From the IMG/VR virus record IMGVR_UViG_2563366852_000004, positions 1 to 37,397 of that record: a DNA stretch of 37,397 bases; one strand, written 5' to 3'. This document shows, piece after piece, positions 1 through 37,397 of this stretch. Positions within the stretch are counted from its first letter, which is position 1, and the number at the start of each line of letters is the position of its first letter. A model generated the notes under the pieces. The model did no database searches. It worked only from the letters and a program-made list of their open reading frames with translations, and was not told the DNA's origin. This DNA comes from a virus (lineage: Duplodnaviria > Heunggongvirae > Uroviricota > Caudoviricetes). The translations under genes and the position numbers were made by a program.

Positions 1-1110
1 TTAAAGACTTCTTCTTGTGCTTAATTTCAAGTTCATCTTTGCCCATGCATTTCTTATTATTTTATTTGCCGGCATCTCAATTAATTTAAATGATATAATA
101 GAGAAAAATATAGAAATACCCAGACAGCAAACTATATAAAATATAACATCACGTACATCATTTTTGTTTGGTTGCATTATTTCCATTAGCTTAGAAATTA
201 TGATCCAGTGGAACATGTAAAATGAGAAGGATGCCTCTCCTAATAGAATTAGATATCTGTTAGATAAAAATTTAGAAATCACCCCGCCATCAAATGCAAA
301 CGCTATTACTATCATAGCCATACATGGGATATAAAGAAGATCATATTTTATATTCATGTACGAAACATAATTTGTTGCTACATATACGGTAAACGCCAAA
401 AAAAACAGAGAGCCAATCTCCATGGCACTACATATCGCAGGTTTTATATTTACTTTTTTAGCAAGAAACACTCTACTGATTAATACACCAATAATAAAAT
501 CGCCAATCCTGAAAAATGGATTTATATAAAACAGCCAGTGTGATGAAATATTAACTGGTGGGTTCAATAAAAAAAATAAATTAACAATAACAATTACCAA
601 AAGAGTACTTGTTAGATATCGTGACTTAAACTTTACAAGAAGACAAAAAGATAAATAAAAAAACATCTCACACGAGATACTCCATGATACGGGGTTAAAA
701 GAAAAATAGTAATCTGAGATAGGGATAAATGATTGAACCAATAGCGCATTATATATTAATGACTCTTTATTTATAGCCTCAAAGTTTTTTGTATAGCCAA
801 ATATAAAAAGGACACATATCAATGATATAATATGAACAGGAAATAATCTCGCGAGTCTGTAAACTATGAAGTCCTTGTTGCTAAATTTACCTTCTTCCAT
901 ATGCTTACTAAAGCTGTAATTAATAATAAATCCGGAAAGAATATAGAAGAAAGTAACCCCTATATAACCATTAAAAAAGTATTTTGCCGCAACATTGAAC
1001 TGCGAGATCGAAGACTGAGACAAAATGCCTAGATGGCTAACAAATACACCAAGAGCCGCAAGCATTCGAAGTGATGTAAGGCTATGAATAATTTTGTTTT
1101 TCTGAGTCAT
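1..1110 (-). CDS. Acyltransferase family 3 integral membrane protein (O-antigen acetylase-like, probable lysogenic conversion gene)
   Basis: 369 aa ORF, ATG at 1108-1110, stop at 1-3. Multi-pass hydrophobic protein whose N-terminus (SLRMLAALGVFVSHLG) is typical of Acyl_transf_3 O-acetyltransferases. Visibly AT-rich; sits next to the tailspike at the prophage end, as oac does in Sf6-type phages. Confidence 0.75.
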   Translation of the reverse strand: MTQKNKIIHSLTSLRMLAALGVFVSHLGILSQSSISQFNVAAKYFFNGYIGVTFFYILSGFIINYSFSKHMEEGKFSNKDFIVYRLARLFPVHIISLICVLFIFGYTKNFEAINKESLIYNALLVQSFIPISDYYFSFNPVSWSISCEMFFYLSFCLLVKFKSRYLTSTLLVIVIVNLFFLLNPPVNISSHWLFYINPFFRIGDFIIGVLISRVFLAKKVNIKPAICSAMEIGSLFFLAFTVYVATNYVSYMNIKYDLLYIPCMAMIVIAFAFDGGVISKFLSNRYLILLGEASFSFYMFHWIIISKLMEIMQPNKNDVRDVIFYIVCCLGISIFFSIISFKLIEMPANKIIRNAWAKMNLKLSTRRSL

Positions 1111-1180
1111 AACACTGCCAATATCATTAATGATCTTGGCAGGTTAGTTTCATCTATGAGCTATGTCAATACTTGTAAAT

Positions 1181-2977
1181 TCAAAACTCCTGAACATCTG
1201 CGTTACCAGAGATGTTCCAGATTGATTTCGGAGACCCATTTACCCCTATCATCCTTACCTTCAACTTAGAACCGCTTGCTCTTGGTACGGTTAAATTTGC
1301 AGCAGATGGATTTATAGCCCAATCTCCACCATTTAATATGACACTCATTTCAACTACGCCACCATTATCAATATCTATTATAGGTGTTTGCATTACCGGG
1401 CTTTGTTGATCAATTGGCAGAAAGCCATTGACAATAATAGATGGTCTGAATGATGGGTTTCCCTGAACGCTAACACGCAGTTGCCCACCCTTAACAAATT
1501 CTGTTGCACAAGTATTCATGACAATGCAATAAGGATTTACAAAATCAAATGCATAGCAAATTGATTCCCCATCCATTGGCGTGCAGTTTTCAGCTGTACA
1601 ATTGGTCATGGTAGTATATTGCATTCCGGACATTCTAAATGACAACTGGTAACCGTTAACCTGAACAAGGCGCATATCCATAGAGGTGCCTATTACTCTT
1701 ATTTGACCATCCCTAAAATCTTCAAATAAAACTCCAGCATATCCTTTCCCGGGATATTGTGGGAAACCTACCATTTCCATTACGCCAGAGAACGGTACAT
1801 AAGAGAAGCAGCCGATATAAGCACATTCAAAAATTGACTGTCTGATAACTGGTGCTGCTGATTTTCCTAAAAACAATCCGTAATAATTTCTATAAGAATC
1901 TACGTTTTCTTGTGTTAAACCAAGCCTTCTAAACATGCAGTTTTCAACTCTACCGTTAACACAAAATGAACTCATTGAGTTATCCGTTAGATCCCATTGC
2001 TTTGGTATAAAAGCACATAATGCATCCACCTGAAGAATTACCTCTCCATTTTTTGTGAGATCTATTTTGTCATTTGTTGTTTTATAAAAAACTGTCGCTT
2101 CAGCCTTTCCATGGCCTCTAATTCCCATATTGTCATAAATTGGGATTGTTTTTGATGTATTTATGTTTCCAGCAGGAGCCTCTAGAATGCATTTGTTTGA
2201 GCGAGCAAAGTTAGTTGCAAGAGTTATGGCTGTCGCATTATCTGTTACTCCGTCAGGTTTCACCCCCCAAAATTGCATGTCGTAAGTGGTAAAATTAAAT
2301 CGTCTCCATACCATCGTTCCAGTTTCTGGCTTGATTACAATTCCACCATCATCAGCCCACGCCTGAATGTTATCAACAGACTCGAAAAAGCCGCCACCAA
2401 GGTGGTTTTCAGCATGTGTAGTGCTAGCTGCTGAGGCTACGTATACAATCTGCCCTGCCTCCTCTGGAACACAGGAGCGAAGCTCTGAAAGATTGAGAAA
2501 GCGGCCAATAGCGTTAAACCCTGTTTTAGCAGTTAATGAATCATGTGTAGCTTTCAAGATCTCCAGCTCAATCTTTACGGTTGTGCCTCCATAACCAACC
2601 AGAGATGCGCCATCAGGGCCAGAAAGCTCAGCCCTTAACTGGTCTGGAGAATATTTCAGTAGATCAGGATAATAGAATTGTTGTGCACCATATGCATCAT
2701 ACACAGCCATGGAGTGATTCTGTACAGTTGCGAACTTGGCGATCTGCCCGTTATATACCGGATATCCAGCAGCGTTGATAACTATTGGCTGCGCCACCTG
2801 AACATGAGAGCCATCTTCTCGTTCCAGATATACAGGGATCTGGTTTTCAGGATTTACCGGGTCAGTGTCAACCTGACCGATATAAATTTTGCCATTAGCT
2901 ACGGCTTTAAAAGAACGCGCCATAGTGAAGAGTTGCGAAGGCATACTCACTACAACATTGGCTGTAATGTCTGTCAT
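1181..2977 (-). CDS. Tailspike protein (P22 gp9-like N-terminal head-binding domain, divergent C-terminal receptor-binding domain)
   Basis: 598 aa. First ~110 aa ([11 protein letters not shown]...[27 protein letters not shown]...DGSHVQ) match the P22 tailspike head-binding domain from memory; the rest is unrelated to P22 gp9. ATG at 2975-2977. Confidence 0.85.
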
Positions 2978-3035
2978 CTAATTTGCTCCAGATGCAAGGA
3001 ATCGCCGCAGCATGGCTACGGTGAATTTTTGGCAT

Positions 3036-3058
3036 AAAAAAACCCAGCCGAAGCTGGG
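3036..3058 (-). terminator. Intrinsic terminator between ejection-protein gene and tailspike gene
   Basis: Minus strand reads CCCAGC-TTCG-GCTGGG followed by TTTTTTT (plus strand aaaaaaacccagccgaagctggg). Confidence 0.6.
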
Positions 3059-3164
3059 TCGTTGCGTTGGTTATCTGTCAGTAGTTATGTACTGAAGGAG
3101 GTAATTCTTATTCTTAAGTCTTATCAGGATTTGGAAACACAGTTATATGCAACAGTAGATAAAA

Positions 3165-5294
3165 CTATTCATATTCATTCATACCGCTTAACGAGGCGAC
3201 AATACCAGCTCTCGACAAGCGATTGAATTCATCGCTACCAATAGCATCGCGTATTGCTTTTACGGCAGCTTTATTTGCCATAAATCTGCGTTCCGCCGCC
3301 ACTAATGCCTCTTTGCTTCCGCCTGCTCTTACTGCTTTAGTGGCTTCCTGAACTGCTTTCTCTATCGCATACCGACCACTACGTGTGGTGGCAATTTTAG
3401 ATACAGCGCCTTTTAACCCGGCGCCAACTAAAGCACCTGCGGCAGCGCCTGCAATGCCCCCTCCTGCTCCACCAACAATGGCACCTGATGTTGAGTTGGC
3501 AATTGCATTTAACACTGTTGATGTGACGTTGGATAAACCGGCATCCAGATCGCGTAGTACATTGGCAGTTCTCCCTGTTCTTTCAATATACTGCTGAGGT
3601 TTCACTGCTGCTCTTGCAAGAGTGCCATATGCATCAGCAATTCTTCCGAGATCTGAGGAATATCTGCTAATGGCTTTTACATTTTGTGGGGTAAGTATCC
3701 CTGCGATATGGTTAATTCCTGCTGCATCAGCTTTGCCACCACGTACACCATGCGAGATAGCATCTTGCAACATTGATGATATAGCAGGAACACGCTCTGA
3801 TTCTGGCAGCGCGCGGATCATAGAATGGAACCCAGCAGGACCATTAAGACCTTTAGCTGACGATGATTGAAGGGATTTTACTCCATTCGTAATCAGTGCA
3901 TCTGTTGCCAAATCACGCCCGAAAACAGACTCTGCACTCTCTTGTGCTGATAACCTCGCTTTAGACAGATCATTAGCTTTCTGCCAGTCATCAAGAAATC
4001 CGCCGTTTTCCGCCATTGTGCGCATATCATCAGTAATTGCCCGGCGTATTTCCCCTGCTCTCCTTGCCGCATTTGCCTCTCCGCTACGCTTATATTTTTG
4101 CTCCGCATCAGCAAATTTCGCTCTCCATGCTTTCATGCCATCAAATGTTACTCCACCTTGATTGTTTGCCTGAACAAACTGTTTCATTTCAGGAGTAAGC
4201 GGTATGCCAGCAGATCGCTCTGCCTGAATAACGGCATTACCATTTAGCATTCTTGCTTTTTGATTTGGCATTGTTGACCGCACGTCATCCCATGCCGCGC
4301 GCTCGGCATCCTTCATCTGATCAAGATTTTGAAGAATCCTTTGTTTTATAGCCGCACTTTTTTCTGATGCCGTTCCAGATGCGGCCCCAAATTCATCAAG
4401 GTTTCGACTTAACTTTGATGATATTTCGTTAAATGCTGCCTGATGGGCGTCCTGAACAATTCCTGGTGTTGATGCCAATGCGCCTTCAGCTTGTGCAATT
4501 CCACGACTTCCAGATCGCATTCCTGGTGTTAATGCGTTTATATCAATTCCAGCAGACTCAGCCGCTTTTGCTACATCTTCGGACACATTAGCGGCCTGAC
4601 TGGCAATTGACTGACGCCCAGCACCTGACTTTGCCATCCTGGAAACATCATTAGCAGAATTCAGTGCTGCACCACCAAGAGCCTGTGAAACCCTTGGCGC
4701 AATAACGCGCCCGACACCTGAAAGAACGCCTTGAGCACCAATATTGATACCACCGTTAATGGCAGCATTTTGTGCAAAGTCGCCCTCCTGATTTGCAGCA
4801 TCAGCAAGAGAACCTGCAATCATGTTTCCTGCGGAACCGATATCTCCAGCGAGCTTTGCTGGCGCTCCAGCAGCTTTTGCCGCTGTGCCAATTGGCAGGA
4901 GATACCCACCAATTGTTTCACCGACTTGCGCGTAAGGGTCTGTAGGTCGATCGACAGGGCGATAAACATCATCCAAAACCTTGGGGCCACCAAGCCCCTG
5001 GCTGATTGCATTAATCAGACTTGCGCCACCCTGCAATACGTCAAATGGTATGTTTACCAGACCACGACCAGCCTGTTCTGCAATTTGCCCTGCACTTTGA
5101 CCACCTGTGAGCCAATCACCAGCTTGTTGCATCAATGATGGTTCTTCACGTGCTGGTTCATTATTGGCCTGATTAACTGTTTGTTGCTGAACAGCCTGAC
5201 CAGCAAAATACTCATCAATGGCGGTGCCAATATCTTCCGTGCTCGTACCATCAGGGAAGGTAAATGTCTTTCCGTTTGCAGTTACTTTCATCAT
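3165..5294 (-). CDS. Ejection/DNA-transfer protein (P22 gp16-like)
   Basis: 709 aa, Ala/Gly-rich, last of three consecutive ejection-protein-like genes in the conserved P22 order 7-20-16 before the tailspike. Call is positional and compositional. Confidence 0.65.
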
Positions 5295-6622
5295 TCCACC
5301 GTAAATTGAATGCCTGATTTTGAGGTATATGATCCGGATTGACTCTGCTGCTGTTGGGTATTTGTCGGTTGTTGGTTATTGCTCTGTTGTTGCGCAGGCT
5401 GCTGAATATCTTCATACAGCTTGGCTTTTCTGGATTGCAATTGCTTAGTTAGTCCGCTGGGGAGAGAATCTCCATAAGTTGAAAGATAATCATCCATTTG
5501 CTGGTTAAACTTTTCGCCTTCAGTATTTGCCATCAGTTTTGAGGTGTTGATTAAGTCCTGGACTTGCTCATTATTCAGCATCTTGCCGTTAGATAATTGG
5601 CTAACATAGTTACCAAGTGTGCCGAATATTCCATCAGTGCGTTTTACCTGCACTTGCTCACCTTCGCGTACCACAGATTGCGGATCCAGCGATTTCATAT
5701 AGTTGAAAATCATTCCCAACTGCGCGGCTGGAGTGTTGCGCTTCCCAAGGGCTTGTAGGTTGTCAGAAGCACTGCGCATTGCAGAATAATTCTTTGAGAA
5801 CCCATTAATATCACTATTCAGATCTCGAACAAGTTTTGGGTCAATCTTTCCGCTTTCCTGTTGTTTCATCCCTAATTCCTGCAACTTCAGGGCTACGTTA
5901 TCATTATGCATTTGTGCCCGCTGAGCCCTGTCTAGTTGAGCGTTTTGGATATTTGCCCATCCTCTCGCGTTCTCCATGTCAGCCTGACGGATGCTTTCAT
6001 CCAATCGCCCTTTCTCAAGTTGGCGACCAACCATCTTATCCTGATAATCCAGCATTTTATCCGGACCAACAGCCCCTAGCGTCATAGTAGTCAGCATGTG
6101 TGATAGCTGCTCTGGATTCTGGATACCTGTCTGAATCATCCAGTCAGCATTCGCACCCACGCGATTTAACCTGTCCTTGTTGTCAGTAATGAATTTACTG
6201 TAGGCTTCCGGTCCCTGAGAAAGAGCGACGTTAGCCCTCATGGCTAAATCGCCCATATCGTTGCGTTGCTGCTCATTAAGACCGGAAAACGCCTGTTGTG
6301 CCTGTGCAACAAACGCTGGATTTTCCTGGGCAAACTTAAATAGTCCCGATGGATCACCAGAAGCCCATGCATCAGCGTGAACCTTATTGAACGCACTAAT
6401 AGCTTTCTGTTGCTGTTCCTGCTTATAAATATCAGCAACTCCAGCCAGACCACGTAACGCGGTCAGACCAACGTTATTTGCGCCTGATCGAGCCAGTTCA
6501 TTGTTTTCGCGGATCAGACCAAGCGTTGCGTTAATGTCGCTTGCCTTTGGCGCATTCTCATTTTGCGCACCGATGCCAGCAAGAAACCCACCAGAATTAA
6601 TACCCTGTTGCCACGTAGCCAT
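5291..6622 (-). CDS. Ejection protein (P22 gp20-like)
   Basis: 443 aa, Gln/Asn-rich; between gp7-like and gp16-like genes; 4-nt overlap with downstream gene. Confidence 0.65.
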
Positions 6623-6632
6623 TGATTAACCC

Positions 6633-7325
6633 TTAAAACAGTGAACCAAGCAGACCAAGACCAGCACCAATACCAGCACCCCACGGAGTTGATAGCTCGA
6701 GAGCACTGGCTATGCCACCACCCAAAAGCGCACCGGATGCAGCACCACTAACCCCCTGCTGCAATGCTGACGGTCGGTTGGCGTTTGCCGCAGCCAGCGC
6801 CGCGCTTTGCTGTGAAATCTGACTCATGTTGTTGGCATATGTTTGCCCGGCGTTTGCCTGCCCCTGAAGAGCGCCAAGACCGATATTTGCCAGGTTGTTG
6901 TAATTGTTCATTTGTCCAGATAGCCATTGCTGACCAAGCGTTGGTGCGATTGTTGCTAACTGATTACTGGTTGCGGTGGAACCCAATCCACCTGTTGCTT
7001 CCGCTGCCGCCAGACTCTGATAGCGAGCCTGACCTGCAAGGTCTTTATACTGCTGAGAGTTGTAATACTGGTTAAGTGCCTGACCTTGCCCCTCCAGAGA
7101 CGATAAGTTTTCGAGGCTGCCGACATACTTATCAGCCAGAGGAGTAAACGGCTTCAGGTTATTCATGATGGTGTTGAACTGCTGATTTTGCAGGTCTGCG
7201 GCATACTTCTGAGCTTCTGCTGCATACTTTGCGCTTTTATCAGAGCTACCACCTTTCCCGCCTTTTTCAGGGCAATAAGGTTCCTCGCCGCGCAGTTTTC
7301 TGCCCAGTTTAAATGCATATAACAT
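6633..7325 (-). CDS. Ejection protein (P22 gp7-like)
   Basis: 230 aa; N-terminus MLYAFKLGRKLRGEEPYCPEKGGKGG followed by a Gln/Ala-rich region and a Gly-rich hydrophobic C-terminus; P22 gp7 is about this size. Confidence 0.65.
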   Translation of the reverse strand: MLYAFKLGRKLRGEEPYCPEKGGKGGSSDKSAKYAAEAQKYAADLQNQQFNTIMNNLKPFTPLADKYVGSLENLSSLEGQGQALNQYYNSQQYKDLAGQARYQSLAAAEATGGLGSTATSNQLATIAPTLGQQWLSGQMNNYNNLANIGLGALQGQANAGQTYANNMSQISQQSAALAAANANRPSALQQGVSGAASGALLGGGIASALELSTPWGAGIGAGLGLLGSLF

Positions 7326-7327
7326 GG

Positions 7328-7786
7328 CTATCTCCCGTGATTCAGGAAGTCGATTAGTTCTTCGCGTGTGGCGCTGTAAAACGTCACGTCATCCACGCCT
7401 TTGAAGTATTTCTTGATAGTTCCTACACGCTTAAGGCCAATCATTGCGCAGTACATCTGCCCGTGGCGGAATTTGCGTGCAGCGAACGATGTGACGCACT
7501 GAACGGTGGTGTTAGTCAGAATGTATCGCCAGAACGCCAGCCCGATTTCCTTGCTGAAGCCGCGAATCTCTGGCAGGTACATGGCGTGGCAATCGAATGT
7601 CAGCGGCTGAATCTCCTGATAGTAAACAATGCCGCCGAACTGCCCGTGCACGTTCACCTCAAAGTAACGGCAATCATGTTTGTAGTCGTATCCATCACCG
7701 TTGTTGCTCCCGGCAATAATGTCAGGGTGATTTCCGACTGCTTCGATCAGGTCGATGTTTCGCGTTGGTTTGAACTGAATCATCAC
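7328..7786 (-). CDS. Virion assembly protein (P22 gp14-like, positional call)
   Basis: 152 aa ORF between the tail needle and gp7-like genes, matching the P22 order 26-14-7. Confidence 0.55.
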
Positions 7787-8631
7787 TGCTCCGCAATGAT
7801 TTTGATGGTTGTGGCAGTAAACGCCGCCCCATTTGACTGAATGGTTAACGTACTGCCATTTGTGGCAAGAAAGCCGTCTTTATCCACGCTGAAGAACGTA
7901 GCTAACAGGATGTTGTCGGTTGTTGTCGCCGCATTACGACTGCTGACCAACGTGTCAGGAACAGAGCCGGAAAAGGTTAGCTGCATTGACCTGTTGGCGG
8001 TTCCGCTGGGCCACGTGCCGACAATCGACAACTTGAAGAGCAGGGTTTTGTTCTCGTTGAACACAACCATCTTGTTGTTAACGGTGTCGAAGAATGGTGC
8101 CAACGAGCCTGATGACGGCGTGAGCGTTTTCAGCAGGCTAACAAGGTTGGTCGGCGCTGTCGGAATGGTTACAGATACGCCAGAGTAAACAACCTCTGAT
8201 TTCTTGCGAGTAGTGGCATACTCAAGAGCATCGATGCGCGTCTCATGGTCTGAAAGCGTGTTTTGAATGGCGACAACTTCATCCGTCAGATAATCAATAT
8301 CGTTTTCTGCTGTCGTTAATCGCGAATCAAGGCCGACTATCGCCGCTTCTGCGTTAGTGATCCTTGTTTCGTGGTCCTGAATATTAGCTTCAACTGATGC
8401 CAGTCGAATTTCGTGATCGACAAGAATCACATCCTGCTCATCGTTCCTGACTTGTGCGTCATAAGCGCCCTGCCCTGCTTCGTTGGCCTTGTTCGCCACG
8501 TTACCAACATCAGTACCCTGTGCGATAACGTACAGCAGATATGACTGCGAGAAGATATTGCGTGGAAGGACTGATGTGTCGAGCCGCGTAGCCTGGATGA
8601 TTACCGGCTCATTTAGATTCGAATCAGCCAT
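7783..8631 (-). CDS. Tail needle protein (P22 gp26-like) with C-terminal extension
   Basis: Internal ATG at 8629-8631 gives [43 protein letters not shown]...[18 protein letters not shown], which closely matches the P22 gp26 N-terminus from memory. The 282 aa product is about 50 aa longer than P22 gp26 (233 aa). Start overlaps the upstream stop by 1 nt. Confidence 0.85.
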
Positions 8632-10049
8632 TACTCGATCCTTATCTGGCAGCCTGACAGAGTGACAGGTGACTTCGTGATAACGCGCAATTTGAAGCCG
8701 ACATTTTTCCTGATGCGCCCGACTCGCTTCCACAAAACGCGTTTGTCGTAAACGAACGGTTCATTCTGTTCAATCATCTGCTCACGTCCGTAATTTATGC
8801 CGTCAGTGGTTGCAGAGAGGAACAGGCGGTCGGCGTACTGCGCAACGCCAGTTGACGATTCAACCTCAAGATCGAACACTCTGGCGTTATCCGCTTTGAA
8901 CAACGGAGTAAACAGCAGGTGTTCCTGCTGAAGCCCATACTGACTGCTGATATCGAACTGCAATTTCCCGGTAACCGATTCCAGCTTATCGCCGCACGTT
9001 ATCTGATTTCCTTCGTAAATGAAGTCAATAGCGCGGTACACATCGTCATATAAGCCTGTTTTCAGCACACACCATTGCGGACCATTGGCGCTTGAAGATG
9101 CGTCGTACACGAGTACGTGGCGCGGAAGATGGATAATCAGCAACTCATGCGCATCAAATCGCAGAGACTCCATCACGCCATCAGCCAGTTCATCAGCAGT
9201 GTAGGAGCGTAGTATTTTCTCAATGCTCGCGCTGGCGATTGGTGATACCTGACCAGAGCCGATGATATACACAGACGGCGCACCTGTTGCCGGATTGCTG
9301 ATGAACGCATACGAATCAGCAAACGGCGTTTTGCAGTAAGTCCCGGCAATGCCTTTTTGCACCATCAGCGATGGCTGTGCGACATACAAAGCGGCACCAA
9401 CGGTGGTTGCCCCAGTCAGGGAGAAATATTCAATCGTCGATGAACCAAAACAGACGATGAAATCTCGCCATGTGCCGATACCTATGATGCCGTCCGGCTG
9501 CGATTCTGCGCGATATTGAGCACTGTAACGGTCAGGATGCGATTCGTCCTCAAGGTCAGTGATAAACCATGAATCAGTGCCGTCTTTTGACCACGCATAA
9601 CGCCCACGTAAGCGCGTAATGTCGCGAACCGAACCTAACTCATACTGCGTGAATCCGCTGTCTGTAGGCCAGTTTGAGACGGTTTTAACCGTGCCATCAT
9701 AGCGATACTCGACCAGTTGACCATTAAAGCCTACAGCCTGAGATGTACGACCATGCGCCATTGATACACGACCACTTCCGGCAACATCACCGACTTCACT
9801 TTCGCCCTTATACAGCTTGCCACCACATACGCGATAAACAGCATTCTGCGCCATGTTGTACTCGACGCCCCGCGATACGCCGTTCACGTCGGAACGTTTG
9901 GCAATGCCCGGGAATGAGCGAAGATATCCGCTGCTGTTGAGGATTTCTTTGGGTGTAGCCAGCATATTCACTGGCAGATAGTCGATATAGTCGGCGCTTC
10001 GAAAGTCTTTGCCGACACCTTTCATAAGCGGAAGTTGCTGAATCGGCAT
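8631..10049 (-). CDS. Head completion / tail hub protein (P22 gp10-like)
   Basis: 472 aa, the same length as P22 gp10, in the conserved position between gp4-like and gp26-like genes. Confidence 0.75.
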
Positions 10050-10058
10050 TTATTCACC

Positions 10059-10520
10059 TCACGTACTCGGATTATCTTTCTCGATGTAAAACCGATTCCA
10101 CGTAAACGCGCTTTTGTTACCACTACCGCGAGGCATGTCATTTCGCCGCTCAAGTGGTGGTATTTTGGTTAAAGCGATACAGATTGTCTGATATGCACTG
10201 TCAGCAGCGGTAAGGAGAGCATCCGACGGCTGAATGACGTTATCCATGCACATCTGCACAGCGAGCTTCAAAGCGACGCCATCATTTGCCCATGCAGGGA
10301 TACCTGAATCATCGTCAGGTAACGGCATGATGCCGTTTTCTGTATCAGCAAACTGATATCCAAGCTCGATACCTTTCGCCTGCCATGCTGCCATCATGTC
10401 TTCGAGATCATTAATGGCATCTTCAATTGCCTGAGGGTCAGCATCTGTCAACGTGGCATTGGAATACAGCCCGGCTTTTCGCAAAGCCTTTAGAACGAGA
10501 TCACCCTTCGTTTTCGCCAT
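10059..10520 (-). CDS. Head completion protein (P22 gp4-like)
   Basis: 153 aa; N-terminus KTKGDLV.KALRK.G..S.ATLTD..PQ...DA..DLE.MMA.W resembles P22 gp4 from memory. Confidence 0.75.
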   Translation of the reverse strand: MAKTKGDLVLKALRKAGLYSNATLTDADPQAIEDAINDLEDMMAAWQAKGIELGYQFADTENGIMPLPDDDSGIPAWANDGVALKLAVQMCMDNVIQPSDALLTAADSAYQTICIALTKIPPLERRNDMPRGSGNKSAFTWNRFYIEKDNPST

Positions 10521-10689
10521 CTTCTTCCGCCTTAGCCACTTTTTGCTTCGTTGCGGTTTCTTCAGGAGTTTTTACCCAACCTTTTTTCAGGTGAGATTTA
10601 ACTTCTTCGTCATCAACAATGATGTAATCGACAGCAAACTGACCACAGGTGATCATGTTGCCCGGCTTATAGAGCATTGTTCGTGCCAT
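10501..10689 (-). CDS. Small hypothetical protein between coat and gp4-like genes
   Basis: ATG at 10687-10689 preceded by GGGAG about 6 nt upstream; 62 aa (MARTMLYKPGNMITCGQFAVDYIIVDDEEVKSHLKKGW...). The ORF track shows a longer 74 aa form from an upstream alternative start. Confidence 0.45.
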   Translation of the reverse strand: MARTMLYKPGNMITCGQFAVDYIIVDDEEVKSHLKKGWVKTPEETATKQKVAKAEEDGENEG

Positions 10690-10700
10690 TGTCTTCTCCC

Positions 10701-10723
10701 AATAAAAATGGGGCCGAAGCCCC
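10701..10723 (-). terminator. Hairpin plus T-tract immediately after the coat gene
   Basis: Minus strand GGGGC-TTCG-GCCCC followed by ATTTTTATT, directly downstream of the coat stop codon (10731). Confidence 0.5.
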
Positions 10724-10730
10724 ACCTAAA

Positions 10731-11984
10731 TTACTGCCCGGCAATAACGATGCCCGTATATTCAGGAACCAGTACAGAGCAACCGTACAGAGTGGTGAAA
10801 CGCGCAGTGGTTACGCCTTTGATGTGGTCGAAGGCGTAAGACATGATCAGCGTAGCGCCCTGCTCGGTGGTTGCTGTCATTACCTGTGGACCCTGACCAG
10901 TCGGGAACGCTAGTTTGCCGTACATCAGCTCAACAGAACCATCAGCCCAGAACAGGTTGGCCGGTGCGGCATTTTTGTTGAGAATGGTGATTGCTGCACC
11001 ATTTGCCGCGTTAGCATCAACGTTTGCATATGGACGGCTGGCGACATCTGCGTTGTCAGGCGGCAGAATTTTCGGGGAGATAGTCACTGTCGTTCCGCTT
11101 ACTGCCAGAACGCGGAATACCTGCGGCTGCCCGGTGGTGTCTTTGGTGATCTGGTGTACAGAATTCACGCCAGCAATGGTGAACGCATCACCAACCTGCA
11201 ACCCAGATGCAGATACCGTAATAGTCCCCTGTCGGTTATCCACTGGCATATCGTTGGCATCTTTCGCTTCAACCTTGTGCGCAGGTTCAGCCGCCAGCGT
11301 CAGGGAAGTTGCTGTACCCTTCGGAACACGACCAGAAATATCGGTCTTGTAGCTATCGAAGGACGCAACCGGAGGGATCTGCGCTTTTTCGTATGCTGTC
11401 AGGGTTGCGCCCTGAGCGTAGGCACGGTGACCAAGCTCGCCAGCAAGGTCTTTGTAGTTGAAGGGGTTCCAGAAAGAGCGACGGTTGATACCCTGTGGTA
11501 CACCAATCGCCGTCATGGTGGCATCAATACCTGCCGCACAGTTCCACAAATCACGGCCCTGTGAACCAGTGGTTGAGTCAGCCATTGTGATCACGTTAGT
11601 AGCACGCTGCGTGACCATGGAAATCAGGTCAGAGTCAATCTGTGCAGCAAGGCGCATACCTGCGGCGCGACCAGCTTCAGTTTTATGTTCCGGGTCACGC
11701 ATTTCACGCGCATCCAGAGTGTACAGAATGTTTTTCGGCTCCTTGAACACAGAAGGAACAAGGCGCTGAACCAGTGCTGTTGGCGTTTTGCCGCTGAGAT
11801 CTAGGCCTTCCTCAATGTTCATGTGGTAATGCTGCGGACGATACAGAACATCACCTGCTCGCTGCATTGCTGTATCACCGGGACGGAATTTTTTAGCGTT
11901 ACGGGAAACTACGCAGGCGGCCTCAAAGCCTTCAACGTAGTTTTCGAACATGATTTCAAGGTCTTTTGCTAATTGGTTAGCCAT
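10731..11984 (-). CDS. Major coat protein (P22 gp5-like)
   Basis: 417 aa; C-terminal segment (RPYANVDANAANGAAITILNKNAAPANLFWADG) resembles P22 coat from memory; lies between scaffold and gp4-like genes. Confidence 0.8.
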   Translation of the reverse strand: MANQLAKDLEIMFENYVEGFEAACVVSRNAKKFRPGDTAMQRAGDVLYRPQHYHMNIEEGLDLSGKTPTALVQRLVPSVFKEPKNILYTLDAREMRDPEHKTEAGRAAGMRLAAQIDSDLISMVTQRATNVITMADSTTGSQGRDLWNCAAGIDATMTAIGVPQGINRRSFWNPFNYKDLAGELGHRAYAQGATLTAYEKAQIPPVASFDSYKTDISGRVPKGTATSLTLAAEPAHKVEAKDANDMPVDNRQGTITVSASGLQVGDAFTIAGVNSVHQITKDTTGQPQVFRVLAVSGTTVTISPKILPPDNADVASRPYANVDANAANGAAITILNKNAAPANLFWADGSVELMYGKLAFPTGQGPQVMTATTEQGATLIMSYAFDHIKGVTTARFTTLYGCSVLVPEYTGIVIAGQ

Positions 11985-12002
11985 GCTTAATGCTCCGATA
12001 GG

Positions 12003-12896
12003 TTATTTTTTTGCCTTTTTAGCGGCGAAATACGGCGTCCAGTCACCAGTTTCCAGCGCCTTGGCTTTCAATTTGTCGAGGTTGTTGATTACTGCGCCGT
12101 TGCTCCCCTTAACTGTCGGGGTTGTGGCTGCCGTGGTTTTTGCTTTTGGCATGATTCTGGCCTTAGATTCGATACGTTCCAGCAGACGACCAATTGCTAC
12201 GGGGTTGGTAGCTTCTGCCAGTTGCTTGCGCAGTTCAGCGTTGCGACCAAGCGCCAGAACAACGATTTCCGGCTTCTCTGACTCAAACAGGATCGCGTTT
12301 TGTGTCTCGATGGGGATTTCCTCGAGTACGGCCTGTTCTGCTTCCTGATAGCCAGGAACCTTGAGAGCCTTAACACGTTGCTGATATTTGGATAATCGCT
12401 CTTGATAAGCAGCCTGAAGCTCCTGCTCCTTCTGCTTGCGAGCCATCTCCTGTTGCTGGTACTTTCCGTTATCCTCTGCCCACTTAGCCATGCGTTGCTG
12501 ATAGATTTCTTCATCGAAACCGATGTCCTCATCATCCAGTTTTGGCATTCGCGGTGGTTGAGTGATTACCGGCTGCTGCTCGACGGGTTTCTGAGACTGA
12601 CGCATCAGCTCTTTCAGCTCGCGGTCTTTCTCTTTAATCGTCTTGCGCAGGTGTTTTACCAGTCCATGCTCTGCGCTATCTTCGCTGGTTGGCGAATCCA
12701 GCTTTTCATCACCAAAGTAGAATTCCTGTTCTGATTCGTCGTCATCAGTTTCAGTAGCTTCCTCTGCATCATTGCCGGAGGACTCACTGCCATCTTCTGT
12801 TTCGACTTCTTCAGCCAGTTCGACATCATCAGGAATCTTCTCTGATGTATCGGTTTCGATTTCAACTTCTGGTGTGTTTTCTGCCATCTGGTCCAT
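12003..12896 (-). CDS. Scaffolding protein (P22 gp8-like)
   Basis: 297 aa with a highly acidic N-terminus and a coiled-coil-like Q/E/K-rich body; between portal and coat. Confidence 0.75.
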   Translation of the reverse strand: MDQMAENTPEVEIETDTSEKIPDDVELAEEVETEDGSESSGNDAEEATETDDDESEQEFYFGDEKLDSPTSEDSAEHGLVKHLRKTIKEKDRELKELMRQSQKPVEQQPVITQPPRMPKLDDEDIGFDEEIYQQRMAKWAEDNGKYQQQEMARKQKEQELQAAYQERLSKYQQRVKALKVPGYQEAEQAVLEEIPIETQNAILFESEKPEIVVLALGRNAELRKQLAEATNPVAIGRLLERIESKARIMPKAKTTAATTPTVKGSNGAVINNLDKLKAKALETGDWTPYFAAKKAKK

Positions 12897-12986
12897 TTGT
12901 TCCCCCTGTTTACTCGATGTTCAGCCCATCGGAAGGCAATAGGGTGCCAGGCCTCATAAAGACAGCCATTGCACGTTATGGGTTAA

Positions 12987-15185
12987 TTACTGCTGTGGTT
13001 GTTGCTGAGTTAATTTTTGCAGGATGCTGCTGATGTCCATGCGCTGCGCATGGCCCTGTGCCTGACTTTTCAGGACAAGCTCTGCATCAGCACGGGCATT
13101 ATCTCCTTGCTGTTGCTGGAACTGTCCGAGCAGTTTCAGCGCCTCACGGATATCAGATTTTTGCTGGCTATCGGCAGATGCGAGGATTTTCACAACATTT
13201 GCCGCAGCAACCTGAGCATCCGTCTGTGCCTGGAATGCTTTAACCTGAATGGCTGCCTGTTCGTTCTGCGCTTTCTGCAATTCAGCCTGACCAGCAAGAA
13301 GCTGACCTTGCGCAGCAACCATAGCCGGATCTGGCTGACTGGCCTGTTGTTGTTTCGCCTGCTCAACCATCTGCTGCTCTTCTGGCGTTCTCGGCTTGAT
13401 AACTCCAGACAGAAGCAACTGATTGCGGTTGTATTCTTTAAGGTCGTCCATCCCTTCGCCATCCATATTGTCGAGAATCATCGACGATACAAGGTCGTGC
13501 TTCGGCGTTCCTGGTGGGATAAGTGCCAGCATGGAAAGTAACGACTTAACCGTTGCATCACGGCGAGTAGCGAACGACTGACCGACATCGACAGTCACTT
13601 CATAGTTACCCTGCGAAAGGTCGTTAAGCGCGATAACCTGCCCTGTCTGACGGTCAACCACTTCACCAGTCATCAGCGCCACGTCATCGCTGCCGTCCTC
13701 ATTAACGATGCGCATTGGCGTATCGCTGCCATAGACTTCACGCGCCATAGAAAGCCACACAACGCCAGCGCGACGCATGGATTTAGCCATGTTGTCCATG
13801 TAGATATAGGACTGCGTATCCATCCGGTTAAAGATGCTATCAACGGTATCGGTGGCGACGTTGCTCGGCATGTTCTCAAGCTGCGACGCACCTGTAATTT
13901 GCTGAATAGCCGTTCCGGTGTACTGCAATAGCCCGGCAAGAGCTGGCGGCATTTGTGTCGGAGGTGTATAACTGCTGACCTGAGCCTGCGCAGTAATATC
14001 TCCGTTTTTGTTTTTCAGACTGACCATCGGCAGGAACGCCGGGCGCTTTTTGTTGCGCTCCGCCCAATGAGTGGCAAGAGGACCAGGAATCATGTCAACA
14101 TCAACTACAGGAATGCCATCACCGCCAGCCTGAGTAGCGTTATCTGCAATCATGGAAACCATCAGGTTCTCAAGACGCTGCGCATCCATCGCTTTTGCTG
14201 CGTGGCCTTCGATTCGCTCCTGATTATCAACAAATGAGCGACGCCCATATACCGGGATGAGAGGAATATGTTCGCCCGGAATACGCTTCGGTTCTTCCAG
14301 CCATTCAGCGCCAGACAGAAGACCGCAATAAACGCGGCGCTTCTTCACCGTTCGCTCGCCAATCAGTTCGAATGCACCATCGGTCAGCTCGTCGACAATA
14401 TCTTTGATTTGCTCTTCATCATAGATTGCCGTTTCTCCGCTGACAGGGTTACGCCATGCTGTGAGCTTCACCTTCTCTATGCGGACTTCGTAGTAACGTC
14501 CAACATAGATGGCATCTGGCGTTGACCAGTCATATTGAGTGCCAGTGTCATCACGAGAAAGGCTTGCCGCGATGGAATCAGGGTATTCAGCCTCGAACGC
14601 TTTAGGCGTCATGGAGAACATTTCCATAGCCCACATAGCATCAGAGCGGTCATATTGCTTGCTGTCCTGATCGAAGAAGACGCATGTCGCTGGGTCGTAA
14701 ACAGGAAGAAGGCTGATGCGTCGCTGCTCGTTACTCGGATCCATTTCATCTTCGTAATCAGCACACATGCGGAAACAACCGAATCCGCCCGTTACAGCAT
14801 CATCAAATGCGTTATCACACGCTTCGCCACCGGATGTTTCCTGATAATCAGCGCGGAATTTGCCGTTCATCTTTTCGGCTAACGCTTCCGATGCCTTGTC
14901 ATCCTTCGGCCTGAATTTAACGCTGATGCGATTCTGCCGATACTCGCCAATGATGCGATCACATTCACGGGCAATCTTATTTAGTTCAAAGCGCGGATAA
15001 TGCTCAAACCTGCCTTCATCAAATGAGTAACCAGCGTTTGTGCTGCCTTCCCACTGTGCGCCGGATACCCGGACGAAACGTTGAGCCTCAATAATCTGCT
15101 CACGCATATCCTGCGTTGCTGACCAGGCATTATCAAAGTTGCACAGCACCTTGCGATGCCAGTCAGTCATCTTTTTTTCTGCCAT
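12987..15185 (-). CDS. Portal protein (P22 gp1-like)
   Basis: 732 aa; motifs GEHIPLIPVYG, PRTPEEQQMVEQAKQQQASQPDPAMVAAQGQLLAGQAELQKAQN and ARADAELVLKS...RMDISSILQ match the P22 portal from memory, including the long C-terminal helical barrel region. Confidence 0.9.
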   Translation of the reverse strand: MAEKKMTDWHRKVLCNFDNAWSATQDMREQIIEAQRFVRVSGAQWEGSTNAGYSFDEGRFEHYPRFELNKIARECDRIIGEYRQNRISVKFRPKDDKASEALAEKMNGKFRADYQETSGGEACDNAFDDAVTGGFGCFRMCADYEDEMDPSNEQRRISLLPVYDPATCVFFDQDSKQYDRSDAMWAMEMFSMTPKAFEAEYPDSIAASLSRDDTGTQYDWSTPDAIYVGRYYEVRIEKVKLTAWRNPVSGETAIYDEEQIKDIVDELTDGAFELIGERTVKKRRVYCGLLSGAEWLEEPKRIPGEHIPLIPVYGRRSFVDNQERIEGHAAKAMDAQRLENLMVSMIADNATQAGGDGIPVVDVDMIPGPLATHWAERNKKRPAFLPMVSLKNKNGDITAQAQVSSYTPPTQMPPALAGLLQYTGTAIQQITGASQLENMPSNVATDTVDSIFNRMDTQSYIYMDNMAKSMRRAGVVWLSMAREVYGSDTPMRIVNEDGSDDVALMTGEVVDRQTGQVIALNDLSQGNYEVTVDVGQSFATRRDATVKSLLSMLALIPPGTPKHDLVSSMILDNMDGEGMDDLKEYNRNQLLLSGVIKPRTPEEQQMVEQAKQQQASQPDPAMVAAQGQLLAGQAELQKAQNEQAAIQVKAFQAQTDAQVAAANVVKILASADSQQKSDIREALKLLGQFQQQQGDNARADAELVLKSQAQGHAQRMDISSILQKLTQQQPQQ

Positions 15186-15186
15186 A

Positions 15187-16602
15187 TCAACCTACACCAC
15201 AAGGAATTGAGTAACTGGAATAGTCGGGTTGCGCAGCCGACTCCGGGCAATGCATACACATCATCAGCGCATCAGCCAGGTTAGGAGATGGAATACCGAG
15301 CTTCTGCTTCATTTCGACCTTAGTCATAAGCTCCAGCTTCCCGTTGTTATTGAATTTGCGCTGAATCTGCGTCAGTTCTGCAAACAGCTTCTCCAGCATC
15401 TTCTCGCCTATCGCTTCTTTGTCGAAACTCAGCATGTCGTCGGGGTCTGCATACTCACCGTGGACAACCGCCCGATATGTCAGATACAGCCTGTCAGCCA
15501 GCGCGTAATAGAATTGCGCTCGCTTATTACGGAACACATCGCCAATAGTGCGAACGTTGTCGCCCTGCACGACTTCATCAGCCCATGCTCCGGCCTGATA
15601 TGGTGCATCTTCATCGAATGGCGATTCGCTGCCCTTGAACATCGTGGCGGTGATTTTCTTGCCGGAGAACGCTTCCGTTGTCTGTCTGCGTAGCCCGGCA
15701 CCAACACCATCACCATCCCACAGGTAATGGTCAGCGCCGTCTTCAATCGCCAGCGAAGTAGCCCAGTCAGCACCCTCGTTGATGTCCATCAGCAGACCTT
15801 CGGCAATGCGCTTAACTACCGAACCGTGACGCGATGCATAACCTTTAGCATCTGGTCCTGTATCTGACGGGTCATGCGCAGAGACAACAGCGCCTTTCGC
15901 TTTCCATCCGAGTTTCTTGTGCGCATCGGTAGCAGCTTCAAGCCATTCACGTTTGATGATTGCCATATCACTTGCGCTCACTGGCTCACCAAGCCAGATG
16001 TGACGATACAGTGTCGGGTTTCTGCGTTTACACTCTTCCATCTCCAGACGGAGAACTTCAGGAAAGTGCGGGTTGTCGGTGTAGTTCACCGTCAGCAGGC
16101 AAATATCATCGGGAGGATTTACAACGAATCGCTGATAGGTATCGTCGAGTATGTTCTTCGGGTTAAAGCTCACCCATATTTCAGAGAACGGCTTGCGGAT
16201 GGTTGGTATCAGGATATCCCATGATTCCTTCGTTACCGCTTCCGCTTCCTCCACCCAGCAGATATCAATGCCTTCGAGCGATTTAATCTTCGTCGGGTTG
16301 TTTTTGATGCCGTAGAACATGAACTCAGCATTCGTTCCGAGATGACGAATCATGGAACGCTGAATTTCAAACTCAGCCGTATACCCTTCACGCTCTATGG
16401 TGTCTTCAAGCAGCCGGATTACCGAATCGCTGATACTGTTTTGCAGTTCACGAGCGCAGAGAATACGCACTGGCTGCCGACGCGCCGCTTCAACAAGCAG
16501 CCTCGCAATTGCCCATGACTTACCGCTACCTCGACCGCCTTTGGCGACTTTGTAGCGATGCGCCTCAATGAACGGTTCAAAGATAGGATTAATCGAGGTC
16601 AT
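15187..16602 (-). CDS. Terminase large subunit
   Basis: 471 aa; Walker A-like KVAKGGRGSGKSWA near the N-terminus; directly upstream of the portal gene; 4-nt overlap with TerS. Confidence 0.9.
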   Translation of the reverse strand: MTSINPIFEPFIEAHRYKVAKGGRGSGKSWAIARLLVEAARRQPVRILCARELQNSISDSVIRLLEDTIEREGYTAEFEIQRSMIRHLGTNAEFMFYGIKNNPTKIKSLEGIDICWVEEAEAVTKESWDILIPTIRKPFSEIWVSFNPKNILDDTYQRFVVNPPDDICLLTVNYTDNPHFPEVLRLEMEECKRRNPTLYRHIWLGEPVSASDMAIIKREWLEAATDAHKKLGWKAKGAVVSAHDPSDTGPDAKGYASRHGSVVKRIAEGLLMDINEGADWATSLAIEDGADHYLWDGDGVGAGLRRQTTEAFSGKKITATMFKGSESPFDEDAPYQAGAWADEVVQGDNVRTIGDVFRNKRAQFYYALADRLYLTYRAVVHGEYADPDDMLSFDKEAIGEKMLEKLFAELTQIQRKFNNNGKLELMTKVEMKQKLGIPSPNLADALMMCMHCPESAAQPDYSSYSIPCGVG

Positions 16603-17021
16603 TTTCCGAATAGAGTGCTCATCGGTGATGTTTCAATCTGGATTGCGCCGCCGTCTTTGCCGACAAGCTCGTTAGTTACCTTGTCGCCATACTTACGGGG
16701 ATTCATTCGGGCCAGCGCCCATTTGCGGGTATCAACGCGAAGTCTTGCCTTTGCCACCTCAGCAGCATCTGGAATCGCAGTGTCAGCAATTTCGAATATC
16801 TCTTCGAAAATAGAATCAGCTCGTGCCTCAGTTGCCTTCGCGTACTTGTCGCGAAAATCCTCATGCTTTGCCAACCAGCGGAAAACAGTGGACTTATCCG
16901 GCATGCCAGGACGCTTACATACTTTCAGCAAACTTTCGCCAGAAGAAAGCAACGAGCAGATATCGTCAGCCACCTCCGGCATATAATCAGAGGGGCGACC
17001 AGCTTTTGGTTCAGTCGCCAT
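16599..17021 (-). CDS. Terminase small subunit
   Basis: 140 aa ORF immediately upstream of and overlapping TerL; resembles Sf6-type TerS from memory. Confidence 0.8.
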   Translation of the reverse strand: MATEPKAGRPSDYMPEVADDICSLLSSGESLLKVCKRPGMPDKSTVFRWLAKHEDFRDKYAKATEARADSIFEEIFEIADTAIPDAAEVAKARLRVDTRKWALARMNPRKYGDKVTNELVGKDGGAIQIETSPMSTLFGK

Positions 17022-17044
17022 ATTTATCTCACTTAATTGTCATT

Positions 17045-17224
17045 TCAGGTTGAGGACTCTTTCGCGCCTTCAATCAGTGACTGCTTCAGCAATTCGAGTG
17101 TGCCAATCGCCTCGCATAAACTGATTTCACCATCGTAATCATGGATGACGCTTTCCAGCCGCTTGTATAGCTCTTGAGTAATTGGGAATTTCTTCTCCTT
17201 ACCCAAATTGATTACGCGGCTCAC
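17045..17224 (-). CDS. Small hypothetical protein (GTG start, below ORF-track cutoff)
   Basis: Manual translation of the minus strand: GTG at 17222-17224 (GGAG about 6 nt upstream), about 59 aa (SRVINLGKEKKFPITQELYKRLESVIHDYDGEISLCEAIGTLELLKQSLIEGAKESST), stop at 17045-17047; start lies 2 nt after the upstream gene's stop. Confidence 0.3.
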   Translation of the reverse strand: MSRVINLGKEKKFPITQELYKRLESVIHDYDGEISLCEAIGTLELLKQSLIEGAKESST

Positions 17225-17225
17225 A

Positions 17226-17468
17226 TCATGCTCCGGTAGTGAACAGGTCTAACGCTTCCTTCGATTTACGCACCGCTTCGATAGTGCGAGATGTGAAGTC
17301 TGGATTTGCACCGCCATCGTTGTAGTGCAACTTGAACAATTCCAGTTTCAGTTGGTCAGCACCAATGAATGCAAAAGCTTCCTCTGCCGCTGAATTGTTC
17401 TTAGATAGCAGTCGGTAAATTTCTAACTTGAATTTCTGTTCTTCAGTCATGGGAATAATCTCTGCCAT
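17226..17468 (-). CDS. Hypothetical protein
   Basis: 80 aa ORF, same orientation as the late operon; no recognisable motif. Confidence 0.45.
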   Translation of the reverse strand: MAEIIPMTEEQKFKLEIYRLLSKNNSAAEEAFAFIGADQLKLELFKLHYNDGGANPDFTSRTIEAVRKSKEALDLFTTGA

Positions 17469-17571
17469 TGTTGGCTCCGTTTATCCGTTAAAAGGGATAT
17501 CAGTTAAGTTATCCCGTGTAGGGTATAAGCCATTATCAAAGCCACTCTGTAGGGAATGGCTTTTGTAATAA

Positions 17572-17928
17572 CTACTGTTCGCTTAGCTTCTGCTTCAGCA
17601 AGTAACCTTCAAGCATCCAGATTTTGTTTACAGCATTCTGCCGGGCAATCTTCCGACCAATTTCTGCATCAAAGTTTTCCGGGCTTGCACAGGCGCTCTC
17701 TCCGGTGACGGTGAAGCCATTCTTCAGCACCAGTACGCAGAAAGTAAGGAGGTCTGTAGATTTATGCGCTGTCCACGCATCGCCAACGCCCATATTGGCG
17801 GCACGAATACCGTCATAAGCAGTAAAGAAATGCTCTTCAAGAATGATGCTTTCGATATATTGGGGCGTAACGCGCGGTGCCGTTTTGCCTTTCTCAACGA
17901 TTTCTTTTTCGATTTGCTGGTCGTTCAT
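17572..17928 (-). CDS. Conserved phage protein of unknown function
   Basis: 118 aa ORF (MNDQQIEKEIVEKGKTAPRVTPQYIESIILEEHFFTAYDG...); no motif I can assign with confidence. Confidence 0.55.
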   Translation of the reverse strand: MNDQQIEKEIVEKGKTAPRVTPQYIESIILEEHFFTAYDGIRAANMGVGDAWTAHKSTDLLTFCVLVLKNGFTVTGESACASPENFDAEIGRKIARQNAVNKIWMLEGYLLKQKLSEQ

Positions 17929-18106
17929 AATTATGACCCTGTAGAGTGGTTGCTTGATTAGGATGTCTTTCCATCAGTCCGCCACCACAAAGAATCTTTT
18001 TTGCCATAAGGCTGGAGGTTCATCTTTCAGTGGCTGCCAGTGTTATTCCCCCACTTACTGGCTTGGGTTGTTTCGCTGTACTGCCGTTAATTGGTGAGTC
18101 CGGGGA

Positions 18107-18592
18107 TTATTTCAGTTCGTTACCAGGCATTTCTTTTAGCTCTTTCAAATGACAACGATTGAGACTAAACCACTCCCCGTGCGACCTATAGTTGTAATAT
18201 TTTTGGTGCAATTTGGTTTCAAGCTCTCTATCGGCCGGAATCTTTGCAATTAGATTTAGCTTCCCACCACTCATGCGAGATATCTCTGAAATTCGTTTAT
18301 TAACCCTGCGACTAAACCCTATTTTTGTTAGCCCACTATCTTCAGCATGCAGAACGTACACATATGATTTTTGCGAAGCACTGGGTGCGACTTTGTTGTA
18401 ATTAATCATGTCAAACATGAAGCCTTGCTTTAGCAAAGTTTCAAAAAAGATAGAATTAACACACCCATTCCTTCTCAGCTCTGCACTTAGCTTGTCAATT
18501 TCCTCTATGATGTCGCCAGATCCCTTTCCACTTATAAGAAAATCTTGGTACATGCGACCAATTCTTGAGGTAATTTCAACAAAGTTATTCAT
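18107..18592 (-). CDS. T5orf172 / GIY-YIG-like domain protein (moron)
   Basis: 161 aa; segment YVYVLHAEDSGLTKIGFSRRVNKRISEISRMSGGKLNLIAKIP...E..LH.KY...R.HGEWF fits the T5orf172 (GIY-YIG-like) pattern; AT-rich; preceded by about 340 bp without a convincing ORF. Confidence 0.55.
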   Translation of the reverse strand: MNNFVEITSRIGRMYQDFLISGKGSGDIIEEIDKLSAELRRNGCVNSIFFETLLKQGFMFDMINYNKVAPSASQKSYVYVLHAEDSGLTKIGFSRRVNKRISEISRMSGGKLNLIAKIPADRELETKLHQKYYNYRSHGEWFSLNRCHLKELKEMPGNELK

Positions 18593-18731
18593 AGCGTTTA
18601 CCTTTTAGAAAGATGAGCCTGTTCGCACAGAAAAGCCGTCCCCGAGATGGTCGCCACCATATACGGCAATTCTCAGGCTCAGCTTTCTGAAAGACTCGGG
18701 GTTTATATGCGCTGCGATGCGCGTTTACTGA

Positions 18732-18761
18732 GGACACAAAAAAGCCCCGCGAATGCGAGGC
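18732..18761 (-). terminator. Intrinsic terminator downstream of the lysis cassette
   Basis: Minus strand GCCTCGC-ATTC-GCGGGGC followed by TTTTTTGTGT (7-bp stem with one G-U pair). Confidence 0.5.
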
Positions 18762-18935
18762 TAAATCCTGGTGTTTGTGATGACTGGCTCTTATCTCAAC
18801 GCAGCCCCTTACCGCGCGCCAGATGCTCAATATCAAGCATCAGCAATGAGATGTTTAATCTGGATTCACTCCAGAAGTGATCACCACCCTGTCTACAGAG
18901 CCAGATGTGAAGGATGATGAGTAAAATTATCGCTA

Positions 18936-19403
18936 TCATCGAAGGCATTGCGTCCTGATGTATTCCTGAAGCGTTCTCAGTGCTGTTTGGTCGCGGATAA
19001 TTCCGTCCCGGATACCGAGAACGTTTCGTCCAGCAACTGGAGAGAGTTCGACGGTGGCATCATTGCCCATGCCGGAGGCGCTGGAGGTTTCGGCTGAGGA
19101 TGGCACAGGGCATTTTCCTTTGACGAACACCCGACCACCATTATCAAGCTTGCGCCGAAGAGCATCATTTTCAGCTTTCGCATCAGCTAACTCCTTCGTG
19201 TATTTAGCATCGAGTGCATCAGCAGAACGCTGGCGCTGCTGCATGTCAGTAATGGTGGCGGTCGCCTGCTTCAGCTCACTGACTTTTTTATCTCGCTGTT
19301 CTTTGTAGGCGATGGCGTTATCACGGTAATGATTAACAGCCCATGACAGGCAGACGATGATGCAGATAACCAGAGCGGAGATAATCGCGGTTACTCTGCT
19401 CAT
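18936..19403 (-). CDS. Rz: Spanin inner-membrane subunit Rz
   Basis: 155 aa; N-terminus [31 protein letters not shown] matches lambda Rz from memory; overlaps the endolysin stop. Confidence 0.85.
18977..19183 (-). CDS. Rz1: Spanin outer-membrane lipoprotein Rz1 (embedded in Rz, +1 frame)
   Basis: ORF wholly inside Rz in another frame; [19 protein letters not shown] carries a lipobox-like VVGC followed by a Pro-rich stretch, as in lambda Rz1. Exact start uncertain. Confidence 0.7.
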
Positions 19404-19876
19404 ACCTCAATCTCTCTGACCGTTCCGCCTGCTTCTTTGAATTTTACAATCAGGCTGTCAGCCTTATGCTCGAACTGACCATAACCAGCGCCCGGCAGTG
19501 AAGCCCAGATATTGCTGCAACGGTCGATAGCCTGACGAATATCACCGCGATCAATCATCGGTAAAGCGCCACGCTCTTTAATCTGCTGTAGTGCAACAGC
19601 GTCCTGGCTTTTCGGAGAGAAGTCTTTCAGCCCAAGCTGCTTACGGTATGCATCCCACCAACGGGAAAGAAGCTGGTAACGTCCTGCTGCTGTTGATTTG
19701 AGTTTTGGGTTTAGCGTGACAAGTTTGCGAGGGTGATCGGAGTAATCGGTAAATAGCTCTCCGCCTACAATGACGTCATAACCATGATTTCTGGTTTTCT
19801 GACGTCCGTTATCAGTTCCCTCTGACCACGCCAGCATATCGAGGAACGCCTTACGTTGATTATTGATTTCCACCAT
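19400..19876 (-). CDS. R: Endolysin (lambda R-type lytic transglycosylase)
   Basis: 158 aa; near-identical to lambda R from memory ([49 protein letters not shown]...). Confidence 0.9.
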
Positions 19877-20183
19877 CTTCTACTCCGGCTTTTTTAGCAG
19901 CGAAGCGTTTGATAAGCGAACCAATCGAGTCAGTACCGATGTAGCCGATGAACACGCTCGTTATATAAGCGAGATTGCTACTTAGTCCGGCGAAGTCGAG
20001 AAGGTCACGAATGAACCAGGCGATAATGGCGCACATCGTTGCGTCGATTACTGTTTTTGTAAACGCACCGCCATTATATCTGCCGCGAAGGTACGCCATT
20101 GCAAACGCAAGGATTGCCCCGATGCCTTGTTCCTTTGCCGCGAGAATGGCGGCTAACAGGTCATGTTTTTCTGGCATCTTCAT
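19860..20183 (-). CDS. S: Holin (lambda S-type, dual-start motif)
   Basis: 107 aa beginning [20 protein letters not shown]..., matching lambda S107/S105 with the Met1-Lys-Met3 dual start. Confidence 0.9.
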
Positions 20184-20302
20184 GTCTTACCCCCAATAAG
20201 GGGATTTGCTCTATTTAATTAGGAATAAGGTCGATTACTGATAGAACAAATCCAGGCTACTGTGTTTAGTAATCAGATTTGTTCGTGACCGATATGCACG
20301 GG

Positions 20303-20338
20303 CAAAACGGCAGGAGGTTGTTAGCGCAACCTCTTGCC
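20303..20338 (-). terminator. tR'-like intrinsic terminator upstream of the holin gene
   Basis: Minus strand GGCAAGAGGTTG-CGCTAA-CAACCTCCTGCC followed by GTTTTGCCC; matches the lambda tR' hairpin from memory with one stem change. Confidence 0.65.
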
Positions 20339-20477
20339 ACCCGCTTTCACGAAGCCAGCCATTGCGCTGGTTTTCTTTTATGCAAAGCACACCGCACCGT
20401 AGCCACAGCGGATAAGGTGATTATTTTTGTCTGTCTGGTATTTGGCTTGATGTGCTTTCAGAAAGGTCGTGATTAAA

Positions 20478-20510
20478 ACGCAAAAAGCCCGAGCTATTAA
20501 CTCAGGGCTT
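20478..20510 (-). terminator. Additional promoter-proximal hairpin terminator in the pR' leader
   Basis: Minus strand AAGCCCTGAG-TTAATAG-CTCGGGCTT followed by TTTGCGTTTT, about 30-60 nt downstream of the predicted pR' start. Confidence 0.45.
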
Positions 20511-20536
20511 TATTTAAAGAGTGCATTTATCCATCG

Positions 20537-20573
20537 TTAGGTCAAATTTACCCAACTTTATTCAAAAAGTCAA
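20537..20573 (-). promoter_or_regulatory. Late promoter pR' with overlapping qut region
   Basis: Minus strand TTGACTTTTTGAATAAAGTTGGGTAAATTTGACCTAACGATGG is nearly identical to the lambda pR' region as remembered (-35 TTGACT, -10 TAAATT), immediately downstream of Q. Confidence 0.65.
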
Positions 20574-20615
20574 TATTATGCCGTTAATATGTTGCCATCC
20601 GTGGCAATCATGCTG

Positions 20616-21239
20616 CTAACGTGTGACCGCATTCAAGATATTGTCTGCGATTGACTCTTCTTTGTGGCATTGCACCACCAGAGCGTCATACAGTGGCTTA
20701 ACAGTGCGTGACCAGGTGGGTTGAGTAAGGTTTGGGATTAGCATCGTTACAGCGCGATATGCAGCGCTTGCTGGCATTCTTGAATAGCCGACGCCTTTGC
20801 ATCTTCCGCACTCTTTCTCGACAACTCTCCCCCACTGCTCTGTTTTTGCTATATCAACCGCACGACCTGTACCGTGGCAATCTCTGCATCTTGCGCCCGG
20901 CGTCGCGGCACTACGGCAATAATCCGCATAAGCGAATGTTGCGAGCACTTGCAGCACCTTTGCCTTAGTATTTCCTTCGAGCTTTGCCACACCACGGTAT
21001 TTCCCCGATACCTTGTGTGCAAATTGCATCAGATAGTTGATAGCCTTTTGTTTGTCGTTCTGGCTGAGTTCGTGCTTACCACAGAATGCAGCCATTCCGA
21101 ATCCGGCTTGTGATTGCGCCATCCCCATAGCAGCCATCACATCAGTACCGGAAAGAGAGTCAGAAGCCGTGGCCCGTGCTGAGTCGCTCATCATTGGGCT
21201 TTTTGGCGAATGAAATTTAGCTACGCTTTCGAGTCTCAT
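20616..21239 (-). CDS. Q: Late antiterminator Q
   Basis: 207 aa, essentially identical to lambda Q from memory (MRLESVAKFHSPKSPMMSDS...). Confidence 0.9.
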   Translation of the reverse strand: MRLESVAKFHSPKSPMMSDSARATASDSLSGTDVMAAMGMAQSQAGFGMAAFCGKHELSQNDKQKAINYLMQFAHKVSGKYRGVAKLEGNTKAKVLQVLATFAYADYCRSAATPGARCRDCHGTGRAVDIAKTEQWGRVVEKECGRCKGVGYSRMPASAAYRAVTMLIPNLTQPTWSRTVKPLYDALVVQCHKEESIADNILNAVTR

Positions 21240-21424
21240 GGTCTTCCCCTCTTGCCCTGTTTGACCATCAGGACGCCGTTAACTATTACGTGACGCTCAC
21301 CTTTGCTGTCTCTGTTGTACTTGAGCACTGTTCCTCTTGCGCAGGAAAGCATCCTCGCCACTTCGGTCTGATTGCCTCGTGTCTGGATAAGAAGCTCCGG
21401 TATCGTTTGAATTGTGGCGTTCAT
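21236..21424 (-). CDS. ninH: NinH-like protein
   Basis: 62 aa; TIPELLIQTRGNQTEVARMLSCARGTVLKY resembles lambda NinH; lies immediately upstream of Q. Confidence 0.7.
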   Translation of the reverse strand: MNATIQTIPELLIQTRGNQTEVARMLSCARGTVLKYNRDSKGERHVIVNGVLMVKQGKRGRP

Positions 21425-21783
21425 ACGTTCTCCAGTTCGGTGATTTTTATTCCAAGCCTTCCGCCTGGTACTTTCACGCCACGAATTACGCGAATGTCAT
21501 CGAATTGCTCGTCGTCTTCCGCAAATCCGGCGTGGATAAGGGAGTCGAGTAAACCTTTCAGGATATTGTCGAGGTCGCGGCGGCGGGAGTCTGGAACGTC
21601 TGCGATGACTTTGATGCGGAGTCGTGATTTGGTGAAAATGTCTAACTTAAGTTGGCGGATGATTTGCTGAACGTCTTTTCGGTATTTCTGGCCTTTATCG
21701 CTGATGTAGTATTGGCTTCCCCGTCTTCGCCAGTAGGTGTTCAGCGACGGTGGGTACGGAAGTGTGAATCTGTATTCTGCCAT
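21421..21783 (-). CDS. rusA: Holliday junction resolvase RusA
   Basis: 120 aa; motifs LPYPPSLNTYWR and PDSRRRDLDNILKGLLDSL match RusA family. Confidence 0.85.
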   Translation of the reverse strand: MAEYRFTLPYPPSLNTYWRRRGSQYYISDKGQKYRKDVQQIIRQLKLDIFTKSRLRIKVIADVPDSRRRDLDNILKGLLDSLIHAGFAEDDEQFDDIRVIRGVKVPGGRLGIKITELENV

Positions 21784-22308
21784 TTATCCTCTCCCATGAT
21801 TATGGTGATACCCCAATCGTGATTCCGCCAATTTTCTGGCATTAACGGCTAGAGATATGTCATCGTATAATCCAAGAAATATCTTTTTATTATCACTGTT
21901 TATATATGCGCCCCACTTTTTATTCTTCTTATAGTAGGCAACCCCCATTACTCCAGAGCGATTATTAATAGGCTTTTTTCTGTTCCTTGAGTTCTGTTTA
22001 TCATCTACAACGCGCAAATTGCATATTCTGTTATCGCTTTTAACTCCATTTATGTGGTCAATTTCCCCATCAGGTTCACTTCCATAAAAGGATATCCATG
22101 CGATTCTATGAGCTCGACAAACTTTTTTATTTACAGATATACGAACGTATCCTTTTTCATCTATAGAACCAGCAATCTTACCGGCATATGTTGAATTCCA
22201 GCACTCTCTTACACTTTCTCTTCTCTTGTATATAAACAAACCTGTTTCGCTATTATATTCATACAATTCATTGATTTCTTTTTGTGTTGGATATCTTTTA
22301 CCGTTCAT
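21784..22308 (-). CDS. HNH homing endonuclease (HNH + AP2-like DNA-binding domain)
   Basis: 174 aa; CRAHRIAWISFYG...IDHINGVKSDNRICNLRVV (HNH core) followed by GVMGVAYYKKNKKWGAYI (AP2-like); clearly AT-rich relative to flanks. Confidence 0.75.
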   Translation of the reverse strand: MNGKRYPTQKEINELYEYNSETGLFIYKRRESVRECWNSTYAGKIAGSIDEKGYVRISVNKKVCRAHRIAWISFYGSEPDGEIDHINGVKSDNRICNLRVVDDKQNSRNRKKPINNRSGVMGVAYYKKNKKWGAYINSDNKKIFLGLYDDISLAVNARKLAESRLGYHHNHGRG

Positions 22309-22595
22309 GACTTAATCTTCCCCTCCTTCAGCAGTATCGCCTGCGTCCTGATCACGCCTTCGAGGTGGTAAAGTCTGGCGTCTTTGTTGTCGAGAATCCG
22401 GGTGCGTCGGTCGATCTCCGCGTGGCAGTCACTACAAGCCCATGCGCCGATCAGGTCGTCAGGCTTCATTCCCGTTCCGCAAATTCCAGTCATCCGGTAA
22501 TGTGCCAGAACTGTAGTTTCAGGGTTGCCATTGCATACGCCGTAAATACGTACCTGACATTCTCTTCCGCGCGCTTCTTTGCGTAGGTTAGCCAT
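22305..22595 (-). CDS. ybcO: YbcO-like protein (DUF1364, putative nuclease)
   Basis: 96 aa; RGRECQVRIYGVCNGNPETTVLAHYR...CSDCHAEIDRR resembles E. coli DLP12 YbcO from memory. Confidence 0.65.
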   Translation of the reverse strand: MANLRKEARGRECQVRIYGVCNGNPETTVLAHYRMTGICGTGMKPDDLIGAWACSDCHAEIDRRTRILDNKDARLYHLEGVIRTQAILLKEGKIKS

Positions 22596-23318
22596 TAAGC
22601 AGCCTCCCCTGTTACTTTCAGCATTCCGTTATCGAGCAGCTTTCTGGTCAGCCACTGTTGACCACGCCCGGTGATTTTTGTGGTGAACGATATCTGTATT
22701 CCGTGATTTGTGTTGACCGCTGTTTCTTTCACTGTGAAATAACCGCGATCCATATATTCCTGCATTGGCACATTTCGCCGGAAACCTGAAGCAATAAGGA
22801 TTTTGTGATCACGCATCCACGCAAACAGTTTGTTCGGACCAATACCGACAACCTTTGCAAAGTTTCCAATCAAAATTCCGCTGGCCTCGCCAACGCGATC
22901 GGCAAACTCAACTTTAGGTGCGGCAATTGCGAGCTGGTTTTCCAGTTGCATTTTCTGCTCAGCAAGATCAGCAGCAAGGCGCAACGCTTCTGGTAGCGTT
23001 TTGGGGATATTAACCGCAGCTTCTTCAAGCTCTCGCCAACGGTCAACAAGACGAGCGGTGAATTCCGGCGACAACTGAGCGACGACAATAATGCTGTCTC
23101 GCTTACCTTGTTCGCCCTCAAAAACGTAAGCCTCTACGCCACGAAGTAATCCTAAGTTATTGATTTTTTTCGAAAACCACCATTGGGGGATTTCGGATCA
23201 CACCTCGAGCCGCCAGTCGTTCAATAGATTGTTTCACCTTGTCATGACGACTTCCCACCAACTCAGCGATTTCAATGCTTGTCATTTTGATGGCATTGCC
23301 ATTCATTAACTCACTCAT
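22595..23318 (-). pseudogene. Antirepressor (Rha-like N-terminus + KilA-C/ANT C-terminus) split by a frameshift in a homopolymer tract
   Basis: Manual translation gives a 53 aa N-terminal fragment (ATG 23316-23318 with GAGGA RBS; MSELMNGNAIKMTSIEIAELVGSRHDKVKQSIERLAARGVIRNPPMVVFEKNQ*) ending at TAA 23157-23159. The C-terminal KilA-C-like part (ORF 22595..23074) is open upstream in the +1 frame. The two frames join across a T7 run (plus strand 23164-23170); one fewer base would give a continuous protein of about 240 aa. Confidence 0.6.
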
Positions 23319-23487
23319 CGTCTTCTTCCTCGTACATTGAGCTATTCGGATCGCTCATCAGTTCTGCACAGCAGTGCTCACACACGTGAACTTCCAGCAC
23401 ATGCAGCTTCTGACCGCAGTTAGCGCACGTTAAAGCCCGCTCGACGCTTTCTTTCTGGTATTGAATGGATTGGGATGGGCTAAGCAT
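23311..23487 (-). CDS. ninF: NinF
   Basis: Manual translation: [58 protein letters not shown] (58 aa), matching lambda NinF from memory. Below the ORF-track size cutoff. Confidence 0.75.
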   Translation of the reverse strand: MLSPSQSIQYQKESVERALTCANCGQKLHVLEVHVCEHCCAELMSDPNSSMYEEEDDE

Positions 23488-23833
23488 TATTGGCGTCCTG
23501 CATCATGAGAAATACAATCATGGCGGCGCGGAGTGGGTTGTTGTCTATGGTAATAAATTCACAAAATCTATCCGCCTCCCACCAATATTCATTCTTCATT
23601 CCAGGATTATTTCTTTCGTATGCACATATGCTGATCTGATGTTTTGCAATTACAGGCCATGCATCTGCTGGGTTATTGCAGTAGTCGTACCATCGATAAT
23701 TACCATTTACTTCATTGCCAACAGACCGTCCATCTGCGTTGTGCGGATAACCTAATGGTTTTGCCCCAACTATCGCTTTAAATACTCGCTTGTTAATTTC
23801 AAAATCACTTAACTGTGAATAATCCATTGTCAT
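23480..23833 (-). CDS. Hypothetical nin-region protein
   Basis: ORF-track entry 23480..23869 trimmed to the internal ATG ([15 protein letters not shown]...) whose start overlaps the upstream stop in an ATGA arrangement; about 117 aa. Confidence 0.55.
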
Positions 23834-24006
23834 TTCCTCGCACGATATCTTAGCCACCGGATATCCCACAGGTGAGCTGTGTAATTGAAGGTTTTTACGT
23901 CAGATTCTTTTGGGATTGGCTTGCGTTTATTTCTGGAGCGTTTCGTTGGAAGGTATTTGCAGTTTTCGCAGATGATGTCGGTGAAACTTCGTCGCTGTCG
24001 CCTCAT
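23830..24006 (-). CDS. ninE: NinE-like protein
   Basis: Internal ATG at 24004-24006 overlaps the methylase stop (ATGA). The 58 aa product [58 protein letters not shown] resembles lambda NinE from memory. Confidence 0.65.
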
Positions 24007-24529
24007 GCCGCCCTCCTGACGCCCTGCCCGATCGCCATCAATGCCGCTTTGGATACGGTAGTAAACATCCGTCGAGGACTGATGAACGGTCGCCAAATCA
24101 GCAGCATGGAGCCTTTGCTGTTTCCCTTCTTCTCCAGCCCTGTCGATGGTTCGATAAAATTAATCCGTCCATCAGTGATAATGCGAACTTCGTCGACACT
24201 CTCCAGAGCCTTGCTGAACCATCCGACTGACATATCCTCTGGCACAAGCATAACTACCGTCTGTCGCTGTTGTATGCACTGCTCAGCGGCTTTTTCCACC
24301 CACGGCCTGATATTGCTGTACGGTGGGTTATTCCAGATTGCCCGTGGCTTATCCACTCAGAATTTAGCGCGTCGTCGGCCTCAGTTAGCCAGTGAGCACA
24401 CAGAGCATTTTTGTCGCTCGCTGCCGAATCCAGCCAGAATCCAAACTCAATATCCAGTGCATCAAAAAGCCAAAGCGGCGTTTGCCAGCAGTCCTTGTCG
24501 TGTGCTGGCGTATTTGATTTGATAGTCAT
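24003..24529 (-). pseudogene. Phage Dam-like DNA N6-adenine methyltransferase, frameshifted
   Basis: N-terminal part (MTIKSNTPAHDKDCWQTPLWLFDALDIEFGF...ADDALNSEW, frame of ORF 24254..24589) and C-terminal part containing the catalytic NPPY motif (DKPRAIWNNPPYSN..., ORF 24003..24356) lie in different frames. Minus-strand GAGTGGATAAGCC would read E-W-D-K if it were GAGTGGGATAAGCC, i.e. a single G missing from a G run near 24353-24357. Confidence 0.6.
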
Positions 24530-24966
24530 GCTGCCCGATCTCCCCATCGCGCTTTCCATTCGAGAGCCAGTCGAGCTTCGTCTGACCACTTAACGCCACG
24601 CTCTGTACCGAATGCCTGTATAAGCTCTAATAGCTCCGCAAATTCGCTTACACGCATCCTGCTTGTTGACTGGCCTATTACCACAAAGCCATTCCCGGCA
24701 AGGTTAGGAACAACGTCCTGCTGCTTTAATGCTGCGGTAAACACACACTTCCAGCTTTCTGCATCCAGCCAGCGACCATGCCATTCAACCTGACGAGAGA
24801 CGTCACCAAGGCAAGCCCAAAGCTTTCGATTCTGGTCTAAGCTGCGGTTGCGTTCCTGAATGGTTACTACGATTGGTTTGGTTGGGTCTGGAAGGATTTG
24901 CTGGATGGCTTGAATGGCGTTCTGCTGATGGATGGGGCTTCTTAGTTCAAACGTTAGTTTCCTCAT
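24526..24966 (-). CDS. ninB: NinB (recombination protein)
   Basis: 146 aa, nearly identical to lambda NinB from memory (LTFELRSP.HQQNAI.A.QQILPDPTKPIVVTIQERNRSLDQNRKLWACLGDVSRQVEWHGRWLDAESWKCVFTAALKQQDVVPNLAGNGFVVIGQSTSRMRV). Confidence 0.85.
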   Translation of the reverse strand: MRKLTFELRSPIHQQNAIQAIQQILPDPTKPIVVTIQERNRSLDQNRKLWACLGDVSRQVEWHGRWLDAESWKCVFTAALKQQDVVPNLAGNGFVVIGQSTSRMRVSEFAELLELIQAFGTERGVKWSDEARLALEWKARWGDRAA

Positions 24967-25201
24967 GGCTCACCTTCTGCACGCATGGATTAATTAACGC
25001 CAAAATAGCTTCTGGTTTCTCAATAACATCGAACCGCTCACCACTTGCCATTCTTACAATCGTAAATCCGGCATCAAATAGGGTTTCGATGTTGTCAGAG
25101 TTAACGTACAAGGGCTCATATGCACTTCTGGTGCTTTCTATCGCGCTTGTGCTTGGTGGCTGATAGATGCTGCATCGCATGGTTAATTTGATAAATGACA
25201 T
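24947..25201 (-). CDS. Hypothetical nin-region protein
   Basis: 84 aa ORF in operon orientation; exact start uncertain. Confidence 0.45.
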   Translation of the reverse strand: MSFIKLTMRCSIYQPPSTSAIESTRSAYEPLYVNSDNIETLFDAGFTIVRMASGERFDVIEKPEAILALINPCVQKVSHEETNV

Positions 25202-25205
25202 ATAC

Positions 25206-25484
25206 TCACTCCTTCACTTTGATTCCAGCAGCGCGGATGGATTCATCGATATCGTCACGGTCGTACACAGCAATAGCATCACTGACAAACCATACAGGCA
25301 ACTCAATTTCAATAGCTGCTCGCGATGCCTGCCATAAAGTCCACCACTCATTTAAGGAGTGACGAATATCCATGCTTGAAAATGCAAAGTACCTATCACC
25401 ATTTCTTGCCTCGGTTATCATCTCGAATGGTAATCTCAATTTTTTGGCAACGTATTCCTCAAACTGCTTTCTTGATTCGTCCAT
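25206..25484 (-). CDS. Hypothetical nin-region protein
   Basis: 92 aa ORF in operon orientation, compact spacing with neighbours. Confidence 0.5.
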   Translation of the reverse strand: MDESRKQFEEYVAKKLRLPFEMITEARNGDRYFAFSSMDIRHSLNEWWTLWQASRAAIEIELPVWFVSDAIAVYDRDDIDESIRAAGIKVKE

Positions 25485-25501
25485 CGATACTTACCCTCAG
25501 T

Positions 25502-25708
25502 TCAACTCACAAAACGCCACGCCATTTTTGCTACAGCGACAGGCATAACACCGATAATCACCCAGACAAATGCAGCGCCAAACAACGTATACCATGGGTC
25601 TTTACCGTCATTCACAAGACGAATGTAGCTATGCAGAACAATAAAAAACGTCAGAAGAATCCATCCAACGCCAACGCATTTGAGTGCGACGAGCATAAAC
25701 TCAGCCAC
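25502..25708 (-). CDS. Small membrane protein (two predicted TM helices)
   Basis: 68 aa; GTG start preceded by GGGGGAG; hydrophobic segments LVALKCVGVGWILLTFFIVL and LFGAAFVWVIIGVMPVAV; first gene after the tR2-like terminator. Confidence 0.45.
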   Translation of the reverse strand: MAEFMLVALKCVGVGWILLTFFIVLHSYIRLVNDGKDPWYTLFGAAFVWVIIGVMPVAVAKMAWRFVS

Positions 25709-25726
25709 GATTTACTCTCCCCCAAA

Positions 25727-25761
25727 TAAAAAGGCCTGCGATTACCAGCAGGCCTTTTATT
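25727..25761 (-). terminator. tR2-like intrinsic terminator between the replication genes and the nin region
   Basis: GGCCTGC-gattacca-GCAGGCC flanked by an A-run on one side and a T-run on the other (symmetric, so it could act on either strand); lies just downstream of the helicase stop on the minus strand. Confidence 0.55.
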
Positions 25762-25780
25762 AGCTCAGTGATGTAGATGG

Positions 25781-27157
25781 TCATACGTCAGCCCCTTGTG
25801 CATATCGTCTGCCACGTGCAGCGGGTGCATTTGATGCTGTGCAAATCTGCCTGGCTTCATCCTGGTCGCATGCAACAAAGTGTCCGTTGCAGAACCGCTG
25901 GTAAACCGTACCAAGTGAGCCAAAACGGTTTTTCGTCACGATGATTTCAGCAAATGGCGCGGCGCTACTGTTCTCGTCATATACCGCTTCCCGATAGAGC
26001 ATGATGATTGAGTCTGCGTCCTGCTCAATGCTTCCTGAATCACGCAAATCTGCGTTTGTCGGGCGTTTGTTTGGTCGCTTCTCAACATCGCGCGAAAGCT
26101 GACTCAGGGAGATAACAGGCGTTTTCAAGTCTTTCGCCATCGCCTTCAGGCTTCCTGAGATGTGAGCAATTGCGAGGTCGTTGCGGTCTGCTTTCGGCTT
26201 CTCAATCAGGCCAAGATAATCCGCCATGATGAGTGAGAGGTTTGGATTTTCCTGTTTGTGCCGTTCTGCGATTGAGCGTATTTCTTCGACCGATAACCGC
26301 GAGGCATCGACTACCCATACATCCAAATCTGCAAGCTGACTCATGCCGTTAGCAACACGTGCCCAGCCCTCGTCATCCATTGATGCAGGATTTCGCAGTA
26401 CGCTAACCGACATCCTCCCGGCGTTGGCAATGCTTCGCTCTGCAATCTGCAATGCGCTCATTTCCATTGAGAAAATCAATACTCCGCGCCGGACGTCAGA
26501 ACCAGGAATAACGCGGCTTGCAACGCCTTCGGCAATCTTCAGCGCCAGTTCGGTTTTCCCCATACCAGGACGAGCAGCGATTATCACCAGGTCTTCCGCG
26601 TTCATCCCTCCGGTGATGGCATCAAGTTCTTCGATTCCGGTCTTCAGGGTATCTGACTCTTCTCCGTTCCTCAGACGCCTGTCAAGCGTGTCAGTGTAGT
26701 CAGTAATGATTTCCCCTAACCGTACAGGTTTAACCTCGTCACGGGGCTTTCTGATGGCTGAAAGACGCTTTACAAGTTCATCCATCGCCTGACTCGATGC
26801 GTCGATGGTTCCGCTCTGAATTGGTTCACGCATTTCATCCATGATTTCCAGCACCAGACGGCGGTGATAGTTATCCGCGACCATTCCGGCATATCCCTTC
26901 AGGTTTGCGGCACTCGGGCAGTTTTTGCTGGTCATCAGGATTGACGTGAAATGCTCCTCTCCGCACGCCTCGGCAACCATCAGCGCATCGATTAGGTTTC
27001 TGTTTCTCGCCTGCTTGCGGATAACCTCGAAGGCTTTCCGGTAGAGCGGAATTGAAAACGCTTCCGGCTCCAGCGTTGCCAGAACGTCGCTGGCGGTTGG
27101 TGTTAATCCACCAATCAGCAGGCCACCGATAACGCTCGCTTCGATATCCTGTCTCAT
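25781..27157 (-). CDS. Replicative DNA helicase (DnaB family, P22 gene 12-like)
   Basis: 458 aa; Walker [16 protein letters not shown] with the usual DnaB C-terminal RecA-like fold motifs; 4-nt overlap with the O-like gene. Confidence 0.9.
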
Positions 27158-27975
27158 GCAATCCCCCTGTCTGCAAACTTCCCTTCCCGTACTCCAGTTA
27201 ACGAATCTTCCCTCAGCAGGTAATCAAAATCAGCTGTCCAGCCCGTGTCGTTGTCTCCGAAGTAAAACGGCTTGGCCTGATGCACAAACGCCCTGACATA
27301 CGCTCTGAAACCGTCCACGTTTGGCGTTTTCAGTTGCGGGATGATTTTCTTCAGGCGGCGTTTGCGTTTCTCGTTGACCGCAACAGCGTGTGGCAGTCTG
27401 TCACCGACTTCGGTGTTGTAGGCGTTCAGGAAGGATTCGTAGTCGATTCGTTCTGCCTTGCGACGTTCAGGTTTAACCTGCCCATCGCCACCCCCGTTAG
27501 GGGGTAAGGGGGTATTTGTATTTATTGTCTTTTGTATATTGTCTTTTGTGTTTAGCTGACTTGGCTTATACCCATTAGCCGACTTGGCTAATGTTTTATT
27601 AGCTGTTTTAGCTAATGTTAAGCTGTCCTGGCTAATCCACTGAGAAACCACCTTGTTCACTCCGATTTTCACGCCATCAGCAATGAGGAATTTACGCTCG
27701 ATAAGCTGGCGCTTGGCAGCGCAAACATGAGTGTGATGAATACCTGTCATGGCTGCTATCTGCGTGTTTGTGAGTCGATCCATCGGCTTATTGAATCCGT
27801 ATGTCTTGCGCATGATAGCGAGCATCACCTTCAACTGCCGGACGGTTAAATCAGCCATCAGCAGACTGTCGGTAATCTCGTTAGCAACGCGCATGAAACC
27901 ATCTTCGGTATCTGCCACGCGATGCTCCACGACCTCAAGTTGAGGCCTGTAATCAGCTAACTTAACGACGCCCAT
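27154..27975 (-). CDS. Replication initiator (lambda O / P22 gene 18-like)
   Basis: 273 aa; the N-terminal region resembles lambda O and the iteron-type origin lies inside the coding sequence (27511-27640). Confidence 0.8.
27511..27640. repeat. Replication origin: four ~19-bp iterons plus adjacent AT-rich region inside the O-like gene
   Basis: Plus strand iterons ttagcTGACTTGGCTtata, ttagcCGACTTGGCTaatg, ttagcTGTTTTAGCTaatg and taagcTGTCCTGGCTaatc at about 20-bp spacing (about 27553-27638), flanked at 27511-27551 by AT-rich ggtatttgtatttattgtcttttgtatattgtcttttgtg. Confidence 0.7.
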
Positions 27976-28122
27976 GTTTCACTCCTGCTTTGGCTAGTCT
28001 GTAAACACCAACAAGGCGCTCTGCGAACGCCCTGTTATTTGCTGCGGCTACCACTAATCCCTCAGGTGAATCAGGGTGTCGAATCTCTTCTTTTTCCTGG
28101 TATTTCTTACGACGTTTTGTCA
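27962..28122 (-). CDS. Small hypothetical protein between cII and O
   Basis: Manual translation: ATG at 28120-28122 with AGGAG 5 nt upstream; 53 aa basic protein ([53 protein letters not shown]); 3' end overlaps the O start. Confidence 0.4.
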
Positions 28123-28157
28123 TAATTACTCCTGTGGATTGATCCAGTCTTTCTACA

Positions 28158-28436
28158 TCAGGCCTCGAAGAATTCGCCGTTCTTCGGGGCTTTTTCTTTT
28201 GTCAGCATTCTGGCTACTTTCTTAGCCAGTTCCGCCAACTCCTCGTCTTCAACACCCCATTCAAGAACAGCAAGAAGCATTCCCATTTTGGGGATGAAGC
28301 TGTCTTTCCATCGCGAAATTTGCGATTCATTAATCCCTAACGCGTCGGCAACCTTTCGCTGACCACGTACAGCAATTCGATTCAGGATGTTGCTTGTAAT
28401 TGCATTCGCTTTCTTGCGAGTACTTGTAAGTTGCAT
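28158..28436 (-). CDS. cII: Transcriptional activator CII
   Basis: 92 aa; SQISRWK....IPK..MLLAVLEWGV matches lambda CII from memory. Confidence 0.85.
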   Translation of the reverse strand: MQLTSTRKKANAITSNILNRIAVRGQRKVADALGINESQISRWKDSFIPKMGMLLAVLEWGVEDEELAELAKKVARMLTKEKAPKNGEFFEA

Positions 28437-28470
28437 ATGTAAGTATTTCCTTAACTAATAAGAAGTTATG

Positions 28471-28489
28471 CGCATCAACTTATGCGCGT
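28471..28489 (-). terminator. tR1-position hairpin between cro and cII
   Basis: Minus strand GCGCAT-AAGTTG-ATGCGC immediately downstream of nutR; no strong U-tract, so possibly Rho-dependent or a pause site. Confidence 0.3.
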
Positions 28490-28493
28490 TGTA

Positions 28494-28538
28494 TTCCCGC
28501 ATTTCGGCGGGAATGAGGACCATGACTGTTAAAGAGCG
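28494..28538 (-). promoter_or_regulatory. nutR (boxA + boxB)
   Basis: Minus strand boxA-like CGCTCTTTAACA followed by boxB hairpin CCCGCCGAAATGCGGG; the same boxA and boxB recur at nutL. Confidence 0.6.
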
Positions 28539-28544
28539 GTGTTA

Positions 28545-28739
28545 CTATTTGTTTTTCTTGTTGCTTGGGAAAGGACGAACTTCCTCTCCAATCACACTGC
28601 CATCAGGCTTTACCGTAACCATGATGTTACGGCCTGCCAGAATGGCCTTGCTGATAGCGCACTGGATTACACCAAAGTCACTGGCTGCTTTAGCCTGTCC
28701 ATGGATTTTGGCGTAATCGGCAAGTGTCATTCGAATCAT
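28545..28739 (-). CDS. cro: Cro repressor
   Basis: ORF-track entry 28545..28745 trimmed to the ATG at 28737-28739; [15 protein letters not shown]...AISKAI.AGR.I......DGSV..EEV.PFPSNKK matches lambda Cro from memory. Confidence 0.85.
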
Positions 28740-28768
28740 ATGCACTCTCCGTTATTAACCATGAACAA

Positions 28769-28797
28769 AGAATACTACAGGTATTCAAAACAATCAA
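28769..28797 (-). promoter_or_regulatory. pR promoter (candidate)
   Basis: Minus strand TTGATT, 17-nt spacer, TATTCT; the -10 overlaps the operator site nearest cro. Confidence 0.45.
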
Positions 28798-28834
28798 TAC
28801 TCAGGGTATTTTTAATTTAAGTACCTTAGCTATT
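28771..28834. promoter_or_regulatory. oR operator region: three sites (AATAC-N5-GTATT consensus)
   Basis: AATACTACAGGTATT (28771-28785), AATACTCAGGGTATT (28796-28810) and degenerate AGTACCTTAGCTATT (28820-28834) at about 24-25 bp centre spacing between the divergent cro and cI starts. Confidence 0.65.
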
Positions 28835-28845
28835 AGAATTAAGCT

Positions 28846-29562
28846 ATGGAAAATAAAAAATCACTGACGACAGAACAGCTCGAAGACGCTAAGCGGCTTA
28901 AGGCTTTGTATGAGTCAAAAAAGAAAGAATTGGGAATAACCCAATACTCAATCGCTGATGAACTGGGTATCACCCAAGGAGCGGTAGGGCATTATCTTAA
29001 TGGCAGAAACGCGCTAAACGTTGAGGTCGCATCTGGTTTTGCACGTTTGTTGCAAGTCTCAATTGCTGATTTTAGCCAGTCAATTGCTGCCAAGGTTGCA
29101 GAACAGGCAGAAAGCCTTAAGAGCGATGCCAACGTAAGGTATGCAGGGGAATACAGAGCAGGAAAGAGGTATCCGGTGTTAAGCAGTATCCAGGCTGGCT
29201 CGTGGTGTGAAGCATGCGAACCATACACCATTAAAGACATAGATGTTTGGCTTGAGTCTGACGCGCATATTCAAGGTAATGCGTTCTGGCTTAAAGTGGA
29301 AGGTGATTCAATGACGGCACCGGTTGGGTTAAGCATCCCAGAGGGAACATTCGTTCTTTTCGATACCGGAAGGGAGGCGATCAACGGCAGCTTGGTCATA
29401 GCAAAACTTTCTGACTCTAACGAAGCAACATTCAAGAAGCTGATAATCGACGGCGGAAATAAATACCTCAAGGGACTTAATCCTGCATGGCCTCTCGTGC
29501 CAATCAATGGAAACTGCAAGATTATAGGCGTTGCAATTGAGACAAAACTAAGGCTGGTTTGA
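28846..29562 (+). CDS. cI: CI-type prophage repressor (HTH N-terminus + S24 LexA-like autopeptidase C-terminus)
   Basis: 238 aa; HTH segment ITQYSIADELGITQGAVGHYLNG; C-terminal GDSM (catalytic Ser) and FKKL (catalytic Lys) motifs; divergent from cro across the operator region; almost no 5' leader. Confidence 0.9.
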   Translation: MENKKSLTTEQLEDAKRLKALYESKKKELGITQYSIADELGITQGAVGHYLNGRNALNVEVASGFARLLQVSIADFSQSIAAKVAEQAESLKSDANVRYAGEYRAGKRYPVLSSIQAGSWCEACEPYTIKDIDVWLESDAHIQGNAFWLKVEGDSMTAPVGLSIPEGTFVLFDTGREAINGSLVIAKLSDSNEATFKKLIIDGGNKYLKGLNPAWPLVPINGNCKIIGVAIETKLRLV

Positions 29563-29579
29563 TCACGCAAGGGGAGCTT

Positions 29580-29948
29580 ATGGTTGGAACCGCTATAGCA
29601 AGCTTTTTTGGGATGTTGGCAATCTCGACAATTTACGGCTTAGCGCATGCTTTTATTGCGAAATCTCTATCAGAAAAAATAAGCCAGGCTTGGGCGCATA
29701 GATCAGCTCGTTTCATGATTCTGGTGATCATAGCAATACAAGGGATATCTGCATTTATCCTCTATGGATCAAGCTTATACCTATTGTATCAAGGCGCGAC
29801 ATTTACGCCTTACACCAGTGATTACGGAACTCTATACGATGGTAGTGAAGACATCACTGTGGCTTGGATCGTCTTTGGTTTATCTATGGCCGTGTCTGTT
29901 GTAGCAGACATCATTAAGGTAATTCTCGTCTTAACCTTCGCTGACTAA
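29580..29948 (+). CDS. Small integral membrane protein co-transcribed with cI (candidate superinfection exclusion or abortive infection protein)
   Basis: ATG at 29580-29582 (GGGGAG 3-4 nt upstream), 18 nt after the cI stop; 122 aa with three long hydrophobic segments; sits where lambda carries rexA/rexB. Confidence 0.55.
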   Translation: MVGTAIASFFGMLAISTIYGLAHAFIAKSLSEKISQAWAHRSARFMILVIIAIQGISAFILYGSSLYLLYQGATFTPYTSDYGTLYDGSEDITVAWIVFGLSMAVSVVADIIKVILVLTFAD

Positions 29949-30034
29949 CCTATAATCCCGGCAGCAATAGCTATCGGGATCCACTTCACATATCCCGCAT
30001 AAAAAGCACTGAACAAGCAGACACCGAAAAAATA

Positions 30035-30119
30035 AATATCCTTTGTATTCATTTGCTTATCATTATTTCACCAAAAATAAATACCTTGGGTATTTACACA
30101 ATAAAATACCTACAGTATT
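30035..30119. promoter_or_regulatory. oL operator region and pL
   Basis: AATACCTTGGGTATT (30080-30094) and AATACCTACAGTATT (30105-30119), plus a more distant 1-mismatch site AATATCCTTTGTATT (30035-30049). Candidate pL: -35 TTTACA (30093-30098), 17 nt, -10 TATTCT (30116-30121), directed toward N. Confidence 0.6.
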
Positions 30120-30166
30120 CTTTAGCCATCAGCAGGACGCTGGAAGCCAAACGGAACAGATTGGCA

Positions 30167-30208
30167 GGCTCTTTAACATTGATGGGATTGTCCCGCCGAA
30201 ATGCGGGA
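30167..30208 (+). promoter_or_regulatory. nutL (boxA + boxB)
   Basis: boxA-like GGCTCTTTAACA (30167-30178) and boxB hairpin TCCCGCCGAAATGCGGGA (30191-30208), identical in core to nutR. Confidence 0.6.
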
Positions 30209-30315
30209 ACCAAAGAGTAGTTGGCTTTGGGGTGACGTGAAGTGCAGCTGCACGACGGCAACCGGAAGATAAGCACCCGGCGCGTCACCGCCAAAGTCAA
30301 TCATCGGAGGTCAAC

Positions 30316-30579
30316 ATGACAGTAGTCATTACATATCTGGCTGACGATAACGCCAGAAATCGCCGCAGAGCACGCAGACAGGCTCAACGTGAGCAGGCAA
30401 TGCAGGACGCTTCTCTTTCGCGCCGGGTAGCAAATAGCACATGCAGTACACGCGTAACAAAAGCCATTTCGCTTGCCGGAACGCTTCAGAAGGAAGTTGA
30501 AGGTGGTACTGTCTGCCTGCCAGAAGTTGCGCTTTTCGCAGCTGGTCATCGTACAAGTAAGCAGGTTACAGCGAGGTAA
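30316..30579 (+). CDS. N-type antiterminator (P22 gene 24-like)
   Basis: 87 aa; arginine-rich N-terminus NARNRRRARRQAQREQ; C-terminus RVTKAISLAGTLQKEVEGGTVCLPEVALFAAGHRTSKQVTAR matches P22 gp24 from memory; GGAGG RBS. Confidence 0.8.
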   Translation: MTVVITYLADDNARNRRRARRQAQREQAMQDASLSRRVANSTCSTRVTKAISLAGTLQKEVEGGTVCLPEVALFAAGHRTSKQVTAR

Positions 30580-30582
30580 GTG

Positions 30583-30807
30583 ATGAATCAGACATACATA
30601 CCATCATGCTTGAGAAATCTGCCAAAGCAGAAAGCAAAGCCCCGAAAGCAAGCCATAAAGGACGCTAAGGCAGAGGTTATTGATCAAGCAATACAATTGC
30701 TCAGGGATGAGTTAAGAAGTGGCAAGCTCGAAGGAATGATGATGCCCTATCAGCGCGGATATCTATCGGCGATTAGTAAGTTGGAAGTATTGAAGAGTGA
30801 ATTATGA
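30583..30807 (+). CDS. Hypothetical protein (pL operon)
   Basis: 74 aa from ATG 30583 (ORF-track entry 30580 begins one codon earlier at GTG); basic, helical-looking sequence. Confidence 0.45.
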   Translation: MNQTYIPSCLRNLPKQKAKPRKQAIKDAKAEVIDQAIQLLRDELRSGKLEGMMMPYQRGYLSAISKLEVLKSEL

Positions 30808-30939
30808 ACTATCTGGAATTTCCGGATGGTTCATTGTTTTGGCAGCAAACCACTTATTTGAGGTGAGATATGGAAGAAGAATTTGAAGAGTTCGAAGAGC
30901 ATCCTCAGGATGTGATGGAACAATACCAGGACTATCCGT

Positions 30940-31037
30940 ATGACTACGACTATTGATAAGAATCAATGGAGTGGACAATACGAACGACGGCAATGATTGC
31001 CAGAGAACTTGGTAAACAGAACAACAAAGCTGCCTGA
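30940..31037 (+). pseudogene. ral: ral (restriction alleviation) remnant with internal deletion and frameshift
   Basis: ATG at 30940 reads MTTTIDKNQWSGQYERRQ*, matching the lambda Ral N-terminus as remembered (MTTTIDKNQWCGQ...). A different frame reads ...IRTTAMIARELGKQNNKAA* (stop 31035-31037), matching the Ral C-terminus. The two are separated by only a few bases instead of the ~40 codons of intact Ral. Confidence 0.5.
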
Positions 31038-31173
31038 TAGTGGCCTTTATTTTTGGCATAAATAACAGAATAAACACTGCACTGTGTATTCATTCCAACG
31101 AGTGAATACACGGAGCAATGTCGCTCGTAACTAAACAGGAGCCGACTTGTTCTGATTATTGGAAATCTTCTTT

Positions 31174-31200
31174 GCCCTCCAATGTGAGGGCAATTTTTTT
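31174..31200 (+). terminator. Intrinsic terminator within the pL operon (tL-type)
   Basis: GCCCTC-CAATGT-GAGGGC followed by AATTTTTTT on the plus strand. Confidence 0.6.
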
Positions 31201-31212
31201 GACGGAGGATAT

Positions 31213-31524
31213 ATGAAATTACGTGTCTGGCATATCCCGCAAGTACCTATGAAGCCGTTCATTGTAGAAGTGGCAAGTGTTGAAGAGGGTGTTCGCCTGA
31301 TGGACGCACTGGCTGATTATGACGCCTTTCAGTATGACAACAACATCAAGCCTGATTACTGCAATGCTAACGGCCTTGAGATGTGGGATGAGAGCCTTAC
31401 CGATGAAGATTTATCAGAGATGGGGCTTACTGATCGCTGGGTGGATTGGTACAGCGAATGCCAATGTTACGACGACCCACGTAAATATCTCGAAAGCCTG
31501 AAAGAAGAAACATCAGCCGCCTAA
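31213..31524 (+). CDS. Hypothetical protein (in the position of lambda ea10, between ral and cIII)
   Basis: ATG at 31213 with GGAGG RBS; 103 aa (MKLRVWHIPQVPMKPFIVEVASVEEGVRLMDALADYDAFQYDN...). The ORF-track 121 aa version starts upstream inside the terminator hairpin and is not preferred. Confidence 0.55.
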   Translation: MKLRVWHIPQVPMKPFIVEVASVEEGVRLMDALADYDAFQYDNNIKPDYCNANGLEMWDESLTDEDLSEMGLTDRWVDWYSECQCYDDPRKYLESLKEETSAA

Positions 31525-31599
31525 GCGCGGCTTTACCGCATACCAATAACGCTTCACTCGAGGCGTTTTCGTTATGCAATCAAATATAAGGAGTTACCC

Positions 31600-31734
31600 A
31601 TGATGCACTTTCAGCTCGCGGGTAGCGGCGTCATGTCCGCTTTCTACCCGCACGAATCTGAATTATCACGCCGAGTTAAACAATTAATCAGAGCAGTAAA
31701 GAAACAACTGGAGGCGTTATGCGCAATGAAATAG
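31600..31734 (+). CDS. cIII: CIII-like protein (FtsH inhibitor / CII stabiliser)
   Basis: Manual translation, 44 aa: MMHFQLAGSGVMSAFYPHESELSRRVKQLIRAVKKQLEALCAMK; AAGGAG RBS; amphipathic core P.ES.L.R....L resembles lambda CIII residues 14-37 as remembered. Confidence 0.55.
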   Translation: MMHFQLAGSGVMSAFYPHESELSRRVKQLIRAVKKQLEALCAMK

Positions 31735-31871
31735 CCATCAATCACCAGATGCTTCGTGCAGCACAGAACAAAGCAGTAATAGCCAGATTTATTGGTGATT
31801 CAAAAATGTGGATTGAAGCAAATAAAGCGATGAAATCAGCTATCAACCTTCCGTGGTATCGCAGGAAATGA
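31719..31871 (+). CDS. kil: Kil-like protein (host cell-division inhibitor)
   Basis: Manual translation, 50 aa: MRNEIAINHQMLRAAQNKAVIARFIGDSKMWIEANKAMKSAINLPWYRRK; GGAGG RBS; the IA.FIGD.KM motif resembles lambda Kil as remembered; overlaps the cIII-like 3' end, as kil and cIII do in lambda. Confidence 0.5.
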   Translation: MRNEIAINHQMLRAAQNKAVIARFIGDSKMWIEANKAMKSAINLPWYRRK

Positions 31872-32038
31872 GTTTTACAGATAACTGGTCAGACGAAGAA
31901 TTCATTCGTCAGATGAAAGAATTAATCGGTAACGAAGGAGATATTCATGTCACTTGCAACCACAGTGAAGGAGAGCAAGTTACAGAGACGCATGTACACG
32001 CAGCAGGCGTTAATGTATCGCCAGAAGGGAGATCGTGA
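31868..32038 (+). CDS. Small hypothetical protein (start overlaps kil stop, ATGA)
   Basis: ORF-track entry 31853..32038 trimmed to the ATG at 31868; 56 aa acidic protein MSFTDNWSDEEFIRQMKELIGNEGDIHVT.... Confidence 0.4.
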   Translation: MSFTDNWSDEEFIRQMKELIGNEGDIHVTCNHSEGEQVTETHVHAAGVNVSPEGRS

Positions 32039-32116
32039 AGGTGTTCGCGTATTTTTAAATGCGGCAAAGACCGAAGTATTAAATCAGCGTTATTTACTTG
32101 GGCCGTGTCCATTCTG
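31946..32116 (+). CDS. Small hypothetical protein (overlapping the previous ORF out of frame)
   Basis: Manual translation: ATG at 31946 with AAGGAGA RBS 8 nt upstream; 56 aa MSLATTVKESKLQRRMYTQQALMYRQKGDREGVRVFLNAAKTEVLNQRYLLGPCPF; ends 9 nt before the annealase start. Confidence 0.4.
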
Positions 32117-32125
32117 AGGTGAATT

Positions 32126-32833
32126 ATGGATTTGAATAAATTCGATGAGCCATTCAGCCCTGAAGATATCGAATGGCGAATACAGCAAAGCGGTAAAACA
32201 CGCGATGGCAAAGTGTGGGCTATGGTGCTGGCTTATGTCACGAACCGGGCAATCATGAAACGCCTGGACGATGTTTGCGGCAAAGCAGGATGGCGTAATG
32301 AATACCGCGATATTCCCAACAACGGCGGCGTTGAATGCGGCATATCAATAAAGATTGATTCCGAATGGGTAACCAAATGGGATGCAGCTGAAAACACGCA
32401 GGTAGAAGCCGTCAAAGGTGGTCGTTCCGGTGCAATGAAGCGCGCTGCCGTTCAGTGGGGAATCGGTCGGTATCTGTATAACCTTGAGGAAGGTTTCGCA
32501 CAAACATCTCTCGATAAAAAGCAGGGGTGGCACAGGGCAAAACTGAAGGATGGAACAGGATTTTACTGGCTCCCTCCATCGCTGCCGGGATGGGCAATGC
32601 CAGCATCTGGCAATCAACCATCACCAGAAAATACCAACCAGAAATCTCCATCGGTTGACTGCGAACAAATCCTGAAAGACTTCAGCGATTATGCAGCGAC
32701 AGAAACTGACAAGAAAAAACTCATCGAGCGTTATCAGCGTGACTGGCAATTAATGTCTGGCAACGAGGAGGCGCAGGCTAAATGCGTTCAGGTAATGAAC
32801 ATCAGAGTTAACGAACTAAAACAGGCGGCATAA
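32126..32833 (+). CDS. Single-strand annealing protein (Rad52-like N-terminal domain fused to an Erf-type C-terminal domain)
   Basis: 235 aa; N-terminal region with AMKRAAVQWGIGRYLYN resembles Rad52/Sak-family annealases; C-terminus SPSVDCEQILKDFSDYAATETDKKKLIERYQRDWQLMSGNEEAQAKCVQVMNIRVNELKQAA is nearly identical to the P22 Erf C-terminus as remembered. Confidence 0.75.
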   Translation: MDLNKFDEPFSPEDIEWRIQQSGKTRDGKVWAMVLAYVTNRAIMKRLDDVCGKAGWRNEYRDIPNNGGVECGISIKIDSEWVTKWDAAENTQVEAVKGGRSGAMKRAAVQWGIGRYLYNLEEGFAQTSLDKKQGWHRAKLKDGTGFYWLPPSLPGWAMPASGNQPSPENTNQKSPSVDCEQILKDFSDYAATETDKKKLIERYQRDWQLMSGNEEAQAKCVQVMNIRVNELKQAA

Positions 32834-33340
32834 ATGGCAAGCAGAGGCGTAAATAAGGTGATTATCCTTGGTCGGGTAGGACAAGACCCGGAAGTTCGAT
32901 ACTCACCATCAGGAACAGCGTTCGCTAACCTGACAATAGCCACGTCAGAACAATGGCGAGATAAAAATACTGGCGAGCAAAAGGAATTGACTGAATGGCA
33001 TCGTGTTGCTGTATCCGGGAAACTGGCTGAGGTCGTGGGGCAGTATGTGAAAAAAGGTGATCAGATTTATTTCGAGGGAATGCTGAGAACCAGAAAGTGG
33101 AAAGACCAGTCAGGGCAAGACCGTTACACAACCGAGGTTCATGTCGGAATTAATGGCGTGATGCAAATGCTTGGCGGCATTGGCGACAGCAAACAACAAG
33201 CAGCCAGCAGGCAATCACAGAAGCCACAGCAGCAATCATCACCAGCACAACACAACGAACCTCCGATGGATTTTGACGACGATATCCCCTTTGCACCAGT
33301 AACTCTCCCCTTCCCTCGTCACGCTATTCACGCAATTTAA
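32834..33340 (+). CDS. ssb: Single-stranded DNA-binding protein with an extension beyond the DDDIPF tip
   Basis: 168 aa; OB-fold N-terminus ([38 protein letters not shown]), Gln/Pro-rich linker, conserved MDFDDDIPF followed by 15 extra residues ([15 protein letters not shown]). Confidence 0.85.
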
Positions 33341-33348
33341 GGACTTAC

Positions 33349-33897
33349 ATGAATCACTTGATGGTTGACCTTGAAACAATGGGCAACGGGCCATACGCGC
33401 CAGTTATTTCTATTGGGGCGGTATTCTTTGACCCGAATACCGGAGAAACAGGAGAAGAGTTCTCGGTAAATATCTCGCTTGAGTCATCAATGCGATATCG
33501 GGCGCGTCCTGACGCTTCAACGATTTTATGGTGGATGGAACAGAGTGAAGAAGCCAGAAAATCGCTAACCAGCAACACTCAAGAGCTTTCAACGGCTCTT
33601 TCATGGTTATCTGAATTCATCATAAAGAACGCCAACCACAAACTCGTTCAGGTTTGGGGGAATGGAGCATCATTTGACTGCGTTATTCTCCGCAACAGTT
33701 ATTCGCTGACAGGGCAGCCAGTTCCGTGGCAGTGGTGGAATGACCGCGACGTAAGAACAATCGTCGAACTTGGGAAGGTAATAGGATTCGACCCTAAGCG
33801 AGATATGCCATTCAAAGGAACTCGCCACAACGCGCTTGATGATGCCATTCACCAAGCCAAATACGTTTCAGCGATCTGGAAAAAGTTAGCTAAATAA
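33349..33897 (+). CDS. 3'-5' exonuclease (DnaQ-like DEDD family)
   Basis: 182 aa; N-terminal MVDLETMG (Exo I-like acidic motif) and C-terminal HNALDDA (Exo III-like) are consistent with the DEDDh fold. Confidence 0.7.
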   Translation: MNHLMVDLETMGNGPYAPVISIGAVFFDPNTGETGEEFSVNISLESSMRYRARPDASTILWWMEQSEEARKSLTSNTQELSTALSWLSEFIIKNANHKLVQVWGNGASFDCVILRNSYSLTGQPVPWQWWNDRDVRTIVELGKVIGFDPKRDMPFKGTRHNALDDAIHQAKYVSAIWKKLAK

Positions 33898-33913
33898 TCA
33901 ACAGGAGAAAACC

Positions 33914-34210
33914 ATGCCAGCGCCTCTGTATGGTGCGGACGACGCGCGCCGCTGTTCCGGCAATTCCGTATCGGAGGTGCTGGATAAATTCAGAAAAAAC
34001 TACGACCTGATAATGTCGCTACCGCAGGAAACGAAAGAGGAAAAGGAATTTCGCCACTGTATATGGCTTGCAGAGAAAGAAGAACGAGAGCGAATTTACC
34101 AGACATCAATCCGACCATTCCGCAAAGCCACATATACCCACTTCCCTGAATATATCGACCCGCGCCTGCGTAATTACCGCTCACGCTATGGCGCTATCAG
34201 TAATGACTGA
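33914..34210 (+). CDS. Hypothetical protein
   Basis: 98 aa ORF with AGGAG RBS, in the early-left operon. Confidence 0.5.
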
Positions 34211-34220
34211 GGAATTTACC

Positions 34221-34385
34221 ATGAGAGGACTTGCATACAATCCCGGCATTCTTCCGGCAGAAATGATTATTCGCCAACGCGTAAAACCAATGCCATCGAG
34301 AGAGGAATTGCTTAAGAGAAATTCTTTTCCATCAGTGAATCAAAACAAATATCTGAATGCGATGTGGCGGAGTGGGAAGAAATGA
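34221..34385 (+). CDS. Small hypothetical protein
   Basis: ATG at 34221 with GAGGAA RBS; 54 aa; stop overlaps the next gene's ATG (ATGA). Confidence 0.4.
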
Positions 34386-34933
34386 AACTAATGTCACTAA
34401 TTGAGATGGATGGATTTCTGAAAGGTAAATGCATACCACGAGATTTAAAGGTTAACGAAACAAACGCTGAATATCTGGTGCGTAAATTTGCTGAAGCGGA
34501 GGCCAAGATTTCGGCTCTGTCCGAAGACCAGCAGAGAGCGATTGAGTCAATTAAGCAGGCTGATGCAGTTGTTAAGTTGGCACACGAGAAGTTTTCGGCG
34601 CTTGCGGCGGAGAATGAGCTGGCTCGTAAGGCAGTTCAGGCATTCTGCGATGTTGTTGGCGACAACACCGAGGTTATCGCTGAGGTGGTTGGGCGAGATG
34701 GCGTTCTGGTTATTTTGGAGGCCATGAAGGCAACAGGAAATATGCCAGCCACCGATGCTTTTCTGGCTGAAGTACGGGCGCAGGGCGTGGAGATGCTGGC
34801 AAAAAATCATCAGAGTATCGTCAATGCACTTAAGGGAGATTCTTTATTTTCTGATGGTGAATGCCGACATGCAGCTATTGTTTCCGCAGCTGTATATTTC
34901 GCCGCAGAGCTTCGCAAAGGAGGCAACCAGTGA
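34382..34933 (+). CDS. Hypothetical protein
   Basis: ORF-track entry 34364..34933 trimmed to the ATG at 34382 ([16 protein letters not shown]...), about 183 aa; coupled to neighbours by overlapping start/stop codons. Confidence 0.5.
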
Positions 34934-35571
34934 GCGAAATTAACTATCAGGCACTGCGTGAAAAGGCAGAGAAAGCAACGTGTGGTGTGTGGTCGCTCGA
35001 ATATGGAGAGGAGAGATTTGATGCTGGTGATGCGCTAATTCATCGTGAAGTTGTTGGATATATTCCCATTTGCAGAATTGAAGGAGCGCATCCTGAAAGC
35101 GGTTTCGATGAAGATTTCCAAATGGAACAGCAGGCCAATGCTGAATTCATCGCAGCAGCCAGTCCAGCTACCGTGCTGGCACTACTGGATGAACGGGAAA
35201 GAAACCAGCAATACATCAAACGCCGCGACCAGGAGAACGAGGATATTGCGCTTACGGTTGGGAGGCTGCGCGTTGAGCTGGAAGCAGCAAAAAAGCGCAT
35301 AGCAGAACTGAAAGCCGAACCTGTAAGCCAAACTTACAAGTTGAACCAGCTATCGGGCAACTCTCCGGTAACTCCGGATGGTTGGATAAGCTGTAGTGAG
35401 CGGACGCCGAACGACGCGCAGTGGTGCGTAGTGAACACAAAATACGGGTATTACGTGCAATGCTGGTCTGAAGGTCAAGGGTGGCTTGGTGATGATATCA
35501 GCATCCCTGAATGCGATGTAATCAATTGGATGCCGCTACCGGAACCTCCGCAGGAGGTTAACCGTGGCTAA
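34930..35571 (+). CDS. Ead/Ea22-like protein with DUF551-like C-terminal domain
   Basis: GTG at 34930 with GGAGG RBS; coiled-coil middle region; C-terminus PDGWISCSERTPNDAQWCVVNTKYGYYVQCWSEGQGWLGDDISIPECDVINWMPLPEPP resembles DUF551 domains of lambdoid prophage proteins. Confidence 0.6.
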   Translation: MSEINYQALREKAEKATCGVWSLEYGEERFDAGDALIHREVVGYIPICRIEGAHPESGFDEDFQMEQQANAEFIAAASPATVLALLDERERNQQYIKRRDQENEDIALTVGRLRVELEAAKKRIAELKAEPVSQTYKLNQLSGNSPVTPDGWISCSERTPNDAQWCVVNTKYGYYVQCWSEGQGWLGDDISIPECDVINWMPLPEPPQEVNRG

Positions 35572-35848
35572 CCTGCAACTAGCCGTTAAAGGTGAATACT
35601 TCGATGCCATAATTCGTGGAGAGAAAACGGAAGAGTATCGCCTGTGTAATGACTACTGGAATAAGCGAATTATGTTCCGCGAGTATGACCGACTGATTAT
35701 CACAAAGGGATATCCGAAGCGCGACGATTCCAGCCGAAGAATTGATGTTCCGTATGACGGATATGAAGTGAAGACAATCACACATCCACACTTTGGCGAT
35801 AAACCGGTAAAGGTGTTCGCGATAAAGGTGAATATCGGCAATGAATAA
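35564..35848 (+). CDS. Hypothetical protein
   Basis: 94 aa; GTG start with AGGAGG RBS overlapping the upstream stop. Confidence 0.5.
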   Translation: MANLQLAVKGEYFDAIIRGEKTEEYRLCNDYWNKRIMFREYDRLIITKGYPKRDDSSRRIDVPYDGYEVKTITHPHFGDKPVKVFAIKVNIGNE

Positions 35849-35883
35849 CAATCCTCGAACTCGCGGGGATTTCTTTTATCTGA

Positions 35884-35910
35884 ACTCGCTACGGCGAGTT
35901 TTGTTTTATG
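35884..35910 (+). terminator. Intrinsic terminator-like hairpin
   Basis: AACTCGC-TACG-GCGAGTT followed by TTGTTTTA on the plus strand, after the 94 aa ORF. Confidence 0.45.
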
Positions 35911-35921
35911 GAGATGATAAA

Positions 35922-36089
35922 TGCACTTCCGAGTCACAGGTGAATGGAATGGAGAGCCATTCAACAGAGTTATCGAAGCGGAGAACATCAACGACTGCTA
36001 TGACCACTGGATGATATGGGCGCAGATAGCACATGCAGACATAACCAATATTCGAATTGAAGAACTGAAAGAACACCAAGCCGCCTGAT
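35922..36089 (+). CDS. Small hypothetical protein upstream of xis
   Basis: Manual translation: ATG at 35922 (GGAG about 8 nt upstream), 55 aa MHFRVTGEWNGEPFNRVIEAENINDCYDHWMIWAQIAHADITNIRIEELKEHQAA; stop lies within the following terminator hairpin. Confidence 0.45.
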
Positions 36090-36103
36090 GGCGGTTTTTT
36101 CTT
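36079..36103 (+). terminator. Intrinsic terminator upstream of xis
   Basis: GCCGCC-TGAT-GGCGG followed by TTTTTTCTTGCG on the plus strand. Confidence 0.55.
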
Positions 36104-36127
36104 GCGTGTAATTGCGGAGACTTTGCG

Positions 36128-36346
36128 ATGTACTTGACACTTCAGGAGTGGAACGCACGCCAGCGACGCCCAAGAAGCCTTGAAACAGTTCGTCGATGGG
36201 TGCGCGAATGCAGGATATTCCCTCCTCCGGTTAAGGATGGAAGAGAGTATCTGTTCCACGAGTCAGCGGTAAAGGTTGACTTAAATCGACCAGTAACAGG
36301 TAGCCTTTTGAAGAGGATCAGAAATGGGAAGAAGGCGAAGTCATGA
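36128..36346 (+). CDS. xis: Excisionase Xis
   Basis: 72 aa; MYLTLQEWNARQRRPRSLETVRRWVRECRIFPPPVKDGREYLFHESAVKVDLNRP... is essentially identical to lambda Xis as remembered. Confidence 0.9.
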   Translation: MYLTLQEWNARQRRPRSLETVRRWVRECRIFPPPVKDGREYLFHESAVKVDLNRPVTGSLLKRIRNGKKAKS

Positions 36347-37397
36347 GCGCCGGGATTTACCCCCTAACCTTTATATAAGAAACAATGGATATTACTGCTA
36401 CAGGGACCCAAGGACGGGTAAAGAGTTCGGATTAGGCCGAGACAGACGCATAGCAATCACTGAAGCTATACAGGCCAATATTGAGTTGCTATCCGGGAAC
36501 AGGCGTGAGTCACTGATAGACAGAATTAAAGGCGCTGACGCAATCACTCTTCATGCGTGGCTTGACCGATATGAAACAATCCTCAGCGAGAGGGGTATCA
36601 GGCCGAAAACTCTACTCGACTACGCCAGCAAAATCAGGGCAATCCGAAGAAAATTGCCGGACAAACCGCTCGCTGACATATCAACGAAAGAGGTGGCAGC
36701 AATGCTAAACACCTACGTAGCAGAAGGTAAAGCGGCTTCCGCAAAATTAATCAGGTCAACCCTTGTTGACGTTTTTCGTGAGGCAATAGCCGAGGGGCAT
36801 GTAGCAACGAATCCGGTAACAGCAACCCGCACAGCAAAGTCAGAAGTAAGGCGCTCAAGGCTGACAGCTAATGAGTATGTCGAGATTTACCATGCAGCCG
36901 AACCTCTCCCAATCTGGCTAAGACTGGCGATGGATTTGGCTGTCGTTACAGGGCAGAGAGTCGGCGATTTGTGCAGAATGAAATGGTCAGACATAAACGA
37001 CAACTATCTTCACATTGAACAGGGTAAAACAGGGGCTAAGCTCGCCATTCCGCTGACGCTAAGGATTGACGCGCTCAATATCTCATTGGCTGATACACTA
37101 CAGAAATGCAGGAAGGCCAGCGGCAGTGAAACAATAATTGCATCAACGCATCACGAACCACTTTCCCCGAAAACAGTATCGAAGTATTTTACAAAGGCGA
37201 GAAATGCATCTGGGCTCTCATTTGATGGAGACCCGCCAACATTCCATGAACTGCGTAGCCTGTCGGCGAGGCTATACCGGAACCAGATTGGCGATAAGTT
37301 TGCTCAACGTCTTCTCGGGCATAAATCAGATTCAATGGCAGCGCGGTATAGGGACAGCCGTGGACGGGAATGGGACAAAATTGAAATCGACAAATGA
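36324..37397 (+). CDS. int: Tyrosine integrase (lambda Int family)
   Basis: 357 aa; N-terminus MGRRRSHERRDLPPNLYIRNNGYYCYRDPRTGKEFGLGRDRRIAITEAIQANIEL and catalytic region (HELRSL...LLGHKSD..A..YRD.RGREWDKIEI) match lambda Int; overlaps xis by 23 nt as in lambda; stop coincides with the window end. Confidence 0.95.
   Translation: MGRRRSHERRDLPPNLYIRNNGYYCYRDPRTGKEFGLGRDRRIAITEAIQANIELLSGNRRESLIDRIKGADAITLHAWLDRYETILSERGIRPKTLLDYASKIRAIRRKLPDKPLADISTKEVAAMLNTYVAEGKAASAKLIRSTLVDVFREAIAEGHVATNPVTATRTAKSEVRRSRLTANEYVEIYHAAEPLPIWLRLAMDLAVVTGQRVGDLCRMKWSDINDNYLHIEQGKTGAKLAIPLTLRIDALNISLADTLQKCRKASGSETIIASTHHEPLSPKTVSKYFTKARNASGLSFDGDPPTFHELRSLSARLYRNQIGDKFAQRLLGHKSDSMAARYRDSRGREWDKIEIDK

Follow-up and report, generated by a model that had tools for sequence, protein, structure and literature searches.

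The stretch of DNA that we analyzed, hereafter the window, comprises 37,397 nucleotides of an E. coli prophage with a P22-like (Lederbergvirus-type) backbone. At its start lie two genes on the minus strand, a tailspike gene (1181-2977) with a 598-aa open reading frame and an acyltransferase gene that we designate oac (1-1110; ATG at 1110-1108, stop codon at 1-3), encoding a protein of 369 aa. The tailspike gene is the last of the P22-type late operon and follows the genes for the ejection proteins gp7, gp20, and gp16, whose open reading frames occupy 3165-7325; in loci identical to this one, the products match Pfam P22_gp7, Inj_translocase, and Phage_P22_gp16. Between the gp16-type DNA transfer protein, whose reading frame begins at 3165, and the tailspike is a spacer (2978-3164, minus strand) that retains the 3'-terminal part of ant as a remnant and has a terminator-like site (3060-3041), taken as an intrinsic terminator; nothing else of the immI region (mnt/arc/ant) is left upstream of the tailspike. 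Similarity of this spacer to epsilon34, CUS-3, and HK620 reaches position 3125, over features annotated as Ant and as a terminator. Rfam and ARAGORN searches over the whole window found nothing. Base composition shifts along the locus, with a GC content of 0.49 in the neighboring 10 kb of phage genes, 0.41 in the receptor-binding domain of the tailspike, and 0.30-0.31 in the acyltransferase (0.308 for the gene). An earlier reading of the sequence alone (the sequence-only reading) had described a strongly AT-rich acyltransferase-3 gene about 70 bp downstream of the tailspike, and the GC profile, the domain assignment below, and a gap of exactly 70 bp (1111-1180) agree with that description.

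The tailspike is a three-part mosaic of a head-binding anchor, a helical neck, and a beta-helix predicted to be a depolymerase domain. The anchor, which attaches the protein to the particle and is of the P22/Sf6 type, covers aa 1-115 (2633-2977, minus strand) and contains the Pfam Head_binding domain PF09008 (aa 1-113, E 6e-63). Among PDB sequences, it matched Sf6 gp14 (7sg7, E 5e-58) and P22 gp9 (2xc1, E 1e-47), both matches being confined to aa 1-118. Because the PDB sequence matches end at about residue 118, the C-terminus is unrelated in sequence to the P22 and Sf6 tailspikes, and the P22-type N-terminus joined to an unrelated C-terminus proposed in the sequence-only reading thus holds. 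Sequence comparison set this C-terminus apart from those of P22, Sf6, HK620, CUS-3, and epsilon34, which disposes of the concern, raised in that reading, that it might have the same specificity as in all relatives.

The neck (aa ~116-170; 2468-2632, minus strand) forms the zone of recombination between anchor and receptor-binding domain. Its helices in the AF2 model span residues 111-118, 123-126, 134-149, 154-157, and 163-167, and it is here that nucleotide similarity switches, P22-like sequence stopping near 2631-2651 and similarity to the Uetakevirus TL-2011b starting at 2531. Near-identity to TL-2011b gp48 extends over aa 151-560 (nt 2527-1298), and this core appears from its sequence to have been exchanged recently with TL-2011b-like phages. 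The remainder, the receptor-binding and putatively catalytic part (aa ~171-598; 1181-2467, minus strand), is modeled as a parallel beta-helix with pLDDT above 90 over aa 240-598. Its best Foldseek matches are phage depolymerases, namely 24qi (E 4e-17), 6eu4, K2 depolymerases, and CBA120 TSP2, and it keeps the acidic clusters proposed for phage PAS7 (D282, E293, and E384; E463, E493, and D523). A tailspike of the G7C type, acting as an esterase or deacetylase, was ruled out, the fold being a beta-helix with conserved acidic clusters and not an SGNH fold.

Homology and host association both point strongly to the O-antigen of E. coli O103 as the target of this domain. Over aa 150-598 it is 95% identical to gp48 of TL-2011b, whose host is O103:H25, and it shares 50.5% and 43.6% amino acid identity with the receptor-binding proteins of the lytic phages PAS7 and Ro103C3lw, which were isolated on O103. 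The available text of two papers describes an "O103 RBP subtype" (Virol J 2023, PMC10408124; Sci Rep 2024, PMC11522302) with TL-2011b, Ro103C3lw, PAS7, and a Lederbergvirus prophage receptor-binding protein as members, assigned by at least 30% amino acid identity over the receptor-binding domain to a protein already assigned to O103 (PMC10408124); at 44-95% identity, the domain in the window belongs to this subtype. In the portions available, both papers treat the receptor-binding protein alone, and the linked oac and gtr genes are not described there (PMC10408124, PMC11522302). When O103 was called from its wzx-wzy genes across 5426 complete E. coli genomes, 6 of the 8 in which this domain occurs were O103, as against 32/5426 overall (Fisher p = 7e-13). 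The two carriers that are not O103 hold an IS-riddled remnant. The view that the host polysaccharide could not be inferred from sequence was therefore too pessimistic: the structure prediction and homology search proposed for the C-terminus yielded a beta-helix, depolymerase matches, and membership in the O103 subtype, and homology together with host association points to O103.

By its motifs, oac encodes an intact, AT3-only membrane O-acyltransferase. The protein matches Pfam Acyl_transf_3 (PF01757, E 1.7e-23; 83.6 bits, the gathering score being 31) and PHROG 3333, 'O-acetyltransferase' (E 5e-72). It has ten hydrophobic segments, in line with the ten transmembrane helices of AT3-only enzymes, and lacks an 11th helix, an SGNH domain, and any other Pfam domain. 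AT3 proteins carry R/K-X10-H in TMH1, an FFxISG-type motif in TMH2, and RXXR in the loop between helices 2 and 3 (PMC7448272). The corresponding residues, R15-X10-H26, F55..S59-G60, and R85-xx-R88, are all present and are invariant in an alignment with the Oac proteins of Sf6 and phiV10, the TMH2 motif (F54-F55-Y-I-L-S59-G60) being one residue longer than FFxISG. Overall identity to either of these proteins is only 21%. A sequence search of the PDB returned no match, and tblastn against the phage collection found no characterized relative. The AF2 model is all-helical (pLDDT 86.6, pTM 0.85), and its best fold match in the PDB is a distant one, the acetyl-CoA transmembrane acetyltransferase HGSNAT (prob 0.99). 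One apparent fusion of a tailspike to oac, P0189, was set aside as a deletion remnant in which no more than the final third of the AT3 domain is left.

Position 1 of the window is the last base of the oac stop codon, and the opposite end is the stop codon of the integrase gene; since both ends fall on stop codons, gene boundaries set where the window was cut. One alternative is that oac is a host chromosomal gene just outside the prophage, for which its location at the limit of the window and its low GC, reminiscent of host islands, might speak. The exact DNA is present in the source genomes L012, L013, and L007, with 100% identity over window positions 1-3300. In these genomes oac is followed by a terminator, by gtrC, gtrB, and gtrA, which form an operon convergent with oac and outside the window, and by lambda-type Int arm-type sites, all of which intervene before host DNA. 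Homology to the K-12 chromosome restarts about 3.27 kb past the oac stop codon, with the host junction at the ibsA/sibA locus; in L012, oac ends at 12977, the arm sites lie at 16117 and 16147, and the junction to K-12-like DNA is at 16253. In relatives of the argW type, oac sits between the tailspike and intS; TL-2011b and a prophage of Cronobacter have it between the tailspike and the lysis genes. The flanking sequence thus refutes a host origin for oac, to which we attach next to no probability: the gene lies inside the prophage. The operon beyond it, found in L004-L013, consists of gtrA (PF04138), gtrB (PF00535), and a serotype-specific gtrC (PF14264) that matches PHROG 4829, 'GtrC-like' (E 1e-86). 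The real module is accordingly the tailspike with oac and gtrCBA and not two genes. The suggestion of an exchanged specificity and conversion cassette survives as regards the mosaic tailspike and the phage-borne, horizontally exchanged, AT-rich membrane enzyme, which sits where a lysogenic-conversion gene would, while its two-gene extent does not, and its placement 'at the prophage end' was wrong by the gtr operon, the arm sites, and a host junction some 3.3 kb further on.

Modules of this kind are well known in phages, and the one described here is an uncharacterized version. TL-2011b offers a close comparison, since its gp48 (tailspike) and gp49 (predicted O-acetyltransferase) have the gene order, orientation, and intergenic leader of the window. 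The two acyltransferases are of one subfamily but only 63.6% identical, the TL-2011b tailspike has a 697-aa Uetakevirus N-terminus in place of the P22 head-binding domain, and lysis genes follow oac with no gtrABC. In phiV10, a temperate podovirus of O157, an O-antigen-specific tailspike is likewise followed directly by an AT3-only O-acetyltransferase, annotated as acetylating the O157 antigen and conferring superinfection immunity; that gene is convergent with the tailspike, the target is O157 rather than O103, and the backbone is another. Sf6, which is P22-like and has the same head-binding domain, carries oac between tailspike gene 14 and the integration module, and its AT3-only Oac shares the R-X10-H, F..SG, and RXXR motifs. 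There, too, oac is convergent with the tailspike; Sf6 has no gtr operon, and its tailspike is an endorhamnosidase acting on the S. flexneri O-antigen. P22 itself has the same backbone, with gene 9 and, between tailspike and attachment site, conversion genes including a gtrABC operon such as also adjoins the window, yet it lacks oac, the two GtrC proteins share only 31% identity, and its target is Salmonella O:4/O:12.

By analogy with phiV10, Sf6, and P22, we consider it probable that the locus combines an O103-specific depolymerase tailspike with lysogenic-conversion genes for O-acetylation and glucosylation. The tailspike would bind and cleave the O103 O-antigen, allowing the virion to reach the outer membrane. 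With cytoplasmic acetyl-CoA as the acetyl donor, Oac would O-acetylate, at the periplasmic side, a position in the O103 repeat unit, and GtrC of the adjoining operon would add a glucose branch. Together, these modifications may alter the epitope recognized by this tailspike family, so that the lysogen and the debris of lysed cells would stop adsorbing this phage and its O103-specific relatives, and the antigenicity of the cell would change. Blocking of superinfection by the cassette, which the analogy suggests, would follow from such a loss of adsorption. To our knowledge, the published O103 structure has neither an O-acetyl group nor a glucose branch, and we count this against our reading.

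The oac subfamily and the receptor-binding domain occur in exactly the same 8 of the 5426 complete E. coli genomes. Pairs of the tailspike family with oac are found in P22-like, Uetakevirus-like, and tape-measure-encoding prophages, podovirus-like as well as long-tailed, in Escherichia, Cronobacter, Yersinia, Proteus, and Morganella; the pair has thus stayed together in three architectures and five genera, with each protein having diverged to about 54-56%. Even the full order tailspike-oac-gtrCBA recurs in Proteus, where identity to the E. coli proteins is 56% for the receptor-binding domain, 54% for Oac, and 66% for GtrC. It could still be that the two genes are independent mosaic pieces, neighbors by chance and without functional coupling. 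Three oac alleles (100, 80, and 64% identical) stand behind nearly identical receptor-binding domains, identity breaks sharply from 99-100% of nucleotides in the tailspike to 66-76% in oac, and in Cronobacter the same tailspike family occurs with gtrCBA and without oac. Yet all three alleles belong to one subfamily, in E. coli oac is never replaced by an unrelated gene, and the pairing recurs far beyond the shared ancestry of one phage lineage, so that we regard chance adjacency as quite improbable.

Somewhat more weight, though still as an unlikely alternative, goes to the idea that Oac acetylates another envelope glycan, such as enterobacterial common antigen, colanic acid, O-antigen capsule, or peptidoglycan, or that it was selected for evasion of host immunity or for fitness and not for phage exclusion, the neighborhood of the tailspike being then just a handy place for accessory 'moron' genes. 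The range of carbohydrates on which AT3 proteins act is wide (PMC7448272; see also PMC9558356). Decayed prophages with a destroyed tailspike keep an intact oac, which suggests a benefit to the host. Two close homologs lie outside any prophage or tailspike context, one in Aeromonas (L023) and one beside fliEFG in an Enterobacteriaceae MAG (L028), and the enzyme is therefore not tied to phages. In the related phage Kapi1, over-expression of the acyltransferase that occupies this position left the LPS profile unchanged, which counts against O-antigen modification. These points are opposed by the 8/8 co-occurrence in E. coli, by a linkage held over three architectures and five genera at that level of divergence, and by the presence beside oac of gtrABC, a system dedicated to O-antigen modification. 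When an oac profile was run against species-representative genomes, nearly all matches were distant AT3 proteins (27-37% identical) of Bacteroidota, Firmicutes, and other groups. No member of this tailspike family and no GtrC lay near any of them, and these matches are therefore unusable for linkage statistics. The sole close match in that scan was L028 (66%), in its flagellar-gene context.

O103 is among the main non-O157 serogroups of Shiga-toxin-producing E. coli, and O103-specific tailspikes are under development for detection and biocontrol. Should prophages of this kind add acetyl and glucose groups to the O103 antigen, some strains of the serogroup would evade O103-specific phages and reagents based on tailspikes, and could also give atypical reactions with typing sera or vaccines. 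Concrete genes for a test of this are the three oac alleles and the gtrC that travels with them. Conceptually, the locus would be only one more example of the phiV10, Sf6, and P22 paradigm, and the tailspike subtype is already in the literature, as the available portions of PMC10408124 and PMC11522302 attest.

The 70-bp intergenic leader of oac (1111-1180, minus strand) contains a promoter-like element read from the sequence, TTGACA (1169-1164) and TAACCT (1146-1141) separated by a 17-nt spacer, and an inverted repeat, CTGCCAAGATCATT / AATGATATTGGCAG (1142-1115, minus strand), that ends 4 nt before the oac ATG. A terminator scan found none between tailspike and oac. The conserved promoter was missing from the output of a generic promoter scan, because its -10 box matches at only 3/6 positions. 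The -35, the -10, and the CTGCC...GGCAG repeat are kept in 10/10 contexts from 8 genera, the two non-phage contexts included, and oac is apparently transcribed in the lysogen from its own conserved, sigma-70-like promoter. RNAalifold on nine leaders predicted only 6 pairs, one of them with compensatory changes, so covariation neither proves nor excludes an RNA hairpin. Combining these observations, we offer a reading that we think rather doubtful as a whole: the receptor-binding domain, oac, and gtrCBA would be a long-lived cassette to 'recognise and then disguise', its order and orientation kept while it moves among podovirus-like and long-tailed prophages and from genus to genus. The repeated swapping of oac alleles behind a near-fixed receptor-binding domain in E. 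coli O103 might stem from an arms race over the choice of hydroxyl to acetylate. The CTGCC-N13-23-GGCAG hairpin, spanning the -10 box and the ribosome-binding position, might form only in late transcripts reading through from the tailspike gene and would then silence translation of oac in lytic growth, whereas transcripts from its own promoter would stay translatable in the lysogen.

The tailspike gene (window 1181-2977, minus strand; 598 aa) carries a P22-type head-binding N-terminus (Pfam Head_binding, aa 1-113, E 6e-63), and its similarity to the PDB sequences of the Sf6 and P22 tailspikes does not extend past residue ~118. Exactly 70 bp downstream lies an acyltransferase-3 gene, oac (1-1110, minus strand; 369 aa; Pfam Acyl_transf_3, E 1.7e-23, 83.6 bits against a cut-off of 31). 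GC content is 0.49 in the phage genes of the adjoining 10 kb, 0.41 in the C-terminal part of the tailspike and 0.30-0.31 in oac. The sequence-only reading had reported both the unrelated tailspike C-terminus and the AT-rich neighbor, and these observations are sound; its interpretation is largely correct but needs two corrections. Outside these two genes, the window is P22-like prophage DNA, with P22 coat, portal and terminase genes, O/P replication genes of lambda type, an S24 repressor and, at 36324-37397, a lambda-type integrase gene.

The mosaic structure of the tailspike shows at the nucleotide level. P22-like phages, including epsilon34, CUS-3 and HK620, match window ~2631-3125, which covers the head-binding domain, what remains of the 3' end of ant, and the ant terminator; phage TL-2011b matches window 196-2531. 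In the protein alignment, aa 110-598 pair with aa 209-697 of TL-2011b gp48: the two are almost identical over aa 151-560, with clearly greater divergence in the helical neck (110-150) and over the last ~40 residues. The immI region (mnt/arc/ant) that P22-like phages have is missing from the stretch separating the gp16-type gene and the tailspike (2978-3164), where only the ant remnant and its terminator (3060-3041) are left; the relative in E. coli GPEC349-628 retains ant, arc and mnt.

An AlphaFold2 model built with 42 homologues predicts a parallel beta-helix (pLDDT >90 for aa 240-598); in the PDB the fold is closest to polysaccharide depolymerases of phages, namely Acinetobacter Belisarius gp86 (E 4e-17), AS12 gp42, Klebsiella K2 depolymerases and CBA120 TSP2. 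Acidic clusters proposed as catalytic in the PAS7 tailspike (PMC11522302) correspond to D282, E293 and E384 and to E463, E493 and D523 of the window protein. E384, E463 and E493 are invariant in 42/42 aligned sequences.

The earlier view that the host polysaccharide could not be inferred proved too cautious, because both domain homology and host association point to O103. In the phage collection, only three E. coli phages carry this receptor-binding domain: TL-2011b (host O103:H25), vB_EcoP_PAS7 (isolated on an O103 strain; domain 50.5% identical) and Ro103C3lw (host O103; 43.6%). PMC10408124 and PMC11522302 define an O103 RBP subtype for this domain and mention Uetakevirus and Lederbergvirus prophage RBPs from O103 strains. 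The domain or its 3' remnant occurs in 8 complete E. coli genomes. We used as O103 marker the wzx-wzy segment, both genes of which are annotated as 'O103 family' in GPEC349-628, one of the eight carriers. The segment is present in 32/5426 complete genomes overall and in 6/8 carriers (Fisher p = 7e-13); the two non-O103 carriers represent one clone, whose prophage is full of IS elements and has an interrupted tailspike. On this sequence evidence, the O103 O-antigen is strongly favored as the tailspike receptor. Separately, in the O103 genomes of E. coli APEC20/16 and S56, similarity to the window (92-94% nucleotide identity) is confined to ~2235-3125 (tailspike aa 1-~247), with divergence beyond it; these O103 hosts may have a second receptor-binding variant that is more distant (compare P0190, 70% identical).

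Oac has ten hydrophobic segments and no SGNH domain. Its AF2 model is all-helical (pLDDT 86.6, pTM 0.85), and among PDB folds only human HGSNAT, an acetyl-CoA transmembrane acetyltransferase, gives a meaningful match (prob 0.99); a recent study reportedly places HGSNAT in one superfamily with AT3 proteins (PMC12423673). Overall identity to the Sf6 and phiV10 Oac proteins is only 21%, and PHROG 3333 'O-acetyltransferase' matches with E 5e-72. The AT3 motifs R15-X10-H26, F55..S59-G60 and R85-xx-R88 are all invariant in the alignment with these two proteins; mutagenesis has shown that these motifs matter in OafA and Oac (PMC7448272). A search of the phage collection found no characterized relative, the nearest sequenced phage protein being TL-2011b gp49 (63.6%).

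The pair had been placed at the prophage end, with the possibility that oac was a host gene beyond it. The oac stop codon (1-3) ends on window position 1 and the integrase stop codon (37395-37397) on position 37397, so that the window seems to have been trimmed to gene boundaries by a prophage caller, with ~3.3 kb of prophage (gtrCBA and an attachment arm) missing. Exact-sequence lookup of both proteins retrieved source contigs, of which loci L012, L013 and L007 are 100% identical to window 1-3300. In all three, oac is followed by a bidirectional terminator, GAGGCGGttttCCGCCTC. Beyond it lie a convergent gtrC, then gtrB and gtrA (L012:13061-15808, just past window position 1); the gtrC product is a 490-aa PF14264 protein (PHROG 'GtrC-like', E 1e-86). 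Past gtrA, a 440-bp arm contains two lambda-type Int arm sites, CAGTCACTAT and an inverted near-copy, CAGGTCACTAAT (L012:16100-16253), and E. coli K-12 homology restarts at L012:16253, in the ibsA/sibA toxin-antitoxin locus adjoining yegL. Since phage gtrCBA and Int arm sites precede host DNA, the oac stop lies ~3.27 kb inside the prophage, and oac is neither terminal nor a host gene. In argW-integrated prophages (L004-L006, L009-L011), a 100% identical Oac protein accompanies the same tailspike and gtrCBA, and its gene lies between tailspike and intS. The proposed tailspike-acyltransferase module thus stands as a pair but not in its two-gene extent, as gtrCBA also belongs to it.

The linkage extends across genera. 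A sensitive nucleotide search found this oac subfamily in exactly 8/5426 complete E. coli genomes, which are the eight carriers of the receptor-binding domain. Relative to the window proteins, the domain and Oac are 82% and 69% identical in a Uetakevirus-like prophage of Cronobacter, 72% and 58% in a P22-like prophage of Yersinia aldovae, and 56% and 54% in tape-measure-encoding prophages of both Proteus mirabilis and Morganella. The long-tailed P. mirabilis prophage has the full order tailspike, oac, gtrC-gtrB-gtrA, with GtrC 66% identical to that of E. coli; no GtrC in sequenced phages exceeds 31% identity. One Cronobacter prophage combines this tailspike family with gtrCBA without oac, its GtrC being only 25% identical, and oac homologues without the tailspike occur in an Aeromonas island and beside fliEFG in an Enterobacteriaceae MAG.

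Similar pairings are found in phiV10 (tailspike and Oac, the latter annotated as acetylating the O157 antigen and giving superinfection immunity), in Sf6 (tailspike and oac) and in P22 (gene 9 and gtrABC); Kapi1, a close backbone relative, likewise has an acyltransferase between tailspike and integrase. By analogy, the locus would work like the phiV10, Sf6 and P22 pairs. The tailspike subtype is already published. As far as could be found, this oac subfamily with its three alleles, the combination of oac and gtrABC behind an O103 tailspike, and the retention of the three-part cassette in Proteus are undescribed; the general interest of the locus is modest.

The three oac alleles (100, 79.6 and ~64% amino acid identity) lie behind receptor-binding domains 95-97.5% identical, and among the loci examined gtrCBA accompanies the window allele only. 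Between the window and GPEC349-628, nucleotide identity is 99-100% over 1400-2600 and only 66-76% over 52-1250; the same break is seen against TL-2011b. Comparison of window 52-1400 with L003 (the GPEC349-628 locus), L001 and L021 places this sharp drop at the tailspike gene's 3' end. Decayed prophages in 33-6 and 58-3, and in WP8-S18-CRE-02, keep an intact oac beside a truncated or interrupted tailspike, and this persistence hints that oac benefits the host. In E. coli 33-6 (argW locus) and WP8-S18-CRE-02, either only the last ~147 aa of the tailspike are left or IS3 interrupts it; 33-6 also has intact gtrABC and intS.

A scan found no terminator between tailspike and oac. The 70-bp spacer holds a promoter-like element on the minus strand (-35 TTGACA, 1169-1164; -10 TAACCT, 1146-1141; 17 nt apart) and an inverted repeat, CTGCCAAGATCATT / AATGATATTGGCAG (1142-1115, minus strand), ending four nt before the oac ATG. 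Ten contexts from 8 genera, two non-phage contexts included, keep the -35, the -10 and the CTGCC...GGCAG arms. Such conservation of the promoter-like element is compatible with oac being expressed independently as a moron. The loop between the arms is variable in sequence; its length is variable too (13-23 nt), which speaks against an operator of fixed spacing. RNAalifold on the leaders returned six pairs, one with compensatory changes. We speculate that the hairpin might form only in read-through late transcripts, masking the ribosome-binding position of oac.

Two further loci show other arrangements. The MAG homologue (L028:4860-7114) is 66% identical, has the same leader and adjoins fliE/fliF/fliG; next comes a fragment of a second acyltransferase, and no phage gene lies within 5 kb. 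P0189, a 714-aa protein from a Logan contig, joins a same-family tailspike in frame to the final third of an AT3 domain (aa 551-682) and is probably what a deletion left of a tailspike-oac pair.

Follow-up and report, generated by a model that had tools for sequence, protein, structure and literature searches.

The leader in front of the 161-aa T5orf172 gene, in the interval between the lysis gene Rz and the small terminase gene terS, contains a long hairpin which is a conserved sense-strand RNA element sequestering the Shine-Dalgarno (SD) sequence, and covariation together with modelled folds showed the leader to be an RNA element with two mutually exclusive, conserved predicted folds. The region is an accessory-gene zone in the late operon of a P22-like (Lederbergvirus) prophage, and its four-gene content is a patchwork, or mosaic hotspot, already known in such prophages; that is to say, the gene content is known, while the leader RNA is apparently new and undescribed. 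On balance, the locus is probably best explained by three exchanged modules, late read-through and leader-gated translation of an ORF held in a fixed "socket". The window, i.e., the whole stretch of DNA that was analysed, is 37,397 nucleotides long, and the bounds of Rz and terS in it, as well as the four small ORFs between them (161, 118, 80 and 59 aa, minus strand), agree with the coordinates given in the earlier note. The features of the locus are as follows:

18936–19403, minus strand: Rz i-spanin, the last lysis gene (context; Pfam Phage_lysis, E 8e-29)
18977–19183: Rz1, embedded in Rz
18796–18948, minus strand: 50-aa ORF of doubtful coding status (phrog_11822, E 4e-38; annotated in relatives)
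18733–18762, minus strand: intrinsic terminator (8-bp stem, tetraloop, T tract)
18709–18722, minus strand: hairpin P0, GCGC-N6-GCGC (invariant stem)
18695–18701, minus strand: X (CCCCGAG), predicted 5′ strand of the alternative helix (complementarity to X′)
18640–18646, minus strand: X′ (CUCGGGG), 3′-side internal loop of the long hairpin
18601–18694, minus strand: long imperfect hairpin of about 95 nt (MFE folds, covariance model R1 and covariation)
18601–18605, minus strand: SD sequence AAAGG, 8 nt 5′ of the ATG at 18592–18590 (sequence)
18107–18592, minus strand: 161-aa protein with hkbL-like N-domain and T5orf172/MUG113 domain (profile matches)
17962–18106, minus strand: conserved spacer after the cassette stop codon, the 3′ junction of cassette exchange (comparison with relatives)
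17573–17961, minus strand: 389-bp indel with the 118-aa PF13876 gene, ORF 17572–17928 (blastn breakpoints, Pfam)
17226–17468, minus strand: DUF2560 protein of 80 aa, backbone (Pfam, E 5.5e-37)
17045–17224, minus strand: 59-aa protein, backbone (phrog_3546, E 2e-42)
16599–17021, minus strand: Sf6-type small terminase, terS (context; Pfam Sf6_terminase, E 1e-44)

The leader consists, in order, of the terminator, the GCGC hairpin P0 and the hairpin of about 95 nt that buries the SD. The intrinsic terminator proposed earlier for this leader was borne out: on the minus strand it has an 8-bp stem (18762–18743) with six G-C pairs, a tetraloop and a T tract running to 18733, the records of epsilon34 and HK106 have it annotated at this position and phi80 also carries the annotation, and its stem shows compensatory changes in alignment A2. 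The inverted repeats noticed in the leader are likewise real and conserved. Across 44 phage and IMG/VR sequences, the stem of P0 does not vary in sequence, a few compensatory changes being seen in the genome set, and both the terminator and P0 are present in phages that have no long hairpin (HK022 and mEpX1). It had also been stated that the 340-bp gap holds no convincing ORF, which is fair even though the 50-aa ORF is present and is annotated in Sf6 (gene 65) and epsilon34 (gp67), because this ORF has no coding signature (the codon-position test gave 8, 6 and 10 variable sites by codon position and no third-position excess) and one of its 21 DNA variants carries an in-frame stop. 1-nt indels, which occur both inside single leader types and from one type to another, ruled out a small ORF in the leader, and the N-terminal extension of P0010 into the leader was put down to a mis-called start.

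The long hairpin is the MFE fold in 14 of 14 loci (z = −2.68), and its base pairs CUUUC with the SD AAAGG, which is paired in both the MFE and the centroid folds. Covariance model (CM) R1 gives a single match on the window (155 bits, E 2e-42). A CM-based alignment was used for the diverse leaders; the MAFFT alignment A4 was out of structural register according to RNAalifold. Among the pairs of the hairpin, 24 of 37 are altered on both sides in alignment A7, and the observed values were reached in none of 500 shuffles. Because A7 and A9, the latter an independent genome set, are alignments that the CM fitted to the structure, their percentages of paired cells (95.9% in A7 vs 84% in shuffles and 35–44% with slid partners; 96.4% in A9 vs 39–47% slid, with 10 pairs altered on both sides) and the excess of G-U over A-C (116:23 and 38:9) are inflated; sliding the partners and folding each sequence separately by MFE lessen this bias but do not remove it. 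The G-U excess fits an RNA on the sense strand, and the compensatory changes support a conserved secondary structure of the leader.

The second fold was shown, in models, to be closed by the helix X:X′, leaving a weak predicted structure around the SD. Each of the 27 distinct combinations of X and X′ pairs without a mismatch (6–7 Watson-Crick pairs in at least nine sequence versions), and shuffles give at least six X:X′ pairs in 5.4% of cases; this covariation was scored with our own scripts, since MAFFT lost the register of the strands. When explicit X and X′ motifs were used, the transcript ending at X′ folded with X:X′ fully formed in six of six leader types, and in the same six types the full-length MFE was the long hairpin, more stable by 7–26 kcal/mol. 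It is argued on modelled topological and steric grounds that X:X′ would be incompatible with the long hairpin. With X:X′ enforced, the SD still lies in a predicted weak local hairpin, so that this fold would be "permissive" only in a relative sense.

Similarity to the leader was found in 200 phage records, and CM R1 matched 46 times among phage and IMG/VR loci and 22 times across 21 species of Enterobacterales, locating the leader in phi80, Stx, P22 and Enterobacterales prophages; so far it is confined to lambdoid phages and prophages of Enterobacterales. The ORFs behind it in other phages encode Rha, KilA-N, Bro-N, P22_AR_N, HNH (including HNH_3+AP2 and HNH_3+zf-His_Me_endon) and T5orf172 proteins; at least eight unrelated ORF types stand behind one leader family across one bacterial order, and alignments A2 and A4 show that the leader is kept when the downstream ORF differs. 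The leader therefore cannot be taken as part of the T5orf172 gene's cassette, as had been supposed, because in other phages this leader is followed by Rha, KilA-N, Bro-N, P22_AR_N and HNH genes. The hairpin had no match in Rfam 15 (5 kb searched at E up to 1 and 241 nt at E up to 10), where the only returns were terminator-like and below threshold, at no more than 17.5 bits. The EHEC prophage sRNAs AsxR and AgvB were rejected as its identity, as they map elsewhere, 3′ of pR′.

Comparison with P22-like relatives confirmed that the block is variable, with genes and indels differing among the phages, and the blastn breakpoints are sharp and delimit three independent modules. Module A (677 bp, 18097–18773), which is missing from Sf6, comprises the terminator, the structured leader of about 134 nt and one exchangeable ORF; module B is an exact 389-bp indel carrying the 118-aa gene, present in Sf6 and Huey and absent from epsilon34, HK620, HK106, Sf101 and P22; module C is formed by two backbone genes, DUF2560/ORF80 and ORF59c, with terS after them. 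The slot after Rz holds a GIY-YIG gene in epsilon34, KilA-N plus hkbL in HK620, Rha in Sf101 and P22, and a Tad2-like gene in Huey; it is empty in Sf6, and the leader is missing from both Huey and Sf6. The swap of Rha or KilA-N (with or without hkbL) for the 161-aa ORF extends exactly from ATG to stop, and the spacer at 17962–18106 is 95–99% conserved in P22-like and some Stx2a phages. In complete E. coli genomes, parts of the block occur in 2780 of 5426, and at least 80% of it in only five.

The block had been described as AT-rich, which holds for the 161-aa ORF (GC 0.387 against 0.475 for the window, an equally low value being found in 4.4% of windows of the same size), but not for the other three ORFs (0.44–0.48) or the leader (0.507). 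Similarly, the earlier note took all four genes as lying outside the core P22-type late module, which fails for orf59 and orf80: the 59-aa gene corresponds to P22 ORF59c, HK620 hkbN and Sf6 gp68, the 80-aa DUF2560 gene to P22 ORF80, HK620 hkbM and Sf6 gp67, and both are conserved backbone genes, not extra to the P22-type module. Of the proposed independently acquired cassette, what stands, supported by the comparison, is a T5orf172 gene that can be exchanged on its own and deviates in composition; the block as a whole is not one cassette, because the breakpoints give three modules and the conserved backbone includes orf59 and orf80.

The 161-aa protein is indeed T5orf172/GIY-YIG-like, as domain search gave matches above the curated cut-offs to MUG113 (PF13455, E 4e-13, 50.1 bits, cut-off 22.3) and T5orf172 (PF10544, E 1e-9, 39.2 bits, cut-off 20). 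The T5orf172/MUG113 domain of GIY-YIG type occupies residues 72–154, and judging from the alignment this C-domain carries the full set of family-invariant GIY-YIG-type residues: Y79, K90-I91-G92, R100, E125, H129 and E140-W141-F142 do not vary among 30 homologs, the most distant of them at 25% identity. The AF2 model has a pLDDT of 95, and fold searches with the C-domain did not recover a GIY-YIG structure. The N-domain (residues 2–68), which resembles HK620 hkbL (E 4e-10), is a generic three-helix bundle in the model, and the protein matched none of the profiles for Zn fingers or other DNA-binding domains. The NCBIfam search found nothing. In phmmer against PDB, designed PPR proteins were matched at E 3e-6, and this identity was rejected as a repeat artefact because the score adds up eight repeats, none of which is significant by itself. 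The protein shares 100% identity with epsilon34 gp68, for which no published function was found in the literature.

An observation overlooked by the earlier note, and made by domain search, is that the 118-aa protein belongs by sequence to the Acb4 family of anti-CBASS cyclic-dinucleotide sponges, which was defined as PF13876 (bioRxiv 10.1101/2024.12.30.630793): it matches the full-length profile (1–82) with 118.6 bits and E 1.7e-34, and Acb4 in PDB 9e4w with E 0.006. Like Acb4 of Bacillus phage SPO1 (PDB 9E4W), it has the ENFxxEIGR segment and keeps the ligand-contact residues F62 and I66, whereas V56, Y57, N63 and T70 of SPO1 Acb4 align with C, A, D and I, respectively. In the parts of the above preprint that were consulted, no cyclic-dinucleotide binding test on the clade of the 118-aa protein was found.

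The scan for sigma-70 consensus promoters gave none on the coding strand, relaxed thresholds included. The only terminator is upstream of the 161-aa gene, none being found downstream of it, and a Q-type antiterminator is encoded upstream. Regulation thus appears to consist of read-through of the upstream terminator combined with an SD-sequestering RNA fold. As for the label of moron, extra DNA that is absent from Sf6 and has a deviant GC content is there, but the promoter upstream and the terminator downstream are not. In its classic form, that label would imply an autonomously transcribed lysogenic-conversion or defence cassette, expressed from the prophage by a promoter in the 340-bp leader, and the deviant composition, the absence of the unit from Sf6 and the PADLOC matches to candidate defence proteins, PDC-S57 (E 4e-4) and PDC-M64B (E 0.034), which are weak and were judged insufficient, point in this direction; it is nevertheless very improbable, because the coding strand has no sigma-70-like promoter and no terminator follows the gene, the terminator lying upstream instead, and because the leader is common to non-homologous genes and buries the SD. 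A somewhat stronger, though still rather unlikely, case can be made for the 161-aa gene as a free-standing T5orf172 homing endonuclease gene (HEG) which invaded an intergenic site, the hairpin being its own RBS-sequestering control and the flanks its co-conversion tracts. The gene is sporadic among close relatives, its ORF is AT-rich, its flanks are 95–98% conserved compared with 82–89% in neighbouring genes, all conserved GIY-YIG-type residues are present, HNH_3+AP2 and HNH_3+zf-His_Me_endon genes stand behind the same leader, and T5orf172 HEGs have terminase genes as their commonest neighbours (35% of neighbourhoods). However, phages with Rha or KilA-N show the same degree of conservation in the leader and flanks, which hence are not HEG-specific; Zn-finger DNA-binding domains, which 87% of T5orf172 HEGs have, are replaced here by the generic three-helix N-domain; and an empty target site, i.e., a locus with the leader but no ORF, was not seen.

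The hairpin itself may be read in two other ways. Were it to act as DNA, as an attC-like folded single-strand recombination site or a "boundary sequence" for cassette exchange, the exchange of ORFs exactly at the leader/ATG junction, the conserved structure of a long imperfect hairpin and its second copies at several loci would be accounted for; but the asymmetry of G-U over A-C (116:23) favours sense-strand RNA, the foot of the stem falls on the SD, the end of the element lying 8 nt from the ATG, an attC-type site would leave the alternative fold X:X′ without a role, no recombinase of its own accompanies the element, and ordinary homologous recombination in the conserved flanks suffices for the exchange, which makes this the least credible of the readings. 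The long hairpin could also be mainly an RNase III processing site, at which cleavage activates translation or triggers decay, with X:X′ being secondary; in the lambda N leader, RNase III cleavage activates translation. Its long near-perfect helices (22 consecutive pairs in the lower stem of the Stx variant) and the conserved internal-loop sequences agree with this, yet the strong X:X′ covariation would be left unexplained. We regard it as unlikely as the main function, and it is compatible with the socket explanation rather than exclusive of it.

According to the socket explanation, the 161-aa gene, having no promoter of its own, would be transcribed only when late RNA polymerase, modified by Q, passes the terminator. 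The leader would then gate translation: the nascent transcript may first form the permissive X:X′ fold and then relax into the far more stable SD-sequestering hairpin, or else a factor may shift the balance between the two folds. By either route, a small and late dose of a potentially toxic DNA-binding/nuclease protein would be made, and the leader would serve as a fixed "socket" in which Rha, KilA-N, Bro-N, P22_AR_N, T5orf172 and HNH-network ORFs are swapped at the start codon. The leader probably controls the translation of the interchangeable genes downstream, and these DNA-binding/nuclease genes are possibly toxic. The wider proposal, that the leader is a two-state riboregulator and a new RNA family gating toxic socket ORFs (Rha, KilA-N, Bro-N, P22_AR_N, T5orf172 and HNH), is put forward only tentatively and may well prove wrong; such a riboregulator might work kinetically, as a "delayed-folding" switch, or might respond to a signal from the host or the phage in the way of a riboswitch. 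If it is true, the leader would be the mark of a class of late accessory genes that are regulated alike and had not been recognised before. The enigmatic Rha, KilA-N, Bro and T5orf172 "domain-shuffling" genes of lambdoid phages have one conserved, predicted post-transcriptional control element in common, and the covariance model can be used to find accessory, anti-defence and nuclease cassettes in prophages. Moreover, the start codons of P22 ORF201 (rha), phi80 rha and several metagenomic homologs seem to need correction, because their annotated N-termini run into the leader. The predicted anti-CBASS sponge beside the slot, together with the Tad2-like anti-Thoeris gene in the slot of a relative, would make the lysis–terminase junction a counter-defence locus.

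The closest known counterpart is Salmonella phage epsilon34 gp68 / g341c gp64 (annotated as a GIY-YIG nuclease family protein), an identical protein in the same slot with the same terminator and leader; epsilon34 differs from the present phage in that the Acb4-family gene is missing, with only a remnant annotated as the N-terminus of orf118, and that other genes precede its terS. The T5orf172 nucleases of the Vibrio phage ICP1 and of PLE, a satellite of that phage (putative HEGs, Odn and CapR; PMC10448857, PMC8263062) share the T5orf172 domain and the conserved Y/R/E set, and their genes, like the 161-aa gene, lie near terminase genes at a recombination boundary. Unlike these proteins, the 161-aa protein lacks a Zn-finger DNA-binding domain of the CapR, DUF723 or DUF4397 kind and has the hkbL-like three-helix N-domain instead, and it is much smaller. 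The rha genes of phi80 and P22 occupy the same slot behind the same structured leader and encode an unrelated protein (Phage_pRha domain). Henthorn and Friedman reportedly found in 1995 that the rha product is inhibitory in IHF-deficient hosts, as is also said in a note of the phi80 record, and to our knowledge the rha leader has not been described as an RNA structure. Among translational riboswitches with a three-way-junction aptamer, the add adenine riboswitch may serve as an example; unlike it, the present leader has no predicted ligand and no Rfam match, and its P1 strands are not re-used in the OFF fold, but a likeness lies in the predicted P1-like helix X:X′, which would enclose two hairpins and be mutually exclusive with the SD-sequestering helix. 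In T4-like phages, RBS-sequestering hairpins restrict the translation of free-standing HEGs (I-TevI and mobE), and the maturation gene of MS2 is controlled by "delayed RNA folding". In the same manner, a stable helix before a nuclease gene buries the SD here, and translation could be possible for the short time that a transient fold of the nascent RNA lasts; unlike the T4-like HEG hairpins, for which an internal late promoter has no counterpart found here, one leader family spans at least eight ORF types and carries a covarying alternative helix.

The leader, a structured RNA region upstream of the 161-aa ORF, is the interesting part of the block between Rz and terS (17045-18935), unlike its gene content, which is ordinary: the block of genes was described earlier in the genome papers of epsilon34, HK620 and Sf6 and is covered by PGAP names. 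An almost complete P22-like (Lederbergvirus) prophage makes up the window, its late genes lying on the minus strand; it has holin, lysozyme, Rz/Rz1, the studied block, Sf6-type terS and terL, and beyond terL comes a tailspike that has the P22 head-binding domain. The landmarks outside the block are:
36324-37397, integrase
20616-21239, Q-type antiterminator
1-1110, minus strand, Acyl_transf_3 gene, strongly AT-rich (GC down to 0.28), adjoining the tailspike at the left prophage end
The Acyl_transf_3 product is probably an O-antigen acetyltransferase of lysogenic conversion, and its gene is a far clearer compositional outlier than the studied block.

The earlier note had described an AT-rich, independently acquired cassette, an observation that is largely right with an interpretation that is partly right. 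The positions it gives for the four ORFs and the genes on either side are correct, and the intrinsic terminator is present on the minus strand (stem 18762-18743, T tract to 18733), being annotated at the homologous position in epsilon34, HK106 and phi80. AT-richness holds only for the 161-aa ORF (GC 0.387; the window averages 0.475, sd 0.045) and not for the remaining block ORFs (0.44-0.48) or the leader (0.507). The expected variability was found, parts of the block occurring in 2780 of 5426 complete E. coli genomes and at least 80% of it in only 5.

Instead of a single acquired cassette, pairwise blastn against epsilon34, HK620, Sf6, HK106, Sf101, Huey and P22 gave sharp breakpoints across the block that divide it into three modules. 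An exact 389-bp indel (17573-17961) holding the 118-aa gene is present in Sf6 and Huey and missing from the other five of the seven relatives, where 17572 is joined straight to 17962. The 161-aa ORF is swapped from ATG (homology back at 18588) to stop (homology back at 18096-18109); the slot is filled by Rha in P22 and Sf101, by KilA-N and hkbL in HK620, by a T5orf172 paralog (32% identical) in HK106 and by a Tad2-like protein in Huey, and it is empty in Sf6. Huey and Sf6 also have no hairpin leader, so the breakpoint lies further upstream there; relative to Sf6, the terminator, leader and ORF form a 677-bp insertion (18097-18773), at whose site Sf6 carries a 106-nt filler with neither terminator nor leader. 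To judge from their counterparts (P22 ORF80 and ORF59c, HK620 hkbM and hkbN, Sf6 gp67 and gp68), orf80 (DUF2560) and orf59 are backbone genes.

Directly after the cassette stop codon lies a 145-bp spacer:
17962-18106, spacer, 95-99% identical in nearly all P22-like loci with any cassette and found also in many Stx2a phages
It is better conserved than the genes around it (82-89%); no function could be assigned to it, and perhaps it is no more than the 3′ recombination joint. Past the Acb4-family gene, an AT-rich (0.40) intergenic region (17469-17571, minus strand) carries a 7-bp stem-loop, AAAGCCA-N12-TGGCTTT, with no T tract, which is kept at the indel junction in HK106, HK620 and P22.

The 161-aa protein has the same sequence as epsilon34 gp68 (100% identity) and is T5orf172-like as proposed, its MUG113 and T5orf172 matches exceeding the Pfam cut-offs; the PGAP cluster name is 'GIY-YIG nuclease family protein'. 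Across 30 homologs, the most distant at 25% identity, there is no change at Y79, K90-I91-G92, R100, E125, H129 or E140-W141-F142, and the family-invariant residues matching GIY-YIG-type motifs are all present. The AlphaFold model (pLDDT 95) consists of a three-helix bundle and an alpha/beta domain, of which PDB fold searches matched the helical bundle only. Over its first 68 residues the protein shows homology to HK620 hkbL (E 4e-10; phrog_875), a small gene 3′ of KilA-N in the HK620 cassette, and the HK620 KilA-N protein shares a C-terminal part with Rha (E 1e-7), so that the alternative cassettes are related by domain shuffling. Homologs about 60% identical fill the same slot, after Rz and before terS, in a different lambdoid lineage. 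It has been reported that T5orf172 genes are putative homing endonucleases, often beside terminase genes, and that 87% of these T5orf172 genes have Zn-finger DNA-binding domains (PMC10448857, PMC8263062); this domain is absent here. Residues 17-56 (within 18383-18592) resemble the consensus PPR helix-turn-helix of designed PPR proteins, a candidate that was rejected, since the E-value draws on eight weak repeats added together and the segment is probably a mere helical hairpin. A contig labelled as a Cellvibrionaceae MAG (L125, 2506-2635) carries the leader and also a 161-aa protein identical to that of the window; it probably stems from an enterobacterial prophage and was binned into this MAG by mistake.

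By Pfam, the 118-aa protein falls clearly within PF13876 (E 1.7e-34), which a 2024 preprint (bioRxiv 10.1101/2024.12.30.630793) defines as the Acb4 anti-CBASS cyclic-dinucleotide sponge family, all eight tested homologs binding 3′3′-cGAMP. The putative Acb4 assignment, made by sequence comparison, follows that preprint; phmmer also matched the SPO1 Acb4 structure 9E4W (E 0.006) through a common ENFxxEIGR segment. In Huey, the Tad2-like Thoeris anti-defence homolog (997-1497 of its locus; PF11195, E 1.7e-24) is followed by an Acb4-family gene, both labelled 'anti-CRISPR' in the record, which makes the lysis-terminase junction look like a counter-defence locus.

The leader sequence (18593-18770) matches 200 phage records irrespective of the downstream gene, including phi80 (upstream of rha), 74 Stx2a phages, HK106 and phages of Hafnia, Enterobacter, Klebsiella and Citrobacter, with P22 having the most diverged form. 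All 14 aligned leaders fold individually into the same imperfect hairpin of about 95 nt (z = -2.68), at whose base CUUUC is paired with the Shine-Dalgarno AAAGG, 8 nt upstream of the conserved ATG. In the window the covariance model has a single match (18589-18722, 155 bits, E 2e-42); 46 further copies come from phage and IMG/VR loci retrieved by way of Rha homologs. In that alignment 95.9% of cells are paired (84% in shuffles, 35-44% after sliding the partners), 24 of 37 hairpin pairs are changed on both sides, and none of 500 shuffles reached the observed values. A genome survey (one genome per species, pattern scan and then covariance model) gave 22 matches in 21 Enterobacterales species, from genera including Citrobacter, Buttiauxella, Pluralibacter, Pantoea, Rahnella, Rouxiella, Yersinia, Xenorhabdus and Symbiopectobacterium, with 96.4% paired against 39-47% slid and 10 pairs changed on both sides. 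The two alignments, both fitted to the model, contain 116 G-U pairs to 23 A-C mismatches and 38 to 9, respectively, as expected for a sense-strand RNA. A conserved RNA structure is thus well supported, apparently of an undescribed kind: Rfam has no family for it, and no description was found in the searchable literature, to which the 1995 rha paper does not belong.

The elements of the leader region are:
18701-18695, X, CCCCGAG, 6-7 nt, directly 5′ of the long hairpin
18646-18640, X′, CUCGGGG, in the 3′-side internal loop of the long hairpin
18709-18722, minus strand, P0 hairpin, GCGC-N6-8-GCGC
18796-18948, minus strand, 50-aa ORF (phrog_11822), overlapping the Rz end, with a hydrophobic N-terminus
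The 340-bp stretch called non-coding does contain this last ORF, which the annotations of Sf6, epsilon34 and Sf101 list as a gene; no sign of its translation was seen in codon-position variation among 21 DNA variants (variable sites 8/6/10 by codon position, no bias), one of which has an in-frame stop. In 44 phage and IMG/VR leaders the P0 stem sequence is invariant and the loop freely variable, which suggests a sequence-specific contact, at the protein or DNA level, rather than mere pairing. P0 and the terminator are retained in phages without the long hairpin (HK022, mEpX1/2, HK446, phiEt88).

X is perfectly complementary to X′, and 27 of 27 distinct X/X′ combinations retain at least 6 Watson-Crick pairs despite differing sequence (X being CCCCGAG, CGAGAG, CCACCGA, CACCGAA, CGUCGA, CACAGA(A), CCCAGAG, GAAAGU, ACCCGAG or CCAAGAG), whereas 6 pairs are reached in 5.4% of trials when the partners are shuffled and in 9.8% when they come from different classes. 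Because X is linked by 1-8 nt to the base of the helix of about 28 bp and X′ lies near its top, X:X′ and the long hairpin cannot coexist. In the folding of six leader types, X:X′ closes a three-way junction when the transcript is cut at X′, and the full-length RNA favours the long hairpin by 7-26 kcal/mol. By inspection, stem strand 'b' (GCCG; CCAG in P22) finds a complementary segment in either fold, and the two segments change along with it.

The ORFs downstream of leaders are Phage_pRha, Rha+ANT, KilA-N, Bro-N, P22_AR_N+ORF11CD3, T5orf172, an N15 gp59-like ORF, and the HNH types HNH_3+AP2 and HNH_3+zf-His_Me_endon. Two leaders stand in tandem units in phi80, Stx phage Lyz12581Vzw, loci L087 and L092, and Yersinia vastinensis; the further copies, in the coordinates of each fetched locus, are:
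L010 (phi80), 3634-3748
L013, 136-270
L087, 2838-2937
L092, 735-873 and 1558-1694
L148, 4870-4998
Each second copy precedes another accessory ORF (N15 gp59-like, P22_AR_N+ORF11CD3, KilA-N or HNH_3). The annotated starts of P22 rha (ORF201, GTG; L007 2080-2149), phi80 rha (L010 2132-2167) and the 183-aa form of a T5orf172 homolog (P0010) lie inside the leader, upstream of the ATG conserved in all leaders, and the true products are probably shorter by 23, 12 and 23 residues, respectively.

As for expression, a sigma-70 promoter scan found none on the coding strand and the terminator is directly upstream in every lineage, so only Q-modified late polymerase should get as far as the ORF. In the nascent transcript, the X:X′ fold would leave the Shine-Dalgarno (18601-18605) in weak structure, and refolding into the long hairpin would turn translation off, giving a brief, low-level pulse of a possibly harmful protein; the phi80 record states that rha causes 'DNA synthesis inhibition in IHF- hosts'. 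Alternatively, the balance of the two folds might be shifted by a ligand, a protein or RNase III. A putative role of the leader in translational gating is plausible.

T4-type homing endonuclease genes have hairpins that sequester the ribosome-binding site, the MS2 maturation gene is controlled by delayed folding, and translational riboswitches follow a P1/expression-platform logic. The leader would resemble all three in function by analogy, and what sets it apart from them is that one conserved socket serves many unrelated ORFs.

Follow-up and report, generated by a model that had tools for sequence, protein, structure and literature searches.

The roi gene between ninF and ybcO

The gene roi lies on the minus strand at 22595..23318 of the window, by which we mean the whole stretch of 37,397 nt that was analyzed. 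The window is a P22-like prophage (CUS-3/HK620/Kapi1-type) with the gene order O-antigen-type acyltransferase, tailspike, head, lysis, Q, nin, replication, immunity, and integrase. Upstream of roi, ninF (23487..23311; NinF, PF05810) overlaps the roi start by 8 nt. Downstream, ybcO (22595..22305; YbcO, PF07102) starts within the roi stop codon (TAATG) and is preceded by its own Shine-Dalgarno sequence, GGGGAGG. An 801-nt segment covering roi matched 1,467 of 5,426 complete E. coli genomes as well as 321 phage records. The matching genes are annotated as Roi, 'DNA-binding protein Roi', 'anti-repressor', or 'phage antirepressor KilAC domain-containing protein', the last being the RefSeq name of the product, and they are neighbored by NinF and by DUF1364/YbcO or NinG. 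The position between ninF and ybcO/ninG is common to HK022, CUS-3, and E. coli prophages, and we identify the gene at 23318..22595 as the roi gene of the lambdoid nin region (compare HK022 Roi). The term 'antirepressor', when applied to Roi, appears to be a label derived from its domains.

The roi copy of the window is a frameshifted pseudogene of 724 nt, whereas the intact gene comprises 723 nt and encodes 240 amino acids. The plus strand reads TTTTTTT at positions 23164-23170, corresponding to a run of seven adenines (A7) on the coding strand, and this run is one of eight homopolymers of at least 7 nt across the window; another A7 run lies at 15172-15178 in the portal gene. The wild-type run has six adenines (A6) and is read GAA AAA ATC (E-K-I). 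The extra adenine at 23164..23170 shifts the frame at codon 52, and translation ends two codons past the tract. The resulting N-terminal open reading frame (23157..23318, minus strand, including the stop codon) encodes a 53-aa stub, MSELMNG...NPPMVVFEKNQ, which contains a helix-turn-helix (HTH) and represents the first half of a Rha-like domain. It is deposited as GenBank EOW64087.1, 'hypothetical protein A31E_02023 [Escherichia sp. KTE159]'. The remainder of roi (22595..23163, minus strand) continues in the +1 frame through codons 52-240 and the stop codon. It has no internal stop and stays open via INNLGLLRGVEAYVFEGEQ and INNLGLLRGVEAYVFEGEQGKRDS to the stop at 22595, and it contains the rest of the Rha-like domain together with the entire KilAC/ANT domain. 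Its only in-frame start codons are a TTG at 23074 (159 aa) and an ATG at approximately codon 123 (118 aa).

The lesion is a single-base indel, and a compensating indel is absent. The window therefore holds no single open reading frame of about 240 codons, as translation of roi stops after 53 amino acids. A reading of the letters alone, referred to here as the sequence-only reading, had proposed that one antirepressor-type gene is split by a frameshift within this homopolymer and that removal of one base restores a protein of about 240 amino acids. Both proposals are correct: the T7 run joins two adjacent minus-strand frames, and deletion of one A yields a continuous protein of 240 amino acids, whose exact sequence exists elsewhere.

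A Pfam search with the repaired protein revealed the ANT/KilAC domain (PF03374) at residues 126-228 with 110.2 bits, far above the cut-off of 25.3. The Phage_pRha domain (PF09669) aligned with residues 12-99 at 27.8 bits (E = 3.8e-6), just under its cut-off of 29.9, although the alignment takes in model positions 1-91 of 91. Because codon 52 falls inside residues 12-99, the frameshift halves the N-terminal DNA-binding domain. The sequence-only reading had described a Rha-like fragment followed by a KilA-C open reading frame. It was right that these are two frames of one gene, but the break does not run between the domains. Homologues of roi are single genes of 240-242 aa, and the diverged ones are all fused. 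Together with the position of the break within the Rha-like domain, this leads us to reject two normally separate genes as an explanation. A solved structure related to Roi by sequence was not found.

Among characterized relatives, HK022 Roi binds DNA and is linked to the dependence of lytic growth on IHF, according to two citing articles (PMC3430580, PMC4587872) and the title of Clerget & Boccard (1996, J Bacteriol 178:4077). HK022 and the window share the locus order (ninF / roi / ybcO/hkbD / rusA / ninH / Q), the length class (240 aa in the window and 241 aa in HK022), the Rha-like plus KilAC architecture, and a nearly identical sequence from approximately codon 65 on. They differ in that the window copy is frameshifted and in that its N-terminal ~60 residues represent another mosaic allele, which is the sole carrier of A6; HK022 has ACATAA. 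Judging by the titles of Henthorn & Friedman (1995, cited in PMC8951638) and of the HK022 paper, the Rha proteins of phi80 and P22 share a phenotype class with Roi, namely inhibition of phage growth in IHF mutants. The window Roi resembles these proteins and the Phage_pRha and ANT families in the end-to-end Phage_pRha alignment of its N-terminus and the strong ANT/KilAC match of its C-terminus, and it differs from the Phage_pRha family in scoring below the Pfam cut-off. In natural Stx2a phages, roi is interrupted by IS629 (PMC4587872), and null alleles of roi are therefore tolerated.

Tract length among roi alleles

Among complete E. coli genomes, strain Z1323HEC0300 has the closest intact homologue, which is 98.6% identical and carries A6 at the same site. 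The two sequences align base for base with a single gap, which lies in the A run, and the best full-length E. coli matches span 800 nt of the 801-nt query. A 66-nt probe centered on the tract retrieved 171 records in 170 complete E. coli genomes. One record, from strain TB354, was 100% identical and thus has A7; the other 170 were 95-99% identical, and in all of those among the matches listed the aligned segment measured 65 nt, as expected for A6. The 46 phage records that carry this N-terminal allele likewise span 65 nt without exception; they include VT2-Sakai, Stx2 II, HK629, and many Stx1a phages. Judged from these alignments, A6 is the norm for this roi allele, and the earlier assumption that A6 is the in-frame state was confirmed by the homologue, the probe, and the phage records alike. 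More distant roi genes lack the run: CUS-3 has GAAAGAATC at this site (GAA AGA ATC) and HK022 has ACATAATC (AAC ATA ATC). The A run is confined to one N-terminal allele family, and a tract conserved by selection across diverged orthologues was not observed.

The A7 form is a heritable allele. Over 12,162 nt, the window and KE137292.1, a scaffold of Escherichia sp. KTE159 (GCA_000408805.1), are 100% identical. The exact 53-aa stub was found on approximately 12 contigs, which come from the NCBI assembly of KTE159 and from assemblies of at least seven separate, unrelated Logan/ENA runs (ERR434942, SRR23081275, ERR12541487, SRR22019965, SRR31617816, ERR12355608, and SRR28382059). Most of these contigs match the window at 100% identity for 2-10 kb. 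Two loci, L006 and L007, carry an immunity/replication module other than that of the window and are identical to it from position 24227 down to 19369, A7 included.

The repaired 240-aa protein (P0017) exists exactly and was found on six contigs. All eight A6 loci encoding it show no nucleotide difference from the window roi outside the tract. One locus, L034 (GCA_048022165.1), carries the window haplotype over 7,493 nt with two SNPs in addition to the tract difference. Judging by this near-identity, the insertion in the window roi is recent.

The same lesion recurs in other alleles. The retrieved loci comprise 13 distinct full-length A7 roi alleles and one partial allele. Twelve of the 13 are 1-64 nt apart, and the thirteenth, L025, is garbled in its 3' half. 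The A7 alleles occur in many mosaic backgrounds, with three types of Q, with NinG or YbcO, and with or without Dam and HNH genes. The frame behind the frameshift is fully open in every A7 allele except L025, which is expected for young lesions and also fits a retained function. Eight of nine distinct repaired proteins, counting the window's own type, were also found as exact A6 proteins. The other seven are present on 374, 219, 50, 50, 40, 509, and 2 contigs, respectively, and are commoner than their A7 forms. At the nucleotide level, A7 allele L023 is identical to A6 alleles L044, L047, and L049, and A7 allele L026 is identical to A6 alleles L045 and L046.

Besides the stub of the window, three further stubs terminate with ...FEKNQ. 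The MSELINGN type occurs on 34 contigs (77 index blocks), the MNELINGN type on 12 to 19 contigs, and the MNELINSN...AVRG type, which is that of TB354, on 18 contigs (25 blocks). The roi gene of TB354, annotated by PGAP as a 'frameshifted' pseudogene, shares gene, tract, and +1A lesion with the window. It differs from the window allele by 60 nt and resides in another phage background, with NinG and P22AR as neighbors, and it thus represents an independent or a recombinant occurrence. Other tract lengths exist as well. Stubs ending in ...FEKSIT, diagnostic of A5, were found on 1 and 4 contigs, and stubs ending in ...FEKKSIT, diagnostic of A8, on 3, 3, and 1 contigs. One haplotype occurs in three tract states, namely A6 in L033, A7 in L006, and A8 in L037. 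L006 differs from L033 by three SNPs and one copy of an 11-bp repeat over 8.8 kb, and L037 differs from L006 by two mismatches over 9,951 nt.

Polymorphisms flank the tract at position 110 (40 nt upstream) and position 220 (70 nt downstream), and every combination of them with A6 and A7 is present. Repeated mutation is therefore the more parsimonious explanation of these sequences, compared with a single origin of A7 that was then spread by recombination. The share of A7 is high in two haplotype groups, with approximately 12 index blocks for the window type versus approximately 12 for its A6 twin and 77 blocks for the MSELINGN type versus 110 for A6. Clonal sampling might account for this, as might tolerance or selection. 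Alleles with +1 far outnumber those with -1 (approximately 133 blocks versus 5 contigs), an excess that clonal sampling could explain, too.

Indel rates in E. coli grow exponentially with homopolymer length (PMC8510543), and the A6 run is the longest homopolymer in roi. With natural lengths from A5 to A8, the run is a recurrent indel hotspot of one roi allele family. Because indel rates climb steeply with run length, the hotspot would be an ordinary mutational one, so that the same lesion can be repeated in different E. coli prophages and can proceed to A8. The neighboring HNH gene has two A6 runs, at 21974-21979 and 22123-22128, and its intact protein is represented by 734 blocks.

Inactivation, switching, and other readings of the A7 tract

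The sequence-only reading had offered an inactivating mutation, a slippage-prone on/off switch, and a sequencing error as explanations. The first fits best, given that A7 is heritable and that its A6 twins are identical outside the tract. With a probability of roughly 0.8, we take the A7 form of roi to be a genuine, heritable +1A slippage mutation that inactivates an accessory gene, and to be ordinary in nature rather than a designed switch. A frameshift pseudogene at a prophage homopolymer is an already known kind of feature.

The best surviving alternative, which we nevertheless consider unlikely, is that the tract has been selected as a reversible toggle of Roi, a regulator associated with lytic growth that depends on IHF. 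The A6 run would then be a contingency tract, Roi would be repeatedly lost and regainable by slippage among A6, A7, and A8, and the recurrent A7 state would be adaptive. Several observations are in line with this idea. Tract length varies among close relatives, with natural lengths from A5 to A8 including the series on one haplotype, and A7 has arisen repeatedly on many alleles. Because the C-terminal frame stays intact, reversion would restore a functional Roi. Phase variation is also known from genes of P22-like prophages, for example neuO of CUS-3, which according to its record annotation contains heptanucleotide repeats. Like neuO and the homopolymer contingency genes, roi contains a coding simple repeat that is variable in length in nature and sets the reading frame. 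The resemblance ends there, as the repeat units of neuO are 7 nt long, and the roi run has only 6-8 nt, is not conserved across alleles, and is rarely in the off state. Homopolymer switches are typically at least 8 nt long and are best known in species with weak repeat repair; a run of A6-A7 is short by comparison. Moreover, the tract is limited to one allele family and is missing from the roi genes of CUS-3 and HK022. The off state was seen in 1 of 171 complete-genome records, the others being A6 among the matches listed, and in none of the 46 phage records. No sample among those listed contained both states. Finally, neutral slippage at the longest run of a dispensable gene predicts all of these observations equally well. 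What stands of the proposed on/off switch is that the tract is slippage-prone in the mutational sense, with A5, A6, A7, and A8 in nature, while evidence for a selected switch is absent.

A further point in favor of a switch is that the tract adjoins a conserved match to the IHF consensus. The sequence AATCAATAACTTA at 23153..23165 on the minus strand matches the consensus WATCAANNNNTTR and directly borders the A run. Its core is kept in the roi genes of HK022 and CUS-3 despite diverged flanks, and the conserved motif beside the tract reads AATCAAT(A/G)A(C/T)TTAGG. Chance alone would give 2.3 matches to this consensus in the window, where two were found, and the peptide motif INNLG/INDLG may be enough to explain the conservation. 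We regard the match as a candidate site and as a lead only.

Very unlikely is the view that the A7 form is a functional split gene, consisting of the 53-aa HTH stub and a KilAC protein that starts internally at the TTG (159 aa) or the ATG (118 aa). Both open reading frames are predicted by gene callers, and the KilAC domain (126-228) lies entirely within the downstream one. Furthermore, KilAC and Rha domains are variously combined in phage proteins; Iyer, Koonin, and Aravind reportedly described many different combinations in 2002. However, the break cuts through the Rha-like domain (12-99) and leaves the stub without the remainder of its fold, the TTG start lacks a recognizable Shine-Dalgarno sequence, and the diverged homologues are without exception single fused genes. 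The A7 alleles are moreover identical to fused A6 alleles at the nucleotide level and thus show no adaptation to a split state.

Even less credence can be given to an effective or programmed recoding, in which full-length Roi would be produced from A7 by +1 ribosomal frameshifting on AAA-A or by slippage of RNA polymerase. The wild-type sequence ...FEK-INNLG... would be restored exactly if tRNA-Lys slipped by +1 on GAA AAA A/AU C or if a transcript had A6, and trace leakiness is therefore conceivable. The 104 nt downstream of the tract fold slightly better than shuffled sequences, with a marginal z of -2.07. A shift of +1 is needed, yet the A-site codon is AAU, which is neither a stop nor a rare codon, and the stop codon of the zero frame follows two codons later. 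The sole element resembling a Shine-Dalgarno sequence, GGUGG, lies approximately 9-10 nt upstream of the tract. This spacing favors -1 frameshifting, and the -1 frame ends at once (...KKSIT, followed by a stop). For slippage during transcription, the run of only 7 nt is short: E. coli RNA polymerase bypasses indels only on runs of 7 or more thymidines or on still longer adenine runs (PMC6260861), and runs prone to slippage typically show signs of counter-selection at a length of nine nucleotides (PMC1088944). An Rfam search for a recoding signal at the tract gave no match, and a slippery site with matching stimulators was not found. Nearly all homologues are in frame, and the split arrangement is thus not conserved.

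The recurrence of one and the same allele in many independent assemblies effectively excludes that A7 is a homopolymer error of sequencing or assembly and that the true genome has A6 with an intact roi. It is true that the lesion sits inside a homopolymer, a classic site of error, and that complete RefSeq E. coli genomes contain no identical copy of the window (best match 98.6%). An exact-pattern scan with the 41-nt A7 context also gave no match in GTDB species representatives and IMG/VR contigs, two collections that are too sparse to inform on this point. However, the identical allele is present in the KTE159 assembly and on about 11 contigs from unrelated runs, several of them identical over kilobases, A7 occurs in 12 further roi alleles, and the same pipelines yield A6 for most genomes.

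Consequences for the prophage and for roi

We next consider what the inactivating mutation, our preferred reading, would mean for the prophage. Replication slippage in the A6 run of the prophage roi would have inserted one A, so that the frame changes at codon 52, midway through the DNA-binding domain, and translation ends after 53 amino acids. Full-length Roi would not be expected beyond trace read-through, and A7 would represent a loss-of-function allele of an accessory nin-region gene whose product is predicted to have Rha-like winged-HTH and KilAC domains. Loss of roi from a resident prophage is likely to be neutral or mildly beneficial. Polarity on downstream genes would be slight. Because ybcO has its own Shine-Dalgarno sequence, little effect is expected downstream of roi, and N-antiterminated transcription presumably resists Rho-dependent polarity.

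A scan for frame changes relative to related phages identified two further breaks in the prophage, located in dam and ral. The dam gene (24529..24003, minus strand) has a 1-nt deletion, in which a T was lost at approximately 24341 (GGTGC to GGGC). This lesion lies just before the NPPY motif and outside any homopolymer, and dam is intact in L006 and L001. In ral (start at 30940), about 103 nt are missing internally, between TGGACAAT and TGGGCAAT, and only an 18-aa stub is left. The scan detected no frame break in structural, lysis, replication, or integration genes. When 12 neighboring nin and lysis genes were compared across 37 loci, extra lesions were present in 2 of 16 A7/A8 loci versus 1 of 21 A6 loci, which is no clear enrichment. 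The roi lesion is thus usually isolated and not part of a wholesale decay, and we reject general prophage decay as the sole explanation.

For annotation, the locus should be described as one frameshifted roi pseudogene instead of two hypothetical genes. A7 roi can be trusted as a real allele of the Escherichia sp. KTE159 prophage and is not an assembly artefact. If, as appears improbable, the tract did serve as a contingency tract, loss of Roi would be favored in some hosts, for example, if it relieved the IHF dependence of lytic growth or stabilized lysogeny. Switching at useful rates would then amount to simple phase variation in a regulatory gene of a temperate phage, which no finding requires. 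The repeated inactivation of roi in prophages that otherwise look intact fits a gene that is dispensable or mildly costly in lysogens.

Tract length on one haplotype and exchange of the nin/lysis block

We found the A tract of roi, the minus-strand nin-region gene that is frameshifted in the window, in three lengths on a single prophage haplotype. The related prophage loci L033, L006, and L037, which come from three samples and carry immunity of the P22-Cro type, possess A6, A7, and A8, respectively, at locus positions ~6137-6150. Apart from the roi tract, this haplotype showed only 2-5 SNPs over 9-10 kb. L033 (~2220) and L006 (2210-2220) also differ in the O-like replication gene, where an 11-bp direct repeat, TTGTCCAACGG, has one copy more in one locus than in the other; this is probably iteron copy-number variation.

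A 4.9-kb block of the window (19369-24227), comprising the 3' part of dam, ninE/X/F, roi, ybcO, HNH, rusA, ninH, Q, holin, and lysozyme, is 100% identical to L006 and the related locus L007, and the cro, cII, and replication modules of these two loci differ from those of the window prophage. The shared block represents a clean case of modular exchange, in which the A7 roi allele was carried along.

Directly 3' of the roi A tract, the sequence AATCAATAACTTA (window 23153-23165, minus strand) matches the IHF consensus WATCAANNNNTTR. Its core, AATCAAT.A.TTAGG, is kept in the roi genes of phages HK022 and CUS-3, and the flanks are divergent. The window contains two matches to this consensus, with 2.3 expected; taken alone, the match is without statistical meaning.

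Lesions in dam, ral, and related prophages

The gene dam (24003-24529, minus strand), encoding a phage N6-adenine methyltransferase, is split in the window. The lesion (~24341) is a 1-nt deletion, GGTGC to GGGC, at a site that is not a homopolymer and just ahead of the NPPY motif; the N-terminal fragment ends with a stop at 24254. In L006 and L001, dam is intact and encodes 175 aa; L004 and L005 share the break seen in the window.

The restriction alleviation gene ral (30940-31000, plus strand) lacks ~103 nt internally (junction ~30969). The deletion is flanked by the short repeats TGGACAAT and TGGGCAAT and leaves an 18-aa stub, MTTTIDKNQWSGQYERRQ*. In CUS-3 and E. coli E21845/O/A, ral is intact.

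In related prophages, breaks confined to a single gene were also observed, in rusA of an A7 roi locus (L019, 4011-4369) and in ninE of an A6 roi locus (L049, 1766-1938). The 3' half of roi in a further A7 locus (GCA_048156485.1) is garbled from ~2200, which looks like poor assembly.

Homopolymers in other window genes

The essential portal gene (minus strand) opens with an in-frame A7 run in codons 3-5 (ATG GCA GAA AAA AAG; 15172-15178), which offers a handy control within the window for slippage or read errors at homopolymers. The Acyl_transf_3 gene (1-1110, minus strand), which is of the O-antigen-modification type and adjoins the tailspike gene, carries T8, T8, and T7 runs on its coding strand (plus 398-405, 569-576, and 657-663). 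These runs exceed the roi tract in length and are all in frame in the window; they are plausible sites at which a serotype-converting gene could undergo phase variation.

Follow-up and report, generated by a model that had tools for sequence, protein, structure and literature searches.

hkaS, a small membrane-protein gene between cI and oL in HK620-type prophages: an accessory cistron and a candidate for phage exclusion

hkaS is an accessory (moron-type) gene and forms the last cistron of the cI operon in HK620-type immunity modules. It was examined here in a 37,397-nucleotide stretch of DNA from a tailed virus (IMG/VR record IMGVR_UViG_2563366852_000004), which is referred to as the window. 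By analogy with other cargo, the position of the gene and the type of protein it encodes make an exclusion function plausible. HkaS may act at the inner membrane to shield the lysogen from heterologous phages, most likely by hindering genome entry, and would then be a superinfection-exclusion protein of the P22 SieA, T4 Imm or HK97 gp15 kind.

Layout of the cI-hkaS operon

The lambdoid immunity region is found in inverted orientation in the window and aligns without gaps to that of phage HK620. Its features are listed below, with the source of each assignment.

28158-28436, minus strand: cII (window ORF list and domain searches)
28413-28452, plus strand: pRE, cII-activated (HK620 annotation, mapped with a constant offset of 27079)
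28545-28745, minus strand: cro (window ORF list and domain searches)
28762-28835, no strand given: OR1-OR3 and pR, with pRM presumed to lie inside (HK620 annotation, same 27079 offset)
28846-29562, plus strand: cI, 238 aa, first cistron of the immunity operon (HTH_3 and Peptidase_S24 domains; matches the cI of HK620 and mEpX2)
29563-29579, plus strand: cI-hkaS spacer of 17 nt with the Shine-Dalgarno (SD) sequence AAGGGGAG (from the sequence)
29580-29948, plus strand: hkaS, encoding a predicted three-TM inner-membrane protein of 122 aa, PHROG 6534 (ATG start, TAA stop)
29955-29980, plus strand: stable RNA hairpin lacking a U-tract, 7 nt past the hkaS stop (folding energy)
about 30057-30120, plus strand: OL3, OL2 and OL1, with pL (30093-30128) firing away from hkaS (HK620 mapping)
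30316-30579, plus strand: N-type antiterminator gene (window ORF list and domain searches)

The cI stop codon (TGA) occupies 29560-29562 and the hkaS ATG begins at the 18th base after it on the same strand, with AAGGGGAG sitting 6-13 nt before the ATG. This agrees with an earlier note on this DNA, made from the letters and their open reading frames, which had placed the start 18 nt after the cI stop and whose description of the locus was correct in every particular. An SD-like purine run and a spacer of 17-20 nt are kept in seven divergent loci despite differing spacer sequence. A TTG start at 29559, which would lengthen the protein to 129 aa, was unsupported; the Salmonella homologue has an in-frame TAA directly 5' of the ATG.

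In the HK620 record, the depositors gave the order OR1-3, pR, pRE, cI, hkaS ("unknown"), tIMM, OL3-OL1, pL, nutL and N, and tIMM ("termination of cI transcript") is thus annotated 3' of hkaS. A promoter consensus scan independently located pL at 30093-30121, and operator-like repeats are kept in homologous loci. Both the HK620 mapping and the scan put hkaS in the slot between the repressor gene and oL/pL, as had been claimed, and in lambda this slot is filled by rexA and rexB. Only 108 nt separate the hkaS stop from OL3. In the gaps that separate hkaS from cI and from oL, no conserved ORF was found either among the window ORFs or in homologous loci, which bears out the earlier statement that hkaS has no partner gene. 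A 35-aa hydrophobic antisense ORF (29945-30052) was considered as a partner or type-I-toxin-like gene and rejected, since it is absent in the Salmonella and L007 loci; in Hafnia-type loci it is truncated and divergent.

No terminator was predicted between cI and hkaS by the consensus scan, and Rfam gave no match over 28000-31000. Judging from the architecture, pRM is presumed to lie near oR and cI and hkaS to be co-transcribed. In every lysogen pRM would drive cI and hkaS together, and pRE would read through both genes while lysogeny is being established (a cII-binding site is annotated in mEpX2). The lytic promoters pL and pR both point away from hkaS and would therefore not transcribe it. 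If pRM drives both genes, HkaS would be a constitutive component of the lysogen's inner membrane.

The hairpin 3' of the window hkaS has a folding energy of -14.1 kcal/mol (z = -3.1). Hairpins are also found 3' of hkaS in seven of seven divergent loci, 9-22 nt past the stop (z from -1.8 to -5.3), where they are formed by at least four unrelated sequences and in no case have a U-tract. The cI-hkaS transcript probably ends at, or is terminated by, this hairpin.

Family, linkage to cI and selection

The window protein is 99.2% identical to HkaS of HK620, which was annotated as "unknown" in 2001, and it matches phrog_6534, a family with no function assigned there, over positions 1-122 of 122 (E = 2.4e-79). 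hkaS has therefore been annotated since the HK620 deposition and its sequence family is catalogued, without an assigned function, so the "undescribed family" that the earlier note had thought possible is not one. A search of the retrievable literature found no paper on hkaS or its accessions. In the phage collection, 16 records carry the gene, and it is found in phages HK620, HK630, HK140, mEpX2, HZ41, HF4s, phi296, phi367, 611R6 and two Stx2c phages.

Searching 5.8 billion proteins through a word index gave 12 HkaS clusters. Profile searching gave 33, which are 121-122 aa long and at least 52% identical, and its E-values end abruptly at 1e-39. Exceptions in length are a few truncated or N-terminally frameshifted variants from E. 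coli (P0004, P0006-P0009 and P0014). An exhaustive phmmer search of 1.84 billion representatives found one true relative and none more distant. Two further phmmer matches, proteins of 2,200 aa with 9-12 repeated units of 40 aa, were set aside as chance matches and not homologues, since beta-rich repeats had been aligned against TM2. The genera named by the sources are Escherichia, Salmonella, Hafnia, Klebsiella, Citrobacter and Cronobacter, and one more locus, from Buttiauxella, was found by scanning the GTDB species representatives, a scan which with a single locus is too sparse to describe distribution. The HkaS family is thus small and confined to Enterobacterales, where it is present in at least seven genera.

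Of 5426 complete E. coli genomes, 146 (2.7%) carry the cI-hkaS-oL block, and in each of the 146 one place covers at least 80% of it. These genomes come from humans, livestock and food and include Stx-phage backgrounds. Carriage at this level, and by prophages from seven or more genera of enterobacteria, would suit a factor of host physiology, in which HkaS alters stress tolerance, transporter activity or the envelope and so aids the lysogen in the gut. Expression in the lysogen, as expected from the architecture, and a moderate constraint typical for accessory genes are in keeping with such a role. However, the characterised slot cargo retrieved here all acts on phages or on its own prophage, and Pfam and NCBIfam gave no likeness to a known host-fitness factor or transporter accessory protein. 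A host-physiology role is considered quite unlikely.

The linkage between hkaS and cI is strict. All 80 IMG/VR and GTDB loci having upstream sequence carry cI 17-20 nt 5' of hkaS on the same strand. The divergent members, 17 of 17 loci from six genera, have cro on the minus strand followed by cI, hkaS and an N gene on the plus strand, again with cI 17-20 nt upstream. Altogether, the same cI lineage directly precedes hkaS in 97 of the 97 loci having upstream sequence, and in these hkaS was never seen with any other repressor. The genes around the module are more mobile: replication genes and N type vary among the 17 divergent loci, and the N allele of the window is common to only 3 of 81 IMG/VR and GTDB loci. 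Over 27945-30880 the window is 99.4% identical to the siphovirus mEpX2. The likeness is limited to this interval and the virion genes of the window are P22-like (95% identical to CUS-3), which ruled out that the window is phage mEpX2 itself. The same module is found in podoviruses (HK620 and the P22-like window), in siphoviruses (mEpX2, HK630 and HK140) and in Stx phages. These mosaic flanks indicate that hkaS travels with the immunity module and not with the virion, lysis or replication modules. Such independence from virion type counts in favour of exclusion.

Confinement to one cI lineage could mean that the function of hkaS is tied to the repressor, and to that extent it counts against exclusion. 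A rival reading holds that HkaS stabilises lysogeny or tunes the induction of its own prophage, either by a Hex-like effect on RecA-stimulated repressor cleavage or through the FtsH/HflKC proteases that control cII and cIII. In addition to a linkage which holds in 97 of 97 loci and was never lost in the 146 E. coli genomes, this reading would fit expression from both pRE and pRM, as the architecture suggests. Moreover, the most conserved parts of the protein, QAWxHRxARF and the C-terminal DIxKxIxVLTFAD, are predicted to face the cytoplasm. A precedent is given by Hex in the closest well-studied cI relative (52% identical), and because Hex is slot cargo acting on repressor stability, it too speaks against exclusion. 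On the other hand, the linkage is accounted for by co-segregation of cI and oL alone. Since hkaS lies between cI and its oL operators, recombination that separates them breaks immunity, and this position is sufficient to explain the exclusive tie to one cI lineage without functional coupling. HkaS also has no soluble domain with which to contact cI or RecA.

Among related phages, Serratia phage OS31 (cI 71% identical) and mEp213 (51%) have nothing in the cI-oL slot, and 434 (52%) and Sf101 (51%) have hex there. The empty slots in these close cI relatives tell against a modulator of the lysogenic switch. Variability of the slot among the closest cI relatives, combined with precedents for exclusion cargo, supports exclusion.

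Selection on hkaS is clearly purifying (dN/dS 0.13-0.26) and about 19-fold weaker than on cI. Between the window and a Hafnia-type locus, dS is 0.69 for hkaS and 0.76 for cI, dN is 0.093 and 0.022, and dN/dS is 0.135 and 0.029, respectively. In distant pairs, where dS is saturated in both genes, dN reaches 0.33-0.44 for hkaS and about 0.08 for cI. Across seven diverse loci the mean protein identity is 57% for HkaS, 89% for cI and 85% for Cro. A similar picture is found within 79 E. coli-type loci, where piS is nearly the same for hkaS (0.027) and cI (0.026), whereas piN is 0.0071 for hkaS and 0.0004 for cI (piN/piS 0.26 and 0.014). The IMG/VR and GTDB loci encode 25 distinct protein alleles of HkaS and 6 of cI. 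In one pair of loci, cI is 99.6% and Cro 100% identical yet HkaS only 87%; synonymous divergence in this pair climbs from 0.10 in cI to 0.28 in hkaS, which points to a recombination gradient at the 3' end of cI.

The looser constraint on hkaS is as expected for accessory cargo. Both this 19-fold difference and the pair with 87% identical HkaS alleles beside near-identical repressors argue against tight co-adaptation, and a role in stabilising or tuning the switch is accordingly held to be improbable. No signature of positive selection was found on hkaS (piN/piS 0.26, with most variants being conservative singletons), and the periplasmic motif YLLYQGATFxPY is conserved rather than variable; each of these observations counts against exclusion.

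The selection data also bear on the suggestion that hkaS is a non-functional ORF which hitch-hikes because it is caught between cI and oL. The very small size and narrow taxonomic range of the family, and the existence of rare frameshifted or truncated variants, are what such an ORF might be expected to show. However, the ORF is intact in 81 of 81 IMG/VR and GTDB copies checked, a length of 121-122 aa is held at 50% identity, dN/dS stays at 0.13-0.26 despite saturated synonymous sites, and the SD sequence and invariant motifs are conserved. The selection data effectively refute this possibility, which is left with hardly any probability.

The protein and its searches

The earlier note had described a protein of 122 aa with three long hydrophobic segments. 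Hydropathy analysis places these at about 3-27, 45-70 and 93-121. The loop at 28-44 is basic (K28, K33, R41 and R44) and the loop at 71-92 is acidic (D81, D87, E90 and D91). From these charges and the positive-inside rule, the N-terminus is predicted to lie outside, loop 1 inside, loop 2 outside and the C-terminus inside. An AlphaFold2 model built on a 7-sequence alignment (mean pLDDT 92, pTM 0.79) has helices at 2-29, 31-38, 41-73 and 89-121 and a beta-hairpin at 78-86. The short helix at 31-38 is amphipathic and belongs to the predicted cytoplasmic loop, and the Tyr-rich hairpin belongs to the predicted periplasmic loop.

Among 28 family clusters the invariant residues are S8, Y19, W38, H40, A43, R44, F45, I47, L48, Q54, Y67, L69, T74, G88, W96, F99, D110, K113, I115, T119 and A121. 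TM1 contains a glycine-zipper-like motif, G3xxx(G/A)7xxxG11. In TM2, the motif QAWxHRxARFIIL is found at the predicted cytoplasmic entry and YLLYxGATFxPY at the predicted periplasmic end; the C-terminus carries DIxKxIxVLTFAD. A conserved face of TM3 is formed by W96, F99, M103, S106, D110, K113, V117 and A121 (permutation p = 0.009). HkaS probably self-associates through the glycine motif of TM1 and the conserved TM3 stripe W96-F99-S106-D110-K113-V117-A121.

Searches with HkaS proteins against Pfam and NCBIfam gave nothing above threshold, and matches to Cation_ATPase_C (17.6 bits), TssN and holin_tox_secr (12.9 bits) were dismissed as noise from TM composition. PADLOC-DB 2.0 contained no family matching at E <= 10. 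No PDB sequence matched the HkaS profile at E <= 10, and fold searches with the model returned only generic helical bundles. In line with the earlier note, there is no likeness to lambda RexB or SieB: hhalign gave probabilities of 0.7% and 1.8%, respectively, and HkaS had no Pfam match to RexB at E <= 1. Probabilities were similarly low for P22 SieA (0.6%), HK97 gp15 (0.1%) and the S holin of mEpX2 (0.2%). BLASTP against 434 Hex gave E = 4, and no Pfam match to the Imm family was found at E <= 1. The absence of likeness to any known exclusion or defence protein counts against exclusion, as does the generic outcome of the fold searches.

Class I holins have three TM segments with the N-terminus out and the C-terminus in. 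The predicted layout of HkaS agrees with theirs, and this is one reason to consider an abortive-infection pore. Oligomers of HkaS would form a latent channel, similar to RexB or a holin and without a RexA-type sensor, which a membrane event of superinfection opens; the membrane potential would then collapse and the infection abort. The rexB slot occupied by hkaS, the glycine-zipper-like motif of TM1, the invariant Q54, D110 and K113 within TM helices and the conservation of the TM3 face along its whole length are all consistent with such a channel. The match to holin_tox_secr, obtained with the Salmonella homologue, points the same way, although at 12.9 bits against a cutoff of 40.2 it stands at noise level. 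S-type holins differ from HkaS in their charged C-terminal tail, which HkaS lacks, ending in VLTFAD, and in their location in the lysis cassette; the window has its own holin at 19860-20183. The lack of likeness to RexB or the S holin and of a partner or sensor gene also tells against the pore. Moreover, a pore that is constitutive and autonomous would need both a trigger and self-immunity, and no trace of either is seen. Overall, an abortive-infection pore is unlikely. The more specific idea that HkaS is an autonomous single-protein abortive-infection device, which both senses the membrane event and forms the depolarising pore with no RexA, is rather unlikely as well.

Comparison with known systems and meaning

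The cI-oL interval is the most reliably lysogen-expressed part of a lambdoid prophage and has already given RexAB, Hex, Stk and BstA; Nun of HK022 is further cargo of this interval. Accessory genes carried on lambdoid pRM transcripts include rexAB, 933W stk and hex (Shkilnyj et al., PMC3564112). bstA occupies the same post-cI position, and the cI-N interval is a mosaic hotspot of diversity (Owen et al., PMC8585504). Repressor-operon cargo is well known as a kind, and by sequence comparison the HkaS family appears unrelated to its known members.

Lambda RexB spans the inner membrane several times, as is predicted for HkaS, and its gene likewise lies between cI and oL. The likeness extends to production with cI in the lysogen, which for HkaS is expected from the architecture, and to dispensability for phage growth. 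However, RexB has 144 aa in the lambda record and acts with the adjacent sensor RexA, whereas HkaS has no partner gene. 434 Hex (134 aa) is close to HkaS in size and is likewise encoded by one accessory gene, which directly follows the most closely related of the well-studied cI genes, on the pRM transcript where hkaS presumably also lies. Unlike HkaS, it has a single hydrophobic segment, N-terminal and signal-like, and a soluble body, and hex overlaps the cI stop in contrast to the spacer found before hkaS. Hex, named for its heterologous exclusion of P22, excludes this phage and also stabilises the lysogen against RecA (PMC3564112). BstA of BTP1 and Stk of 933W are products of defence genes 3' of cI that share its promoter. 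In the cited papers both are described as working intracellularly, Stk being a protein kinase and BstA acting where phage DNA replicates, and not as small membrane proteins, unlike HkaS with its three predicted TM segments.

Other comparisons concern exclusion genes located elsewhere. In lambda and 434, sieB lies beyond N on the opposite strand, in contrast to hkaS, which lies before pL. P22 SieA resembles HkaS in being a small polytopic inner-membrane protein of a prophage, in that a single gene suffices for its effect, and in being carried by P22-like phages, as the window phage is. DNA delivery is blocked by SieA via interaction with ejection proteins. sieA differs from hkaS in lying between gene 16 and the immI/tailspike region and in having its own promoter, and no sieA-type gene was found in the corresponding interval of the window (2978-3164). 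HK97 gp15 and T4 Imm are small membrane proteins which block DNA entry, and they resemble HkaS in being integral to the membrane and having hardly any soluble part. gp15 is shorter than HkaS, with 62 aa, and is encoded by a moron in the tail gene cluster.

An Acyl_transf_3 gene beside the tailspike (1-1110) is a second candidate locus for lysogenic conversion or exclusion in the window. The slot behind cI had been put forward in the earlier note as the most likely place in the window for an exclusion function. The slot does carry exclusion cargo in relatives, but it shares its candidacy with the Acyl_transf_3 gene.

Taken with the evidence above, an anti-phage action of HkaS at the membrane, most likely through interference with genome entry, is tentatively favoured at somewhat under an even chance, and the specific entry-block sub-mechanism is doubtful. 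The proposal is suggested by a single gene whose product has almost no soluble domain, by the absence of a partner or sensor, and by the fact that no self-immunity would be needed on induction. The preference for an entry block over abortive infection is a guess based on parsimony alone.

hkaS is a good and cheap candidate for experiment, and one that would not surprise a specialist. HkaS is a further occupant of the cI-oL interval and bears no relation to any of the catalogued exclusion and defence proteins with which it was compared. Should it exclude phages, prophage-encoded immunity would gain a new and minimal family of membrane proteins, and this would bear on the host range of therapeutic phages and on competition among Stx and other prophages. 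Should HkaS tune induction instead, the Hex idea would have a second example, this one bound to the membrane. If it is an autonomous device, about 3% of E. coli genomes would carry a RexB-like effector without RexA inside the immunity module.

Allele exchange and variation in HkaS

Two divergent cI-hkaS loci from enterobacterial prophages, L007 and L020, were compared over L007 coordinates 3966-5400. They share 98-100% nucleotide identity over cro and cI, after which identity falls stepwise to 81-91% within hkaS and the sequences become unalignable beyond it. These identity steps indicate that HkaS alleles are exchanged through recombination events located at the cI 3' end. Among the E. coli-type loci, HkaS residues 93-94 (window 29856-29861), at the periplasmic start of TM3, are dimorphic. 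Of 80 copies, 43 carry T93-V94 and 36-37 carry S93-M94, a dimorphism that is balanced, and all other variants in these loci are rare. Three rare HkaS-family proteins from E. coli contigs (P0006, P0007, and P0009) have an out-of-frame stretch in place of residues ~3-27 (TM1), after which the frame is restored, and truncated forms were also found (P0004, P0008, and P0014). Both groups could represent either natural loss of TM1 or sequencing errors.

The region downstream of hkaS

Two features were considered at the 3' end of hkaS:

29945-30052, (-) strand, very hydrophobic 35-aa ORF, convergent with hkaS, the stop codons of the two overlapping
29955-29980, (+) strand, stable hairpin without a U-tract, shortly 3' of the hkaS stop codon

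The ORF is probably spurious as a gene, since it is absent from the homologous Salmonella and L007 loci and its counterpart in Hafnia-type loci is divergent and truncated. A stable hairpin without a U-tract is also found just 3' of hkaS in every divergent locus (L003, L007, L009, L020, L023, and L026), and the hairpins, that of the window included, comprise at least four unrelated sequences. In the record of phage HK620, the annotated terminator of the cI transcript, tIMM, lies 50-80 nt beyond the hairpin position and overlaps OL3. The hairpin, rather than tIMM, may be the real end of the transcript. In the Cronobacter contig (L023), ~1.1 kb 3' of hkaS (3867-5035) contains no called gene; in the other loci the corresponding stretch is occupied by oL/pL and N.

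Mosaic make-up and other candidate conversion and exclusion genes

By sequence comparison, the window is a mosaic. Its virion genes are P22-like, with 95% identity to CUS-3, while positions 27945-30880, the immunity region, match the corresponding part of the siphovirus mEpX2 at 99.4% identity. Part of the E. coli lambdoid cII-cro region (28445-28679) also matches the Aeromonas phage AP1 record (MT713136.1, 253425-253659) with 99.6% identity over 235 bp. The matched segment lies at the extreme end of this 254-kb jumbo-phage record and looks like assembly contamination.

No sieA/immI region was found between the tailspike gene and the gene 16-like ORF of the window. The tailspike gene and other genes, relevant to conversion or exclusion, are:

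1-1110, (-) strand, Acyl_transf_3 family gene (369 aa), adjoining the tailspike gene
1181-2977, (-) strand, tailspike with a P22 head-binding domain
31159-31524, (+) strand, P22 gene 17 homologue (match at E = 1e-55 to the Pfam family GP17, described as "superinfection exclusion gene product 17")

The gene 17 homologue belongs to the pL operon. The Acyl_transf_3 gene is likely to be an O-antigen-modifying lysogenic-conversion gene, and hkaS is therefore not the sole candidate exclusion function in the window.

Follow-up and report, generated by a model that had tools for sequence, protein, structure and literature searches.

Gene 36 of phage epsilon34 was named Erf solely for 86% identity over the C-terminal 56 aa of its product, and the module around it was described as an Erf-tail protein, a bacterial-type SSB, a possible nuclease, and Abc2 (PMC2629481, Villafane et al.). 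The same paper discusses "parallel Erf domain swaps" for HK97/HK022, Sf6, and ES18, as fitting the two-domain structure of Erf; at that point it refers to Juhala 2000 (HK97/HK022), Casjens 2004 (Sf6), Casjens 2005 (ES18), and Poteete 1983, the last being its source for the two-domain structure. In lambda, the C-terminal domain (CTD) of the annealase Redbeta first binds lambda Exo, while resection is under way, and subsequently, at the replication fork, the C-terminal tip of host SSB; the Redbeta-SSB interaction is required in vivo (PMC11611040). Lopes 2010 and the papers presenting structural trees of the Rad52 superfamily make no mention of the Erf-tail swap.

We analysed a 37,397-nucleotide stretch of DNA from a virus of the Caudoviricetes (IMG/VR record IMGVR_UViG_2563366852_000004; hereafter, the window), in which a preliminary description had proposed a mosaic annealase, i.e., a Rad52-like N-terminal domain joined to a P22 Erf-type tail. 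The mosaic is real and widespread, and it was already known from the phage literature of 2000-2008. The gene is an ordinary phage DNA-annealing gene whose mechanism belongs to a standard class, and our overall description of it (architecture, mosaic history, and general role) is very probably correct. As an intragenic joint at a protein domain boundary it makes a clean textbook case of phage mosaicism, but biologically it brings nothing new; what modest interest remains attaches to the tail, which is portable over three core families.

The annealase gene and its recombination module

The annealase gene (32126..32833, + strand) is complete and lies exactly where the preliminary description had put it. 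As read from the ORF list and the sequence, it starts with an ATG preceded by a GAGG ribosome-binding site and encodes a two-module single-strand annealing protein (SSAP) of 235 aa. The window is collinear with P22 in its virion, lysis, nin, replication, and immunity genes and carries its early-left operon on the + strand. The annealase sits in this operon, and the phage or prophage is of the P22-like/lambdoid kind. An NCBI entry identical to the protein is titled [quoted passage not shown]. The PHROG family phrog_1097, "Erf-like ssDNA annealing protein", spans aa 1-235, and RefSeq phage records carry the same name; for this gene the "Erf-like" label rests on the tail only.

Upstream lie a gp17-like superinfection exclusion gene (31159-31524), small ORFs of the cIII/kil region, and, at the position of P22 arf, two overlapping small ORFs (31853-32038 and 31947-32117, + strand) that match Sf6 genes 30 and 29 and HK97 gp42.1 and gp42. 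Downstream, the SSB and the DnaQ-like exonuclease that had been noted as part of a recombination module are both found, together with an anti-RecBCD protein. The SSB (32834-33340, + strand; 168 aa) matches PF00436 at E 1.6e-36. The exonuclease (33349-33897, + strand) is a DEDD-type 3'-5' enzyme that matches PF16473 (Rv2179c-like) at E 5.5e-73 and phrog_255 "exonuclease"; its counterpart in epsilon34 is the homologous, collinear gene 34. Abc2 (33914-34210, + strand; PF11043, E 4e-62) is 94% identical to its counterpart in P22 and 96% identical to that in HK97, and is followed by Ead/Ea22-like genes. The annealase is most likely the SSAP of a P22-like/lambdoid recombination module with the order Arf-position ORFs, annealase, SSB, exonuclease, and Abc2.

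When the module was compared by blastn with P22, phage L, epsilon34, Sf6, and HK97, mosaic breakpoints clustered at gene or domain edges, namely at 32118-32126, 32663, 32833, about 33180-33295, 33340, and 33902-33914. DNA homology to HK97 (93%), for example, ends at nt 32118, leaving 8 nt to the annealase ATG, and sets in again precisely where abc2 starts.

Several features of the neighbouring genes were observed alongside. The exonuclease is of the 3'-5' DEDD type and not of the 5'-3' lambda-Exo/RecE type, a polarity that is unexpected for making the 3' overhangs used by an annealase. The SSB has an acidic tip, MDFDDDIPF, followed by a 15-aa extension that is also present in epsilon34 gp35. 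The last 14 aa of this extension are the C-terminus of the unrelated HNH-type endonuclease Sf6 gp26, and the last 46 nt of the SSB gene (nt 33295-33340) recur with 100% identity at the 3' end of Sf6 gene 26; the Sf6 SSB, by contrast, ends …DSDIPF. The extension has the look of a conserved sequence at a mosaic boundary. It places the SSB tip inside the protein and could thereby alter the partners that the SSB binds. Of the two Arf-position ORFs, the first has an SDEEFI motif, as does P22 Arf, and the second ends …LGPCPF (…SELPF in its epsilon34/phage L counterpart), loosely recalling the …DIPF tip of SSB. In HK97 this sequence is annotated as one 83-aa product as well, and some phages may therefore have the two frames joined.

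The annealase gene was found full-length in 93 phage records. It is 97-98% identical at the DNA level in HK75, mEpX2, mEp235, Huey, and N7, 97% in Sf6 (gene 28), 93% in ES18 (gp49), and 91-92% in epsilon34 (gene 36), g341c, ST160, and phage L. The genes described as Sf6 gene 28, epsilon34 gp36, ES18 gp49, ST64T Orf-235, phage L "Erf", and the "Rad52/22 family" genes of HK75, mEpX2, and mEp235 are one and the same 235-aa gene at 91-98% DNA identity, with the same Rad52-like core and Erf-type tail and with only point differences from the gene in the window. What follows the gene is less constant. Like the window, epsilon34 and mEpX2 have SSB, exonuclease, and Abc2 downstream, whereas phage L and ST64T have abc1 in place of the SSB and exonuclease, and Sf6 has an HNH-type endonuclease in the slot of the DEDD exonuclease. 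A protein search returned 5595 homologues, the best 120 of which all carry PF04098, mostly with full-length coverage; among the matches listed, the source genera were Escherichia, Salmonella, Cronobacter, Citrobacter, Klebsiella, Leclercia, Hafnia, Pantoea, Erwinia, and Providencia.

Two domains, a linker, and the joint between them

Residues 1-155 (32126..32590, + strand) form a Rad52-like annealing/oligomerisation domain, as judged from a Pfam match, a confident AlphaFold model, and Foldseek. The Rad52_Rad22 family PF04098 matches aa 4-136 with 91.9 bits (E 5e-26; model positions 7-153 of 153), against a curated gathering score of 20.3 bits. The ERF family PF04404 did not match the protein, even when the N-terminal part was searched in isolation at E<=1, and BLASTP against P22 Erf gave no alignment of the N-terminal part; the 23% identity between the two N-terminal domains is alignment noise. 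The preliminary description, which had read a Rad52-like domain in place of that of Erf, was therefore right on this point. Structure prediction bears it out as well, in the form of a Rad52 fold, which combines a beta-sheet crossed by a helix with a beta-hairpin. A full-length AlphaFold2 model, built on an alignment of 68 homologues, had a mean pLDDT of 84 and an alpha/beta N-terminal domain reaching to about residue 155 (pLDDT mostly 83-96), and the only significant Foldseek matches in the PDB were RAD52 (8bjm, 5jrb, 8rjw, 1h2i, and 1kn0) and Mgm101 (9yi7, 9yi9, and 9yi6), with probabilities of 0.9-1.0, E values of 3.5e-4 to 8e-3, and modest TM-scores of 0.22-0.45. Since a profile of the full-protein family found nothing among PDB sequences at E<=0.01, the Rad52 assignment rests on the Pfam HMM together with the fold match.

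The motif AMKRAAVQWGIGRYLYN occupies aa 103-119. Across the 68 homologues, K105 and R106, which lie inside GAMKRAAVQWGIGRYLY, are invariant, as is much of aa 98-118 (block G98-Y118). These two residues may correspond to K152/R153 in the ssDNA-binding groove of RAD52. Judging from Rad52 family membership and the predicted fold, the N-terminal domain would be the catalytic part of the protein, responsible for oligomerisation, ssDNA binding, and annealing, and conservation of the G98-Y118 block, K105 and R106 included, is consistent with such a role. Going by the family, one would expect it to assemble into rings or filaments, to hold ssDNA in a basic groove, and to pair complementary strands independently of ATP.

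The core is followed by a hypervariable, Pro/Ser/Asn/Gln-rich linker (aa 156-178; 32591..32659, + strand), which is disordered according to pLDDT (<50 at aa 162-175 in the full-length model). In some homologues, the linker is only 25-50% identical while the N-terminal domain is 76-95% identical; over the Rad52-core family as a whole, identity is 76-100% in the core, 25-95% in the linker, and 26-95% in the tail.

The tail itself (aa 179-235 plus stop codon; 32660..32833, + strand) is a three-helix module homologous to the tail of P22 Erf, as supported by BLASTP, by blastn (a DNA block from 32663), and by a model of the tail alone. P22 Erf (NC_002371, 27254-27871; 205 aa) matches PF04404 ERF (E 4.6e-46), and in BLASTP only aa 166-235 of the window protein align with it, at Erf residues 135-205 (47/71 identical, 66%; E 1e-30), with 77% identity over a 56-aa core. 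The C-terminal similarity thus holds against the actual P22 sequence and is far above chance, whereas "nearly identical", as the tail had been described, overstates it. In the full-length model the tail helices span residues 179-192, 196-209, and 214-234; modelled alone, the tail is a compact three-helix bundle (pLDDT 96.4) with helices at residues 3-16, 20-33, and 38-58 of that model. L183 and F186 are invariant, and W207, R227, E230, and L231 nearly invariant, across all tail subtypes, indicating purifying selection on a folded, functional unit.

At the nucleotide level, the joint is sharp. The sole DNA homology to P22 erf found by blastn was 32663-32833 (171 nt, 79% identity), and in a base-by-base alignment, read in 30-nt windows, identity rose from a background of ~35-55% to 70-87% at codon E180 (GAACAA, nt 32663), persisted through the stop codon and the next ATG, and then fell. 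The tail DNA is therefore a mosaic unit of ~175 bp, both edges of which are sharp. A second pair of phages shows the same boundary: between phage L and P22, blastn detected no DNA homology over the Rad52-type core, and homology resumed at the codon equivalent to ~180 and ran at 87% through abc1 and abc2. This restart pins the joint to the linker/tail boundary. The annealase consists of two independently exchangeable parts, a Rad52-fold domain (aa 1-155) and a tethered tail. The joint, in the linker or at its end (nt 32663), is most likely an old one at which recombination has taken place time and again; that the exchange is old is indicated by the tail DNA being only 79% identical to that of P22.

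The tail on other annealase cores

P22 Erf is 91% identical to HK97 Erf over the first 140 aa, yet their tails are 38% identical, and the divergence begins directly after the common PEQVLKAF at the start of the tail. Set against HK97 Erf, P22 Erf is thus itself a mosaic, with its joint in the same place. Since, in addition, Rad52-core proteins of Salmonella carry tails with 96% identity to that of P22, the direction implied by an "Erf tail moved onto a Rad52 core" is not readable. "P22 Erf-type", as the tail had been called, is accordingly correct as to homology and arbitrary as a name.

Besides P22, proteins with an ERF core that carry the tail were traced, by tblastn against phages among other searches, in HK97/HK022/Sf101/Stx phages, Klebsiella phage RCIP0034, Erwinia phage 49, and Morganella phage IME1369_01; PF04404 was matched by the P22, HK97, RCIP0034, Erwinia phage 49, and Morganella phage proteins. 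For all five ERF-core proteins sampled, the nearest tail was found on a Rad52-core protein and not on another ERF core, at an identity of 96% for P22, 80% for Erwinia phage 49, 68% for RCIP0034, 54% for HK97, and 49% for the Morganella phage. Where the source is recorded, nearest tails share a host group, the P22 tail pairing with that of Salmonella protein P0021; the Erwinia phage 49 tail is 75% identical to that of Erwinia sp. protein P0104, and the Morganella phage tail 47% identical to that of Providencia protein P0135. Tail subtypes do not group by core type.

A HMMER profile of the tail, run against 1.84 billion representative proteins, returned only 53 clusters, many of them short fragments. 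Where an annealase core was present, the tail was its C-terminal module, and the cores were ERF or RecT family (PF03837; P0160, P0163, P0175, P0182, and P0184), with a few evident chimeras or fragments in addition. A word-indexed homologue search with the tail alone gave just 15 fragments or partial proteins and was uninformative on the attached cores. In three proteins (P0149, P0136, and P0142) the tail stands behind unrelated N-terminal pieces: this set comprises one D12 adenine methyltransferase fragment with an HK97-type tail, one DUF1980 fragment, and one garbled N-terminus with a Rad52-core remnant. Such proteins probably stem from assembly chimeras, or from prophage genes that are frameshifted or degraded.

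Homologues of Redbeta (P0185-P0304), the cores of which are 65-78% identical, carry at least four unrelated types of C-terminal domain. One of these types ("…STMEELQAAFKAAW…") matches the tail profile with an hhalign probability of 91.7% (E 7.9e-7). The lambda-type Redbeta CTD, by contrast, has no detectable sequence similarity to the tail (hhalign probability 0.3%), and it was absent among the matches listed in fold searches. The multiplicity of CTD types on Redbeta homologues indicates that C-terminal shuffling is general in enterobacterial phage annealases and not specific to Erf. The tail is therefore a narrow-range, promiscuous C-terminal module of Enterobacterales phage annealases that occurs on Rad52-like, ERF, and RecT/Redbeta cores. 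To judge from the literature that we searched, this three-core distribution, along with the finding that all sampled ERF tails have their nearest relatives on Rad52 cores, may not yet have been set out in so many words.

Origin of the mosaic and role of the tail

An explanation of the architecture that dispenses with domain exchange is that the whole protein is a diverged orthologue of P22 Erf with a fast-evolving N-terminal part. The "Erf-like" names in PHROG and RefSeq, which apply to the protein from end to end, speak for it, as does the placement of ERF and Rad52 in one structural superfamily (PMC11783212), in which the cores are very distantly related. We nonetheless consider such orthology highly improbable, and at the family level it is refuted by the Pfam families, the identity contrast, and the step edge: the N-terminal domain scores with PF04098 but not with PF04404, which is the family that P22 and HK97 Erf match; identity to P22 Erf is near the noise in the N-terminal domain and 77% in the tail; and DNA homology sets in abruptly at nt 32663. 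Moreover, P22 and HK97 show the reverse pattern, in which the core is the same and the tail differs, and since both patterns occur, gradual divergence is excluded. If exchange is accepted, it might have been a single, recent event of illegitimate recombination in this phage or prophage that joined a P22-like erf to a gene of the Sak/Rad52 type, as the sharp boundary at 32663 and the framing of the preliminary description would have it. That is highly improbable as well and is refuted by the distribution of the gene, the identical architecture being present in the 93 phage records and among the 5595 homologues (most of those listed being full-length and from many enterobacterial genera), with the exact protein on 11 contigs and a 90%-identity cluster of n=3531; the modest DNA identity of the tail to P22 likewise speaks against a recent event. 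The domain swap inside the gene stands, with the joint at a domain boundary, but the swap is neither fresh nor local.

A different question is whether the tail contacts another protein at all. It could instead be an intramolecular or oligomerisation regulator that caps or auto-inhibits the annealing ring, or bridges rings, its exchange being neutral hitch-hiking of a short 3' segment near a recombination-prone module boundary. Both edges of the tail do coincide with mosaic boundaries, and the tail evolves faster than the core (from 95% down to 26% identity, as against 76-100%). In addition, no co-varying partner gene was found in the module. Tail type did not co-vary with Abc2, which is 91-96% identical in six phages whatever their tail type, nor with the downstream genes, the same tail occurring with abc1 (phage L) or with SSB and exonuclease (epsilon34), nor with the upstream Arf-position ORFs, since HK97 has the ORFs of the window but a different tail. 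This result points to a partner that is host-encoded or very conserved (the SSB tip, or RecBCD-Abc2), or else to a role within the annealase oligomer, and is not decisive. However, the presence of one tail family on three sequence-unrelated cores is hard to square with a specific intramolecular docking surface, and the hydrophobic or aromatic residues L183, F186, and W207, together with R227, E230, and L231, are conserved in all tail subtypes. Furthermore, in the work of Poteete, Sauer and Hendrix (1983), amber fragments of Erf without the C-terminal domain reportedly retained the ability to form rings and to bind DNA but had no activity in vivo. On balance, we regard a purely regulatory tail as improbable.

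Most likely, by analogy with the CTD of lambda Redbeta, the tail is a partner-binding adaptor. A folded tail under purifying selection on a floppy tether amounts to a docking-domain architecture: the bundle of three helices (57 aa, aa 179-235), a homologue of the P22 Erf C-terminal domain that is carried on a disordered linker of ~22 residues, would act as a protein-protein adaptor that links any annealing core to a common partner. That partner is probably host-encoded, for instance the SSB tip or RecBCD modified by Abc2; that the tail binds specifically the SSB tip is conceivable, though we would not favour it. With similar reserve, we suggest that the ~57-aa tail might be a portable docking cassette that sets partner or host specificity (e.g., for the SSB tip or Abc2-modified RecBCD) whatever the core. 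If it were, phages would reassort core and cassette freely, and a swap of the cassette could re-target recombineering annealases between hosts; were the tail to determine such specificity, it would also be of practical use in the design of recombineering proteins.

Among described annealases, the Sak protein of lactococcal phage ul36, which we take to be a member of the Rad52/Rad22 family, is likened to the window protein by family. The N-terminal domain of human RAD52 and yeast Mgm101 likewise belong to the Rad52/Rad22 family and match the predicted fold, with a sequence identity of 14-17% for RAD52; unlike Rad52, the window protein is without the eukaryotic C-terminal region that binds RPA and RAD51 and has the phage three-helix tail instead. 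P22 Erf shares with the window protein the homologous ~57-aa C-terminal domain, the two-domain layout with a linker, and the location in the early-left operon, with the arf position on one side and the abc genes on the other, whereas its N-terminal domain is ERF (PF04404) rather than PF04098 and has no alignable sequence. Lambda Redbeta (CTD, PDB 6M9K) has the same general plan as the window protein, i.e., an annealing core, a linker, and a small helical C-terminal domain; its CTD is not detectably related to the window tail by sequence, but a subset of Redbeta homologues carries a CTD that is homologous to this tail.
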